Part shown: piece after piece, positions 1 to 64,000 of the stretch
How positions within the stretch are numbered: the first letter of the stretch is position 1
Layout: each line of letters begins with the position of its first letter
Origin: Eukaryota sp. TZLM1-RC
Lineage: Eukaryota; Protista; Metamonada: BaSk clade
Direction of reading: 5' to 3'
Assembly (NCBI GenBank): GCA_040285825.1
Contig: JAUPSS010000001.1
Span: 3,038,001 to 3,102,000, forward strand
DNA length: 64,000 bases
The notes under the pieces: generated by a model
The model's input: the letters and a program-made list of their open reading frames with translations, nothing else
The model's database searches: none
Told to the model about the DNA's origin: nothing
Made by a program: the position numbers and the translations under genes

Positions 1-1647
1 CGTCTAATTAGCGGAATACACTAAACGAGCAGCAGAATTTTTGCAAACGTCAATTGAGACAACATCTACAACATTGAGAACACCATCGATCCCTGGAGCT
101 ACTAAATCTGCCCTTCTTTTACCAAAGGAATCATCAGTTTGATCTAAAGACAGCTTACGTACTAATGGCTCAATAAATGCCTCTATATTGAGCCTTTTGC
201 ACATGGCATATAATTGATCACGAACTGAGTCATGAACAATTGAGCGATAAGTTACAAAATACTTACAGTTTAAAATATGGGAAAGCCTAACAACACACTC
301 TTGCAGCGACAAATTAAATCATTTGGTAAAGAACAAGGCCATAGAAAACATCTCATTCTCATTGCAGTGGTCAATTGGTGATCATTAAGTAGAAGGCCAT
401 AAATGTTGGGAATTTGGGAGATTAGGCAACTTGAGCAACTGTCTTCAAGGTCAATCAAAAAGTTTGCAAAAACGGGATTTTTTCTCTTAAGCCAAGACGT
501 ACAATATAATCCAAGTTTTCTAAAACTTTCAAGATTTTTTTCTGCAATTTTGCAAAAGTCAGTGGTAAGGAGAGCAAGCTTCTTGAAGGAAGTTCCACAT
601 TATCAGAGGGGAAACACTTGGCCCAAATATTGGGTGAAAGAGTTTCAATTTCCTGTTGCAAAGAAATAAGATAAGAGCTGCCACAATTTTCAATAAGATG
701 CATTTTTTCAGGAAAACGATACACAAATTCATAAATAAAATTCTTTCCACCTCCAATAAAGGCAGCTTTACAAAGGTGGCTTGATTTATGAAAATCAACA
801 CCTCCAAAATTTGTACCACAAAAAATGCGACTTCGTAAAAATATTGAAGATATTGAGTTCTTTTTTAATGTTTTGTTAGCGTTGAAAAGTGGCTTCGTAA
901 CTGAGATGCATCGATTTCCAATAATTTTGCTAAAAAATTGGTTCTTTGTTCATTAAAAATGCGACAAAACTCCAAAGAAATTGATGGTGATGTTGATCTC
1001 AAAATATGAGTAAATTTTCGAGAATAACAGATTTTTAGGAAAAAGAATTTCAAATGTTTCTCAATATTTAATTTTTCTATTGATTCTAATTCATTTCCAA
1101 ATTGAGTCAACAGAGTCGAAAGTTGGCCTTTGACTTCATCAATATTTCCGAGATAACAACCCAAAAAACGAAAACCAGACTGATCATAATTGATAAAGGG
1201 GACATTGACATCATTAATGAAAAAATCAATTGGTTCATGGCCAATAATCAAACATTTGGAGATATTCAATGAGAGACCAATATCTTCATTACGCTGTTGA
1301 ATAAAAGTTGCTAATTGTTTGAGAATTGTAATAAGAGCAATTACAGAAATGTCATCCATATATGCTACAACATCTATTTCTGGGAATTTTTCTTTTAATT
1401 CGCACATTAATGGATGAATTGCCAGACAAAAGAAAAAAGGACCAAGTGGATCACCTTGTTTAACACCTGAAGACGAAAGCAGGACAAAGTTTTCATAGAC
1501 CAATGTGGATGATTTTCGATAAAATGAATGGAAAAAAGGCTCAATTTCAGGAAAATGCTTTCGCAGCAAAGTTAAAATGGAAGAACGAGATACAGAATTG
1601 AAAGCATTCTTAAAATCTAAATTGAAGATGTAATTAGAATCACTAAG
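1..1647 (-). mobile_element. CRE-like non-LTR retrotransposon, 5'-truncated and frameshifted (RT, zinc-knuckle region, RLE endonuclease); runs off the window edge
   Basis: Minus-strand ORF pieces give LDFKNAFNSVSR, SGVKQGDPLGP and AYMDD (RT); CRC..HILNCK..HDSVRD (CCHC-type region); KRRADLV..VVDV (PD-(D/E)xK RLE). These are spread over several frames. Confidence 0.9.
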
Positions 1648-1711
1648 TGAAATTCACAGTACATCAAATCTCCAGTCACTTTCCATTATACTATCTCTTT
1701 ACATAGTATAA

Positions 1712-2467
1712 ATGAACTGTGAAGTGTGTTGTGGATCATTTCAAAGGGAATCGAGGATGCCTCTAGTCATATGCAAGACTGGACACAATGTGTGTAGTGA
1801 ATGTGATCCTCAACTACCTTCTTGTCCATTTTGCAGGGATGACCGACTACCATCTACCATCCGCAACTTGGCTTTGATGAATGCAATAGAGGAGCTTAGT
1901 GCTAAATTCAATTCACATAACAATCAACAACAAAATCAAAAGATGAAACAAGAAATATCAATCAAGTCGTTGGTAAACGGTGTTTTCTTCACCATTATCA
2001 GGATATTCATCCTCTTCTGTGTTATACGGGCGTTTGTATCTTCGTTTTCCACTGAAAAAAATGTTTCAGTGGATGAAGCGTGGGATTCTATGGACAACCA
2101 ACACTTGGACTGTGATACTAGACTCAAAAATGCGTTACACCAGATACATTACTATTCCAAATTGGAGAACAACTCAATCTGCAGGATATTGAAATCACTA
2201 TCTGATATTCTATTTTCCGTAATACGTCAATTCTATAATGGTCTGCATTTTCTAGCGCGTCTTGTGCTTCGTTCTGCGGGTTTTCTTTTGACGACAGTGA
2301 AGACGTTTGCCCCAATGTTTATTAAGTTCCTCTGTCATTCAATTTTCCTGGTGATTGCGAAGATTGGAAAGTTGATTCTTACAATAATGCTCTACTTTGT
2401 GGAACGCCTACATCGTTGGCTTGACAGTGCACATGAATACGTAGGAAATGATGCTGGGGAGTTGTAG
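1712..2467 (+). CDS. N-terminal RING-finger protein with hydrophobic (putative TM) segments
   Basis: CEVC-x14-CKTGHNVCSEC-x6-CPFC RING pattern; hydrophobic stretches near aa 90-112 and 200-230. Confidence 0.75.
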   Translation: MNCEVCCGSFQRESRMPLVICKTGHNVCSECDPQLPSCPFCRDDRLPSTIRNLALMNAIEELSAKFNSHNNQQQNQKMKQEISIKSLVNGVFFTIIRIFILFCVIRAFVSSFSTEKNVSVDEAWDSMDNQHLDCDTRLKNALHQIHYYSKLENNSICRILKSLSDILFSVIRQFYNGLHFLARLVLRSAGFLLTTVKTFAPMFIKFLCHSIFLVIAKIGKLILTIMLYFVERLHRWLDSAHEYVGNDAGEL

Positions 2468-3462
2468 GGATGACCATTTTGTGGTTTGTAAATAATTTTT
2501 TTAAATCATTTTACTGAATTTTTCATTTCAAGAGATTGAAATTTGTATAGAATTTACTATTAACGCGCGATATTAACAGGGTGTATGTTCATTTACGGCT
2601 GTAGATATTTAGTATATGACCAAAACCATTCACTTTGATTAGATCAATACATTAGCATAAAAAACCATTTAATACAAGAATTGTACCACATTTTGTTGTG
2701 AACAAATTATGGTTTGATACATTTGCTTTCCTTGAATGGATCTTGATCCAGACCCACATTAATTAGTTCCTTTTTTCTTACTGCTTATGCATTAATTTGT
2801 TTGCATCAATCAATCCCTCAAGGTGTTATTTTCCTTATTCTTTTTTGTTTTACTATTTCTTGAACGTTTTTTTTGAAAAAGGTGATTCCAGTCAATTTTT
2901 TTTGGTTGATTTGGGAAATGAAGATGAGTTTTTAAGTTGGTTGTTTAGTTGTCATTGGAATAATTAAATCCTTTTTGGAAAATGTTTAAAAAGTTATGTG
3001 AAGGAAAGTGACTTTACAAGCTACACTAGTCTCATTTCAGTAATTGAACATATGTGATCCGTAGAAACTGATGAAATAGGAGCAGAAGACAGGCCGAGGT
3101 AAAAAGTTGTTCATGTATCCTGATTGCAGCGTCAACATTTCATTATTTCGATTAAAAAGTCTGCAAATGTGATAGTTTTCCAGACCAACATTTTCATACA
3201 CGCACACCAATAAGTTTGAGGTTTATCTTTGTTGTGTAGTTTTCAAATTTACTCAACCCTCTAAAGTTACACACGATTTATGTCGTCTCAAAGTGTGCAA
3301 TTGGAAAAGTTTGCATTCATAGAGGTGGCAATTATAGAGGGTTAACTGTATAAAGAAAGTTGAAAAAAGAAAAATACAAACCAATAACCAGCTGATGATA
3401 CCCTACAATTTATTATACAAATGATCTAATAACATTAAATAATCTAATAGCATTAAATAAAA

Positions 3463-5940
3463 CTAATCAGAACTCCTATAATGGTCACGCAGTAGTTCAG
3501 ATTTTCGCTGAGCAATTAAATTCTCAACCAATTTTTGCTGGCTTGTGTGTGAACTAAAATTATAACCAAAAGAACTTCCTTTTCGTGAAGTAGCTGGTGA
3601 TAACGCTCTCCTTCTCAGGACTTCGTTTGACTCGGTCTCAGGTTTTCTGGTATCATTTGATTGAAGTGCCACAACAGCAGCATTCACCAGTTTACGTAAT
3701 ACCTCAACTTGAGCTGCAGCGCCCTGAGTATCAGAATTAGACAGTAAAAGGGCAACATTATCAACTAAAACACGTATTTTCATTTCCATTATTGTTTTTA
3801 ATGCTTCTCTTTCCTTTGAAATTTTCGAAAGATAGGGTGACTGACTGCCTTGATCTTCAGAAACAGTGAAATTCACCTCAACTGATTGATTTTTCTTTTC
3901 AACAGGATTCTCATTGACTTTTTTGATTGAAGGAACGGTAATTTCAGAGTTATTTTCAGTTTCATACAGCTCAACCTTCTTCTTTAAAAGTCCATTTTCT
4001 TGCTTTAAATCGGCAATAACATCTTTCAGCTCTGCCACTTTATCTTGAACTTCGGATTTAACCAAGTCTTCTAAATTTGATTGTAAAAGGGTGTTTAGGT
4101 TACTGACTTCGGCTTTTAACGACTCGTTCTCTTTGTACAAATTCGCATTAGCATCTATATTTGGAATTTCACCACTATCTGACTGTCCTTTCAGCTCCAT
4201 TAGCATTTTTTGAGTGGAGATGACTTCAACCATTTTCTCATCAAATTGTTCCTCTAATTCCAACTGTTTTCCTTGGTATTTCTCGAGCTCTTCCTCTAAT
4301 AACAAGATAGTTTCGTCTCTTTCGTTCAGACGGGCGGTTAGAGCAATCATAATGTCTCGTTGTTTTAGCAATAGTTGCTTATACTGTCCAATTTGGTCTT
4401 TATCTGCTTGTAGAGATTGTCGTTCCTTGTCAAGTTCAGCTAACTTACTCTCATAAAATCTCTGCAAGTCCTTTGACTCGCCTTGACCAGCTTGACCACG
4501 CTTGACTTCTCCACCATGGCCTAGGAGCTGGCTCTGCATGGTTGAAATCTTTTCTTCTAGCTTCTTTTTTTCTTGTTTCTCTAGCAAAAATTCTCTTGAT
4601 CTCGATTCTAATGCAACCAAAGCAGCAAGCTTATCTTCTTCAGCTCTTCTCTTCTGCTCCTCAAGTTCTAGCACCTTACGTTTATCCACAATATTCTGTG
4701 ATCTGGTGGCCAATTGAGATCTTAACTTAGCAAGCTCTCTTTCGTATTTTCTCAACAAAGCCTTTTGATCCAAGTCTTCATTAATACAAGCATCATTTTG
4801 AATATTTTTCGCCCTATTCGCAAACTTTAACGTGCTCAAACTTTCATTAAATGACTCCAAAGCAGGAGAGATCATGGCCATCATGACTGTCCTGCAGTTT
4901 CCTCCCAGAGAATCTTCTAAAACTCTAGTAAGTTTGGAGTCGCGATAGGGAATATGGCTTCTTGTCTTTGTTTGGTCTGTGAGCGCAGCAATGACATTTC
5001 CCAAAGCGGAAAGTGATTGATTGATCTTTTTTGATTCATCCAATCGTCTGCCAGTCGCCCTTGTCAATCGAACTCTTTCCGAACCAGCTAAATCAACCAA
5101 GTTAAGCTTGCCGATTCTAAAACATTGTTCCCGCGAACCACTACTGTTAAGATTACCGTCCTCAAGTTCTTCCAATTGCTCAACAATAATCATAAAGATG
5201 GCGTGGGACCGTGAACTGACCTCATTCATTCTGGTTGAGGCAGTGGCTCGAAAGTGACTTCCCCTCTCCATTAGACCGTAAATCTCGGCTGGGGTACGAA
5301 CAACCCACTCTGAAAGACCCTCAACATACACTCCCTTCTTCCTATCTTCCCGAATAGAGAGGTTGCTCTTATCAGGAGAGAGAAGATCTGAGATTACTTC
5401 ATTGTAGATTTGAAGATAGCTTGCTCTAATTAAAAACTTCATGTTGGGAGATCTGCAGTTTTTGATAAAGGAAAAAATCTCTTGTATGGATCTTGGTATA
5501 ATACCCCTCGACTGCTCTCCCAAACCTTCCATGGTGAAGGTCTTACCTGTTCCAGTCTGTCCGTAGGCAATGATGGAAGCGTTGTAGCCAAGAAGAGTGG
5601 AGAGGACAGCAGTTTTGGCAGTGGTTTCGTAAACATCAGATTGGGAAGCATTTTGGTCATAAACATGGTCAAAAGTGAAGGTGTGGGTTGAGTATATGCC
5701 AGAAGGGCTACCGTTTTCGGAGTCTCCAGAGAGGTTTTCAGAAATGGTGATCATTCTGCTGTTTCTGTCAACCTTGACTACAGGACGATAAGGACGTCCA
5801 TTGGATCCAGCGAGTTCACGGTCTAGTGGAGGACGAAGACGGATGACAACAGCAAAGTTAGAGGTTGAGACATCTTGGAGAACACGGCGTAAAGACTCTA
5901 TATCACCACGTTCAACTATAGAACGTAGATCGTCAGACAT
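3463..5940 (-). CDS. N-terminal motor kinesin (kinesin-2-like) with coiled-coil stalk
   Basis: GQTGTGKT P-loop, NEVSSRSHA switch I, LVDLAGSER switch II, HIPYRDSKLT. Confidence 0.95.
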   Translation of the reverse strand: MSDDLRSIVERGDIESLRRVLQDVSTSNFAVVIRLRPPLDRELAGSNGRPYRPVVKVDRNSRMITISENLSGDSENGSPSGIYSTHTFTFDHVYDQNASQSDVYETTAKTAVLSTLLGYNASIIAYGQTGTGKTFTMEGLGEQSRGIIPRSIQEIFSFIKNCRSPNMKFLIRASYLQIYNEVISDLLSPDKSNLSIREDRKKGVYVEGLSEWVVRTPAEIYGLMERGSHFRATASTRMNEVSSRSHAIFMIIVEQLEELEDGNLNSSGSREQCFRIGKLNLVDLAGSERVRLTRATGRRLDESKKINQSLSALGNVIAALTDQTKTRSHIPYRDSKLTRVLEDSLGGNCRTVMMAMISPALESFNESLSTLKFANRAKNIQNDACINEDLDQKALLRKYERELAKLRSQLATRSQNIVDKRKVLELEEQKRRAEEDKLAALVALESRSREFLLEKQEKKKLEEKISTMQSQLLGHGGEVKRGQAGQGESKDLQRFYESKLAELDKERQSLQADKDQIGQYKQLLLKQRDIMIALTARLNERDETILLLEEELEKYQGKQLELEEQFDEKMVEVISTQKMLMELKGQSDSGEIPNIDANANLYKENESLKAEVSNLNTLLQSNLEDLVKSEVQDKVAELKDVIADLKQENGLLKKKVELYETENNSEITVPSIKKVNENPVEKKNQSVEVNFTVSEDQGSQSPYLSKISKEREALKTIMEMKIRVLVDNVALLLSNSDTQGAAAQVEVLRKLVNAAVVALQSNDTRKPETESNEVLRRRALSPATSRKGSSFGYNFSSHTSQQKLVENLIAQRKSELLRDHYRSSD

Positions 5941-6017
5941 CCTCTAGAAGTACAAAAATGTCAAAGAGTAGTAGCTTGTTGAAATTCAACGTTAAGTTTT
6001 TTCAACACTGAATACTG

Positions 6018-6092
6018 CTGTAATCATTCAAATACAAACCGCATAATTTCAGGAACTGTATTTAGGTCCGGGTTATTTTTGGATGATTACAG
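6018..6092. repeat. Short inverted repeat (hairpin or MITE remnant)
   Basis: ctgtaatcattcaaa (6018-6032) vs tttggatgattacag (6078-6092): 14/15 complementary. Confidence 0.5.
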
Positions 6093-6426
6093 TATTTGAA
6101 ATACTTTTACACCATCTTGTCTTTATATTTGAAATTAACTTTTGGGGTGCTTCTGGAATAAACTCTTCTTTCCATATTCTTACTATGTCTCACTATTTGA
6201 AATAGTATGGAAGCTCAGATGCACAGATTCAAGAAAAGCTACTTTGATGCGGTTAAGATGATCAAAAAGACACAGCTTTATACAGAAATTTTTTTAAACT
6301 TTTTTTATACAGAAATAGAAAAATTTGTTCACACAAAAGAAAAAAATAATGTGACCAGGATAAATTGAAACAAAAGTGACAAAAAGATTAAATACAAAAT
6401 ACAAAATACAAAAGAAAAGTAAGCAC

Positions 6427-7086
6427 TTAGCCTCGAACAATACTTATAAATAAATTTCTGATTTTAATCACAAAGACACTTAGACTATTGGTGTAATTTA
6501 AATCTTCTACCAATTGATTTTGATCTTCAAGTGATATTTTTGGATTTGAATCAATCATTCTATATTGATTATTAATAATGGCTAATTTGAAAAAGAACTG
6601 TCTAGAGGGTGAAATTCTATCAATGTACACAAAGTTGACTTGAAGTACCCCACCTGACTTTTCAAACCATATTCCCAGGTGTTTTCTGTAAAAATCTGGC
6701 CCTTTTCGCAGATGCGATATAAGATGCTGAGTCTTGGCTTCCTCTTCCATGATGAACTTCGCACGTGCATCAAGATCAACCTCTACAGAAGAGAGTCTTT
6801 GTTCCAGGTCATTGACTTGAGATTTCAGGGTAGAGTTGGTAGAAGAGAAATTGATGATGCGGTCTTCTAAAGATTGAATTCTTCGACGATCCTCTGAAGC
6901 CTTTGATTGAAGTTGTTGTATCTGCTTTTGTAGGTCAGCTTTCTTCTGAGAGAGAGAATCTTGGGTTGATCGTAGAGAAGCTAAAACCTCGCTATGTTCA
7001 TCAACGTGTTGTTTGACTTGGGATGATATAGACTCACAAAACTGAGTAACCTTCTCTTCAAAGCCTTTTAGATCTATGGAAATCAT
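6427..7086 (-). CDS. SPC25: Kinetochore Ndc80-complex subunit Spc25
   Basis: Coiled coil followed by an RWD-like head: FYRKHLGIWFEK..LQVNFVYIDRISPSRQFFFKL..N..SLSVFVIKIRNLF. Confidence 0.85.
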   Translation of the reverse strand: MISIDLKGFEEKVTQFCESISSQVKQHVDEHSEVLASLRSTQDSLSQKKADLQKQIQQLQSKASEDRRRIQSLEDRIINFSSTNSTLKSQVNDLEQRLSSVEVDLDARAKFIMEEEAKTQHLISHLRKGPDFYRKHLGIWFEKSGGVLQVNFVYIDRISPSRQFFFKLAIINNQYRMIDSNPKISLEDQNQLVEDLNYTNSLSVFVIKIRNLFISIVRG

Positions 7087-7170
7087 AATGGAAGATTGAT
7101 TTGAATGAAGGATTCAACAGGGATAACTAAAGTGATAAAACACTTTAGTCACTTTAGTTTACTTATTTTC

Positions 7171-7230
7171 AATGTTGTAGATGTTGTCTCAGTTGATGTT
7201 TGCAAAAATTCTGCTGCTCGTTTAGTGTAG
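7171..7230 (+). mobile_element. Tiny CRE-like RLE fragment
   Basis: Encodes NVVDVVSVDVCKNSAARLV, near-identical to the element near positions 20-75. Confidence 0.85.
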
Positions 7231-8640
7231 TATAAATACAATAAATATTTCAGTTATAAAAAAACATTACTTAAAGTATATAAAGTATTTTAATTCCATA
7301 CTTTGGACCACTTTAATAATCCCTGTGATTCAATTTTGTTCCGTACAAAACCATCAGACTGAATGCAAAATTGATCAAACTGATGTATTAAATTTTATTG
7401 AACAAAATATTGTCAATACAGTCAAACAATAGGAATTAAATGGAATAACTTGATGTGAGCAACAAGTTGAGCAATAAGGTTACTATTTATGGATAGAGTT
7501 ATTTTCTCACAAGGTTTCTGTGTTGGCAAATTTTCTTTATCGGATGTCCAGACAATTTCATTCTGCTCAAAATGATTTTTCAACAACAGCTTCTGATGTT
7601 TCTAGCTCAATGTGAGCACCAAAAGGTTAATTACCACAACACACAAATGTTGTTTATGGTTACCTCAATTGAAATACATTTAACAGAAGGTAATCCTTGA
7701 CTCATCAGAAGATATGCACAACAAAACAAAACGAGGACCAAGCAATATCGAAGACCATTGAAATGTAAAAATGAAAAATGTGGATAACCCACAAATAATG
7801 GTATAGCTGTTCGAATGATATGACTGTAGAGGCCGAAAAGAAATCATAGACTGCAATGTTGTTCAACAAGAACTAATTTTGCTCATATTGCGTCTTTTGT
7901 GCTTGGTCAAAATATTTTCCTGACGTACACGGAATGGGATGATACTAATGTTGGTTACCAAGTAAAAATTTCCAACAACATTGATTTTGTTCAATGACTG
8001 AAGATACTATTCACATGTTTCTTTCGTAAACTGATCAAATTTATGACAGAAAATTTTTGCAAAATTTTGACAGCAAGTGGATCACCAATCAAGTGATCTG
8101 TACGTTAATGATTCTTATTTTCTGCTTTAATTCATAAACAGTTATGTATCCAAAAAGGAAATGGTGCATTTGAGTAAATTGTGGAGCACACAACACAGTT
8201 GCTATTGAATCAATCAAATTAATAAATTAATTATTAAAATGTTCTGGAAATATACTACTATTATTTTATTGCGTTTGTTTTAGTTTTCTTCAAACTTTCC
8301 ATTGATTCATTTATAACGGGGGATAAAATTTTCAAATTATCATGATCTCAAAAGACCAGAATTGTCAAAAACGATAAAACTGCAAAGTACAAAGATCAAG
8401 GTCATATAGTGACTTAATCTGGTATTTTGCAAACACTGCATTTAATTTCCAAAACCAATGTCTGTATCTATTTGCTACAAGCATGGAGGAAGAATTTTTC
8501 AAATATATTGTTATTTGTAGCTCTAGTTTTTCTTTCTACATTGTTTATCTGAATTTTTGATCCACAATTGGTGACATTTATAACAAAATTTTTTGTAAGG
8601 CAATCTGAATTATAAGTGAAAACTGAAATACTAAGCATAT

Positions 8641-9207
8641 ATGACAGATGATGCTGCTCTACCATACAAACTCTACACCGAAGCACCTCCTTCTGGTCCA
8701 GTAGAGGATGCTGAAGACTACCTTGGTCGAGTTCGTTGGGAAAGTGCACATCTTCCTGAGTCCGTCTCCATCAGGCTGAGTTCACCCACAGATATTCCTT
8801 CTTTTGCCACCCCTTCTTCCTTAACACTACCTCATACGCTTCCAACTTCTGATGATTTCAAAGATGTGATCATTCAACAATTTACATCCATTCACAATCC
8901 ATCATCATGTAATGCTAATTCTCCACAATTGTCTTGGGACACTATAGATGATCACTTTCCTATCGAGATTCAGATTTCCACCAACAATGTTTATGATTTG
9001 CTAGAGTCGGTGGATCTCACTGCCGGAAAGAGAAGATTTCTATGGGTTTATTTTTTGCTTTCAAAGCTGGATAGTTTGGTTAATGCTGATCAACAGTATG
9101 TTCTGACACAGTTGTTTAGGAAATGTTGCGCATTTGAGTCTGGGAATGAAGCTGTGCAGGCTTTAATTATCATGCTTATTTTGAAATATTTCTTCAAAAT
9201 AATTTGA
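8641..9207 (+). CDS. GEMIN2: Gemin2/SIP1 (SMN complex, snRNP assembly)
   Basis: P..AEDYLGRVRWESAHLP at the N-terminus; WVYFLLSKLD..LTQLFRKC..LIIMLILKYF at the C-terminus. Confidence 0.8.
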   Translation: MTDDAALPYKLYTEAPPSGPVEDAEDYLGRVRWESAHLPESVSIRLSSPTDIPSFATPSSLTLPHTLPTSDDFKDVIIQQFTSIHNPSSCNANSPQLSWDTIDDHFPIEIQISTNNVYDLLESVDLTAGKRRFLWVYFLLSKLDSLVNADQQYVLTQLFRKCCAFESGNEAVQALIIMLILKYFFKII

Positions 9208-11269
9208 GTATTTGTTGCTTTTGAGTGCAGGTTTGCTTACTTCGTATTCTACAATTGCTGTTATTTGTATCCTGCGCTAAGATTGAGTCTTATAGTGTTT
9301 CTCACATTGTATTTATGTGATTAGAATGTACATCAATGTTCAATGCCATACATAATAATGGTAATATATACAATAAAAGAGGATTAAACATCTTTTTACA
9401 ATTAGGAGGATGAAAATGGGAGTTTCAGGACATTTTGTAGGCTAACGGTACCATTTTTCAAGGAAACAATGCATGTTTCCTTCTTTGTTTCAACCAAAGT
9501 AAAGCACCACTTGTTTCACTCAAATAGCACAATCAATTGGTAAAGGATTACGATTTTCCATATTGCAATTTAGACAAATAAAGCGTCAGGGTGAATTAAT
9601 AACAAAGTCTCTAATGATATAACAACAAATACAAGCAACAAACATTAAATTAGACAACTTTTTCAGAAAATGATAGCAATTGTTTTGATATTCTTTTATA
9701 TTTTGCAAAAATTTGGAAATATCAATTTCATTTTGGTCTGACGAATTTGTGAAATAGAGTCTTTGTTGAAAATAATGTTTTTCCAGTTATCTCCATTTAA
9801 CTTCTGAAGAATTATTGAGATAACTGAATGAAAAAAAGGGGAAGAGGTCTTTGATACTATGTGGAAATTAGCAATCAATTTGAAAATGTAATTGGCATGT
9901 CAGACATCATTTCGATCAGCGAAATTTTTTGACACTTCACATTCTTGTATTGCACTATTTTGAGTCATAATGTGGGTGCTGTTGAATCAGTCATGGGTTC
10001 AGTTAATTCGGATATGGGATGTTTTTCTTGTTTCTGTTGTGTTTTGAATTATTATTATTATTATGTTTTTGAATTTGTTAATTTATGTGGTTTAGGTACT
10101 TGCACTATAGATATGGGATGTTTTGTCTCTAATTGTTATTCTGATATTTAGTTTGATGATTATGTTTATAATTAAAGCCAGTAGTTTCCAACACCTTAGC
10201 GATGTTGAAACAAATTTTGGTTCCAATTAGAGAAGATCCAATTTTATATCAACTTCTTTATCAAAAAGATTTAGACAAGAGACTTTTGACCAACACGCCA
10301 AAGCGTCATCGAAAAAACAGCCAAAATCACTAAAGTGAAAACTTTGTATTGATACAAGGTTGAATATCGAGAACAGGAAAATTTTAACAAAGAAACAATT
10401 TAAATCAAGTCTGGTTAAAATATTTGAACCAACTCTTAGTGGTTTCAAGCCTAATCCTTTATTCAATTCAAATCAATGACAACAAATTAAAATCTTCCCA
10501 CTGTTATGTGCTGTGATCTTGAAACCTATCAGGATGGTCATCTTTACAAAAATCATGATGGCCAACTTCTCCCTCCTGTTGAGATCATCAATAAAAGAAA
10601 AAAGATGGTGCAAATTTTTTGAAAAGAAGAACTGATGAGCAAATGGATGAGTGGATTTATATGAGCTCAAAAAATATTTATAACTTCAAATGTTGTTGGA
10701 CGGTTTGGACGCAATAATTTCTTTTTGGAAAGTAGATAGTCACTTATATTGACATTGAGTCTTCAAATTACCAGAATTTCGAACATTTATATGGATATTC
10801 AGGCAGACATATTCTCCGAGGAAAACACCTTGCTTCGTAGGTTCTTAAACAAAATTGGTGATCATCAACGTCATCGTTTTTTTAATCACAATTTGATGCA
10901 GTTTGATGTACTGGTTTTACAAACAAGATTAAAATATTTTGATTTAGCATTTCCCACTGTTCCAGATGAAACAGCAATTAATGCACTCAATCGACTTTCA
11001 CCAAGATGAAGAGAAGTTGTCATCAGAGAAAATGGCTTTTATATTTTAGACACACTGGTTTTTGCCAAAAAATTCACCCAAATTCAATATGTTTGTAGTT
11101 TAAAAATCTAGCTGAGAGAATGATGAGTGAAAAGAAAATGAAATCTCACCAGGAATTTATCAATATTTTACATGTTGATTGTTTAGTCACTACTTCACTA
11201 AGAAAAAAATATTTGATCCAATATAGGCTTCATGTTTGTGTACTCTCGAATTTTTTGTATTTTTTTCAA

Positions 11270-12327
11270 AAAGATAAGTATGTTTTGAAATCTTATAAAA
11301 CCATTCGTGAAACCGTCAACTCAATTGTTAAACATTCAAATCTGATACTCAAATTGTGAGAAACTGCTTCAAAATTTCAACAGTTACGAATTCATACTAC
11401 ATGTTGCTTAAAGCTGTATTTGCAGTCCCGATTTGAACGTAATTTACTACTGCCATATATATCTGTATAGTTATATGAATCATTAATGGCCGGAATTCGC
11501 TATATTTCATCTGAGTTTTTTGGGCAACAAATGGTTAAACCAATAAGTGCATTTCCACAGGATTTTGAAACCTTTGTCTAAGGTGAAGGAGTTTATACTT
11601 TAAGAACTACCCTTGGGCAACAAAAGTTAAACGAAACATTGAGTCATCTTGATCACTTGAGACACATTCCTGAACTGTTTCCTAGTTTTCCAACTGATGG
11701 ATTCAGTAGACCTGCCGAGTACATAAACCCAGTATTGTTTGCCAATTTTGAGAATAATTTGAAATTGAATTATGAAAAACATGTCAAGGGTTTCATCAAT
11801 GTTTACTTTGACAAAGCAGATGTGGAAAACGTGTTAGCAGAAATGCACAAACTGGGTGGGTACTAAACGTCATTGCCTGCTGTAATTTCATTATGTTCAG
11901 TTGCTGCATTTCAGCAGTTTTCTCAACCCAAAAAAGACTCTTTAATAGGAACGTGTGATGATGCTAAAAAGTTCATAGAATTTGAAACACCACAGACCTT
12001 TCGCGGCATTGGATGATATCAATTTCTGAAAAGAAATGGATTTGAAGTTTTGATGATTAATGAAGCTTTCATTTCAGCAGAATGTCCTGTTTGTTTTGAA
12101 AAGGTTGATAAGTGAGAGTGACAAATCCCAGATTCTATAAGAGAGAAAAGACTCCAGTTACTACATGTCATGGTTAATTAGCTTGTAACAGTGAGAGTTG
12201 CAAACTCAGTAACCAAGGCTCAACAGAGATTTTCAATGGAAATAAGCTGGCTTGTCTGAATATGTTTGCAATTGCTGAAGGTAGACTGAGTGGTGATAAA
12301 AGGCCTCAGTATCTGTGTAGCAGATAG
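11270..12327 (+). pseudogene. Fanzor (TnpB-family RNA-guided nuclease, Fanzor1-like) pseudogene with a large internal deletion
   Basis: Manual translation. N-terminal: YKTIRETVNSIVKH..IHTTCCLKLYLQ..LLLPYI and ANFENNLKLNYEKHVKGFINVYF. C-terminal: RGIG*YQFLKRNGFEVLMINEAFISAECPVC (RuvC-II E plus CxxC), a frameshift, then RVTNPRFYKREKTPVTTCHG*LACNSESC and IFNGNKLACLNMFAIAEGRLSGDKRPQYLCSR* (degenerate RuvC-III NRD..A.LN, RP.YL tail). Confidence 0.85.
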
Positions 12328-12520
12328 TTTTTATAATTATTCCACACGAAAATTGACCGTGTCCTTATGGGAATTACCCATTTATTTACATGATGACATT
12401 TGTACATCGTTTTCAATATCAAAAATAAATTATTTGAAACCCAAAGTAGATGGTGTAGATGACGAAGGTATTTCAAAAAGTCGTTTTCGATGTGTCCTTG
12501 TTAATCTTAAAATGCATTAA
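12328..12520 (+). ncRNA. Candidate Fanzor omega-RNA scaffold / element right end
   Basis: Lies directly 3' of the Fanzor stop. Short stems: acacg/cgtgt (12344-12362) and atggg/cccat (12367-12381). Positional inference only. Confidence 0.3.
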
Positions 12521-12561
12521 ATACATCAACAACAAAATACAACTCATTCCACTTTCAAGAT

Positions 12562-13917
12562 TCACGTTACAAACCAGTTGAAAGCATCCAGCAGAATGAT
12601 ATAAATCCAAATAAATAAAAATATTAGGAGCATCTGAATTGCCATGGCTGGAGCAACCTCAACAGAATGGTCTTCCTCTTTGTTCGAGTAGAACCTCGCT
12701 AGGGTAAAAGCCGCTGTGGAGGCAGGAGAGGCAGAATAAATCAACACGACACGAGTTTCAGGCCCACTAAGTCCGAAAAGCAATGCAAAAGGTAGAGTCA
12801 AGAGAGGAAACAGAACCTGCTTCCCAAGAACATATGCCAAAACTGATATGTAACCAATCCTACGTCCAAGCCAGTCAAACAGCCCTAGCGATAGACCCAC
12901 CACAAAAAGTCCAACTGAGATCAGAAATATTGATACACTAACCATACCCGGTGTAGCTGTGGCTGCTAGTGAGGAGAAAAAGAACGTTATAGTTAATGGC
13001 AACGTTATATTGAGCAATGCAATGGGAAAAGCTATCACACTAGCCAAGAACAAAGGTGACAAAGCCGTCTTTAGAGAGGCCTTCTTTACGGCTTCTTTAC
13101 CACCATGTTCAGGTACTCCATCAGGTGCTTCTACGGGGTGACCAGGAGATACGTGAACGTGATGAATAGGATAATATTCTTCCTCCTGAATCTCCATGGC
13201 TTCGTCCACCTCGGGAAGAAGGTGTTCTTTGTGGGGAGCGGTGGTTGTGCCACCCACTGATTGACTTCCCACTTGATCTGTCTGTATCTCTTTGTTAGAA
13301 TGATGTGGAGAGTCTGATGGAGACGCACGAACTGGTGGTCCCCTAGGAACTATGTCAATGTTATTCAATTCGAACAGAAAAATGGCCAAGGGAATGACAA
13401 ATACTAATCCTGGGAGTAGCCTGAGGTCAAATGACTAAAGCTACACAAACGTATAAACAACGAATTCATTGAAAAAAGGAGGATCATCTGTGATAAAATC
13501 CTAGATGTATTGAACAAACCTGGGAAAAGTCTACAATTAGCTGAATATGCACCAGACACACGCTTGTACTAAAGGTCTGCCCAACACGGCATTCGATCCA
13601 AAGGTCGTGGTCAGTGCAATTGCTGCAAAACCAGCAGATGTAAATCTGTGAACCGTGAAATGAATAATGGTGAACAGAATTAACATTACCAAAGTTGCCG
13701 AGATCACCGTCAAGATCACAGGAATTGCACGACCTGTAATATCGCTTGGTGCGAGTGAGATGAAAACCAAAGCAGGCAAACCAATCATGTTCACAAAGAA
13801 GTTTAATGCTATCATTGCTTTCAGTTTCAATATATGAAGGAATCCAAGGATGAAGCCCAGTGAAAGTATCAAAAGCAGAGCCCCTGCTATTTCGAGGGCA
13901 GCAACGATTTGGGTCAT
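12562..13917 (-). CDS. AEC (auxin efflux carrier / PIN-like) family transporter, copy 1; introns at 13531-13561, 13488-13519, 13421-13450, 12915-12947; 409 aa spliced
   Basis: LNFFVNMIGLPALVF, GSNAVLGRPLV, TPVGLFVVG, KQVLFP and SASPAST motifs. Removing four GT..AG introns gives a 1230-nt ORF colinear with copy 2. Confidence 0.85.
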
Positions 13918-15262
13918 GATGAGCAGCAGAGAAAAGATATTCTACGAACTTTCTTCTGGAGAAGATAGGACTGAAGTTGAGTGGTACATGGACATAAAGA
14001 ATAATGTCGATACATAGAGTTAGTCACCTTTGTGTTGTAAATACTGCAAATTTGAAAAAAAGATCAAAACAAATAGTTCAATTTATTGAAACATTGAACT
14101 CAAATACTTTTTGGAGATTATTTGAAATTGATCTACAATTTGTAAGCTATAATTGTATATAATCTTGTTGTTCTAATAATCACAATCACACTTTGGCAAT
14201 TTATTTTTGATTTCCCAAGGTTTCTGCTGATGTGGTATAAGATTTTTAGTCCTTCTTTGTTGTGAATTTTGTAATCCTTTCTGCTCAAATATCACTGTTT
14301 CAAGAACCTCTTCACACCAGTTACCTTCAATCATTACAATCCTATCATTAACTAGAGTCTCAACAACAAATTAAGTATCTTAGTGTCAGACATGTACCAA
14401 TCTCACGTTTAATATTGCGGACTGGTACTCAAGAACAATGGACACCATTTGATTTAGATATATAAATATATATTGGATTTTCAGTAACCATTATGTATAG
14501 CAACTGTAACACCAAGTCATCATTATGGTTGGATTGAATATTGAATAAGGAACTGGACTTTGGTGATTGATAAATATCAGTGTGTACAACAATTTATACT
14601 AGTAATGTCCTTCAATAAGTTACATAAGTTAATCGTTATTCTTTTGTAAAAACTGTTTTGATTGTGAATCAAATTAACAAAATGTATACCAACTTAACAG
14701 AAACTAAACATTCTATGAATCATATTGCTGAATGTACACACGCTTCAACCATATTTTATGTTCCTAGAGTGATAAGAATCAAGGAAAGGCTTGTCACAAA
14801 AAGAAACAATTTGAAGCACAGTCTTCTAGTCTTTATCAACTTAATCTTCATTGTGATATGCTTGTAGTCAGTCCCACCGTATCATACTGCTGGTCAGTGT
14901 AATGAAGATTCAACGTGAATATTGAAAAAGCCAAATAGACAATTACGACTACTTCCGGTAATCAACCATTTTCAATAAATCTAATGTTGTGTATCTTGAA
15001 GGATGGTAATCGTATGTGAAATCAATTATAGTATTAATCAATGACCAACAAGGCAAAAATACAAGTCAGAAAGTGATTTTAATTTAGAAGAATGGTATTT
15101 TGCAGACTTCAATATCCTATACATTATCCAACACAAAAACATTCAATAGTATAGCAAAAACTAGTCACATAATAAAGACACAATTCCCTTTTGAGAAAAG
15201 TTAGCGTTAGACACCACCACTAAATTATAAGCAATAATTGGATTAGGGTGGTTAGGTTTGTT

Positions 15263-16557
15263 TCATTCTGGAAACCAGTTGAAAGCATCCAATACTATGA
15301 TATAGATCCAAATAAACAAGAAGATCAACAAACTTTGTATTGCTAGTGCAGGAGCAACCTCAACGGAAGGGTCTTCCTCTTTGTTAGAGTAGAACCTCGC
15401 TAGGGTAAAAGCCGCTGTGGAAGCAGGAGAGGCAGAATAAATCAACACGACACGAGTTTCAGGCCCACTAAGTCCGAAAAGCAATGCAAAAGGTAGGGTC
15501 AAGAGAGGAAACAGAACCTGCTTACCAAGAACATATGCCAAAACTGATATGTAACCAATCCTACGTCCAAGCCAGTCAAACAGCCCTAGCGATAGACCCA
15601 CTACAAAAAGTCCAACTGAGATCAGAAATATTGAAACACGAACCATACCAGGTGTAGCTGTAGCTCCTAGTGAGGTGAAAAAGAACGTTATAGTTAACGG
15701 CAACGTTATATTGAGCAATGCAATGGGAAAAGCTATCACACTAGCCAAGAACAAAGGTGACAAAGCCGTCTTTAGAGAGGCCTTCTTTACGGCTTCTTTA
15801 CCACCATGTTCAGGTACTACATCAGGTTCTTCTACGGAGTGACCGGGCGATATGTGAACGTGATGAATGGGATAATATTCTTCCTCCTGAATCTCCATGG
15901 CTTCGTCCACCTCGGGAAGAAGGTGTTCCTTGTGAGGTGCAATAGGTGTGTCACCGGATGGACTACGTTCCATTTTTTCAGTTTGTACCTCTTTAGTAGA
16001 GTAATTCCAAGAATTTGCCGGCAAAGCAAGATTTGGTTTTGGATTAACATGCCTCATATTCTTTCCATATTCAAAGAGGAAAATTGAAAGAGGAACAACG
16101 AACACCAGACCAGGCAAAATCCTGAAGTAAATATTATTCCACTCTCAACATACGTGTAAATTGCATACTCATTGAAAAATGGAGGATCATCGGGGTAAAG
16201 CACTTGCACCAATGGTACACCCAGGACCACATTTGCCCCAAAGGTGGTTGTGAGAGCTAACGCGGCAAAACTTGCAGGTGTAAACCGGTAAATGATAAGG
16301 TTAACAAATACAAAGATCAGCATAACTACAATCGTTGCCATAGTCACCGTCAGCATCACCGGAATTGCACGGGCAGTGATATCGGTGGGAGCCAGTAGGA
16401 TGAAAACCAAAGCAGGCAAACCAATCATATTCACGAAGAAGTTTAATGCTATCATTGCTTTCAGTTTCAATATATGAAAGAATCCAAGAATGAAGCCCAG
16501 TGAAAGCATCAAAAGCAGAGCTCCTGCTATCTCGAGGGCAGCAACGATTTGGGTCAT
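15263..16557 (-). CDS. AEC family transporter, copy 2; introns at 16122-16153 and 15616-15648; 409 aa spliced
   Basis: Tandem paralog of copy 1. A 32-nt GTATGT..CAG intron repairs the frame (YT|ILPGL). Spliced CDS is 1230 nt. Confidence 0.85.
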
Positions 16558-17869
16558 GATGAGCAGCAGAGAAAAGATATTCTACGAACCATTTAACTGA
16601 GATCAAGCAGATATGTCGTGTTGAATAATAACCAAGCATTCTACTCAACTATTGAGGCCTTCCATAACCTGTCATTCATTCTGGTATCAACATTTACAAA
16701 CTTATTCAATCATGTCAACTTATGAATTTTTAAGAAAACATTGTTGAATCAATGTTACTGAAATTTTTCTGATGGCATTTTTCCGATGCTCAAATACCAC
16801 AACAGAACTGATTCAATTCTTTTACATTAAAAGTTCGAATTGAATATTTAGAAAAGTGTTAGTTTTTGATAGGGTCACAATTTACGAAAAATGAAATACT
16901 TAATTACGTCACAATTATGTATTATTTTGTAAAACATAAAATTACAATGACGTGGCATAAGGAAGTGAAATTCAATTACCCATCATCTTGATAGTTCCTT
17001 CACCACGATTTCTCTTTTCAAATCGCATTATCCACTGTGATCCCATGGATACTGACGCTGTGTGTTTTGTTCTTTCAGACCACACAAATTGGAAGGACTT
17101 TTACGTTGAATCTTCAGGGTTAGTGGCTTTATCAACTCTTTCAACCAAATTCCTGAACCAATCTTTGTGTGGCATCTCTGAAGAACGAGGAGAAGAGTAT
17201 AAGAGACTATTGCTTCCATTTTCAGGAAACAAATGATTTTAAAAGATGGATTCTGTTATTCAATTTGTCTATGACAAAGTTCAATTGAGAAAGACTATTT
17301 TTTGTTTTTTGTTACAAAGTGTGGCAGCAAGAGCAGGTACAGCAAGAGGTTACCAAAATGTTAATTATCATTATATCTACCGATTTATCTCTATTTTTAA
17401 ATGCAGTCAATCAACACGAAAGTGACGACGAAGATGATGACTTTGGCAATGCTGTAGCACAAATGCTGCCATGCGAATTATTTCGAATTGATACTGAAGG
17501 AAATCGTTTTGAGGAGTCTCAAAGAACTATACTGATGAAGAAAGTTGCATGCTTTTGTCAGTCTTTTAAATGAAGATCATCGGGTGGTGCAAGGCTTATT
17601 CCACTTGCATAACGTGCTTTAAATCAGGTTGATGATGCTGATGGTCCACATGCTCCTTTATGCAGACTGCAAATAGTAGGGAACTATTTTGTCTTACCAA
17701 CTGCATCACAGTCAAATAGTTTTAACGATGAGATAGTAAATGCAGGTTTTACCCAGCGACCCAGACAGTTATTTTCTCTAATGACAAACAATTTTATTTT
17801 GGGATAAATGTATTTTCCACATTTTAGGTTCAAGATAATCCAAAATCCACCGATTTTCAATAAAATTAT

Positions 17870-20800
17870 ATTTATTGAATTTGCACACTTGATTAAATTA
17901 AATCATAACTAATGGGACGACTATCATTAAACCAAGATTTCCTCTACAAAATCTTGATCTGCTTGCTGTCTAGCTAAAGCTTCTCTAATTCGATTGAAAA
18001 ACCGCGGTAATCTATTAATAATGGCAAATTGAATCCGTGAACGCCATAAAAAAATATCAAATCTTTTCATTGTTTTTTCTTTCACCATTTTTTGGAAGTC
18101 ATCCAAAAAAGTTTCTGCTTCAACTGATAATCTTCCATTTATCGAAAATGGGAAAGCAATAAAAACCAGCTGTGTATTTCTATCGACTTTTGCATCTTCA
18201 ATTTCTTTATCATATTTTCTATGTTTTTCTTTTGCTTTAAAATCCAGAGCAGCCACAGGATTAAGTTTTCTTCTGTGAACCAAAGTATCGTTTGCAACAT
18301 TACATGAGACAAAGTCAACAATAGCTTCAGAATTATCAATCCAATCACAGTATACATCACCTCTATCATCAGAACCAAAATTATTCAGAGAAAGCGTTTC
18401 CTTCAGCAGGGGCTCTTTGATACACGATATCCTTGCAGTTTGTGCCATATTGAAAACAGTGTCTCTAACAGCATCATGTAATGAAGAACGATAAGTTATC
18501 AATTTAGAGCATGGCGCAAAGTGAGTTGAGGTGAATTCGAACAAATACATTTTTATTTTGATAATAATTGGTTAATGGGGATGTTCAAATATAATCTCAT
18601 TTTTGTTACAAATGCTTCATTAGTGGCACACAATCCAAATCTTCGTGGTACAATGGTTACAAACAGTGAAGAATCTGACGCCTTGTTTTCACAAACACCC
18701 TTTTCCAATAACAATGAGTGAAGATCTTGATTTAAAACAGCCGAGCTGCAAATATTATTATAAAGATCTTTTTCATACATTCCAGTCAATCTTTTCTGTA
18801 ATGTTCAAAGAGTGTACTTCAAATTTAAAACATTTTTTTCTGGAATATTGCCATTGAATGATTGGGGAAAACATCGACCCCATTTTTCTACATCAATTCT
18901 TGAAATTTCTTCATTTAATGCAAAAACAGTGGAACTTTGCGTTGTCATCAATAAATCTTCCCAATCTGCAAATCTTTCGGAAAACTCAAAGATTGCATTT
19001 CTGCATCTACCAACAAAAGCACACGAGGTAAGAATAGAAGCCTTCGTCCACCCTAAACCACCATAATGTGGACTAAGGTAAGCATGATCTGGAATTTGAA
19101 ACATTTTACATCCCAGTAATTTTTTTTGTGGATAAATTTATAATTAATTTATTAGTAATTGAGACAGAACTTTTGCACGTAACTCATTAAACTTTTGAGC
19201 CAAAGGTCTAGTGACGAGAGGATTTGTAGATCGAAATATATGATTAAAATTGGAACTAAAACACAGTCTTATAATGGTAAATTTGATGTGTTTTTTTATA
19301 TCTAAATTCATCATTCGGTCAATTTTGTCAGAAATTGAGTTCAACTTTTCAAACAATTTTTTGGTAATTTCATCATTATTTCCTAAAAATGAACCCAAAT
19401 GACGAATAGCATCAATTGAATATAATTTGGCTTGAATTTCAATATCATCAATTATTGTGGAAACTGGAGAATTCGATAACAAAACACATTTAAGTAAATT
19501 AAGTCGGAGACCAATTTTGGTAAATAATTCTTTAAAACATACAGTTGCTTTTTTCACAATATTTAAATCACCAATAAGCACAACATCATCCATATATGCA
19601 ATCATTTTTAGCGAAGGAAACATCTCTTGAATTTGCAGTAGAATAGGATGAATGGCCAAACAAAACAAAAGAGGTCCTAACGGATCTCCTTGCTTTACAC
19701 CACTTGATGAACTCAAAATGTTGTTACCAAAATGTAAATTAGAATATGTGCAATATGTTGATTGAAAATATGGTATTAATTCCGGCATATATTGCAATAG
19801 AGCACCATGGATACTGCGACGACTTAGCGAATTGAAAGCATTACTAAAATCCAATGACATGCAAACATTGGATTCATTTTGACGAAATAAGACATCAGTA
19901 GCAAAAATCGCTGAAGAGACTCCATCTGTAGTATTTATACCATATTGAAAGGGTAATAAAATCTTTTTAGTTTTTTCATTGAACCTGCTTAAGCAACACG
20001 CAGAAAAAATATTGTGTAAGCGCTCAGAGACTGCAATAGAACGAGCATCCATTTTTGAATTTTTGACAAGTGCAGTCAAACGAGAACTTCTTAATTCTTC
20101 TGGGTATTTGCGTTGACCAGATAATATTTGGTTGAAAAATTTGGTCAATAAACCAAGGCAATCTTCTGAAGAAATAATCGCGGCTGTTACATGATCAATA
20201 GTAATACCAGAAAGTCCGGCAGACTTACCACGAGGTCTCTTTTTGATAACCGAAAAAACTTCTGATGGCATCAATGGATAATTTTCCCAGTATGTGCCGT
20301 AAAAATTTTGATCCATTATAGGGTCTTCATAAGGATGAAGTATTTTCAGTTTATCTATTGTATTTTCATTGTTCGGTGCTTTGACTCCGGGACTTAAAGC
20401 TGACAAAGCCTTGGACCGATTTTCCAAGAACATCGTCAAAGTGCACACAGAAACTGCATAGACAACAGAACCCACATAACAACACTTCTCTTTTTGTCTT
20501 GTAGTTACATAAACAACTGTTTTCTGGTTGTAGCCACCAACAACACACCAAGATATTGTGTCTTGATATGGAATCCATCTAATCCCAACACAGGTTTTTC
20601 ATACTAAAATCTTTCAATTGAAGACTCCGGAACAAAGAAGCACTTGTTGAATTGTCCTTCGGCCTCAGATATGCCACGGTTACGCTTCCTATCAACTATA
20701 CCTAAACTAATGGAAAGCTGTTTCTCTAAAACTTTAATCATGGACCTACATCTTTCACGTAAAATGCCATTGTTAAATAGAGTGCGGTGAATAGTACCTA

Positions 20801-21030
20801 ATGAACATTTACGACCTTTTTTTAACTGGAATATGTATCGAGAAAAAACAAATCTCATTTACGACCACAATGTCTATAAACGACTTGCTTAATTTCCCAA
20901 AGGTAAAGCAAAGGGTTTTTTTGACCAAAAAAAACGATAAAGGATACCTCTGCAGCTGACAAGAATGGGCATGGAACCCACTCAAAAAGCAAACCTCAGT
21001 ATGTTTTTGGAGTTCTTCTTTTTGTATTTA
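17870..21030 (-). mobile_element. Near full-length, decayed CRE-like non-LTR retrotransposon (Cys-rich N-terminus, RT, CCHC-type region, RLE)
   Basis: KSAGLSG, SRLTALVK, QYGIN, LDFSNAFNS, GVKQGDPLGP, AYMDD, GGLG, HFAPC..HDAVRD, RGDVY..VDFV..KHRKY. Several frameshifts; ends approximate. Confidence 0.92.
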
Positions 21031-21322
21031 ATTATAAATTTATAAATTTATTTAAATATTGATGAAGAATACACGGATTTGTCATCTTTATCCAACATTT
21101 TTATCTCATAATTACAGTGAAAAAGACTTAGATACTTGGAACAGTTATTAGATAATTTTCATTTGATGCAAAAGGGTAGAAATATCGTAATTTCATGGAC
21201 ATTACGTAAAACGTTAGATTAAAACCCTTAGTTTTTGCAAAAACTGAAAATAAAAAAAATATATGAGAAACGAAAACGGTCCAGTCATAAATATTACAAG
21301 TGTCAACATTGGTAGATTTTTA

Positions 21323-22011
21323 ATGCAGGTTTTGTCAAGACTCTATCTAGTAAGACCATCACCCTTGAAGTCGAAGGCTCTGACACCATCCAGTCGGTAG
21401 AATCCAAGATCCACGAAAGTGAAGGAGCACCTCCTGATCAGCAGTGTCTCATTTTTGCCGGCAAAAGACTTGAAGATTGTCATACGCTTCAACACTACAA
21501 TATCCATAATGAGTCCACTCTTCACCTTCTACTCCAACTTGAAGGTGCAATGCAGATCTTTGTCAAGAGTATTCCTGGTAAGACGTTCACCCTTGAAGTC
21601 AAAGGCTCTGATACCGTCGAATCGGTAAAGTCCAAGACCCATGATAAGACAGATATCCCTCCTGATCCACAACGTCTCATTTATGGTGGAAAGCAACTCA
21701 AAGATGGTCACACCCTTGAAGACTACAACATCAGGAAGGATTCCACACTTCATCTTGTACTTCGTGTTCGTGGCGGAATGCATATCGTTGTCAATACTCT
21801 TATTGACAGGTACATCACCGTCGAAGTTGAAGGCTCTGTTTCCAACAATCTGGTAAAGTCAAAGATCCATGAAAAGGAAAGAATCCCTCCAGATCAGCAA
21901 CGTCTCGTTTTTGCTGGAAAGCAACTCGAAGATGGTCGCACCCTTCAAGACTACAATATCCAAAAGGAGTCCACTCTCCATCTTGTGCTCCGACTCAGGG
22001 GTGGTTATTAG
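21323..22011 (+). CDS. Divergent three-unit polyubiquitin-like gene; unit 1 has a 1-nt frameshift near 21330; intact di-ubiquitin ORF at 21550-22011
   Basis: Unit 1 (227 nt): MQ(V)[32 protein letters not shown]. Unit 2 ends LRVRGG. Unit 3 ends LRLRGG-Y. Confidence 0.85.
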
Positions 22012-22329
22012 GTGCATTATTTAGGTGCATTATTTGGTACATTCAACTTTGTTTCAACGATGATGCACATTGTGTATTTTGATATTTATATTTGACCCAT
22101 CTATGTTATTCAAATTGTGTAGAATTTGGAAGAAGACCCACAAACAGTGAATATTCTTGCCTCCCAGAAGCAAATTTCACTGAGATAGACATCATCACTA
22201 ATCATATTTTACGCAAAATTGCAGAAAACATAATTCAATCATTTAAACATTAATTGTGAACAATGCTGATGCTGGAGATGTTGAATGATCTCCAATAAAA
22301 CAAAATTCGAAATACTAAGAACATAATGA

Positions 22330-23336
22330 ACACGTGCTACGTATTGTGTCCCTAAAACCTTGATCCTTTCTCCTTGGAATTTTCTTTGTTTATTATTGAA
22401 ATTAGTTCAACATCATCAATTTTAAAGGACGGATTATTTTTGTGAATTTGTGGTCAATTTGTGAATACCAGAAACCACCAAATTATTCTACAGCTGAAAC
22501 TAAACAATTAGTCTATTCGAGACCAGACAATAATATTGGAAAGAGCAAGAGCAGACGACTCTGATCTACCGGATAAATTAATTTCATCAACAAAACCAAT
22601 GATTTATGAAGAGCTGCTGTACGTGTTATTCCATATTTGGCAATAATTTTTGAATCTTTCAAAAGAATCAGTGGTACATTAATAAAAATTTAATTAAATG
22701 AAAAAAGCTTAATTAATTAATAAAATAGGACACCAGACGTCCATCTGAAAGACACCAATTTTTGAATTAATGCAAAATTCTTCTTTAATCAAATCTAATC
22801 AAACCTGCAGTTTTGAATACTTTGAGTTAATCAAAATAATAAAGTTGATTGGAAATATCTAGAACCTGAAAGCAAAATTAATCAATAAGCGTTTCACTGA
22901 TGACTATAAATCACAACTAAAATGGTCATGATTGTGGAAAGGAATTCTTTTTTAAAGGAAAAAAATTGAAAACAATTTGAAAACAAATTAAGGAATTCAT
23001 AGAAATTATGCGCAGAAATTGTATTCCAAAATGCCACAACTATTTATGTTGATCTAAAATTCTTTTTTCAATATCTTTAATTACGCCATCAGAACTGGTT
23101 TGGTGTGAAATACAACCGCTTATACCAGGCAAGAAACCTTTTTGAGAATTGGATATTAAATTATTAACAATCATATGATAAATGACAAAGTTTGCCAAAT
23201 AGGTAGTAAGAATTTTAGCTAAGCACGGAGTCACCGAAATAGGTCTCAATTTATTGAATGAACTTGGGCCATCCTTTTTATAAATAAGCTTAGGATCAAC
23301 TGTCTGCCAACATTTTGGATAACGTGAGAGCTTCAA
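22330..23336 (-). mobile_element. Decayed RT of a second non-LTR family (R2/R4/NeSL-like)
   Basis: KLIYKKDGPSSFNKLRPISVTPCLAKIL..SQKGFLPGISGCISH. A degenerate catalytic motif IIGFVDEINL lies at about 22575-22605. Confidence 0.75.
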
Positions 23337-23580
23337 GTATTCTGTTTAATCAGAAATCAATTACTTTTAGAAATGTATTTTCAAAAAAATAAATCTATTT
23401 ATCTAAAGCAAAGTTGGTATGAAAACTTGCTTTATAAGGACGTTTTGATTCTGCAAAACATTTTTTATTTTCTTATATTTGATAGTATTTTAGACCAATA
23501 AAATCTCATCCAGACAAAAATTACCTCTATTTTATCTTTATTGTTCTCTTGTTTTTATTCGAAGCTGTTGCATTTCGTTC

Positions 23581-24723
23581 ATGTCTCAAGGCGAGGAACT
23601 GGCTAAGCTGCAGCTTGAATCTCTCTTCCTGGAACAACAAATAACCCTCAAAAAATACCACAACGTAATCTCTCACCTTCTCAAAGAACTTCAACAGGCC
23701 TCCTCACATGCTACTCTACTTTCAATAATGCAACAATCACTAACCCTCCAAGAAGACATTGCTAAACGCTATAAAACACTCTATGACCACCAAACATCAA
23801 CATTATCAACCTTATCCCATGCAGTCCTCTCTACGCTATCAACTCCCCCTTCTGTTCCTTCGCCACATCCAGATCCTTCTTTTTCTTCACTTTTTGTCTT
23901 TGATTCTTGGGTTAATTCCTTTCTGGCGAACCTTTCGCCTAGTAGTTCTTTCCCTCAAACGGTCAGCTTTCTTCTTCATTTTTTGTCAGGTTTATGTTCT
24001 TTATTTCGGGTATGTGAAACAAAAGAAAAAGATGAAATTGAGTTATTGATTTTAAATACAGTTCATTTAATTAATAATGTTATTTATTTATCAAGTTCCA
24101 ATAAATATGATTCCTCGTTAATTGAACTAATAAAGGACCGTAGATGGAAAGTCGTGAAAAGTAAAGTGAGTCAAGCCAAGTCAAACAGTAGGTCAAAATG
24201 TGGAGATGTGACATCAAATTTTTACTGCCATATTATGAATTTCTTGGATGAGTTGAGCAAGCATTCATTTGAGGAATTATTCAAGTTTTCCATTAAAATG
24301 ATCCCCTTTACTAAAATTTTCGAACTATTGACAAGCTCTAGAATTTTGGTTTTACCAAATTTTCAACTTCAAAATGAACTTGATCTTGAACAATTTTATT
24401 CCTTTGCTGATAATTATTTGTCCGAATGTTTGCAAAATTCCTTGACTAACATCAAGAAGGACAATTCTGACGAAGTGAAAGCCTTAGAAGAGACAAATTT
24501 GTTGTTAAATGTCGAAAATAAAGCTCTCAAGGTCAAAATTAATGAAGGAAACTCCACAGTAAGGTCTACAGTAAGATCTACAGTTGAACCTACTGTAAAC
24601 TCTACAGTGGTACCTATCTTAGAAGATTCACCAACCGTTGTACCAGCAAACACTCGAGCACTGTTTTCAAACAATGAATTAAGAATTAAAGCTATTCAAA
24701 TGTCCAAAATTCGGCCTTTATAG
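23581..24723 (+). CDS. Hypothetical protein with coiled-coil segments
   Basis: 380-aa ATG-started ORF with gene-like composition; no family recognised. Confidence 0.65.
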   Translation: MSQGEELAKLQLESLFLEQQITLKKYHNVISHLLKELQQASSHATLLSIMQQSLTLQEDIAKRYKTLYDHQTSTLSTLSHAVLSTLSTPPSVPSPHPDPSFSSLFVFDSWVNSFLANLSPSSSFPQTVSFLLHFLSGLCSLFRVCETKEKDEIELLILNTVHLINNVIYLSSSNKYDSSLIELIKDRRWKVVKSKVSQAKSNSRSKCGDVTSNFYCHIMNFLDELSKHSFEELFKFSIKMIPFTKIFELLTSSRILVLPNFQLQNELDLEQFYSFADNYLSECLQNSLTNIKKDNSDEVKALEETNLLLNVENKALKVKINEGNSTVRSTVRSTVEPTVNSTVVPILEDSPTVVPANTRALFSNNELRIKAIQMSKIRPL

Positions 24724-25059
24724 AACTTTCAATTTTTTCTTTCAAGTTTGTTTTTCTTTATCATTGCTTTGTTAAAAACAATTTGTTTTGGTCACATTAA
24801 AAACCATTTTTAAGTTGGCTTTCGTGCTTCTTTTGGGTTTTTTTTGGTGTTTGATGAGATGCTGAGGTTTTTAGACCAATTTTCTATTCAATTTTTTTGG
24901 TTTTTTTTTCAATTGTAGAGGTCAATTGACACAAGCCCGTTCTTTCGAAAGCTGACGTTAACGAATCATCAGCCAGATAAAATTTCTGGATATTGAAGAA
25001 AAAAATTAAATAAACCACATCATCACTTTTAATTATACCAACAAAACTAAAACAAAAAA

Positions 25060-25680
25060 CTATCTCTTCTTCTGTATAGTAAAACCCTTTTGGATTGTCT
25101 GTACCGACCTCGTAGCACCACAACAGTTACAATTCACAAAATAAAGTTTTGATTCCTTATGCAGTTGAGTATCAGCGGATTTGCAAATCTTACACAGCAC
25201 AAACTCCATGATATAATTGCGGAGAATGAATTCGATTTCCTTTTCATTGTAACGGCCACGGATGAGGAGTCTGTCGCTACCATCAACGGAGGCAGTGGTA
25301 CCCATTTCAGCAAGGAAAAAGTGCATGAGATGTTCAGGGTTACGCTTGAGGAGACCAGCGATTTCCTTGAAGTTACTCCAAACGGTTTTCCTACCGGTAT
25401 CTCTGTGAACGCGTGGTGGCTTCATGACAAGCTTTTTCCTGTCTGACAGTAATTCAGGGTTACGAGCTTGAAGGTTCTCATAGAGGCGAGAGAGGAGACG
25501 TTTGTAAGCGTAAGGTGATTCTTCTGATGCTTGAAGAGCAGCAACAGAGACTTCTTCTTCTACAATTGTGGTGGCAGAAGACTCCATGGCTGTTTTGAGG
25601 GTCTTGACCTCAGAAGCTTCACGGACCTTCTTCTTTTTCTTTTTCTTTTCGCCTAGGAAAGCAGGTAGAGGAGCAGACAT
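25060..25680 (-). CDS. EIF2S2: Translation initiation factor eIF2 beta subunit
   Basis: Poly-Lys box, KTVWSNF, HFFLAEMGTTASVDG, C2-C2 finger CKICKSADT..CNCCGA. Confidence 0.95.
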   Translation of the reverse strand: MSAPLPAFLGEKKKKKKKVREASEVKTLKTAMESSATTIVEEEVSVAALQASEESPYAYKRLLSRLYENLQARNPELLSDRKKLVMKPPRVHRDTGRKTVWSNFKEIAGLLKRNPEHLMHFFLAEMGTTASVDGSDRLLIRGRYNEKEIEFILRNYIMEFVLCKICKSADTQLHKESKLYFVNCNCCGATRSVQTIQKGFTIQKKR

Positions 25681-25709
25681 CAGTTAACAAGAGAAATTCA
25701 ACTTTTAAA

Positions 25710-26880
25710 TTTTATTTATTTATTTATTTTTTTTACAATCAAATCATTTTCTTCGAAGAATCAAATAAAACAAACTAAAACACATAAGAAACTAAATTCT
25801 CCACACCAACTCTTGATGAATCCTTATAAAGTTTAGACATCATTAAACTCAAGTATTTGGGAACACTTCTGTACAAAGCGAAAATGATACGATTTTTCCA
25901 TGAATTCTCTGCAAAATTCTTACCACTTGAACGACATAAATTACCAAAATCATTGATGAAATTCATAGCGGATTGTCCAATGTTGCCAAAAATCGAAAAG
26001 GCAAAAGGAACAAACGAAAACTTCGAATAAAGGTTCTTATTTAAATCATTTAATATCTCAGTATATTTATCTCTCTTACGATCTTCAGCCTTGTTTAAAT
26101 GACCATTAGTACTAAGTAAAACATCATCGCGATAAACCAAAGCAAAGGGATCAACTGTAGTGAAATCAACAACAACTTGAGAGGAATCCACAAAAGGAGC
26201 AATTAAATCACCTCGACGTGATTGATTGACGTGAGAAACTTTTAAATTTATTTATTTTTAAAACTGCAAACTAGAAATCAATATCCTCGAAACAAGCTTC
26301 CACACCATCAAACCGTACAACCACAATTTTTCGTAATGTGCACTGGTAGACATCAAAGCTTTCGAAATCATTTTCGGAATTGATTTGAAAATAGTTAAAA
26401 CAATACGATTTAACCACAAACATTTAGGCAACATTTAGGCACAACAACATCAGCACGTAGCTTTCCATATTCTGAATCTCCTACGTTTTTATATATATCA
26501 AGAGACCTTAACAAAGGTTCTACAAATGATTCAATATGACGGGATTACACATTGAATGTATTTGATCTCTGACTGCATCATGCAAAGTAGAACGATAAAA
26601 AATAAATCTGTTGTATAATTGTGATAATGTCAAACCAGCTCCACATTTGGAAAACAAATCATTGGGCAAATTACAGGGCCACAAAAAACAACGCATTCTC
26701 ATTGCAATAGTCCATTGATCGTCATTTAAAAATAGGCCATAAATTTGGGGAATTTGATTCAACAAAGCTACAGATGAACTCTCCTTCAAATCAATCAAAC
26801 AATTAGCAAAAACAGGATTTCCTTGCTTAACCGTGCTCAAACGAATAATAAAATCTTTACTTTCAAATTTTTTCAAAAGA
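25710..26880 (-). mobile_element. Two head-to-tail 3' fragments of CRE-like elements (about 26244-26880 and 25710-26240), each ending in a (TAAA)n-like tail
   Basis: MRMRCFLWP..HDAVRDQ..RADVVVP..WLNRIVLTIFK, followed by RRGDLIAP..VVDFTTVDP..KRDKY..WKNRIIF. Confidence 0.85.
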
Positions 26881-27529
26881 TGTCGTTACTTGTAAATCTA
26901 GAATGAGATTCCAAATTATTATTCCATGAATAAAATAGGTCTAAAAGGATTGTTACAGCAGTCGTTACGCCATGATGTATTGTTGCTTTTTGTAATGTAT
27001 CTCACACTGCTATATTTATCACAATTTTTTTAGTTTGAATTCTTCAGAAAAATACTGAGAATCTTCATGATTCAGTCGATCTATCTGCAATGTATGCACA
27101 TTTCAGAGAATGGTGTCAAGTAATCAAGACTTAAACAGTGATTGTGCCAAATCTTGCTTTTAGAAACTGTTTGAAACACCAAAAAATGAATCAATATTGA
27201 TAGAATTTGATATAGAAATCTAAAAATTCTGTGTGTCTATGGAAATGTCACCCCTGACAGTTATTAATAATGTAATTTAAAACAAATATTTAAAAGAAAA
27301 GTTTAAAAAAGTTCTAAATTCAAAACTGCAAGTAAAAATGATCTTGTAGGATCAAAATAAGCCATTGATACTTGAATTAGTAGAAGACAAACAAAGTTTA
27401 GAAGAAAAAGAACAAATGAGGAATCAAACTATTGAAAAAAGTATTGCTGCCTGGTGTACGGATTTACTTTTTAATCAAAAAGGCGAAAACATTGTGCAGT
27501 ATCACTGTATTTTAGTATCACAATGTATC

Positions 27530-27755
27530 ACAACATTGGACAGTTTGCCTTGAATTTTGTCAAAGATTTTGGTAATTTATGTCGTTCAAGTGATAAGAAT
27601 TTTGCATGGAATTTATGGAGGAATCGTATCATTTTCGCTTTGTACAGAAGTGTTCCCAAATACTTGAGTTTAATGATGTCCAAGCTGTATAAGGATTCTT
27701 CAAGATTTGACGTGGAGAATTTTGTTTCTTATGTGTTTTAGTTTGTTTTGTTTTA
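27530..27755 (+). mobile_element. CRE-like 3' fragment, inverted near-copy of 25760-25985
   Basis: NIGQ.A.NF..DFGNLCRSS.KNFA...W.NRIIFALYRSVPKYLSLMMSKLYKDSSR..VEN.VSYVF is shared by both. Confidence 0.9.
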
Positions 27756-27796
27756 AAATGGAATGTTTCCCAATAGAAAACCAAAAAAAGTTTTAT

Positions 27797-29593
27797 TTAC
27801 AATTTACAGCACATATCTTTCAACCAAGACTTTGTTTCTTCATTGACCAATGGATGAATCTTGTCCATAATCATATCATAGTAATTATTTACCCATTCTT
27901 TTTGCTTCTCGCTCAACAAATCAGGATTTAAAAGCTTGAAATCATAAGGAACTAAAGTAAATGTTTCAAAACCAAGCCATTTGGGAAAAATTTCCTTAAC
28001 CAACATCAAATTCTCAGTTCTGATTCCATATTCGTTTTCCTTATAATAACCAGGTTCATTACTCAGAATCATTCCTTCCTTCAGCTTGTCACTATTTTTT
28101 TCAGAAATGCCCGCCCCACTTTCATGCACCTCTCTGATTCCTACACCATGCCCGACACCATGACCAAAGGTTCTACACTGGTCGTAGAGGTGTCTTCTGG
28201 CGACAATATTTAACTGTGATCCCAACGTGTCAACTGGGAATTTTGACAAGAAGAGATCAATGTGACCCATCAAAACTCGAGTGTAGTTGTCAATAATTTC
28301 GCTATTTGGACATTTATCTCTTCCAAGATAGAAAGTTCTGGTAACATCCGTTGTTCCTTCAAAATAGAAACCACCAGAATCAATCAAAATCACGTCACCT
28401 TGATTGATTGGTTGCTGTTTATGCGGTCTGTAATGTACAACTGCTGCATTGCCATTGACAGCCACAATTGATTCAAAAGAAGGAGAAATAAAATTGTGCT
28501 TTTCCTGACGTTTCTCAATCAAAAAATCAGAAAAGTCTTCTTCAGTCAAACGTTTTTTACCCTCAATTACAGACCTATGCAAGGAGCAAAAGGCCTCACA
28601 CAAGGCCACAGAATCCTTCAAACTCGCTGTTCTCTGATTTTCTTGTTCAACAGGATTCTTGACGACTTTGAGGTCAATAATGAACGATTTTTGAACTGTA
28701 TACTGATCTAAATCATACTCAGACTCCTCAGCGTCATGAAAAGGTTTCAAAATAGAAAATGGCGTTGTGCATGGGATAAACACTCTCCTTTTCCACAACC
28801 GCATTTCCTCAGCTACCTTTTCCACTCCTTCCCTCTTCACCTCCACTCCTTCCTTTCGCAACTCTTCTTCTGCTGTACTTCCAAATCTCTGGCTCTCTGG
28901 CACCACAAGCACCGCTTTCTCCTTTGTAATGATGGAATACGTGTAGGCTGGGCAAGTACTGAAGGGAATGGCTAATGAATCCAAGTTGAACACCCATGCA
29001 GTTTCGGGTAAAGAGGAAATAATCATAGCATCATGATCCCCTAACTCCTGGCGTACAATGGCAATCTTTTCAGACATGGTAGCACCAGTGTACGTGACAT
29101 TCCGGTGGTAGATCTTGGTGGATGGTAAGGTGGGTCTCATGTTAACTTCGTCCTGGTCCCATAGGTCCCCCACAATGTCAGTAGTCATGGGGAACAGCGT
29201 GATGTTGTGTGAAGAGAATAGTTTTTCATAGTCGAAAACTTCCTTAATGGAAATGAGATCGGAATAGACACCAACGGTTGAATTAGGGGGTAGATGTTTT
29301 GAACACCATTTAGAAGGAGAATCGGCATTGGGTTCAGAGGATCGCATAAGAATCCATTCAGGAGAGAGTTCTTCTGTAGCTTGAATGTAGTATCTAGAGT
29401 CTGTGAATAAAAGGGCTTCGTCTTGTGTAATTATGACTGTCGCAGCAGAACCAGAGAAGTTTGAAACATATTTCACACGATATTCACGAAGAGGGGGATA
29501 TTCACTTTGATGAGCATCACGATGAGGGAGAAGAAGTGCGGTGAGGTTGTTGACCTGGAGATGTGATCTAATCGACTGAAGAACAGATGGCAT
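27797..29593 (-). CDS. XPNPEP1: Xaa-Pro aminopeptidase P (M24B); likely start ATG at 29593
   Basis: DAHQSEY, FTDSRYYIQA, IDSGG..GTTDVTRT, HGVGHGVG..VHE, SNEPGYYKENEYGIRTEN. Confidence 0.93.
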   Translation of the reverse strand: MPSVLQSIRSHLQVNNLTALLLPHRDAHQSEYPPLREYRVKYVSNFSGSAATVIITQDEALLFTDSRYYIQATEELSPEWILMRSSEPNADSPSKWCSKHLPPNSTVGVYSDLISIKEVFDYEKLFSSHNITLFPMTTDIVGDLWDQDEVNMRPTLPSTKIYHRNVTYTGATMSEKIAIVRQELGDHDAMIISSLPETAWVFNLDSLAIPFSTCPAYTYSIITKEKAVLVVPESQRFGSTAEEELRKEGVEVKREGVEKVAEEMRLWKRRVFIPCTTPFSILKPFHDAEESEYDLDQYTVQKSFIIDLKVVKNPVEQENQRTASLKDSVALCEAFCSLHRSVIEGKKRLTEEDFSDFLIEKRQEKHNFISPSFESIVAVNGNAAVVHYRPHKQQPINQGDVILIDSGGFYFEGTTDVTRTFYLGRDKCPNSEIIDNYTRVLMGHIDLFLSKFPVDTLGSQLNIVARRHLYDQCRTFGHGVGHGVGIREVHESGAGISEKNSDKLKEGMILSNEPGYYKENEYGIRTENLMLVKEIFPKWLGFETFTLVPYDFKLLNPDLLSEKQKEWVNNYYDMIMDKIHPLVNEETKSWLKDMCCKL

Positions 29594-30688
29594 TAGAAAA
29601 AAATACAACAGTTCCTTCAGTTCACAATCCAACTTTTCTCTTCTCTTAGACTCTGTCAAAATGGTTGATGATGGAATAGAGTCATCGCAATATCATGTAG
29701 TGCTTTGTAGCCACGTAAGCATAGTTTAAGTGTTTTTATAAGTTTTAATAAGCATAATTTTACGTCCATGTTAGATCTTTGAATGATTTGTTTGTATTTT
29801 GTTTATTCATTTGGAGCTTTCAATTTAACATCCCAATCAGTATTACCATCTCCATTGTTTTTGTCATAAGGAGCATTATTTAGGTGCAATACTCATCTAC
29901 CAAGTAGACCACAAAACAAGCTCGTCTGAGAATTGTCTGGAGATTCAACAATTAGTGGTACTCACTATCAAACAGTAATTTGGAACGACTCAAAATGATT
30001 TGTTCTTTGTTGAGTTGATTTTTCAGAAAATTCTGGTCTGGGAACAAGTCACTGTTAATCATTATGATGTTTGGGGCACTGTTTCCACTTTTCTGAACTT
30101 CTTGGTTTGAAGCTCAAGTTTTTATTATGATTATGATCGGGAGTTCTTCGTTGAGTTTGCTTTTGTGTATTCCATGGTTCTATTTGTACCTCATGTCAAT
30201 AAACAAAACAGCTAATGTAGGTATCAAGTTGTACAGCTGATCCACGTGTGCATTTTTAGTACTCAAAAAATTAATCGTTGACTAATCTTCGTAGAAGAAG
30301 TGTTTAAGCTAGCGAGATATAGTTATATGTGACAAAAAGTAGTACAAATTGAAAAATGTCAGCAAAAGTAGATACTATCAATAGTTAATGGAATGAGAGC
30401 AGCATCTGATTGAGGTATCTGATTGATTCAGAAAACACAAAAAAGGGATTAAGTAGGGAAGGGAAAAGAAAAGGCATTGGTATTCAACCTAAAATTCAAC
30501 CACAGTAATATGGTTCAAAACCTCCAAACCTAGCCCAATATGGTTGTTTCAATGATACTTCTGGTGTTGAGACATTAATGTCGTTTTGCAGAACACATCA
30601 GCTTCCCAATTGTCAGGATATCTTTCACTTCATCGAAGTGCTTACCTGAATTCCTTGTTCTACACTACTAATCATACTATACCCCCTC

Positions 30689-32809
30689 ATGGGTTTATGT
30701 GGTCTTCGTTTTACTTGTCGTATATGTTATCGAAAAGGTCTCAAACGCTACTCTGTGATTCGCCTTCAGTGCTCACACAAATTCTGCAAATCTTGCCTCT
30801 GCAACTACGTCAATGATCGCCTCAACAAACCTCTATCTCTTCGTTGTCCTGACTCTTCTTGTGGTGCGCGCATCGGAAACATTGACATGCGTTCATTCCT
30901 GGGAAGACGAGAATATCGCCGCATCGAGGATCTTATCAACAGAAAGCTCCTTGAACACTCTCCTCTCTTCATTATGTGTTCTAATCGTGGCTGTGATGGG
31001 TATGCCGTACTCCCACTTGTAACCACTGATGAACATGACAAATGGAGATGTCCCCATTGTGATCGGATTACTTGCACAAATTGTCGGATTCCAGATCATG
31101 TAGGCAAGAATTGTCAAGAATACCAGCAATTCGAACTCCTCAACACACCCCTGTCCTCATTTCCCTTTCCTGAACAAAAAAGAATTCGGCTTCTTCGACG
31201 TCATACCAAGACCTGTCCCAATGGTCATCGTACTCGTAAAGTACCAGTGACACTGCTGGAAGGGGTGGATGGGGGCCAAATAGGAAGTAATCATGTGGAG
31301 TGTGCAGTGTGCAAGGTTGAATTTTGTTGGGTTTGCAGGAAGGAGTACCAACGTGGTCATTTCAACTTTCGATTGTCCTATTGCCCAATTGCTGAGTTAA
31401 TGATGACGTTGACAGTCAACAATGACGTGATACTTTCCTCTACGCATTTACCCCAACAAATTAGCGAGTATGTAGTAGGTGACCATGATGTGAAGAAGAT
31501 TAGGGTTTATAATATTGAAACTAACCTAGTTACCCACCAAGGAGACCTTACATCACCTTCACTACTACGTCCAGCTGCTAATCGCATTATCATCCACATC
31601 CGTAATGGTTCGGTGGTTCAAGTGGTTTGTCCTAGGGGATCAGCACCATACAAGCTGATTGATCATCTGGGAATGACAATCATCTCATCTCCTGCTCCTT
31701 CCACTGTTAATCCATGGGCTACTCCCTTCACCCCTGCAACGCCTGCATGGTCAACGCCAGGGTTTAATCGGCATCGTATCAACATTGATCAGGCCATCAC
31801 CCCAGATCCTCTGCTTGAGGAGAGTCCTTGTGAAGGAGAGGTGGGTGAACATGGAAAAGGGAGTAAGAATCGAGGTGATGCAATTGTAGGATCTTTACCT
31901 GTCTCACACCATGAAATTGTTCCTCCCCAAAGAGCAAAGGATTCACGACTTCTTAAACCCTTTTCCACGCCTTCTCTCACCTCTGCCAAGCCTTCGTCCA
32001 ATTCGTTCTCGCACCCTCCAACCGCACCCATCTCCACTCGTAAAGGTCCCCATTCACCTACACCTCGACGACGCCCACCTCCACCCACCAACCCTCAAGA
32101 AAACCCCGTTGGTCTTGCTCCTTCTCACATTGCCAAAGCCATCACGTCAGCAGAAGAAAAGGCGCGTCTGAATGGCCAAACGTGTCCGACGCCAAGGTCG
32201 TATCATAAGCAGATCAGCGACTCTACCCTGCCAAGTGAGCTAGATTTGCAACGTTTTAGGGCTCTTTCGAATCACCTTTCTTCCTGTCTGTGCAAGAAAT
32301 GTCTGTTGTTCAGGTCCTTGACTTTTACTCACCCCTCTGCTTACTTTGATTCCCGATCTGATGTCGTTCCAAGTTTTAACAGGACCACTAATATCACATC
32401 ACCTATCTTTGCGATGGACTCACGATCTCGTCATTCTTCCGATATGGAGACAACGTCCTCCACCAGGCCTTCTATGTCTAGCTCCTCACGACGGACTGCA
32501 GTGACGCCTCCAAAAGGACATCCTGCTACGTGCTTGTGTAGGGCCTGTCTTGATGCAAAGGCGAGCACGAGGGGGAAGCAAGAGAGTTGTAATGAAAGCT
32601 CTTTGGAACCGCCACTAAAGGGTTCTGAAGTTCGCAAATTTTTAGAGAATTTTGGGAAACTGCCACGTAAGCAGTCGTCAGCAAATGTTTGCACCGGGAT
32701 TGGTTTGGGTTCTTTGGATGATGGCAATAATGCAACTAGCCCAGTGACGATGACATCCAAAAGTTCTGATACACTTAGTCTCTCACCTGATGTTGCAGGG
32801 AAAAAGTGA
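30689..32809 (+). CDS. RBR (RING1-IBR-RING2) family protein with a long disordered C-terminus
   Basis: RING1: CRIC..CSHKFCKSC..CPDSSC. IBR: CSNRGC..CPHC..CTNC..H..C. RING2: CPNGH..GSNHVECAVCKVEFCWVC. Confidence 0.88.
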   Translation: MGLCGLRFTCRICYRKGLKRYSVIRLQCSHKFCKSCLCNYVNDRLNKPLSLRCPDSSCGARIGNIDMRSFLGRREYRRIEDLINRKLLEHSPLFIMCSNRGCDGYAVLPLVTTDEHDKWRCPHCDRITCTNCRIPDHVGKNCQEYQQFELLNTPLSSFPFPEQKRIRLLRRHTKTCPNGHRTRKVPVTLLEGVDGGQIGSNHVECAVCKVEFCWVCRKEYQRGHFNFRLSYCPIAELMMTLTVNNDVILSSTHLPQQISEYVVGDHDVKKIRVYNIETNLVTHQGDLTSPSLLRPAANRIIIHIRNGSVVQVVCPRGSAPYKLIDHLGMTIISSPAPSTVNPWATPFTPATPAWSTPGFNRHRINIDQAITPDPLLEESPCEGEVGEHGKGSKNRGDAIVGSLPVSHHEIVPPQRAKDSRLLKPFSTPSLTSAKPSSNSFSHPPTAPISTRKGPHSPTPRRRPPPPTNPQENPVGLAPSHIAKAITSAEEKARLNGQTCPTPRSYHKQISDSTLPSELDLQRFRALSNHLSSCLCKKCLLFRSLTFTHPSAYFDSRSDVVPSFNRTTNITSPIFAMDSRSRHSSDMETTSSTRPSMSSSSRRTAVTPPKGHPATCLCRACLDAKASTRGKQESCNESSLEPPLKGSEVRKFLENFGKLPRKQSSANVCTGIGLGSLDDGNNATSPVTMTSKSSDTLSLSPDVAGKK

Positions 32810-34283
32810 GCTTGTGAAGGTGTTTTTTTGTATATTTTTGTGTTATAAATTAAATGATTAGAAATATTATGCCTTTTTTAAAACGCCTTTGAGTTGAAAT
32901 CTTTCTATTAAAGGTGTGATTATTTGGAAAATATGGGTTAATTCCGATCTAAATCAGTTTGCATTATAACATTTTCTTTTAATTATTTCCAGCACTCAAT
33001 AATTATTATAGTGAATAATATCAACAATTGGGGCGGGTTCTTTATCAACTATGATCCAAAATGTTGTAGCAAAAAGGCTTTTAAACAACCACTCTGATTT
33101 GAAACAGAAAATACACTTGAAATTGTTCTGAACATCTTTTTAGAACCATCAAACATTTTTTGTTCAAATTTAATGAAACACAACTGTTTTTTCTGATTTC
33201 ATGACAATTTCTTAATTGTATAGCCGATTATCCACTAAAAATCGAACATCTTGCTGATAAAATACAATAAAATACGATAGTAGGACCCAACAACATATGA
33301 ATAAAAAAAATCAGTGTATGAAGTCTCTTTTCTTTTCTCCAAACTTATCTGTTGTATCCCAATTGTGCCTTCATCTGCTCTGTTGGCATCACAAATAGCC
33401 TCAATTTTGGAAATATTTCTTCATTTAACACTAAGAATGTGTATTAACAGCATTTATTTTAAGGTTATTCATAACACAATTTGTTAAATTCTGCTGAGTT
33501 TGTTTTATTCACAGTGGCGCTTCCTCGTCACTTAATGATCTTCTAGTCGAAATTTTCGTGAAAAGTCTCTATTTATCATTACAGTGAATTCAGATAAATT
33601 ATACACTAATACCTACAAAATATTAGTTTTTAAAAGTATAGGACAAAACTAACAGCAGAACTGACAGTATGCCAGATTTGTTATCTGAATTTCCCACACC
33701 TTTTCCAAAACAACAAACAATGTCTTGGAGCATTAATTCAGAACAATTGTTTAGCAATTGAACTCGAAAGAACTTCAAAGAACCTACCAAATGAACATGT
33801 TTAAGAAAGTTATCAGAAATGTATGGTTTCAAACTGTTTTAATTGATGAGTTTCAAATCAATTGTCGTTTTCATTGTAAGAAAGCAAAAGACAGTTGAAA
33901 CATTGAAATGTTGCAACAAAGAAGAATATGAAAGACATTTGAGATGATTATTAATTATACCGTGTTTGTAAAAACTTTGGGCCCGAAAACATTGGCAATT
34001 TAAAACTTTAGGACAAAGAGGTAAAACTCCCAAAGTTTTTACAAACACGGTATGCTTACCATATGTAAATGGTGTGAAAATCTGTGTAAAAGAGATCGAA
34101 CTGTTGTGTGAAATATTTTGACCGTGATGGAAGTGTATGTGAATGGTAGGGATATTGCTAGGGCATTGATGAAGCCTTTGTGAGTGACGAAGAAAAACTT
34201 CCATTTTCAAAGAAACTCAGTTTCGTACCTCTATATCAGTGTGAAGGCCACTTATACCGTTGTTATAGATAATATCCTTAAGA

Positions 34284-34931
34284 ATGGCATCTAATGATCA
34301 ATTTGAGCTCTATGAGAGCGAGTACAATGCTCTATCATCATCTCTGAGTAAGTCTATTCTGCGAATTGAGTCCGAGAGTCCACAAAATAGAGCATCTTTA
34401 CAAGCAGATATTCAACGTGAGTTGGATGAAGCCACACAAATCACACAGCAAATGCAAGTTGCTGCCAATGGTCTTTCTCCTCGCTTCCAACAAACAGCCC
34501 TCAACAGACTTCGTAACTACCGCTCCGAGCTTAACCGCATGAAACAGGATTTCTCACGTGCGATGGAATCCGCTGATAGAGCCCAGTTGATGTCTGGTGC
34601 TCGCAAGGGTGGGTCTGACGCACATAGAGGCCGCCTTCTCGAAGCCCAAGCCTCCCTGGACAGTACAGATTCCCAGCTTCGCAAGGCTAACCAAGTAGCT
34701 GCTGAATCTATGCACATTGGAACAGAAGTATTGTCCGATCTTCGTGGTCAGCGTGAGACCCTCAACAGATCACGTGGCCGGCTTGACACCACTAACCAGA
34801 ATGTTTCTAGAGGCAGGATGTATATTCGTTCAATGAATCGAAGAATTGTTACTAACAAGATTATATTGTCTTTAGTTATAGCTTTGTTGTTGTTTATGGT
34901 TATTTTCTTGCTTTATCAACGTATGCAGTAG
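34284..34931 (+). CDS. VTI1: Qb-SNARE Vti1
   Basis: Habc domain (FELYESEY), SNARE motif IGTEVLSDLRGQRETL, MNRRIVTNKIIL, C-terminal TM. Confidence 0.93.
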   Translation: MASNDQFELYESEYNALSSSLSKSILRIESESPQNRASLQADIQRELDEATQITQQMQVAANGLSPRFQQTALNRLRNYRSELNRMKQDFSRAMESADRAQLMSGARKGGSDAHRGRLLEAQASLDSTDSQLRKANQVAAESMHIGTEVLSDLRGQRETLNRSRGRLDTTNQNVSRGRMYIRSMNRRIVTNKIILSLVIALLLFMVIFLLYQRMQ

Positions 34932-36169
34932 TGTAAATTTATGTTTTAATGTTTTTAATAAATAATTAAATAATAATATTAATTTAATAATAACACAATT
35001 GAGATTTTTTTCACCTTTAAGAGGAAATTAAAAAGAGCGGATTAGGCCATTCTCTGCTACATTTTAAAGGTCTGATTAAAACCATTTTTTTCTTTGTGGT
35101 TCAATTGCAAAAACGATTTGATCAGAAGTGGAAAATGGTCCAAGATCAGTAAGATATTAAGCAGAAAAAGACTCGTTGAAAGACATGTCTTAGTTGCACA
35201 AAGATAGTGAAAATGTTGAAAGTTGGTAAAAAGGACTGTATGAATTACCAATCCCAGTGTTTATCCTGCAGTTGGTGATCTGATTCAACTATTTAGCAAA
35301 CTAAATTTACATTAGTTATACATTTCAACTCTCTTCAACAAGTGAAAATCCACGTTATGACTAATTTTAAAATGACTTGGCATATCAATCACAGTACATA
35401 AGAATTTCAGAAACCAGGTAAATGGTTCTGCGATACTCATTCTTTTGATTATCTATTGAGACCTCTTCTGTCCAACCATATACTAGACGAAGCACCAATA
35501 TCGTATATTTCCAATGCAAACCATAGCAAAACAAAATACCAAAACCGTGAATTCCATCTACATGGTAATTGAACAAAACATAATACAAAACTCTGCTTAC
35601 TTTTTTTGGTACTTTTCATCTACTTCGATGATAAAACCATTCAATCCAACTGTGTAATGCTCTATGTTGAGCTTCTACTAAAATTTTTTACGAGGCGATG
35701 TTGTAATGTCAGTGGCCTAGTACATGAGAGATACGTCTGAATTGATCAAGAAAAGACCGTGCTACGTCACAGACGTGTACTTGAACACTATGTATTTATT
35801 TGATTTTCAATTTTAGAATAAACAACTTTCCACCTTCCTGATCTGTATATGTATGGAAGCAGCAGTTATGGGTTAATCAAAATCAACAGATTATACGTTT
35901 ATTTCAAGGTTCTATAATACAAATATCTACAACAGAATTAGTAAGTGAAAAAAGATGACAGAATGTGAAAAAAAAGTTTTTTCAAAAACAGTGAGTAAAA
36001 TTAAACCACAATAAAAACAATGGTATTCTGAAAAATACCGAAATAACGCCAAAAACAGGGTGTTTGGTATTTATGGAGAACCACAAAATAGCATTCCTTG
36101 CCATACCAAGTGGCTTTTGGTATACAAACTGTAGTGCTAAAGATTGAATGTTTGTCCATAAATCCCAAT

Positions 36170-39100
36170 CTACATGATACTGCAAGAAGAGCTGTTGGCA
36201 GAATTGTTGTTTGAATTTTCTGAAGAACTCTTGCTTTGAGGAACACGAGGAGATATCGAAAGAGTTGATTTCTCTGGTTTTTCTTCCTTCTTGGTTCTAT
36301 TGTGGGAAATATTTGAATTACGGCTAGCTACTGCGTTAGATGAGTCTTTTGAGTGTACAGCATCACTTTTCTGTTTTGATCGTGGTTGTGAAGAGGCATT
36401 TGTATTGTTGTGTCCTCTATGACTGTGCAGTTCTGATGGTGATTCTTCGTTAGTATTGCTTCTGACGACGTCTGTTGCTTTTTCCCTTCTAATTGAATCA
36501 CTAGAAACCGAATAGTGATTGGTAGAACGGCGTGTATCAGGCCGATCAATGGATGATAGTGAATGCCTACTCACTGATGAAGCCGAATAGCTTGATGGCG
36601 AATCTCTGAAAACTTTGTATTCAGAATATGCAGAGGACCCGTGCAGTGGACTGCTGGTGACAGAAGAACGATGACGGACAGATCTGTAGGGATAAGACGA
36701 GGATTGTGATTTAGAAGAAAGATGAGCAGTGGAAGGCTCTGCACGACGAGTGGTAGTAGTTCTAGAACTCCATCTTTGACTAGATCTTGCAAGACAATCG
36801 GCCGCTAGGTCAAGATCACCTCTAAACCATCGTAACTTTTCTTCAGCATCCTTCTCATCAAAACCCATCTCTACTAATTTCTGAACTTTGTGATCACTGT
36901 GGACTGGATGACTTGTTGGAGTGGATTCCACTAAGGGTGATTGTTGAGGAGATTCTGATTTGGATGAATGGTGGTTAGGTGGAGATAGCCTGGATCCCTG
37001 GGATTCATTGTTTTGGGATTTGACTACATCTCTAGTGCGGTGTAAAAGGCTTCTCGTACTGTCTTGACTCAAATGGCTAGTTTCAGCTGACAGGGATGGG
37101 TTTTTAGCTTCTTTAGAACGCAAAGTTTTTGAGGCACCACCAGGAGCCATGTATTGAATCGCCCGTTCAACATCATTGCCACATATGGCTAGCACTCGTT
37201 CAGCTCGCTTTACTTCAAATCCCAATTCAAAAAGCTTCATAACATTAGGGTTAGAATGGTGGACTGATCTATCATGGGCGGATGGTGATGGAGATTGTTC
37301 TGGAACTCTGTCTGAAGATGGGTCGTGCTGACTGGGTTTTCCTTGTTCAAGATTCCAACTTGAAGACTTTAGCGTAGAGTCCCCAGAACGTGAAGAACGT
37401 TGAGTTTTGAAACCCTTTAACTTTTCCATATGTACCAGATAGTCAACCGCTAGTTCTACAATATTATGACACTTTTGTAAAGCACCTTGGGAAAGTTTAG
37501 CATCAAACCCCATGTTGATCATGTTTTGTACCTTGGGGTTTTGGTGTTGCTGATGAGCAGAATCTAACCCAAGCTGGTTTTGATTTTCTTGATCTGAATC
37601 AATTGTGGATTGAGCAACAGCGTCATCGAATCTTTGGGCAGCTGTCTTGGTCTGTGTTGGAGCTTGGGTGAAATGACTGCGTTTTTGAGAGGCATCTTCA
37701 CTTTGCTGAATGACAGATTTCTTCTGAGTTTCCTTGACTTTTAGATTACTGATCGATTGGGAAGTGGGTTGAGATTGTTGAGCAGCTAATCGTCGTCTCC
37801 GTTCCTCTAGCTGTTGATCTACTGATGGATTAGTTCTTGGTTCAACAGTAGTCTTTGGTTTTGGTGGAGTTGATGTTTTGAATTCATTTTTGACAATGGT
37901 TGAAGTGAGTTGTGGTTGAAGACTTTCAGTTATATCCTGCTTTGAGGAGTCTGGTTTATGGATACCATTAGCTTCAGTTTTCTTAACCAGAGGTTTACCG
38001 TTTTGAGATTGCTGCTGAGGAGAAGTAGATTGTTCAACGAACGCTTTCCTAGAATGATGATGTGGAGATCTTGGTTGTTTCTCTTCAGACGATTGCTTAG
38101 ATTTTGCTCCATATTGGATCGGTTTCTGAGAAACCCTACCTGTTGACTTTTGTACAGGTGATGGGGTCTTGAATTCCGTCTTTCTTTCATTGGCTCGAGT
38201 GTCCTCAAAAGAAGAAACAACCACAGAACCACTGCTCTCAGTAGTGTCAAGTTCTTTTTTTAACAAACAACTAAGTTCTGCTTTCTGATCTTCAGTGGCT
38301 GCTTCGAAGAACTTTTGCACTATGATGGACCTAAAATTGTTCAAATAGTCAGACATTTCGGGGGTTTGCAACATTTTGATGACTTCAGGATTGAAGGCGA
38401 TTGGTGGTTGTTGGCATAACATCCAGTGTATGATAAAAAGGCCACCCTTTTGATCACATTGATTGGACAGTTCAGCGTTATTGACAAGTTGTGGCATCTC
38501 ATTTGGTTGAGAACGTAAACTTTCTTCTTCGTTTTTATGAAACTGCAACTGATTCTGTAATTGCTCAATTCTCTCTTCAAGGCCTCCAATGGCTTCTTCC
38601 TTTTCCAAAAGATTTTGTTTCAAATCATAATTTCCTTTTTCTAATTCAGTAATGTGTTGTTCTCTTTTATTTTCGGTTTCTGCACTTAATTTCCTTGACT
38701 CATCAAATTTTTGAGCTTGTTCATGATTGACAGACTCCAATTCTGTCTTCAAATTGGTTAGCTTCGCGTTTTCCTCCGTGAGTTGTTGAATGGTTTTCTC
38801 CATTTTCAAAGATGAATTTTGATACTTGTTGAGTTCTTCAGTCTTTTGGCTGATTTCCTGCTGAAATTGAGAACTTATGTCAACAATAGTGTTTTTCAGC
38901 TGCTCTACTTCTTGAGCACTACTTGAAACCGAATCTTCTGTTTCAGTTACAAGGTTTGAAAGTCTCTCCTTGTCCTCTTTCAGCGTGGTCACTTGTGCCG
39001 TCAGATTTGAAATTGTTTGCTTCAGCTGCACAACTTCATTTCTTGAATTATCAAGATCTGTTCTTAGTTCATTATTGTGTTGTTGCAATTCATCATAATT

Positions 39101-40162
39101 ACGCCCAAGTTGCTGCATCTCTAGTCTCAATTGTTCATTTTGATTTGATGAACAACAATTGATGACTTCCAGATCACTTTGCTCAACATAATGAGTTACT
39201 TCCTCCAAACAATTGAGGATTTCTTCTATCGTAGGTCTATCAAAAGGGTTCCTCACACACGATCTGTTCAACACCATCTGTAACTGCTGAGGAAATGCAT
39301 GGTCAAAAAGGAGCCCCTCTTCTCTGTATTTCGCACCATACAAAGCTTCATAAGTGCGTAATCCTTTGAAAGCAGTGCTATCAGTAAGCATCTCATACAA
39401 AATTAGAGCAAGTGAATAAACATCACCTTCCTTAACGACTTGGTTATCAAAAGCTTCTGGAGGAGCGTATTTGGGAGTGATCATCTGTTTTGACTGTGGA
39501 TTAATGTCAACCGTGCTTTTGATGATGCGAGAGGTACCAAAATCTGCTATTCTGACAGCACCTTGAACCATCAAAACGTTCTCGGGCTTTAAATCTCCAT
39601 GGACTACAGACTTTGAATGTAGAAAACGAACAGCATTACAGATATCCTTGGCATAGGTCAAGGTTTTCCTTGTCAGTCCAGAAGGTACAATTAACGAATG
39701 GTTGGCTCTTTCCATAACTATTCCAACCTTGCTATTGATAAAACAAATGCCAAAAACTCTTAGTATTCCAGGATTATTCATTTTAATAAGCAGGCCAAGC
39801 TCTTTGCGTAGTTGATCTTGTCCTTCTAGAGTGATTGTAGCGAGTTTAATAGCTACGTCAAGGCCAGACCACTTGGCAGCGTACACAACAGCACATCCAC
39901 CTCTGCCAATTTCATCACATGTTTCATCGAATTCCAAACTTTCTTCAGGGATGACAGGACAAACAGCTTCATGGTGAAGATTTGAGAGATGATCTACAAG
40001 CGAGTGGTTGATTCTGGGAGGGAACAGTGTTATGTTGGTACAGATCGGACAAAAATCAAGGACATTAGCGCATTTGGTGCAAGTTGTGTGACCTTCAAGA
40101 CAAATGAGCATTGGTAAGTAAGTAACCAAGTCATAAGTCTCATGACAATGGGAACAGTTCAT
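36170..40162 (-). CDS. RING - protein kinase (TKL-like) - coiled coil - 3x UBA - CaaX protein
   Basis: RING CSHC..CLEGHTTCTKC..CPIC; kinase GRGGCAVV, VAIK, HGDLKPEN, DFG, YAPPE; three MGF/LGF UBA repeats; C-terminal CSIM. Confidence 0.9.
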   Translation of the reverse strand: MNCSHCHETYDLVTYLPMLICLEGHTTCTKCANVLDFCPICTNITLFPPRINHSLVDHLSNLHHEAVCPVIPEESLEFDETCDEIGRGGCAVVYAAKWSGLDVAIKLATITLEGQDQLRKELGLLIKMNNPGILRVFGICFINSKVGIVMERANHSLIVPSGLTRKTLTYAKDICNAVRFLHSKSVVHGDLKPENVLMVQGAVRIADFGTSRIIKSTVDINPQSKQMITPKYAPPEAFDNQVVKEGDVYSLALILYEMLTDSTAFKGLRTYEALYGAKYREEGLLFDHAFPQQLQMVLNRSCVRNPFDRPTIEEILNCLEEVTHYVEQSDLEVINCCSSNQNEQLRLEMQQLGRNYDELQQHNNELRTDLDNSRNEVVQLKQTISNLTAQVTTLKEDKERLSNLVTETEDSVSSSAQEVEQLKNTIVDISSQFQQEISQKTEELNKYQNSSLKMEKTIQQLTEENAKLTNLKTELESVNHEQAQKFDESRKLSAETENKREQHITELEKGNYDLKQNLLEKEEAIGGLEERIEQLQNQLQFHKNEEESLRSQPNEMPQLVNNAELSNQCDQKGGLFIIHWMLCQQPPIAFNPEVIKMLQTPEMSDYLNNFRSIIVQKFFEAATEDQKAELSCLLKKELDTTESSGSVVVSSFEDTRANERKTEFKTPSPVQKSTGRVSQKPIQYGAKSKQSSEEKQPRSPHHHSRKAFVEQSTSPQQQSQNGKPLVKKTEANGIHKPDSSKQDITESLQPQLTSTIVKNEFKTSTPPKPKTTVEPRTNPSVDQQLEERRRRLAAQQSQPTSQSISNLKVKETQKKSVIQQSEDASQKRSHFTQAPTQTKTAAQRFDDAVAQSTIDSDQENQNQLGLDSAHQQHQNPKVQNMINMGFDAKLSQGALQKCHNIVELAVDYLVHMEKLKGFKTQRSSRSGDSTLKSSSWNLEQGKPSQHDPSSDRVPEQSPSPSAHDRSVHHSNPNVMKLFELGFEVKRAERVLAICGNDVERAIQYMAPGGASKTLRSKEAKNPSLSAETSHLSQDSTRSLLHRTRDVVKSQNNESQGSRLSPPNHHSSKSESPQQSPLVESTPTSHPVHSDHKVQKLVEMGFDEKDAEEKLRWFRGDLDLAADCLARSSQRWSSRTTTTRRAEPSTAHLSSKSQSSSYPYRSVRHRSSVTSSPLHGSSAYSEYKVFRDSPSSYSASSVSRHSLSSIDRPDTRRSTNHYSVSSDSIRREKATDVVRSNTNEESPSELHSHRGHNNTNASSQPRSKQKSDAVHSKDSSNAVASRNSNISHNRTKKEEKPEKSTLSISPRVPQSKSSSENSNNNSANSSSCSIM

Positions 40163-40479
40163 GCACAAACAGGAACCAATTGGATGTAGAAGTCGATTCT
40201 AGAATGTTTTAGAAATTTCTTGTGCTCCAAGGCCACAGTCCCACACCTTGTTTTCTCTCTGTGGGTGCCGATCTATTTTTGACTTTGGTTTGTTTAAAAC
40301 TGTTGATTACCATGGTCTCATTGATAATGTCATCTGTAATGCTCACATGACAAGTCTGCCACAGTTTTGAAAGTGTTCAATCCACAAACTCCATTTACGC
40401 TTGCAATTGAATAAATGATGGCAGTTCTCTTTGTCTTCAAATGGTTTATCGCTGAATAACCAAAGTTTTTTTTGAAATA

Positions 40480-41270
40480 TATTTATTTATTAAAAAAGTT
40501 ATAAATCAACATCTAAATAATTCATCTCTCCCAAAACTCAACAATTCTAGATGCAACTTTCTCACAGCGAGTTCCAAGAGAAAGCAAAGCATCAGAAACC
40601 ATTTTCTACATCCCCTTCAAATAGAAAACACAATTCAATTTTGCCAAAACAATCTGTTGAAATTTCTGTTAGTTTTTCCCTTTACATTCATTTCAAAATC
40701 ATCCAAAAAACGTAAAGCAGTTGGTGCAAGTGAACCAAAAAGGGAAAATACAAATGGATACAAATTGTATTTTGCATGCCGTTGACTGGACAATGTGGAC
40801 AAAGGTTCATTGTATTTTTTGATTTTGAAATTTTCAGCATTTGAAAGAGCAGTATGAATTTCAGAATTAACAAGCCTTTTATTTCAGGCATTACAAGGAT
40901 CAATAGACATTACATCCATTAAGATACAGGTTCCATTTTAATCCAGGTAATATGAAATCACCTCTATTGTTCTTATGAAAATCATCTCCAGTATCAAACA
41001 GATTTCATAACAGAGGTTTCAAAAAAAGATTCAATTCTATGAGATTTACACATACAATATAACTGGTCTCTTACAGCATCATGAACTTTGCTTCTAAAAG
41101 AAATAAAATGTTTACAATTTAACAAACGAGTAATTGTAATTTTTCGAGAACAATTACAAATTAAATTATGAGGTAAATTATCAGGCCAGATAAAGGAACG
41201 AAATCTTATATTCAAAGTCCAAGCAGAATCAGTTAAGAGAGTGCCATAAACTTGAAGAATTGAGTAACTA
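40480..41270 (-). mobile_element. CRE-like 3' fragment (CCHC-type region plus RLE), decayed
   Basis: RSFIWPDNLP..CNC..LLNCKHF..HDAVRDQL..RGDF; high nucleotide similarity to 52566-53090. Confidence 0.88.
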
Positions 41271-41299
41271 TAATTTTTAGATATTTAGACTTTCTGACA

Positions 41300-41433
41300 A
41301 GACCTTTTGGCAGAACAGAATTGTATTTTCAATTTTTGTTGTTCCTTTGCTATCTCTTGGTCGGTTTTATGAAAGAATAACTTCAAATCAACACTTCTTG
41401 GCTGATTTGGGGTATGTAGATGTAGAAATGTAA
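41300..41433 (+). mobile_element. CRE-like extreme 3' fragment
   Basis: FWQNRIVFSIF..LLSLGRFYE..LADLGYVDVEM*. Confidence 0.75.
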
Positions 41434-42194
41434 GTTTGTTGTTTAGTTTTTCAGTAGATCAAATTGATGTTCAAGTAACAACAGTTTTCTTGATTAGAAC
41501 AAATGGGTTGATTTTACAAAAGTTTTTGAAATTTGATTTCACAAATATTTCAAACTTGACAATGCTATTGGTTTAACTATCAAACTTATTACGTGTTCTT
41601 CTTACGTGTTGTAAAACACATTGACACCATAAAAAAAGATGTGGGGAGATTGCAGTGAAAGACAACTCTTCTTCTCATCATTAATAACTTGAACAAATAT
41701 TGCCTTTAAAAAATGTTTATTTTAAATTAAAAAGATAGAATGAGGACAGTTTTGAATTTCTGACAGAATGGAGGAAGCACCTCAGGAAACAAGTTTATAA
41801 TTCAAGATGATTAGGAACCACCTTATCACTGCTGCCATCTATCTTAACTCAAGTATTTACTGAACGACTCACTTCTGCAAAAAACGAATGTGTTGCTTCT
41901 GCTGCACAAATTTCTCCAGTTTTTTCCTTAATTCAATCAACTGTGCGTGATTAACTATCGAGTTATGCCTCATTGTGATGGAATAGAACTCAGAGTTGAG
42001 TTTCAAGTCTAATTAGACTTGAGTACCATTAAAAAACCAACATTCAAAAAAATTAATCTAATCGTGGAGAAAAGTGGAGAAATTCCGGAAATCTATATTA
42101 AAATGTTGGTCGGGAAAAGATTTTGTTTAAAAAACACAAAGTGACTCAAATTATGATAGAAATTGCAAAAAATACTAAAAAATACTGTAGATGG

Positions 42195-43382
42195 TTATCC
42201 ACTCAATAAACACAACTTCTTTCCATATTCGTAACAAATTAAATTTGGGAAATGGTGTAGAAAAAACTTTTCAGTCTTAAATGACCAGAGACAAACATGA
42301 CTGATGCCAGTGAAAACACCTTTGAACACTGGTGATCGAGCTTCTTTCATATCCAAAAGCTGAAGCTTTGGCATTCTGTTCAAATTCTTAACACAATTCA
42401 CCTCGCTCCATCCTGTAAAGGATAGCTCCACCAGAGATGGTAAATTTGGAATCCAATTGAGATTATGAACCTCTAACTGATTGAAAGTTAGCTTCTGTAA
42501 TTTAGAAAATAAAGGGAACACAGACGACGAAAGCTTCTCAACAAAGGGTGAATAGCACAAGCTGAGATTGGAAAGGTCTACTAACTGAGAGAAGTTCACT
42601 AGTGATAATAACTTGGGTGTGTAAGACACATTGAGGTCAGACAAAGAAAGAGGGAAATGCATAACCTCGAGGCTCTCACAATTGCTGACAACCAATGATT
42701 TAAGTGTAAGACAACAAGCAAGATTGAGGGTGGCATTTGAGCAAAACTCTAAACAAAGAGTTTTTAGATGAACAAGTCTTGAAAGTTTAAAAGTGTCAAA
42801 GTATTGGTTACTATTATTAATGGAGAGTTCTTTAAGGTTTTTGAGTTGATAAAAACAAGATCTTGAACTTGTTTGCATTCTGAGCTTACGTAAATGCTTC
42901 AAAAAAGGAGCAAATTTAATATGTGGATGTCTGATATCTAATGCTTTGACTGCTTTAGGTAGAGATTCTATGTGAAAAGTGGCAGAGGGGTTGCTACGGG
43001 TCCGTAATTTGAGAGAGTGGAGATTGGGAACACTAACAAAATATTGGGAGGTAATAGTTGTTACCTTAAGATTGGTGACAAACAGATGAACTACTGTGTG
43101 CAGTGGCAGTTCTTGGTATGGTAAGTCAGATAACGAGAGGTATGCTCGTGCAAAGTGTCGAAGGAACAAGCAGAATGAGGTTGGGAGAGGTTGATGACCA
43201 TGGATATTGAGTTTTGATGTTTTCAAGGCCAAAAGGGTAGATGACTTAAACTTTCTAGAAACAGTGGAGAGACGAATACATTGCCTAAGGTGCCTGGATC
43301 CAAGTGAGAGAGATTCAGTTGTCCAGTACTGAATAACAGTAACTAAAGCTGATTTTGGAAGTTGGATGGAACAGGAAACCAT
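42195..43382 (-). CDS. Leucine-rich repeat protein
   Basis: Repeated LxxLxL units (LKNLKELSI, LVHLKTLCL, LPSLVELSF, MPKLQLLDM). Confidence 0.8.
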   Translation of the reverse strand: MVSCSIQLPKSALVTVIQYWTTESLSLGSRHLRQCIRLSTVSRKFKSSTLLALKTSKLNIHGHQPLPTSFCLFLRHFARAYLSLSDLPYQELPLHTVVHLFVTNLKVTTITSQYFVSVPNLHSLKLRTRSNPSATFHIESLPKAVKALDIRHPHIKFAPFLKHLRKLRMQTSSRSCFYQLKNLKELSINNSNQYFDTFKLSRLVHLKTLCLEFCSNATLNLACCLTLKSLVVSNCESLEVMHFPLSLSDLNVSYTPKLLSLVNFSQLVDLSNLSLCYSPFVEKLSSSVFPLFSKLQKLTFNQLEVHNLNWIPNLPSLVELSFTGWSEVNCVKNLNRMPKLQLLDMKEARSPVFKGVFTGISHVCLWSFKTEKFFLHHFPNLICYEYGKKLCLLSG

Positions 43383-43959
43383 ATTAATGGTTGACTGTTA
43401 CCAAAATAGAAATGCAATCTTTTAGGTTGGTATTTAACCTTTGTATGTTTGAAATCAAAAATATTCCAACAACGTTGTATTCAAACTTTACTTACAAGTA
43501 GTTCAACGGTTGGTGTATAATTCTTACAATTGATGGTAACTGCTTTACGCAAAATAAACCGTTTGTGTTAGCTGTGGCTAAACGTGACCTTCCCTTTTAG
43601 GAAGGTAGATCACGTTATCATAGATTTAAATTGTAGTTTGTGTTTTATTAATCCTGATTTCTTATATTCCTGATCATAAACGTCCGTTTTTATTAGTTTG
43701 TGATGAACCGTGCACATACAGCAACGTTTGGAATTGTAAATTGATTTTAAAACTTTCTGAACACCTACATCTAAGCAGATAAAATTTCATTTCATTTATT
43801 GACTAAATTTTATAAGTGGTTTAGGGTTTTTTCATTTGGGTCAAGTCGCACATATTTGCTATTTAGTTTCTTCATACTTGACAGTACATAGTCTTGATTA
43901 AACCAATTTAATTCCAAGTGATCAGTTTAAAGTTTTACTATCAGCATAATCACCTCTTT

Positions 43960-44340
43960 TTGCTGGTTTTAACTCTATCTCGGACAAGAGAATTGGAGTT
44001 GGGTAAAGTCAACCACACCATCATTGTGGTTTGAATCTGAGAACCAATTTGGATTTGGATTGAATACAGTTGTCCAAATTTATAAGTTTTCACACACCAA
44101 CAAAAATTGCTTTTGATGTTACCATGGTTGCATGTTGAGGTAAGATTGATGTTTTTTGCAATGCCTATTCTGATAAAATTTCAAAGTATTCGATTTTAAA
44201 AGAATTAAATTTAATTAACCAATTTGTTCCTTTAGTCTTTGGTGATCGTTGGGGTTTTAACACGAAAATAAAAATACTTTTTGACCAATTTGGATGGAAT
44301 GAGGTGGCATATGAAATTAGTGTGGTACTGTTATTATAGC
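43960..44340 (+). mobile_element. RLE endonuclease remnant of an R2/R4-like non-LTR element
   Basis: Manual translation KIAFDVTMVAC*GKIDVFCNAYSDKISKYSILKE..FVPLVFGDRWG fits the D..K.KY..PLV.G RLE pattern. Left boundary approximate. Confidence 0.6.
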
Positions 44341-45836
44341 TTTCAAACAGTTTCTCCTGGATTTATTTAAAACAGTAAATGTATGATGAATAGAAAGTTC
44401 AATTTAATCAAATAGGAAAACCATTCTATAACCAAAAAGGTCTTTAGATGTACCAGGTTCGGACAACCCGTGTGTTATTCAATGAATTCGTATAGAATTT
44501 TGTTCATGAAATACTATCAATGGATTGAAGAGCATTAATAGCGGTCGAAATTTGTATCATTACTATTGTAAAAAGCAGGCACAAATTGTTGGACTGAATT
44601 TTGTACTTGTTTCAGAACGCCAAATCTGTCATTGAAAACTAACCCATTGGGTTCTCCAAGTAATCTTGATAATTTCAATAATTACTGCAAACGAAGGATA
44701 AGAAAGAGTGCTATGCACTCCCTCAAAAATGGATATTTCAATTCTTTTTTGCCTGAGAGTTCAGTCAAAAATTCGTCGGGTTCAATTTTCAATAATTATG
44801 GAAAAAATGGGGATGTTTTAGCCAAGAATTTAAAGAGGAAGAAAGCAAAATGACAAAAAAATGTATTGTGTGTGAGTTGATCTTCAGATTTGTTTTTTTC
44901 ACATTTGAGCTCTACATATAAGACAGTGCAAGTATTGCCCTTAAAACATTTGAAATATCAGGAGATTCTACAATAGTTAATAGATCACAGCCTAGAATCA
45001 CCGCAAATCCTTGACTATCAACAAAAATCAATTCGTCAGAGTGAACAGCCAAATTGGGAAACCGTAATTCTTAAAACACTTAAAAAATTTTTCAGCTAAC
45101 ATTATGTACTTTTAACAAATAAATTAATAATAATTCAACAATTAGTATCAACAGAATGAATTGGAGTGACAGTCTTTTCATATTTACAACTGTGATCCTG
45201 TGGAACAATGTAAGGCCAAATCAATGATTGAATGCGCATGGATGATAGAAAAAAATGGGAGGCACTGTTCTCTCTGGATTGAAGAATATATGGTTTTGTA
45301 GATGCAACCCCTATACTTGAACAATGATCTACAAAATGGCTGAGTATATGAAATGATTCACCAGGTCTGATATAAGGATCTTTATGTTACCATTCATTGA
45401 CACCATTGCTCCGTTAAGTATTTATTGCAAAGGCATCATTGGTGTATTTGTGCTTTAGTTTTACGTTATTCATGTGAGAAAAAATTAGCCATGATACTAG
45501 ATATGAAGAACATTTCCGCTAGATAGCCTCCTTGCCGACTAAAAAAGGAAACGTTATTAAAAATTTGAAAGTGACTTAAAGATTGGTCTTTCCCTAAGAA
45601 ATTACTTGACACTGCAACAATCAGCTCTTTGCGGTTGTGGTGTCCTCATCAGTGTTCTATTGAGATGAGAGTTCGTCAATTTTTGATTTTTCCACGAACA
45701 ACAAATGCCTAAAACCATTATTTTTAAACTGTTCTACAGGTCTTTGTTCTGTAATAATCATTATCGCTCAAATATTTTGACAATCATATATTATTGTATT
45801 CATTCAACAACAAATATGAAAACATAAAATACACAA

Positions 45837-46900
45837 TTAAAATTCCACATCCTCAAAACCTGCTTCCCCTGAATCAAAACAAATAATTGCTCAAGATTCG
45901 GAAAATTTCCCAAAAAAAGAGAGTGAACCAGAAATTAGTTTTACCATTCCCTTAAAAATAGAAAATACAATCCTGTTTTGCCAGTAAACACGATTGAAAA
46001 TTCTTCCAGTTCTTTCCTTTACAACTTCAAAAAAATCCTCAAGGAAAACCATAGCAGCCATACCTAGAAATCCAAGCAAAGAAAAAACAAAGGGACATAA
46101 ATTATATTGGGCGTGAGAATTTTCATTAACCGAGGAAAAGGGTTTCGCATATTTAGCAACTTTATTTTTTTCGCCTGCAAAAAGAGGATTATTTACATCC
46201 GAGTTAATGACATGTTCGTTAGAAGAATTACAAGGGTGAGTAGACATGGCGTCTAAAATAGTAAAACTTCCATTTGTACCAGGAACAACTAGATCACCTC
46301 TTGTCAGACCCATAAAAGCTCTGTTGTAACGCTTACTGTCAATATTGGGGTCATCAAGAATTAATTTTGATAACAACGGCTCTAAAAAGGAATCTACTCG
46401 ATATGAATTGCACATTACATAAATTTGGTCCCTCACGTTACTATGCACTTTGCTTCTAAATGTAATGAAATGTTTACAGTGCAAAAGATGAGTAAGCAAA
46501 GGAGATTTACCACATTTACAATTTTAATGGTTGGGCAAATTGTTTGGCCACAGAAAACAACGAAAACGCATGTTTAAAAGCCATTCATTGTTTTTCAACA
46601 AAAGTCCATAAACAGAGGAAATTGAGTTACTAAAGCAGCAGCAGAACTTTCCCGAATGTCCTTTAAAAAATAACCGAAAGCGGGATTTTCAGTTTTGGCC
46701 AAGCCAAGTGTTACTTCATAACCCAAGCCTTCAAATAATTTAACCAGATGGTGCTGAAGCTTTTTCAGGCAAAAACGTAAATTTAGAAGTGATCGGGTGG
46801 GAATTTCTTGAACATTTTGAGGAAAACACTGAATTCAGATACCACTAGGCAAATTATCTAATTCAATTTGAAGTTGATTCAAATAAAATTTTGATTCACC
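45837..46900 (-). mobile_element. CRE-like 3' portion (CCHC-type region plus RLE)
   Basis: MRFRCFLWPN, HLLHCKHFITFRSKVHSNVRD, RGDLVVP..ILDAM..KVAKY, WQNRIVF. Confidence 0.88.
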
Positions 46901-46946
46901 ATGGATCAATCATATCATATATTTTTTTGACATATCATTGGAACAA

Positions 46947-47048
46947 ACCTTTAAATTCCATTTTTCCTGGAATTCTGGAATTGTTCAAGTATTTTTTAAG
47001 TAATTGGAATTCTGGAATTCCAACATGAAAAAGTTGGAATTTAAAGGT
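46947..47048. repeat. 102-bp unit bounded by a perfect 14-bp inverted repeat (MITE-like)
   Basis: acctttaaattcca (46947-46960) / tggaatttaaaggt (47035-47048); internal ggaattctggaatt occurs twice. Confidence 0.6.
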
Positions 47049-47089
47049 ATGCATTGGACCCAAGCCTTCAAAAGTTTTTGGTCAGTTGC

Positions 47090-48120
47090 AATATAAATTC
47101 CAATACAGAAAAGGGTAGGTTCAAAAGGATTCCTTTGTTTCACCAGATGATGATTTTAGAGAAAAATCATATATCATTAAACATAGAACAAATAACTATA
47201 AAATGAATTGCTTCTTCATTATAGCTTACTGCTCCTTGTTGTCTCTTTCTCTTAATCGTTTCCACTACTGAATGTTTTTGAATTCGTTACATCATGCATT
47301 GAAACCTCAGTCCAAAGGGTTATGAGATTGATTTCCATTATTTTTCCAAACAATTTGGTTTACTTTCGAAAAAATTTTGCATTTATCTTGTGATGAAAAG
47401 ATTGCTGTCCCTTTTAAAACGCTCTTGGAGCTTCTTAGACGGCCACCTATTAATGTAAATCAACAAATTGTATTCTCTTTTTTCAACGTCTTGCCAATTT
47501 TCCTTAAAACAGATTTGTGTACGTGGATGATCTCATTTGAATAAGCATCACTTTCCATTTTTGACGTTGTTGATAGTGCACTGGAATGTAAATGTGATAA
47601 AGAGACTGCTGTCGAATTTGAACTGCTCTTGCAGCTTATCAGATGGCCGCTTATCAAAGTAAATCGTGTACTTTTCTGTTTTGTGCTGGTAGTTTAGTAT
47701 CTTTTTGAAATGTTGATAACTGAAGGTGGAGTAAATTGTGAAGGAAGTGTTGAGTTGTCGTAGTTGTAAGCTCTGTTGATGACAATAAACAAAAGTTTCT
47801 CAAAAAAATGTTAGTTCAGAGAAATGTTTTTGAATCACTTCGTAAATTGCTTTCCAATTTACACTATTGAAATTTGAATTGAAACAGATTTGAAGCAACA
47901 ACTCAGGCGAAAGAGCAATAACTGAAGGTATGTCAATTGTATGGATAGACAATTGAACAGGTGAAAGCAACTTTTCATCTCTTCTAGCAATCTTATGCAA
48001 GACAAAAGAAGCAAGCATACATAAAAGTAATTCGCCAAAAAAGTGAAAAAAATGGTATGAATTCCGGATTCATATTGGATGCGTTTCCAGACCAATTTTA
48101 TTTTAGTGCTGCTACAATAA
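47090..48120 (-). mobile_element. Heavily decayed CRE-like RT pieces (about 47090-47200 and 47800-48120) separated by unrelated sequence
   Basis: LLSPVQLSIHTID..NFNSVNWKAIYEVIQKHFSEL, and FSLKSSSG/KQRNPFEP (degenerate SGVKQGDPLGP). Confidence 0.6.
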
Positions 48121-49251
48121 GAAATTTTGGTGATTATGAATCACTGTTTGAATCAAGTTGAACTCCAACTTTTCTGTAATGCTGACGCCAGAGCATCAGT
48201 CATGACAACAGTTTGTTTTATATGACGTGTAGGACACCAACCGTGACGTGTTCATTCTTCCAGTCTTCATCAACAAAATTACAAAGAGACATGGGGTTCT
48301 GATTTAACAGTATTGAACTATTTTTCGAGTTTTTCTTTTGTTACACCTGTACCCTGTAACAATTGATCTCATAATTGACTGAAGTTGGATATTAATCCAG
48401 TTGAAGGTACTAAAGTAGCTACAAAGGCGAAGTAAAGCAATCAGATTGAAGGATATCCAGTAAATTTATTTATACTTTATCAAGTTTTATTTATTCTTTT
48501 TTATTTGTTTATTCTTCATCGCCTGACGGCAAGTGTTAGTGAAAAGTTCCGAATGATCCGCAATTATTTTTGTACAGTTTCTGTTTGCACATTGAATTAT
48601 TTTTCATAAAGTTGTTGTCTCAGCTGCTTGTATTTTTATTTCAATGAAGTAAATTATTTAATAAATAACAATAGACAAAAAACAAAAACCAAGCCACTTA
48701 TTATCGATGAGATTTGTCAAATTAATTAATTAATCAATATTGTGATTAATTTCATAAATTTTTTAAAATTCCAATTAATTGCTGGAATACATTATGTTGC
48801 AAGTTGATTGGACAACTGATTTTCAATTCAATTATTTGCCATTATTTATTATTTATTTATTATTAAAAATAAGACCAGGATTTTTCAACTTCCTTCCTGT
48901 TTTCTGGGAGTCTCAATGGAAGTTTTCTTTCAACTTCAAACTTTTGTTCATTGCACTGCTTTGAAGAAAACAAATACATCTAATTTAGAGAAATAATAAT
49001 GTAATGTTCCCAAAAAGACTCTGAAGGAAAATGTGAAAGTGAAACAAAGCACATAACGATCATACAGCATCATGTTTACAATGGTAAGGACACTGTCTAT
49101 TAAAGCATCTCATCCTTTCGACCCAGAAATTTTTTGTTGAATTTTTAATACCCAGAAATTGAAATAGTTTCCCAGAGGCAAAAGACTGAATTTGTTGCTC
49201 CAATTTAATTCCACTTTACACCTAAATACTGAACAAATCTTTGCATCAACA

Positions 49252-51927
49252 ATGTCAGAGGAAGACCAAATGGCTCCAGACGATCTTTATTATTCATCTG
49301 ATGATGATAACTACATCCCTTCTTCATACGTCTTATCAGGTCCCGCTCGTGAAGAACTCAAGAAGGACATCCTAGAGCAATTGGACCTTGCTAAATCACT
49401 ACTTCGCGAACGTCAAAATGAACTCAGCGTTACCAAAACAGAAAAAGACGACCTTGCTGTCCAAATCTACTCTCGTCAACGTGAACTGGGACTGACGCAG
49501 TCTAAACTTGATGATGTAGCCTCTCAAATTGAAGAATTACAACAAAAACGAACCGAACATGAGGTTTTGCGTGATACGGCCAAGAAAAGCCTTGACCAGA
49601 CTACCACAGAAGCTCAAAATATCACATCATCCATCAGAAAACTGCAGAATGAACTTGACCGCATCAATGACTCACTCCGTCTTGCTTCCCAATACCAAGA
49701 TGCTGAGGTGGATCATATAGAATTAATGAGAAGAGCCGCACACAAAGGAGAAGAAGAAATAAGTGAGATGGAAGTAGTAAAGAAGGCTCAGGATATGAGA
49801 CTAGTCCAGCATCAGCAGAAAATTCAGACACAAGAAGAAACATTGGCAATCGTGCAGGGTCAAATAGAGGGTCAAAAATCAGAAGTTGAAGTGGCCAGGT
49901 CAATATTGCGTGATGCTACCAATCAAATTGAGCAGATTGAAGCCGATAAACGTCACGTTTTGACCCAGTGGAAGGCTAGTGTTATCGGAATGAGTAAACG
50001 TGACAAGATACTATCGGAAACTAGGTCAGAAATAGACGAAGAAGGTCAAAAACTCACATCATGCCAGTCAGAATTGAGCTCTATTAATAAATTGATTAGC
50101 TCAAGTACAGACCAAGCCGAAAAATTAAGCTTTGAACTGAAAAAGAAACATGCTGAATTGAGATCTCTGGAAACTAAATTAAACAAGTTCAAGGAGGAAG
50201 AAAACAAAATAGCATTTCAATTTAAAAAGGTTCAGGAGCAATTGAATCAAATAGAGGATCAAAAAGGTGCCGAAGCCAAGATAAGTCAAGATTTAGAAAG
50301 GGAAAAGTCGTTGTTGGTCAAGCGAAAGAGTCAAATAGATGAGGGAATAGTAAAGACTAGGCAAAAGATCAATGATGCGATTAATGAGACGATTACCCTT
50401 GACCGGACAAGAAATCACGTGATGGATGACGTAAAAGAGGTTCAAAAAAGAATAGAACAGGTCGAAAATGAATTGATTTCTCAGGAAAATGAGAAGTACA
50501 GAATGTATCTTGATGTTCAAACTGTCGAATCTAACCTTCACCAGCTCAAAACCACACGTGATGAGGGTCTAAGTCAGTTGAAATCTCTTGAAAACGTAGT
50601 CCACGAACTCGAAGTTGCCATAAGAAAACGACATGATGACATTGCAAAGAAACAAAACAAGCTTCAATTACTGAATCACAAATTCGAGTCACTAACATCA
50701 CATGTAGTTGACGAGAATCTTGGAGAAAACGAGGCCAAAATTGCTAATTTAGAGCGTGAAATTAGAAAGATGGAAGAAATTTGTTTATCTCTTGAATCTG
50801 CGTGGTTGAGGAAGCAAACGGAGCTTGTTGATTTGCAGAATAAGGAAGACTTTACACGTGATTCGGTCAAAAAGCTAAGCGCAAAAGCTTTGATTTTGAC
50901 TCAACGACAAGTTCGATTGGAAACTCACGTCAGTGGTTTGAAAAAGTCAATCAATCAATTGTCGAGAGGGGTTGATTCGATTCATCACCGAATGGAACGA
51001 ATTAATCATTTCAGCGCTCGTTTAGAGAAGAACAGAACCGAATTAGAGAATGAAATATTCAATACTGAGACAGAATTCACGGTAAAACTAGGTGAATATG
51101 AAGCAGAGTGTTTAAAAATAGATAAGGGAATTGAAGAAATTAAGAACGCTAGAGAAACTTTACTAACAGATATTCCGGAAGCAGAACAGCAAATCCAACT
51201 TTTCGAGCGAATGATTCAACTACAACGAGAAATGGAAGCTACGTTGGACCCTGCTGCTGATGAAGGGGTTGTCAAGTCAATGGAGCAAGAGATTCAGAGG
51301 ATGAAGCTTCGGTTGAAGGAGTTGAAGAAAAGACAAGCTGAGGCGACAGACGTTATGGTAAAGTCCATTCAAAAAAGGAAATTTATTAGGTTAAAAGCAC
51401 AGGCCGGAAAGGGAAAGAGCAGTAACGAAAACGTCAAGTTGGCAAAATTTAGACGACAAGTTCAATTCTCTGATGAACAGATCAACCAAATTTCTAATGA
51501 TCTCTTTTCTTTAAGGGACAGTGAGTCCCAAGTCTCAACTCTTCTTGACGAGCTGGATGCAGAATGTAAAATGTATCAAGACGAAATTTTACACTTGTCA
51601 CAAGAATTGACACGTCATCATGACGAGAAGGAGCAATTAGTATTACGTAACTCAAGGTTACAAACACTGAAGAAGAGCTATGATAAACGCACTTCTGGCT
51701 CACGACCTCCTTCCTCCAAGAGTGTATCCTCGAGGCCGACCTCTGCCATGTCGGTTAGCTCAAATGTTTCAGCAGGCGGTGTAAAACTTGAGGATTTGGT
51801 TGATCATCATGGTGCATTGGTAGAGCTTTTGGATAATATTTATGATAAGGTTGATGTTGATTCTGATGCATTCAAGGCACTGCGGCGGTTACGGAATTTG
51901 GCAAACAGTTGTAGTGGTCTTTGTTGA
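49252..51927 (+). CDS. CCDC40: CCDC40/FAP172 axonemal 96-nm ruler protein
   Basis: About 890-aa coiled coil: EKDDLAVQIYSRQREL, KKAQDMRL, LGENEAKI, FERMIQLQREMEATLDP..MEQEIQRMKLR. Confidence 0.8.
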   Translation: MSEEDQMAPDDLYYSSDDDNYIPSSYVLSGPAREELKKDILEQLDLAKSLLRERQNELSVTKTEKDDLAVQIYSRQRELGLTQSKLDDVASQIEELQQKRTEHEVLRDTAKKSLDQTTTEAQNITSSIRKLQNELDRINDSLRLASQYQDAEVDHIELMRRAAHKGEEEISEMEVVKKAQDMRLVQHQQKIQTQEETLAIVQGQIEGQKSEVEVARSILRDATNQIEQIEADKRHVLTQWKASVIGMSKRDKILSETRSEIDEEGQKLTSCQSELSSINKLISSSTDQAEKLSFELKKKHAELRSLETKLNKFKEEENKIAFQFKKVQEQLNQIEDQKGAEAKISQDLEREKSLLVKRKSQIDEGIVKTRQKINDAINETITLDRTRNHVMDDVKEVQKRIEQVENELISQENEKYRMYLDVQTVESNLHQLKTTRDEGLSQLKSLENVVHELEVAIRKRHDDIAKKQNKLQLLNHKFESLTSHVVDENLGENEAKIANLEREIRKMEEICLSLESAWLRKQTELVDLQNKEDFTRDSVKKLSAKALILTQRQVRLETHVSGLKKSINQLSRGVDSIHHRMERINHFSARLEKNRTELENEIFNTETEFTVKLGEYEAECLKIDKGIEEIKNARETLLTDIPEAEQQIQLFERMIQLQREMEATLDPAADEGVVKSMEQEIQRMKLRLKELKKRQAEATDVMVKSIQKRKFIRLKAQAGKGKSSNENVKLAKFRRQVQFSDEQINQISNDLFSLRDSESQVSTLLDELDAECKMYQDEILHLSQELTRHHDEKEQLVLRNSRLQTLKKSYDKRTSGSRPPSSKSVSSRPTSAMSVSSNVSAGGVKLEDLVDHHGALVELLDNIYDKVDVDSDAFKALRRLRNLANSCSGLC

Positions 51928-52565
51928 AGTTTTTTGGTTTTTTAAATAATTTAAATTTATAAATGCTTGTATTTTGATGATTGTTTGCTAATACTTTTTT
52001 TTAATCAGATTATTAATTGATAAGTGAATCACAGGTGCTGACGTTTTTTTGTTACTTCAACAAGTCTATATTCATTTATTCAGAGTTTAGGGTTAATTGA
52101 CAAATCGTATATTAGTTTTCCACCATTGTTAATATTGGAACTCCTGTATTCACATTGACATCTGCTGTTGAACAATGTATTCATTCCTATAGAAAATCTA
52201 TGCAATATGATAAAGAGTTTGCCTCAGATATTGTTTAGAAATATGGTGAATTCAAACAAGAACAATTTAGAAATCAAAAGTATTGGACTATCGTTCATGT
52301 GAATTTAATGGAGATTGGTGACACAATAACAACTGTTGTAGCAGTGTGGTGAGCAACAGTATAGCTGATTCCAACTACATTTGAATTTCAAAATTTGAAA
52401 AAGAAGTTCTCTCAATTCCATTAATTTTATTAAACAAAAGATGTTGAAATACAATTATTCAAATAGAATTCTAAATCGTTCTTTTTTTAATTTTCAAGTT
52501 TATCAATTTTTAGGATCAATTCTGCTTGTACCTAGGATTTGTTTTTTAATTTTTGTATTAAAAAC

Positions 52566-53090
52566 CTATACATCAACATCTAAATAATCCATCTCTCCCA
52601 AAACAAAAACACTGGACGCAACTCTCTTATAGTGAGATCCAAGTGAAAGCAAAGCATCAGAAACCATCTTCAACATTCCCTTATAAATAGAAAATATAAT
52701 TCTATTTTGCCAAAACAATGTGTTGAAATTTCTGTTAGTTCTTCTCTTTACCATCATTTCAAAATCTGCCAAGAAACGTAAAGCAGTTGGAGTAAGTGAA
52801 CCAAATAGAGAAAATACAAATGGATACAAATTGTATTTTGCATGCTGTTGGCTGAGCATTTTGGACAAAGGTTCATTGTATTTTTTGAATTTGAAATTTT
52901 CAGCATTTGAAAGAGGATTATGAATTTCAGAATTAGCAAGCCTTTCATTTGAGGCATTGTTTTAATTTTATTTTTTTACAAGGATCAACAGACATCAAAT
53001 CCAATAAAATGAAATTCCTTTCTAATCCAGGTAATGAGACATCACCTCTATTATTCTTATGAAATTCATTTTCAGTTTCAACTAGATTTG
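52566..53090 (-). mobile_element. CRE-like RLE 3' fragment
   Basis: RGDVSLPG, YNLYPFVFSLFGSL..FWQNRIIFSIYKG..GEMDYLDVDV; same subfamily as 40480-41270. Confidence 0.88.
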
Positions 53091-53146
53091 ACAAATCTTC
53101 CAGTCAGAAATAGAAAATGTTCCTCATTTAATTGAAGCATAAACTC

Positions 53147-54190
53147 ATGCTTCGTATCCACCGATCTAATGATACTTACACATTGAGCGCAGATGATTCA
53201 ATACATATAAGCCACACCACATGCTCTGCTGCTTCTGAAGTCGTCAGTGTGTCCATTCCTGGTGGTCATAGTTGCTCAATCTTGACACTTCCACATCTCC
53301 CTTTACGTACCTTCAACTCACTCCCCAGCTTTATAAGCTCAATGCCTAACCTGCCTTATCCTGATGACTCCTCTGATACATTCACCAACACTGTTCTTTC
53401 CAACCATCCTCAGTTCGTGATCATCCCTGCAAACTTCAACTTTTGCTCTCCTTTCATTGCATTAACTTCAAAGTCATCCACTTGCTTCATTCTTCTCAAA
53501 CCTGGTTCTACTGCCACTCTCAACGTCTCTCGCCCTCCACATTTCGCAACTGACCATATCTTCCCTAATCCATGGCTCTTCCACTCACCACCTCCCACCT
53601 TGCGAAAGGAACGAAAAAGAAAGGCTGCTCCTCAAGATTGTAAGTTGTGTGGCTTAATCTCACAACAGCAATCAATCAAACAATCATTTGATTGTAGCTC
53701 AATCATTTTCCCTTTACACCAAATATCCCCCCTTCATCACATTGCCGTTCCTAACCAACACTTCACTAGTGTAGCTTGTATGCCTGCTAAGATGCGAGAT
53801 TCGCTAGTAGCTAATGCTTTAAACATCGGAATTGAGGGACTCAAGGATAGTCAAGAGTCAAGAAAAGTCATTCTTTTTGAGCGTTTTTTCTCAAAAAATC
53901 CTCTTAATCATTGTTTTCTTGATATTTTACCAATTAATCAAGATTTAATTCCGTTGATTTTTAACACTTTAAAAATTAAACTTTCTGAATTGCATCATTT
54001 CGTGTTAAATAGTTTAAATGATTTTAATTCGGTCTTTACTGGTAATTATTATGTTTTCTTTGGCGAAGTTTTGGTTGTTAATGGTGAGGTTAATGATGTT
54101 TTTTACCATGTTTTTGTTGATCATCAAGGACTTGGTGTTATTAATTCCTCTTTGCTGTATGATGTGGTTGGGCCTTTTTTGGATGACTGA
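53147..54190 (+). CDS. CWF19-like (CwfJ domain; Drn1/CWF19L1-type) lariat-turnover factor, divergent
   Basis: CKLC..HHIAVPNQHFTS..VILFER..HCFLDILPI matches the CwfJ_C_1 pattern; FIAL..FIL..NPW resembles the CWF19L1 linker. Confidence 0.65.
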   Translation: MLRIHRSNDTYTLSADDSIHISHTTCSAASEVVSVSIPGGHSCSILTLPHLPLRTFNSLPSFISSMPNLPYPDDSSDTFTNTVLSNHPQFVIIPANFNFCSPFIALTSKSSTCFILLKPGSTATLNVSRPPHFATDHIFPNPWLFHSPPPTLRKERKRKAAPQDCKLCGLISQQQSIKQSFDCSSIIFPLHQISPLHHIAVPNQHFTSVACMPAKMRDSLVANALNIGIEGLKDSQESRKVILFERFFSKNPLNHCFLDILPINQDLIPLIFNTLKIKLSELHHFVLNSLNDFNSVFTGNYYVFFGEVLVVNGEVNDVFYHVFVDHQGLGVINSSLLYDVVGPFLDD

Positions 54191-54218
54191 GTGTTTTTCA
54201 ATTAAAATTATTTTTTGT

Positions 54219-54260
54219 TTTTTATTTATTTATTTATTTATTTATTTGTTTATTTATTTA
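54219..54260. repeat. (TTTA)n microsatellite
   Basis: About ten imperfect TTTA units. Confidence 0.85.
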
Positions 54261-54405
54261 TAGTTGTTTTGATTTTAACTGAGTGTATTGTTTTTGTTGA
54301 CATAACATGCTGGTGCACGACCATGTTCAACTTTCATCGCTATTTGTTTGTTTCTAATTTCATTTTTGTTAATTCATTCGTTCATTACTTAATTTGGTTC
54401 ACAAT

Positions 54406-54970
54406 TAGCGCTGTCCAAGTTCAGTTCAGTTCAGTTCAGTTTGGAAATTTTTTTGGAACCTGAACTGAACTGAACCTAATAAGACTGAACCTGAACTGAA
54501 CTGAACCAGTTTCGAACCGGTATTATAGAAGAATAGTCTTTTTTAAAAGTATTTATTATGAAAACAATACAAACTAATTTCCTAAATATCTTCTCCATTC
54601 CTTTAGAGAGACTAATGCCTCTACACTTTCATCACACAATGAAACTCTGTGTGACCAGCCGAGCTAAACAATTGTTGGGTGAAGTAAAAGGCGAAGATAT
54701 TGTGTGTTCATCCATAGAAATGAAACGACAAAAGCCAATTGCAAAATATAAACTTTGATTTGACAGTTTGAAAAACCAAATTAAACAAAAATTGAGCATA
54801 CGTTTATTAATTACTGGATAATTTATATGTATTTTATGTCATTGCAATAACTGTATACAAGTTATAAACAGTGGTAGAAAACAAGCTGAACCATTGGGTA
54901 AACTGGTTCAGAACCAGTTCAAACTAGTTCGGAAGCTGAACCTGAACTGAACAGAACCTGGACAGTCCTA
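54406..54970. mobile_element. Non-autonomous hAT-like DNA transposon (MITE), 565 bp
   Basis: Imperfect TIRs: tagcgctgtccaagttcagttcagttcag (left) and taggactgtccaggttctgttcagttcag (right, reverse complement). Subterminal GTTCA/TGAAC arrays. 8-bp flanks ttcacaat / ggcacaat match 6/8. Confidence 0.8.
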
Positions 54971-56170
54971 GGCACAATGGCTATTTAATTATTATTGATA
55001 ATTATAATAATTATTGAAAAAAGGTGATTTTGGTCAAGATTCAAATATTGTCTTACAACCTCACAAAGTAACAGATAACTTAAATTCATTGTAGAAAAAC
55101 TAGTAATAAATAATAATATATCTATTCAATTGCTTGCATGATTTAAAAGCTTTTTCATGGATTAAACCAAATCTAGATGAAGATATCCAAGATTAATCTG
55201 AAAATATTTGAGTAACCACTGTTGATGCTTCTCAAAATCTTTCATATGGAGTTCTGAGTACTGAAATTCTGATGAACATTTCCTTTGGTTTGTAAAAAAA
55301 GAAGAATTCTCATTGTCATGGGCACAGCTTATTTTCATTGATAGATAGGTTATAGTAATGTTGACTCAAGAATGCCATGGTTGTTGTCTAGTCATGAAAT
55401 TTAAAACTGATGAATTAAATTAACAATCAAGGTAGTTTTGGAGCTATTGTATTCTCGAAGCGTATTTGAGGAACTTCAAAGTCAGTAGAAAACTTCTATT
55501 TTATTTTGATTTTTGTATTGTATTTTTTAAAAAAAAACTTTTGAGACCGATCTACAAATGCCTTAGTAGCATTTGGTAGAACCACTTAGATACATCAAAC
55601 AGATAAGTGACGTCATCAACACTATACTTGGCCCTTGGAGGAGGAGGAGGAGGAGATGACTGTTAAACTTTAAAGCCAAAAGATTCATCAGCATGAGGAG
55701 CTTCTCTGGCCAAAGACTTTGTTCAAAGATTCATGAAATATGTAACAATCCATTTTGTGCTAAAAATGTTGAACAACTGGCCATATTGGAATGAACACCT
55801 ATTAAATAAATTCTCAAATTACATTTTATTAAACTTACACAATTGACAAAACGCAAGAAAATGTTTGGAGCCAATTTAATTAATTAATTCGAATTAATTC
55901 CCAAATCATATTTGTTACATATAATTTGTCTGATAAATTGAGTGGTTTATGCTGACATCAGGTATGGTGACAGACAGGGCATCCGAACCTGAATCCAAGG
56001 ATATAGGTTTCACTCATAGCAGCGTTAGCATTTACCGTCATAACATTTCAAATGAAAACCACAGGAAGTCATAATGAAGAGTCATATGAATACATAATTA
56101 TTGAACATGCACAGTTTTTGGAAACCATTCCACAAGGTTCCTGTTTCCCCGAGCTGCTGATATTAATATC

Positions 56171-56411
56171 AAGATCATTTTCATACATTCCAGTCAATCG
56201 TTTCTGTAATGTTCAAAGAGTGTACTTCAAATTTTAAACATTCTTTTCTGGAATATTGCCATTGAATGATTGGGGAAAGCATCGACTCCATTTTTCTACA
56301 TCAATTTTTGAAATTTCTGCATTTAATGCAAAAACAGTGGAACTTTGCGTTGTCATCAATAAATCTTCCTAATCGGCATATCTTTCGGAAAACTCAAAAA
56401 TTGCATTTCTG
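56171..56411 (-). mobile_element. Internal CRE-like fragment, near-copy of about 18763-19003
   Basis: Direct nucleotide match (tcatacattccagtcaatc..gccattgaatgattgggga..ttgcatttctg). Confidence 0.9.
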
Positions 56412-56478
56412 AAGAGTCTTGATTCATTTCATCAACTTCCCCAAATCTCAACAAGTTACATTTTTGTGCTATTAGCCG

Positions 56479-57543
56479 ATGTCACTCCACAACTATTTCA
56501 AATCATCTAAACCTTCTTCAGCACCTCAACTAAGTGCTCCAGCTCCTGTAGTCACTCCATGGATAGAGAAATTTCGTCCACAACGCTTATCAGATGTTGC
56601 TTGCCAAGAAGAAACAGTTGCAGCACTTACTGAATGTATCTCTTCTGGTGATCTCCCTCACCTTCTTTTCTACGGACCCCCTGGTACCGGCAAGACCTCC
56701 ACCATACTTGCAGCCGCCAGAGAGCTCTATGGTCCTCATCTCATACGCAAACGTGTTCTAGAACTCAATGCATCTGATGAGCGTGGTATCCAAGTAGTGA
56801 GAGAAAAGATCAAGTCCTTTGCCCAAACTGCTGTGGGGGAAGGCGTTTCAGGTTATCCCTGCCCTCCTTACAAGATCATCATATTAGACGAAGCCGACGC
56901 CATGACACCTGATGCTCAAGCTGCCCTGAGGAGAATTATGGAACAGTATTCCCGAGTTACTAGGTTTTGTTTAATTTGTAATTATGTTTCTAGAATTATT
57001 GACCCTCTGACCTCGAGATGTGCTAAATTTAGATTTAAAATTGTTTCAGAGAATTCTGCAATTAAAAGACTTGAAACTATAGCCGCAGCCGAGCAAATGT
57101 CAGTTTCTGATGACACGCTGAAATTTTTGGTCTCTCTTTGTGATGGTGATTTGCGACGGGCAGTGAACTTGTTGCAAAGTGGTAGTTCGCTAGCCGGTAA
57201 ATCTGGTGTCATTACTACCGAATTAATAATGGAAATAGGAGGTTTAGTTGATGATGACGTGGTTTTTGAGCTGATCACGTCATCACAGAGCGGACTTTCC
57301 AAGACTTTGGAGTGTTGTGAGGAGATTATAGCAAATGGGTTTCCAGTGTCACAAATATTTCAAATTTTATCGAAGGTGATCTCTTCTAGTGAGTCATCTA
57401 ACCTGACGTCTTTGAGCTCTTTCAAAGCTTCCAAAATTTTGGTAAAGCTAGCTGAGGCTGATTCAGCTTTGAATGACGGAGCGGACGAATATTTGCAACT
57501 TTTAGATGTTGCGAGGCTGTTGAGCCGTTGTATGACGAGTTAG
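56479..57543 (+). CDS. RFC4: Replication factor C small subunit (human RFC4 / yeast Rfc2)
   Basis: PWIEKFRP, GPPGTGKT, LELNASDERG, CPPYKIIILDEAD, SRC motif. Confidence 0.93.
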   Translation: MSLHNYFKSSKPSSAPQLSAPAPVVTPWIEKFRPQRLSDVACQEETVAALTECISSGDLPHLLFYGPPGTGKTSTILAAARELYGPHLIRKRVLELNASDERGIQVVREKIKSFAQTAVGEGVSGYPCPPYKIIILDEADAMTPDAQAALRRIMEQYSRVTRFCLICNYVSRIIDPLTSRCAKFRFKIVSENSAIKRLETIAAAEQMSVSDDTLKFLVSLCDGDLRRAVNLLQSGSSLAGKSGVITTELIMEIGGLVDDDVVFELITSSQSGLSKTLECCEEIIANGFPVSQIFQILSKVISSSESSNLTSLSSFKASKILVKLAEADSALNDGADEYLQLLDVARLLSRCMTS

Positions 57544-57972
57544 GATCATTTTTGATGGGCTATTCATAAAACCAAAATTTTTGTTTATACTTTAATTTAA
57601 AAATAAATCATGTTTATTTCTTACATTTAAATTACTATTACCTATTACTGGTATTCTCAAACCAACAATATCCAGAAACTACTAGCTCCCTTAACTTTAA
57701 CTAATTACTTACATTTACTTGATGTTTAATGCCCAAAGCCCCAATTGTATGAAATTTAAATTGCAAATTTAAATAATTTTAGTTATAATTTGATCGAATA
57801 GGAAATGTCGCTTCAAAATTCTGTGAAATAATTTTTTTATTTAATTTTTTTTTTAATTCTGTTTTAAATGAATGCTGTGAAGCTAGTTATAGTATTTTTA
57901 GTTCAAAATCACATCCAAAGAACAAACTAAGCTAATAATTTACAATAATTTGAGTTTAAAGATATAATAATT

Positions 57973-60285
57973 CTATGGAGTTTTTAACGAAACTCTGTAT
58001 CTGTTGCGGAAATTTTCACTAACTTGTTGTTGTAATTGTCTTATCTTAGCCAATCGTGAGCTCACGTCATGATTCTGACGCGTGTCACTAGACGAATGGA
58101 GATCACCTGACACATAAGGATCATAAAGAGCTGTAGACTGAAAATTTGATGAATTTTTCTTTGACTCTCTTATCTTCTTAATAATCTCCAAAGCAGAACT
58201 CGTTGGTGATTCTTTTTTTGTATTGGCTCTGTTCCCATCGTTTATTTCTTGCTCAAGCACTTTTTCCATTTCTGTTGGTTTAGTAAGTAATTGAGAAGCA
58301 GGGGAAAACTCAGCTTCTTGTGATTTGCTTTGATTTTCTTGTGATTTCTTTTGATTTTGAGTCAAATTAAAGAGCGTTTGGGCCGTCGAGACTAGACGTT
58401 GGACTCTATCAGCATCAGGAATGGTGACGTTTCCAAAATCGTCATCAGAGTCAGATAAGAGAGCTTCAAGGTCAGTAATCTCTTCAGACTCGCTGAAATT
58501 TTCACTATATGAGCTCTTTGTGTCATCATGGGTGTCAGAAATGTGTGATAATGTGTCAAAAATATTGTTCATTTCCAAATTTTCAGTCATTGATCCCTGT
58601 AGAGATTCTCGATGATCGTCCCCTGTCACGTCATTGGAAACGTGATCATTTTGACCAATCACGTCATCACCATTGTTGTTAACATTAACAAAATCTTCCT
58701 TGGTCATAATACTTTGTGCCAACTGCTCAATTTCGCTCATCACGTCATCATCCTGACCTGCCACGTCATCTTTTTGATCTATTAAGTCATCTTTTTGCCC
58801 TGCCACGTCATCTTTTTGAGCTTCTGGACTTCCATGACTAATTACTGCTTCATTCATAACACTTGGATCCATGTCGAGATCATCAGAGTCTGATAATAAA
58901 TCCTCAAGATTGGTTGTTTCAGAAAAATTGTCAATTTCATTTTCAATCTCTTTGATTATGGCATCAGAGTCATCAGAGAACGACTGATTTGATTGACTTT
59001 GAGATTCATCGTCACCTACACTCTCTTCAAAGTAACTGTCATCACTTTCAGATTGATTTGATTGATGACGTGAAGTTTCTTCATCATTTTGATCCTCTTC
59101 TTTACACACATCTTCCTCTTCTTCTTGTTCTACTATTTTGGAATCTTGAACCTCTTCCTCACTTACTTCACCTTCCTCGACCCCGGCTTCTTGCTTCTCC
59201 TCATCTAATTGCAAAGGAAGTGGTTCAGGAATTGGTGGTGATGAAGGATGGTGAACATCATTAGGAGATAATAAACTCTCTGTCAACTCATCAATCAAAT
59301 CATCGGATATTTGGCCCTCACCGATGAATGATTTGATTGCTTGCCTAGTTAATTCAGGATCTTTGATACCTTGCTCCTTTAAGAATTCATCAAGAAGTTC
59401 GAGTTTTTCCCTTCTATTCATTGAATTCCAAATCCGTTCACCTTCTTCATCAGAGACGTCATCATTTTGAGCTATCACGTGATCATTTTGAGCTTTCTCT
59501 TCTGATTCGTTTGCTTGTTGTTGCTGTTCTACTGTTTCATCAGTTAATTCATCATGTTTTTCTATTCTCAAAGTTTTGCTTGATCCCTTCTTCATAAATG
59601 GTGAGCTCAACTCAAAAACTTCAGCAGGATTGACAATCTCTTCCTGCACAGTAGCTCTACTTCTACCATTCAACATCCTCAATTTGGAAAAAGAAGAAAG
59701 ACAAAACTGTTCAAAAGTCACTTTGTTGCTATCCATGAAGGGGTTTCCCTGCACGTCTAGAATCTTGAGGTTGGAAAGAGAGGAGAGAGAGACTGTGGAG
59801 GAAAGCTCGTTGAGATAATTGTAGGAGAGTAACAGAGTTTCCAGAGTTCGTGTGACTTGACCTGAGAAGCATGGTAAGGAGGAAAGTTCATTGTCAGAAA
59901 GCTTGAGGACTCGGAGGTGACGGAAGTGGTTTATGTTTTGAATGGATGAGATACGATTACCGGTTAAGGAAAGGTATTCCACCCGTTTAAAGAAGGGAAG
60001 ACAGCCATCGATGGTGGAGAGCTGGTTAAAGTCTAAGTGAAGCTCTGTGAGGTTGTGAAAAGTGGGGAGAAGGGAAGAGATTGAGAGAATTTGACAGTGA
60101 TCCAAAAAAGCAGTCGTGATGAGAAGGGAATGGTCCTGTGATTTAAGAGAAAGCTGATCAGTGGAAAATAGAGAGGGTCCTAAGTTTGTATAGGAAAAGA
60201 CAAGGGTTTCATCATCAGCAACATGAGCAGCATCCTCTCGAGAAAGAGTCTCAGCGATACGAGATGGAGACTCAGTGGAGGGCAT
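57973..60285 (-). CDS. SDS22-like LRR protein with long acidic low-complexity tail
   Basis: LTELHLDFNQL, LSLTGNRI, LKLSDNEL, LLLSYNYL, LDVQGNP cap; DDVAGQ(K/D)D repeats. Confidence 0.85.
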   Translation of the reverse strand: MPSTESPSRIAETLSREDAAHVADDETLVFSYTNLGPSLFSTDQLSLKSQDHSLLITTAFLDHCQILSISSLLPTFHNLTELHLDFNQLSTIDGCLPFFKRVEYLSLTGNRISSIQNINHFRHLRVLKLSDNELSSLPCFSGQVTRTLETLLLSYNYLNELSSTVSLSSLSNLKILDVQGNPFMDSNKVTFEQFCLSSFSKLRMLNGRSRATVQEEIVNPAEVFELSSPFMKKGSSKTLRIEKHDELTDETVEQQQQANESEEKAQNDHVIAQNDDVSDEEGERIWNSMNRREKLELLDEFLKEQGIKDPELTRQAIKSFIGEGQISDDLIDELTESLLSPNDVHHPSSPPIPEPLPLQLDEEKQEAGVEEGEVSEEEVQDSKIVEQEEEEDVCKEEDQNDEETSRHQSNQSESDDSYFEESVGDDESQSQSNQSFSDDSDAIIKEIENEIDNFSETTNLEDLLSDSDDLDMDPSVMNEAVISHGSPEAQKDDVAGQKDDLIDQKDDVAGQDDDVMSEIEQLAQSIMTKEDFVNVNNNGDDVIGQNDHVSNDVTGDDHRESLQGSMTENLEMNNIFDTLSHISDTHDDTKSSYSENFSESEEITDLEALLSDSDDDFGNVTIPDADRVQRLVSTAQTLFNLTQNQKKSQENQSKSQEAEFSPASQLLTKPTEMEKVLEQEINDGNRANTKKESPTSSALEIIKKIRESKKNSSNFQSTALYDPYVSGDLHSSSDTRQNHDVSSRLAKIRQLQQQVSENFRNRYRVSLKTP

Positions 60286-61272
60286 CAGCAGCTGTTTATA
60301 TTTATGAATTTGAAAAAATTTGTTGATTTTCGGGGAAAAAATTTCAATTACACAACATCACATTCCACTGCAGATCTTAAGCTTGTTTGTTAGAAGGGTG
60401 AATCAAATAGTGCCAAAAGTTCTGCAGCTGCTTCTCTGACACCATCTGCATCGAAAAATTATCACTTGGCAAACTGTCTCATAAGCCATATGATTGTCAA
60501 TAATTTAAAACTTGAATTTCAGAAAGGTTTTTTTTGTCAGGAATAAGTGGCTACATTGAACAGGAAATCATTAGAGATAGTGCAATTTAAGCTGTCAAAC
60601 AGATTTCTACATCAAAATTTCATTTAATTATGACTGATGTAGCTAATGTATTTGGATGAGTCAGACATTTTTTGATTAATTTTTGCTCTCAGATTCTATA
60701 AATTTCTATCATTTTTTTTGAATTGATGAACTCCAAATATTCAAAACTCAAATTTCGTTCGAAAATTGAATAAGGAAGAATTTTGCAACAACCAAAAATT
60801 GGTGTCCCTTAAAAGGAAGCTATGTCTTCTCTTTTATTCCTTGTTGTTATCATTAACCCTCTGACTCCCTGAAATGATCCGAAAGTTTTTGCTAAAACTT
60901 GCATCAGGTTTTGATAAAACAAATAATGGTTTTGCAGAGTAGAATTAATTGATTCGGTAGATCGCAATCAGTTGTTCTCTTGCTCTCCCCAATATAAAGT
61001 TTCTGGGTTTGAATGGAACAATTCTTTAGTTGGAGCTAGTACAAAAATTTGGCGCTCTTTGTGATTCAAAAATTGACGACAAATACAGACTAACTGATCT
61101 ATTCCAAACAATAACTGTTGATGATTTTGAACTACCTTCATTATTGCGAAAAGAAAGTTGATACAGTTGGTATAGTGATTTATGCAGTTGAAGCAGTAAA
61201 AATTGTATTGTTCATGATACATCAGGATAAGCATCCTCTCAACAATATTGATGTTAAAGGAATTACTTTTTC

Positions 61273-61314
61273 AGCAAATGAGAGCAAATGAGAGCAAATG
61301 TGAGCAAATGAGAG
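61273..61314 (+). repeat. 10-bp tandem repeat (AGCAAATGAG) x about 4, upstream of the CEP83-like gene
   Basis: agcaaatgag agcaaatgag agcaaatgtg agcaaatgag ag. Confidence 0.85.
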
Positions 61315-61361
61315 TTCAAAGGATTTAAAAACCATAAATCCATTGTCACCCATCTTCTACC

Positions 61362-62654
61362 ATGGAAGCAACCTACATCGACCCTGACGATATTGCTTCT
61401 CTCATCGCTGATCTACGAGATCAGGCTCATCAATACAAAGAGAACTTTGAAACTCTTCAACGATATCATGATCAGACAGTTCAGGAATACCAACGTCGTG
61501 TTGAATACTGGAAACGCGAAGTTGATCAAAAAACCCGTGAGTTTCAAGAAGTCCAACAACAAATCCTTTCTCCAGAAGAACTCAACGCTATCCGTGAAGA
61601 AACCCTCGCCCAAGTCTCTGCTACCTATGAACAACAACTCACCATGCTCAATAAGGATCTAGCCTCTGCACAAGACTCTAAACACTCACTAGATCGAGAA
61701 TACAGAATCTACAAAGCAGAAACAGAATCGAAACTAAATAACCTAGAAAGTGCTTTGAAAACTGAGCGTCAGTCCCATGAAGAGACTCAAAAATACCTTT
61801 TGTCATTGCGCAATTCTCTGAAGCAAACTGAACAAAAGCCCGATCGATCGGGCGAATGGAAAAGGCCTTGTACCTGTGAAGTCACTGAAGCCAGACTTGG
61901 CATGGCGGAAGACCAAGTCAGAGAGTTACAGGGGGAATTGGAGCAGAAAGAGCATGAGATTATTCGGCTGGAAAATGAAGTTTTGGATTTACAACAATCT
62001 AATAAAAACAATGAATTAGAAAGAAAAAGAGAAGTTGAAGGACTTCGGAGTTTTAGGCTGGAGTTAGAAGCACAAATGGAAGAAATGGAGCATGAGAAGG
62101 GTGATTTGGTGAGGAAGTTGGAAGGTCAAAAAAGACAGAATTCTGAGCTGTTGGAGGGTCTAAAAAGGGAGGAAATCAGGAGAAATCAGTTGGAAAATCA
62201 AATAATGAAGTTTTCTCAGGATTCGAATAATCTTTCTGATTCATTAAAACAAGAACAATTAAAATCATTTGAATTAGAAAAAGAATTAGAAAAAGAACGA
62301 GTCAGTAAATCAGAACTATGTGAGACGCTGAAAATAGAAGAATTCAAGCGCAGTCAAGCTGAAAACAACAGAGAGCATTCAAGTGAGAGCATTAAAAAGG
62401 AATTACTGGAGACTAGATCAAAATTAAAACGTGAGGCTCATAAATCATCAAGACTTGCCGAGAAATTCCAGGTTTGTGAAACCAAATTGAGGGCTTTGAG
62501 AACAGATCATAAGCTTGAACTTCAAGAAATGAAAAAGTCAATTGCTTTGGTGGAACATGAGGCAAAACGAAGAGAGAATGCGTTGTTGAGGGAGAAGGAG
62601 AGATTGGTTTTTTTGCTTCAAAGCAATGGCATCAATCCAGATTTGATCATTTAA
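61362..62654 (+). CDS. CEP83: CEP83/CCDC41-like centriole distal-appendage coiled-coil protein
   Basis: LIADLRDQAHQYKENFETLQ and KTREFQEVQQQILSPEELNAIR resemble the CEP83 N-terminus as recalled; otherwise generic coiled coil. Confidence 0.6.
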   Translation: MEATYIDPDDIASLIADLRDQAHQYKENFETLQRYHDQTVQEYQRRVEYWKREVDQKTREFQEVQQQILSPEELNAIREETLAQVSATYEQQLTMLNKDLASAQDSKHSLDREYRIYKAETESKLNNLESALKTERQSHEETQKYLLSLRNSLKQTEQKPDRSGEWKRPCTCEVTEARLGMAEDQVRELQGELEQKEHEIIRLENEVLDLQQSNKNNELERKREVEGLRSFRLELEAQMEEMEHEKGDLVRKLEGQKRQNSELLEGLKREEIRRNQLENQIMKFSQDSNNLSDSLKQEQLKSFELEKELEKERVSKSELCETLKIEEFKRSQAENNREHSSESIKKELLETRSKLKREAHKSSRLAEKFQVCETKLRALRTDHKLELQEMKKSIALVEHEAKRRENALLREKERLVFLLQSNGINPDLII

Positions 62655-64000
62655 ATATTTGATCGTTTTTATTTAATAATTTCTATTTAAAGTTTGACTT
62701 TGGAAGTCTTATTTTAATAAAATGTATATTATTTTCTCAGTTACAGTACATTGATTTATGAGAATGGAGCATTACTTTGTTTGATGGTTCAGTAGCATTC
62801 GCAAAGTGTTGATAATCGTCACTTGAAATAGAAGCAAGAACTGTTACAGAAGTTTGAACCATTTGAAGTGTTTTGATAACTAAAATTTTGAAATTTTGAA
62901 ATTTTGAAATCTAAAGGATTGAGTCAATCTTACAAGTGATTTGGTCATAAAAATGTTCACTACAAAAACATCAATTTGTACTCATGTATTGAACAGGAAA
63001 TAATTGGGAAGATGATTCAGATATTCAGAAAATAAGGAATAAATAACAAAAAAATAAAAAAAAAACTTATTTGTATTTAATTGCAGATACAAGAAATCCG
63101 AAGTTCAGCCTGAACATCCCTTTTCAGACAAAAACTGCCCAAATTATGTCTGTAACAAAGTCAGATGCGAACAATTGTTTGAAAAGTGATTTTAAATTCG
63201 AGAAACAAACTTAGATTTAGATTTAATTAGTCATTAATTTCAATTATCATTCGTTCATATTGTTTTTTTGCTTCACTTTGATTGGAGTTGAATTCTGTGA
63301 TTTTCGCGTGATCTGATTGACTATTTGATCATAGTAAGAACTGTTTCCTTTCCATATGTAAATCACCTGGTGGTTTACAGCGACAAAAAGCGCAAGAGTA
63401 GCATCACTCAAAGATTCACATTACATTGGTTAATAATTTATTATACTCGTGTATATCTGCAGTACTGGAAGCAATGAAAACAATGATGAACAGCTAATCA
63501 GCCGTGTCCTCATCTACCTCTTCGTGATCCTCAACGAATTCCATATCCCTTTGGAGTAGAACAGAGGGTGGAAGTGATGGGATTTGCTGGTCACTCTTAT
63601 CATCAAGTGATCTTATACTCCATTTTCTGGGATAAAAGCAAGGTTCTTGGTTTTCACATTCTCCTACATCAAGTTCATCTTCAATGTCGTGTTTTGTGTC
63701 CATAACAGTGTGCGAGGTTTTGATGAAATAGGATTTCTTTGATGAGTGATCGGATGGCGTATAGTATGTTCGACTTTACCATGATATAAAATACATTTTA
63801 AAAGACCGTTGTTGTAACAAATTACCCTATCTGGCTTAATAAACTTTTTTATTTTATTATTGACAAAATTAAGCTGGCCTTTGTTTACATTCACTGTTCT
63901 TTGTCACACTTCTTGATGGTGAAGACCATGGCTATGATGTTTTGTTGTCAAATGATGCTGTTTTGGCATAAAACAACTACTGTCCCATCAGCATAGTACT

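Follow-up and report, generated by a model that had tools for sequence, protein, structure and literature searches.

Structure of the locus

The window, a stretch of 64,000 nucleotides from TZLM1-RC, the protist Skoliomonas litria (PMC11603281), carries a decayed gene on its forward strand (Table 1). Read from the sequence, the order of this gene is leader, 2A, NLS, Pol delta-type 3'-5' exonuclease and Fanzor1. The initial annotation had read 11270-12327 as a hidden Fanzor relic, and all the peptides quoted there were recovered on the forward strand, at the positions given, by six-frame translation. On present sequence evidence, this relic is almost certainly a dead copy of a Fanzor1 gene belonging to a mobile element of Skoliomonas.

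Table 1. Features of the decayed gene copy, its right end and a second relic in the window
Feature	Position	Strand	Evidence and remarks
Cys-rich leader, 5' part of element	9850..10200	+	DNA match to copies L001B (9850-9945) and L005 (from 9961)
Decayed 2A (StopGo)-like DVETNFGS, then worn basic NLS-like patch	10201..10245	+	Motif scan
Decayed Pol delta-type (family B, DEDDy) 3'-5' exonuclease	10500..11260	+	Pfam and family HMM
Fanzor1 N-terminal (WED/REC) part	11267..11894	+	Four stops; sister-copy, HMM and P0171-SpuFz1 matches
Deletion junction	11894..11910	+	~1.2 kb gone: rest of REC, WED, RuvC-I DPG, bridge helix
Fanzor1 C-terminus	11910..12327	+	RuvC-II Glu 12062, CPxC 12083, frameshift 12112, NPR, HG-L-C zinc motif
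Fanzor1 C-terminus, end	11910..12327	+	RuvC-III Asn 12241, RP-YL, stop 12325-12327
Candidate omega-RNA scaffold 3' part and right end	12328..12380	+	Stem-loop 12344-12362; terminal TG...CA stem-loop 12368-12380
Predicted guide (unique host flank)	12381..12396	+	No family coverage beyond ~12415; SpuFz1 analogy (PMC10432273)
Second, older tail relic of the same subfamily	16590..16800	-	68-70% identity to L003 tail, E=7e-7

Searched separately, the window pieces gave no significant match in Pfam or PDB; the top matches were Cas12f1-like_TNB in Pfam (E=0.11, below the cut-off) and PpFz1 in PDB (E=0.76). The Fanzor1 identity, which was borne out, therefore rests on ORF matches of sister copies and on HMMs of the family and its relatives. 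A sister-copy C-terminal ORF, 69-75% identical to the window pieces, matched PpFz1 (E=1.4e-11) and SpuFz1 (E=2.3e-4). An HMM of 36 relatives with a RuvC-III Asp, which included no member of the skoliomonad family although its sequences had been retrieved by a profile including the window pieces, matched the window at 12115-12321 (E=3e-16) and 11993-12112 (E=1.5e-7), far above the reversed-window control (best E=0.5). As judged by these profiles, the Fanzor signal in the window is far beyond chance. For the N-terminal part, a 94-aa window piece matched one protein, P9112_011146 (P0001) of TZLM1-RC, at 72% identity, the family HMM covered 10856-11842 (E=4e-35), and the equivalent region of the intact relative P0171 aligned with the SpuFz1 N-terminus. 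The TnpB-like C-terminal features (RuvC-II Glu, C4 zinc finger and RuvC-III Asn) are all present in the window copy, which grouped with the skoliomonad Asn clade at 99% SH-aLRT in a quick tree without labelled Fanzor references. An endogenous giant virus or Polinton was rejected, as the neighbours are host genes and retroelements and include no capsid, packaging ATPase or full polymerase.

The copy is dead, as had been proposed. Six stops lie within 11270-12327 (11357, 11468, 11579, 11864, 12014 and 12175), and the frame changes at 12112/12113, where the window is 4 nt shorter than the sister copies; short-read contigs identical to 11457-11607 confirm that two of the stops are real. Over the whole reading path, 10201-12324, we counted 13 stops and three frame switches. 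A large deletion removing RuvC-I had also been suspected, and 1174-1200 nt are indeed absent between 11894 and 11910 in comparison with L001A and L005. The deleted stretch corresponds to positions 414-817 of the family model and includes the RuvC-I DPG, which is absent from the window copy and kept in the sisters L001A and L001B and in intact relatives. Between the window copy and its closest sister, L005, dN/dS was 0.9-1.07 in every segment, a value of about 1.0 that fits two dead copies. L001B resumes at most 2 nt from the start of the window deletion (L001 19021 versus window 11894), after a MULE-like relic at 19144-20084; this agreement of breakpoints may be a coincidence or may mark a breakage hotspot.

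A Pol delta-type exonuclease upstream of Fanzor1

The 5' boundary of the relic had been set at 11270, but the gene starts at least 1.1 kb farther upstream; sister homology reaches ~9850. The 2A and the PolB-type exonuclease of the same gene had been missed. Family-like contigs start at ~9860, where other copies continue differently, and the true left end of the window copy is lost or diverged. The leader (9850-10200) had no Pfam match. At the site of the window 2A, just upstream of which the window lacks 39 nt, L005 reads NVEANPGP followed by KKRR; the motif is exact (DVEANPGP) in P0166, P0170 and P0179 and degraded in the window. Unlike P0166, P0170 and L012, the window copy has no Ulp1 protease between the 2A and the exonuclease, and none was detected upstream.

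In the exonuclease part, the window retains ExoI as D10515/E10521, ExoII as N10890/D10905 and the ExoIII Tyr (Y11222), and the ExoIII Asp is changed (11234). The piece 10740-11006 matched Pfam DNA_pol_B_exo1 (E=1.2e-4), the family HMM covered 10623-11381 (E=1e-16), and the best PDB match of the family exonuclease profile was Pol delta (E=9e-12). An AlphaFold model of the exonuclease alone was of low confidence (pLDDT 50).

Sister copies and intact relatives

Five sister copies, 75-85% identical in DNA to the window copy, were found in the S. litria assembly, two at the P9112_011146 locus and three more by profile search. A parent lineage had been supposed to exist in the same genome, and near-intact P0179/L012 and L010 of S. 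litria agree with this. The further supposition of an active parent family gained near-intact relatives, but these form a sister subfamily (~30-50% amino acid identity to the window pieces) and not the direct parent. The 1233-aa 2A-NLS-exonuclease-Fanzor of P0179/L012 carries a single 1-nt homopolymer frameshift; L010, 98.4% identical to L012, has a different 1-nt homopolymer frameshift in the Fanzor part; because the assembly is nanopore-based, these frameshifts may be errors or recent mutations. RuvC-I of this near-intact subfamily reads DLG, not DPG. L012 (5690-11727) and L010 represent a young subfamily with the order leader-2A-Ulp1-2A-NLS-exonuclease-Fanzor.

Intact exonuclease and Fanzor occur together in Skoliomonas sp. 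RCL, in P0006 (KAL0221781.1), P0158, P0159 (KAL0210696.1), P0170 and P0171 (RCL1_006714). With P0006, P0159 and P0171 available as intact natural proteins, reconstruction is unnecessary. In L002, L006, L007 and L008 the last 970 codons are free of stops, with exonuclease and Fanzor in one frame. Both domains of the intact relatives are under purifying selection: among the L002, L006, L007 and L008 copies, overall dN/dS was 0.18-0.33 and stayed under 0.45 in either domain, and among young copies the exonuclease gave 0.13-0.43 and the Fanzor part 0.20-0.34.

By sequence (phmmer), P0171 matched SpuFz1 (E=5e-24), PpFz1 and Pol delta (E=3e-6). Its structural model, with pLDDT mostly 80-95 in the Fanzor part and below 50 in the exonuclease, matched SpuFz1 best (E=1e-29, TM 0.81), with SpuFz1, PpFz1 and GtFz1 spanning 1e-29 to 5e-18, compared with 5e-3 for the Fanzor2 ApmFz2 and 1.5e-3 for TnpB. 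P0171 is thus predicted to have a Fanzor1-type fold and extensions, distinct from Fanzor2 and TnpB. The exonuclease motifs ExoI DxE, ExoII Nx3FD and ExoIII Yx3D are complete in P0006, P0171 and P0179, and the P0006 exonuclease matched Pfam with E=2e-13; ExoI is lost in some relatives (P0166).

GEM-RC1 contains members of the family in their Fanzor part. Among the non-skoliomonad matches none had the exonuclease, and among the matches listed, within the length window applied, there was no full-length homolog outside Skoliomonas. The 5' cargo differs between copies and includes a helicase, Ulp1 proteases and tandem repeats. L002 (4001-10084, P0158) is an intronless ORF of 2027 aa with a DEAD/DEAH-type helicase and exonuclease-Fanzor; the helicase splits the N-terminus, which L006 and L008 have in one piece. 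Extra decayed family tails lie near intact copies at L006 1598-2116 (-) and L012 5017-5547 (+), the former with a co-oriented ATG ~170 nt past its stop.

The RuvC-III Asn

The initial annotation had counted the reading NGN in place of NRD at RuvC-III as a sign of death, which applies only to the Arg-to-Gly change. The Asn was present in every family member holding the region, and the Arg before it was changed in the window copy only. RuvC-I Asp and RuvC-II Glu are conserved in the family. GtFz1 is known to cleave with a non-canonical D-E-N triad, and the D606N mutant of SpuFz1 is more active than the wild type (PMC11423790). Since the RuvC-III Asn is family-wide and matches the active D-E-N triad of GtFz1, we do not regard it as decay. 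In a quick tree, Asn at this position also appeared in several separate branches, so close kinship with GtFz1 is not implied.

Right end, candidate omega-RNA and genomic sites

Sister-copy homology ends at 12380, where the contig of another copy also diverges, 53 nt from the stop of the window copy. Several subfamilies with unrelated tails have the same layout: past the stop comes one stem-loop and then a second, terminal one of the form TG...CA, whose end lies 42-83 nt from the stop and has T or C next to it. The TG...CA two-hairpin end was found by script in 9 of 13 copies and recognized by eye also in the window, L005 and L008; it is missing in L001B. The right-end hairpins show little covariation within the subfamily of the window copy, and the fold score was not significant for the window (z=-0.7) and was z=-5.1 for L002. 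No RNA run was found to contain this stretch of the window. By analogy, this layout fits an omega-RNA scaffold with a guide in the host flank.

In four of the six copies in the subfamily of the window copy, the end lies 22-64 nt upstream of a host ATG in the same orientation, belonging to Utp11, RIO1, Med10 and a Sec1-family gene. At a background of 1-10%, such proximity has P ~1e-3 or lower, in a small sample. The second relic in the window (16590-16800, -), whose end is ~30 nt upstream of the start codon of AEC transporter paralog 2, and the L011 copy also fit this pattern. Young-subfamily copies mostly do not end at gene starts, and docking at a start codon was rejected for the window copy itself, which is followed only by a 12-codon ORF lacking a Pfam match, the next gene being tail-to-tail. 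The proximity may reflect targeting or selective retention. The end of the second relic coincides with the point at which the two AEC paralogs cease to match in their upstream regions, and paralog 1 may represent its empty site. In L011 (8001-9056, P0013), a Fanzor stump without right end lies ~35 nt before an MTA/SAH nucleosidase-like host gene and in frame with it; P0013 is annotated as one fusion protein of the two.

No transposase, RepHel, TIRs, matched termini or TSD was common to the copies in 12 loci, whose left ends were not located, and no TIR or TSD was found around the window copy. Likewise, no TAM, left end or empty site was found for family copies. The MULE-like relic of L001B and a DDE_1 transposase beside L006 were rejected as the element's own; they are absent from other copies and were treated as separate insertions.

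Possible function of the tethered exonuclease

We consider it quite probable that the anatomy described above is correct and that the parent was an active nuclease-exonuclease. In a live parent, ribosome skipping at the 2A would free NLS-exonuclease-Fanzor, which would bind an RNA made of the element 3' end and ~15 nt of flank. If it behaved like SpuFz1, which cuts 16-21 nt from the TAM (PMC10432273), this RNP would cut an allele lacking the element at ~16-21 nt inside the flank matched by the guide. The TAM-side end would then be left with a short 3' tail unable to pair with the element-bearing donor; the tethered exonuclease would trim this unpaired tail, and host recombination would copy the element in, a homing process as proposed for TnpB and Fanzor. 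Because Pol delta proofreading can shorten an invading 3' end by up to 40 nt (PMC10868807), a tethered domain of Pol delta type would suit such trimming. By this analogy, a role of the exonuclease in trimming the 3' tail after the cut, enabling the element to be copied into the cut site, is plausible, with a chance somewhat short of even. The complete scheme is more tentative and rather unlikely to hold in every part: an active D-E-N Fanzor1 and a tethered exonuclease, both from a 2A polyprotein, would cut and trim for self-assisted homing with little or no transposase, one subfamily preferring sites a short way upstream of host start codons. The window copy performs none of these steps.

Alternatively, the same fusion might serve destruction, the exonuclease chewing the cut ends against clean re-ligation and so destroying element-free alleles or rival elements. 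We hold this to be rather unlikely, even though SpuFz1 leaves 5' overhangs that a 3'-5' exonuclease would widen and engineered fusions of SpuFz1 with exonucleases are tried as a route to higher editing (PMC13434818). The homologous repair that spreads the element would itself suffer from long 3'-5' resection. In addition, proofreading-type domains usually remove short unpaired ends only, which counts against such chewing.

It is improbable that the exonuclease sets guide length by trimming the omega-RNA at its 3' end, or that it only binds nucleic acid. A guide extending into host flank needs trimming, DEDD enzymes include RNases, and the absence of ExoI from some relatives would suit a trimming or binding module; the nearest solved relatives, however, are all DNA polymerase exonucleases, the D-E-N-D-Y-D residues are kept in three subfamilies, and guide maturation in other Fanzor1s does without such a domain. 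Slightly less probable still is a weak or dead RuvC in a protein acting near gene starts as an RNA-guided DNA binder, either a regulator or a targeting factor for a trans-transposase. Such a binder would account for the RuvC-III Asn in all members, for DLG in one subfamily and for the ends just before host start codons in four of six subfamily copies, the second window relic and L011. Against it, GtFz1 cleaves with D-E-N and SpuFz1 gains activity from D606N (PMC11423790), RuvC-I Asp and RuvC-II Glu are conserved, and the young subfamilies are mostly not at gene starts. A stand-alone Fanzor1 relic beside unrelated exonuclease-like DNA, suggested by the two parts not sharing an open frame in the window, deserves almost no credence and is refuted by the colinear sister copies, since DNA homology to L005 and L001A is continuous across the exonuclease-Fanzor junction and intact relatives hold both domains in one ORF.

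Comparison with known systems

The skoliomonad relatives share domain order, fold, the C4 zinc motif and a DPG-type RuvC-I with SpuFz1 (8GKH/9CEU) and PpFz1 (9CF0). No transposase in cis was found in the skoliomonad loci, and Spu-1 has none either; its structured region from stop to right end is 75 nt long, compared with a candidate region of 53 nt in the window copy. In contrast to SpuFz1 and PpFz1, the skoliomonad family adds an N-terminal Pol delta-type exonuclease, a 2A-headed polyprotein and the RuvC-III Asn, and no terminal inverted repeats were found in it; the window copy, moreover, is dead. GtFz1 of Guillardia theta (9CER) has the D-E-N triad in common (PMC11423790), but its sequence and fold are less similar (E=5e-18 and 14% identity to the P0171 model), and no exonuclease has been reported for it. 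The exonuclease shares the ExoI, ExoII and ExoIII motifs with that of Pol delta (3IAY, 6S1M), whereas in Skoliomonas it stands without the polymerase domain and has an RNA-guided nuclease as its fusion partner. Unclassified Fanzor1 elements such as Mucor MCi-2, and the Helitron2 elements CRe-1/2/3, similarly combine a conserved 3' part and 3' hairpins with variable 5' cargo and no recognisable TIRs (PMC3627910); no exonuclease fusion is described for them, and no Helitron RepHel was found in the skoliomonad elements.

The window copy is an ordinary pseudogene, Fanzor1 relics being common, and the novelty lies in the exonuclease-Fanzor family. No natural exonuclease-Fanzor fusion was found in four core Fanzor papers or in searches of full texts, which cover few subscription journals, and the Skoliomonas genome paper does not mention Fanzor. 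The family makes the role of a Fanzor for its transposon testable, as an exonuclease mutant would separate cutting from copying. It also provides a second lineage for tests of the D-E-N triad and a natural counterpart of the fusions engineered for editing.

Neighborhood of the window copy

Downstream of the relic, tandem Mem_trans (AEC) transporter paralogs lie at 12562-13917 and 15263-16557 (-), their last exons being ~91% identical. Copies of a CRE-like non-LTR retroelement were found at 17869-20475 (-), 1-1570, 40466-41262, 45800-46830 and 52538-53094, and in L001B, L010 and L012 exonuclease-Fanzor elements are interrupted by near-identical CRE-like copies (95-98%). L001 also contains an unrelated Fanzor/TnpB-like split gene (1691-3640, -) with a RuvC-III Asp and a Pfam TNB match (E=1e-6); it lies directly upstream of a co-oriented WD40 gene and has a 97% match to window 55534-55598.
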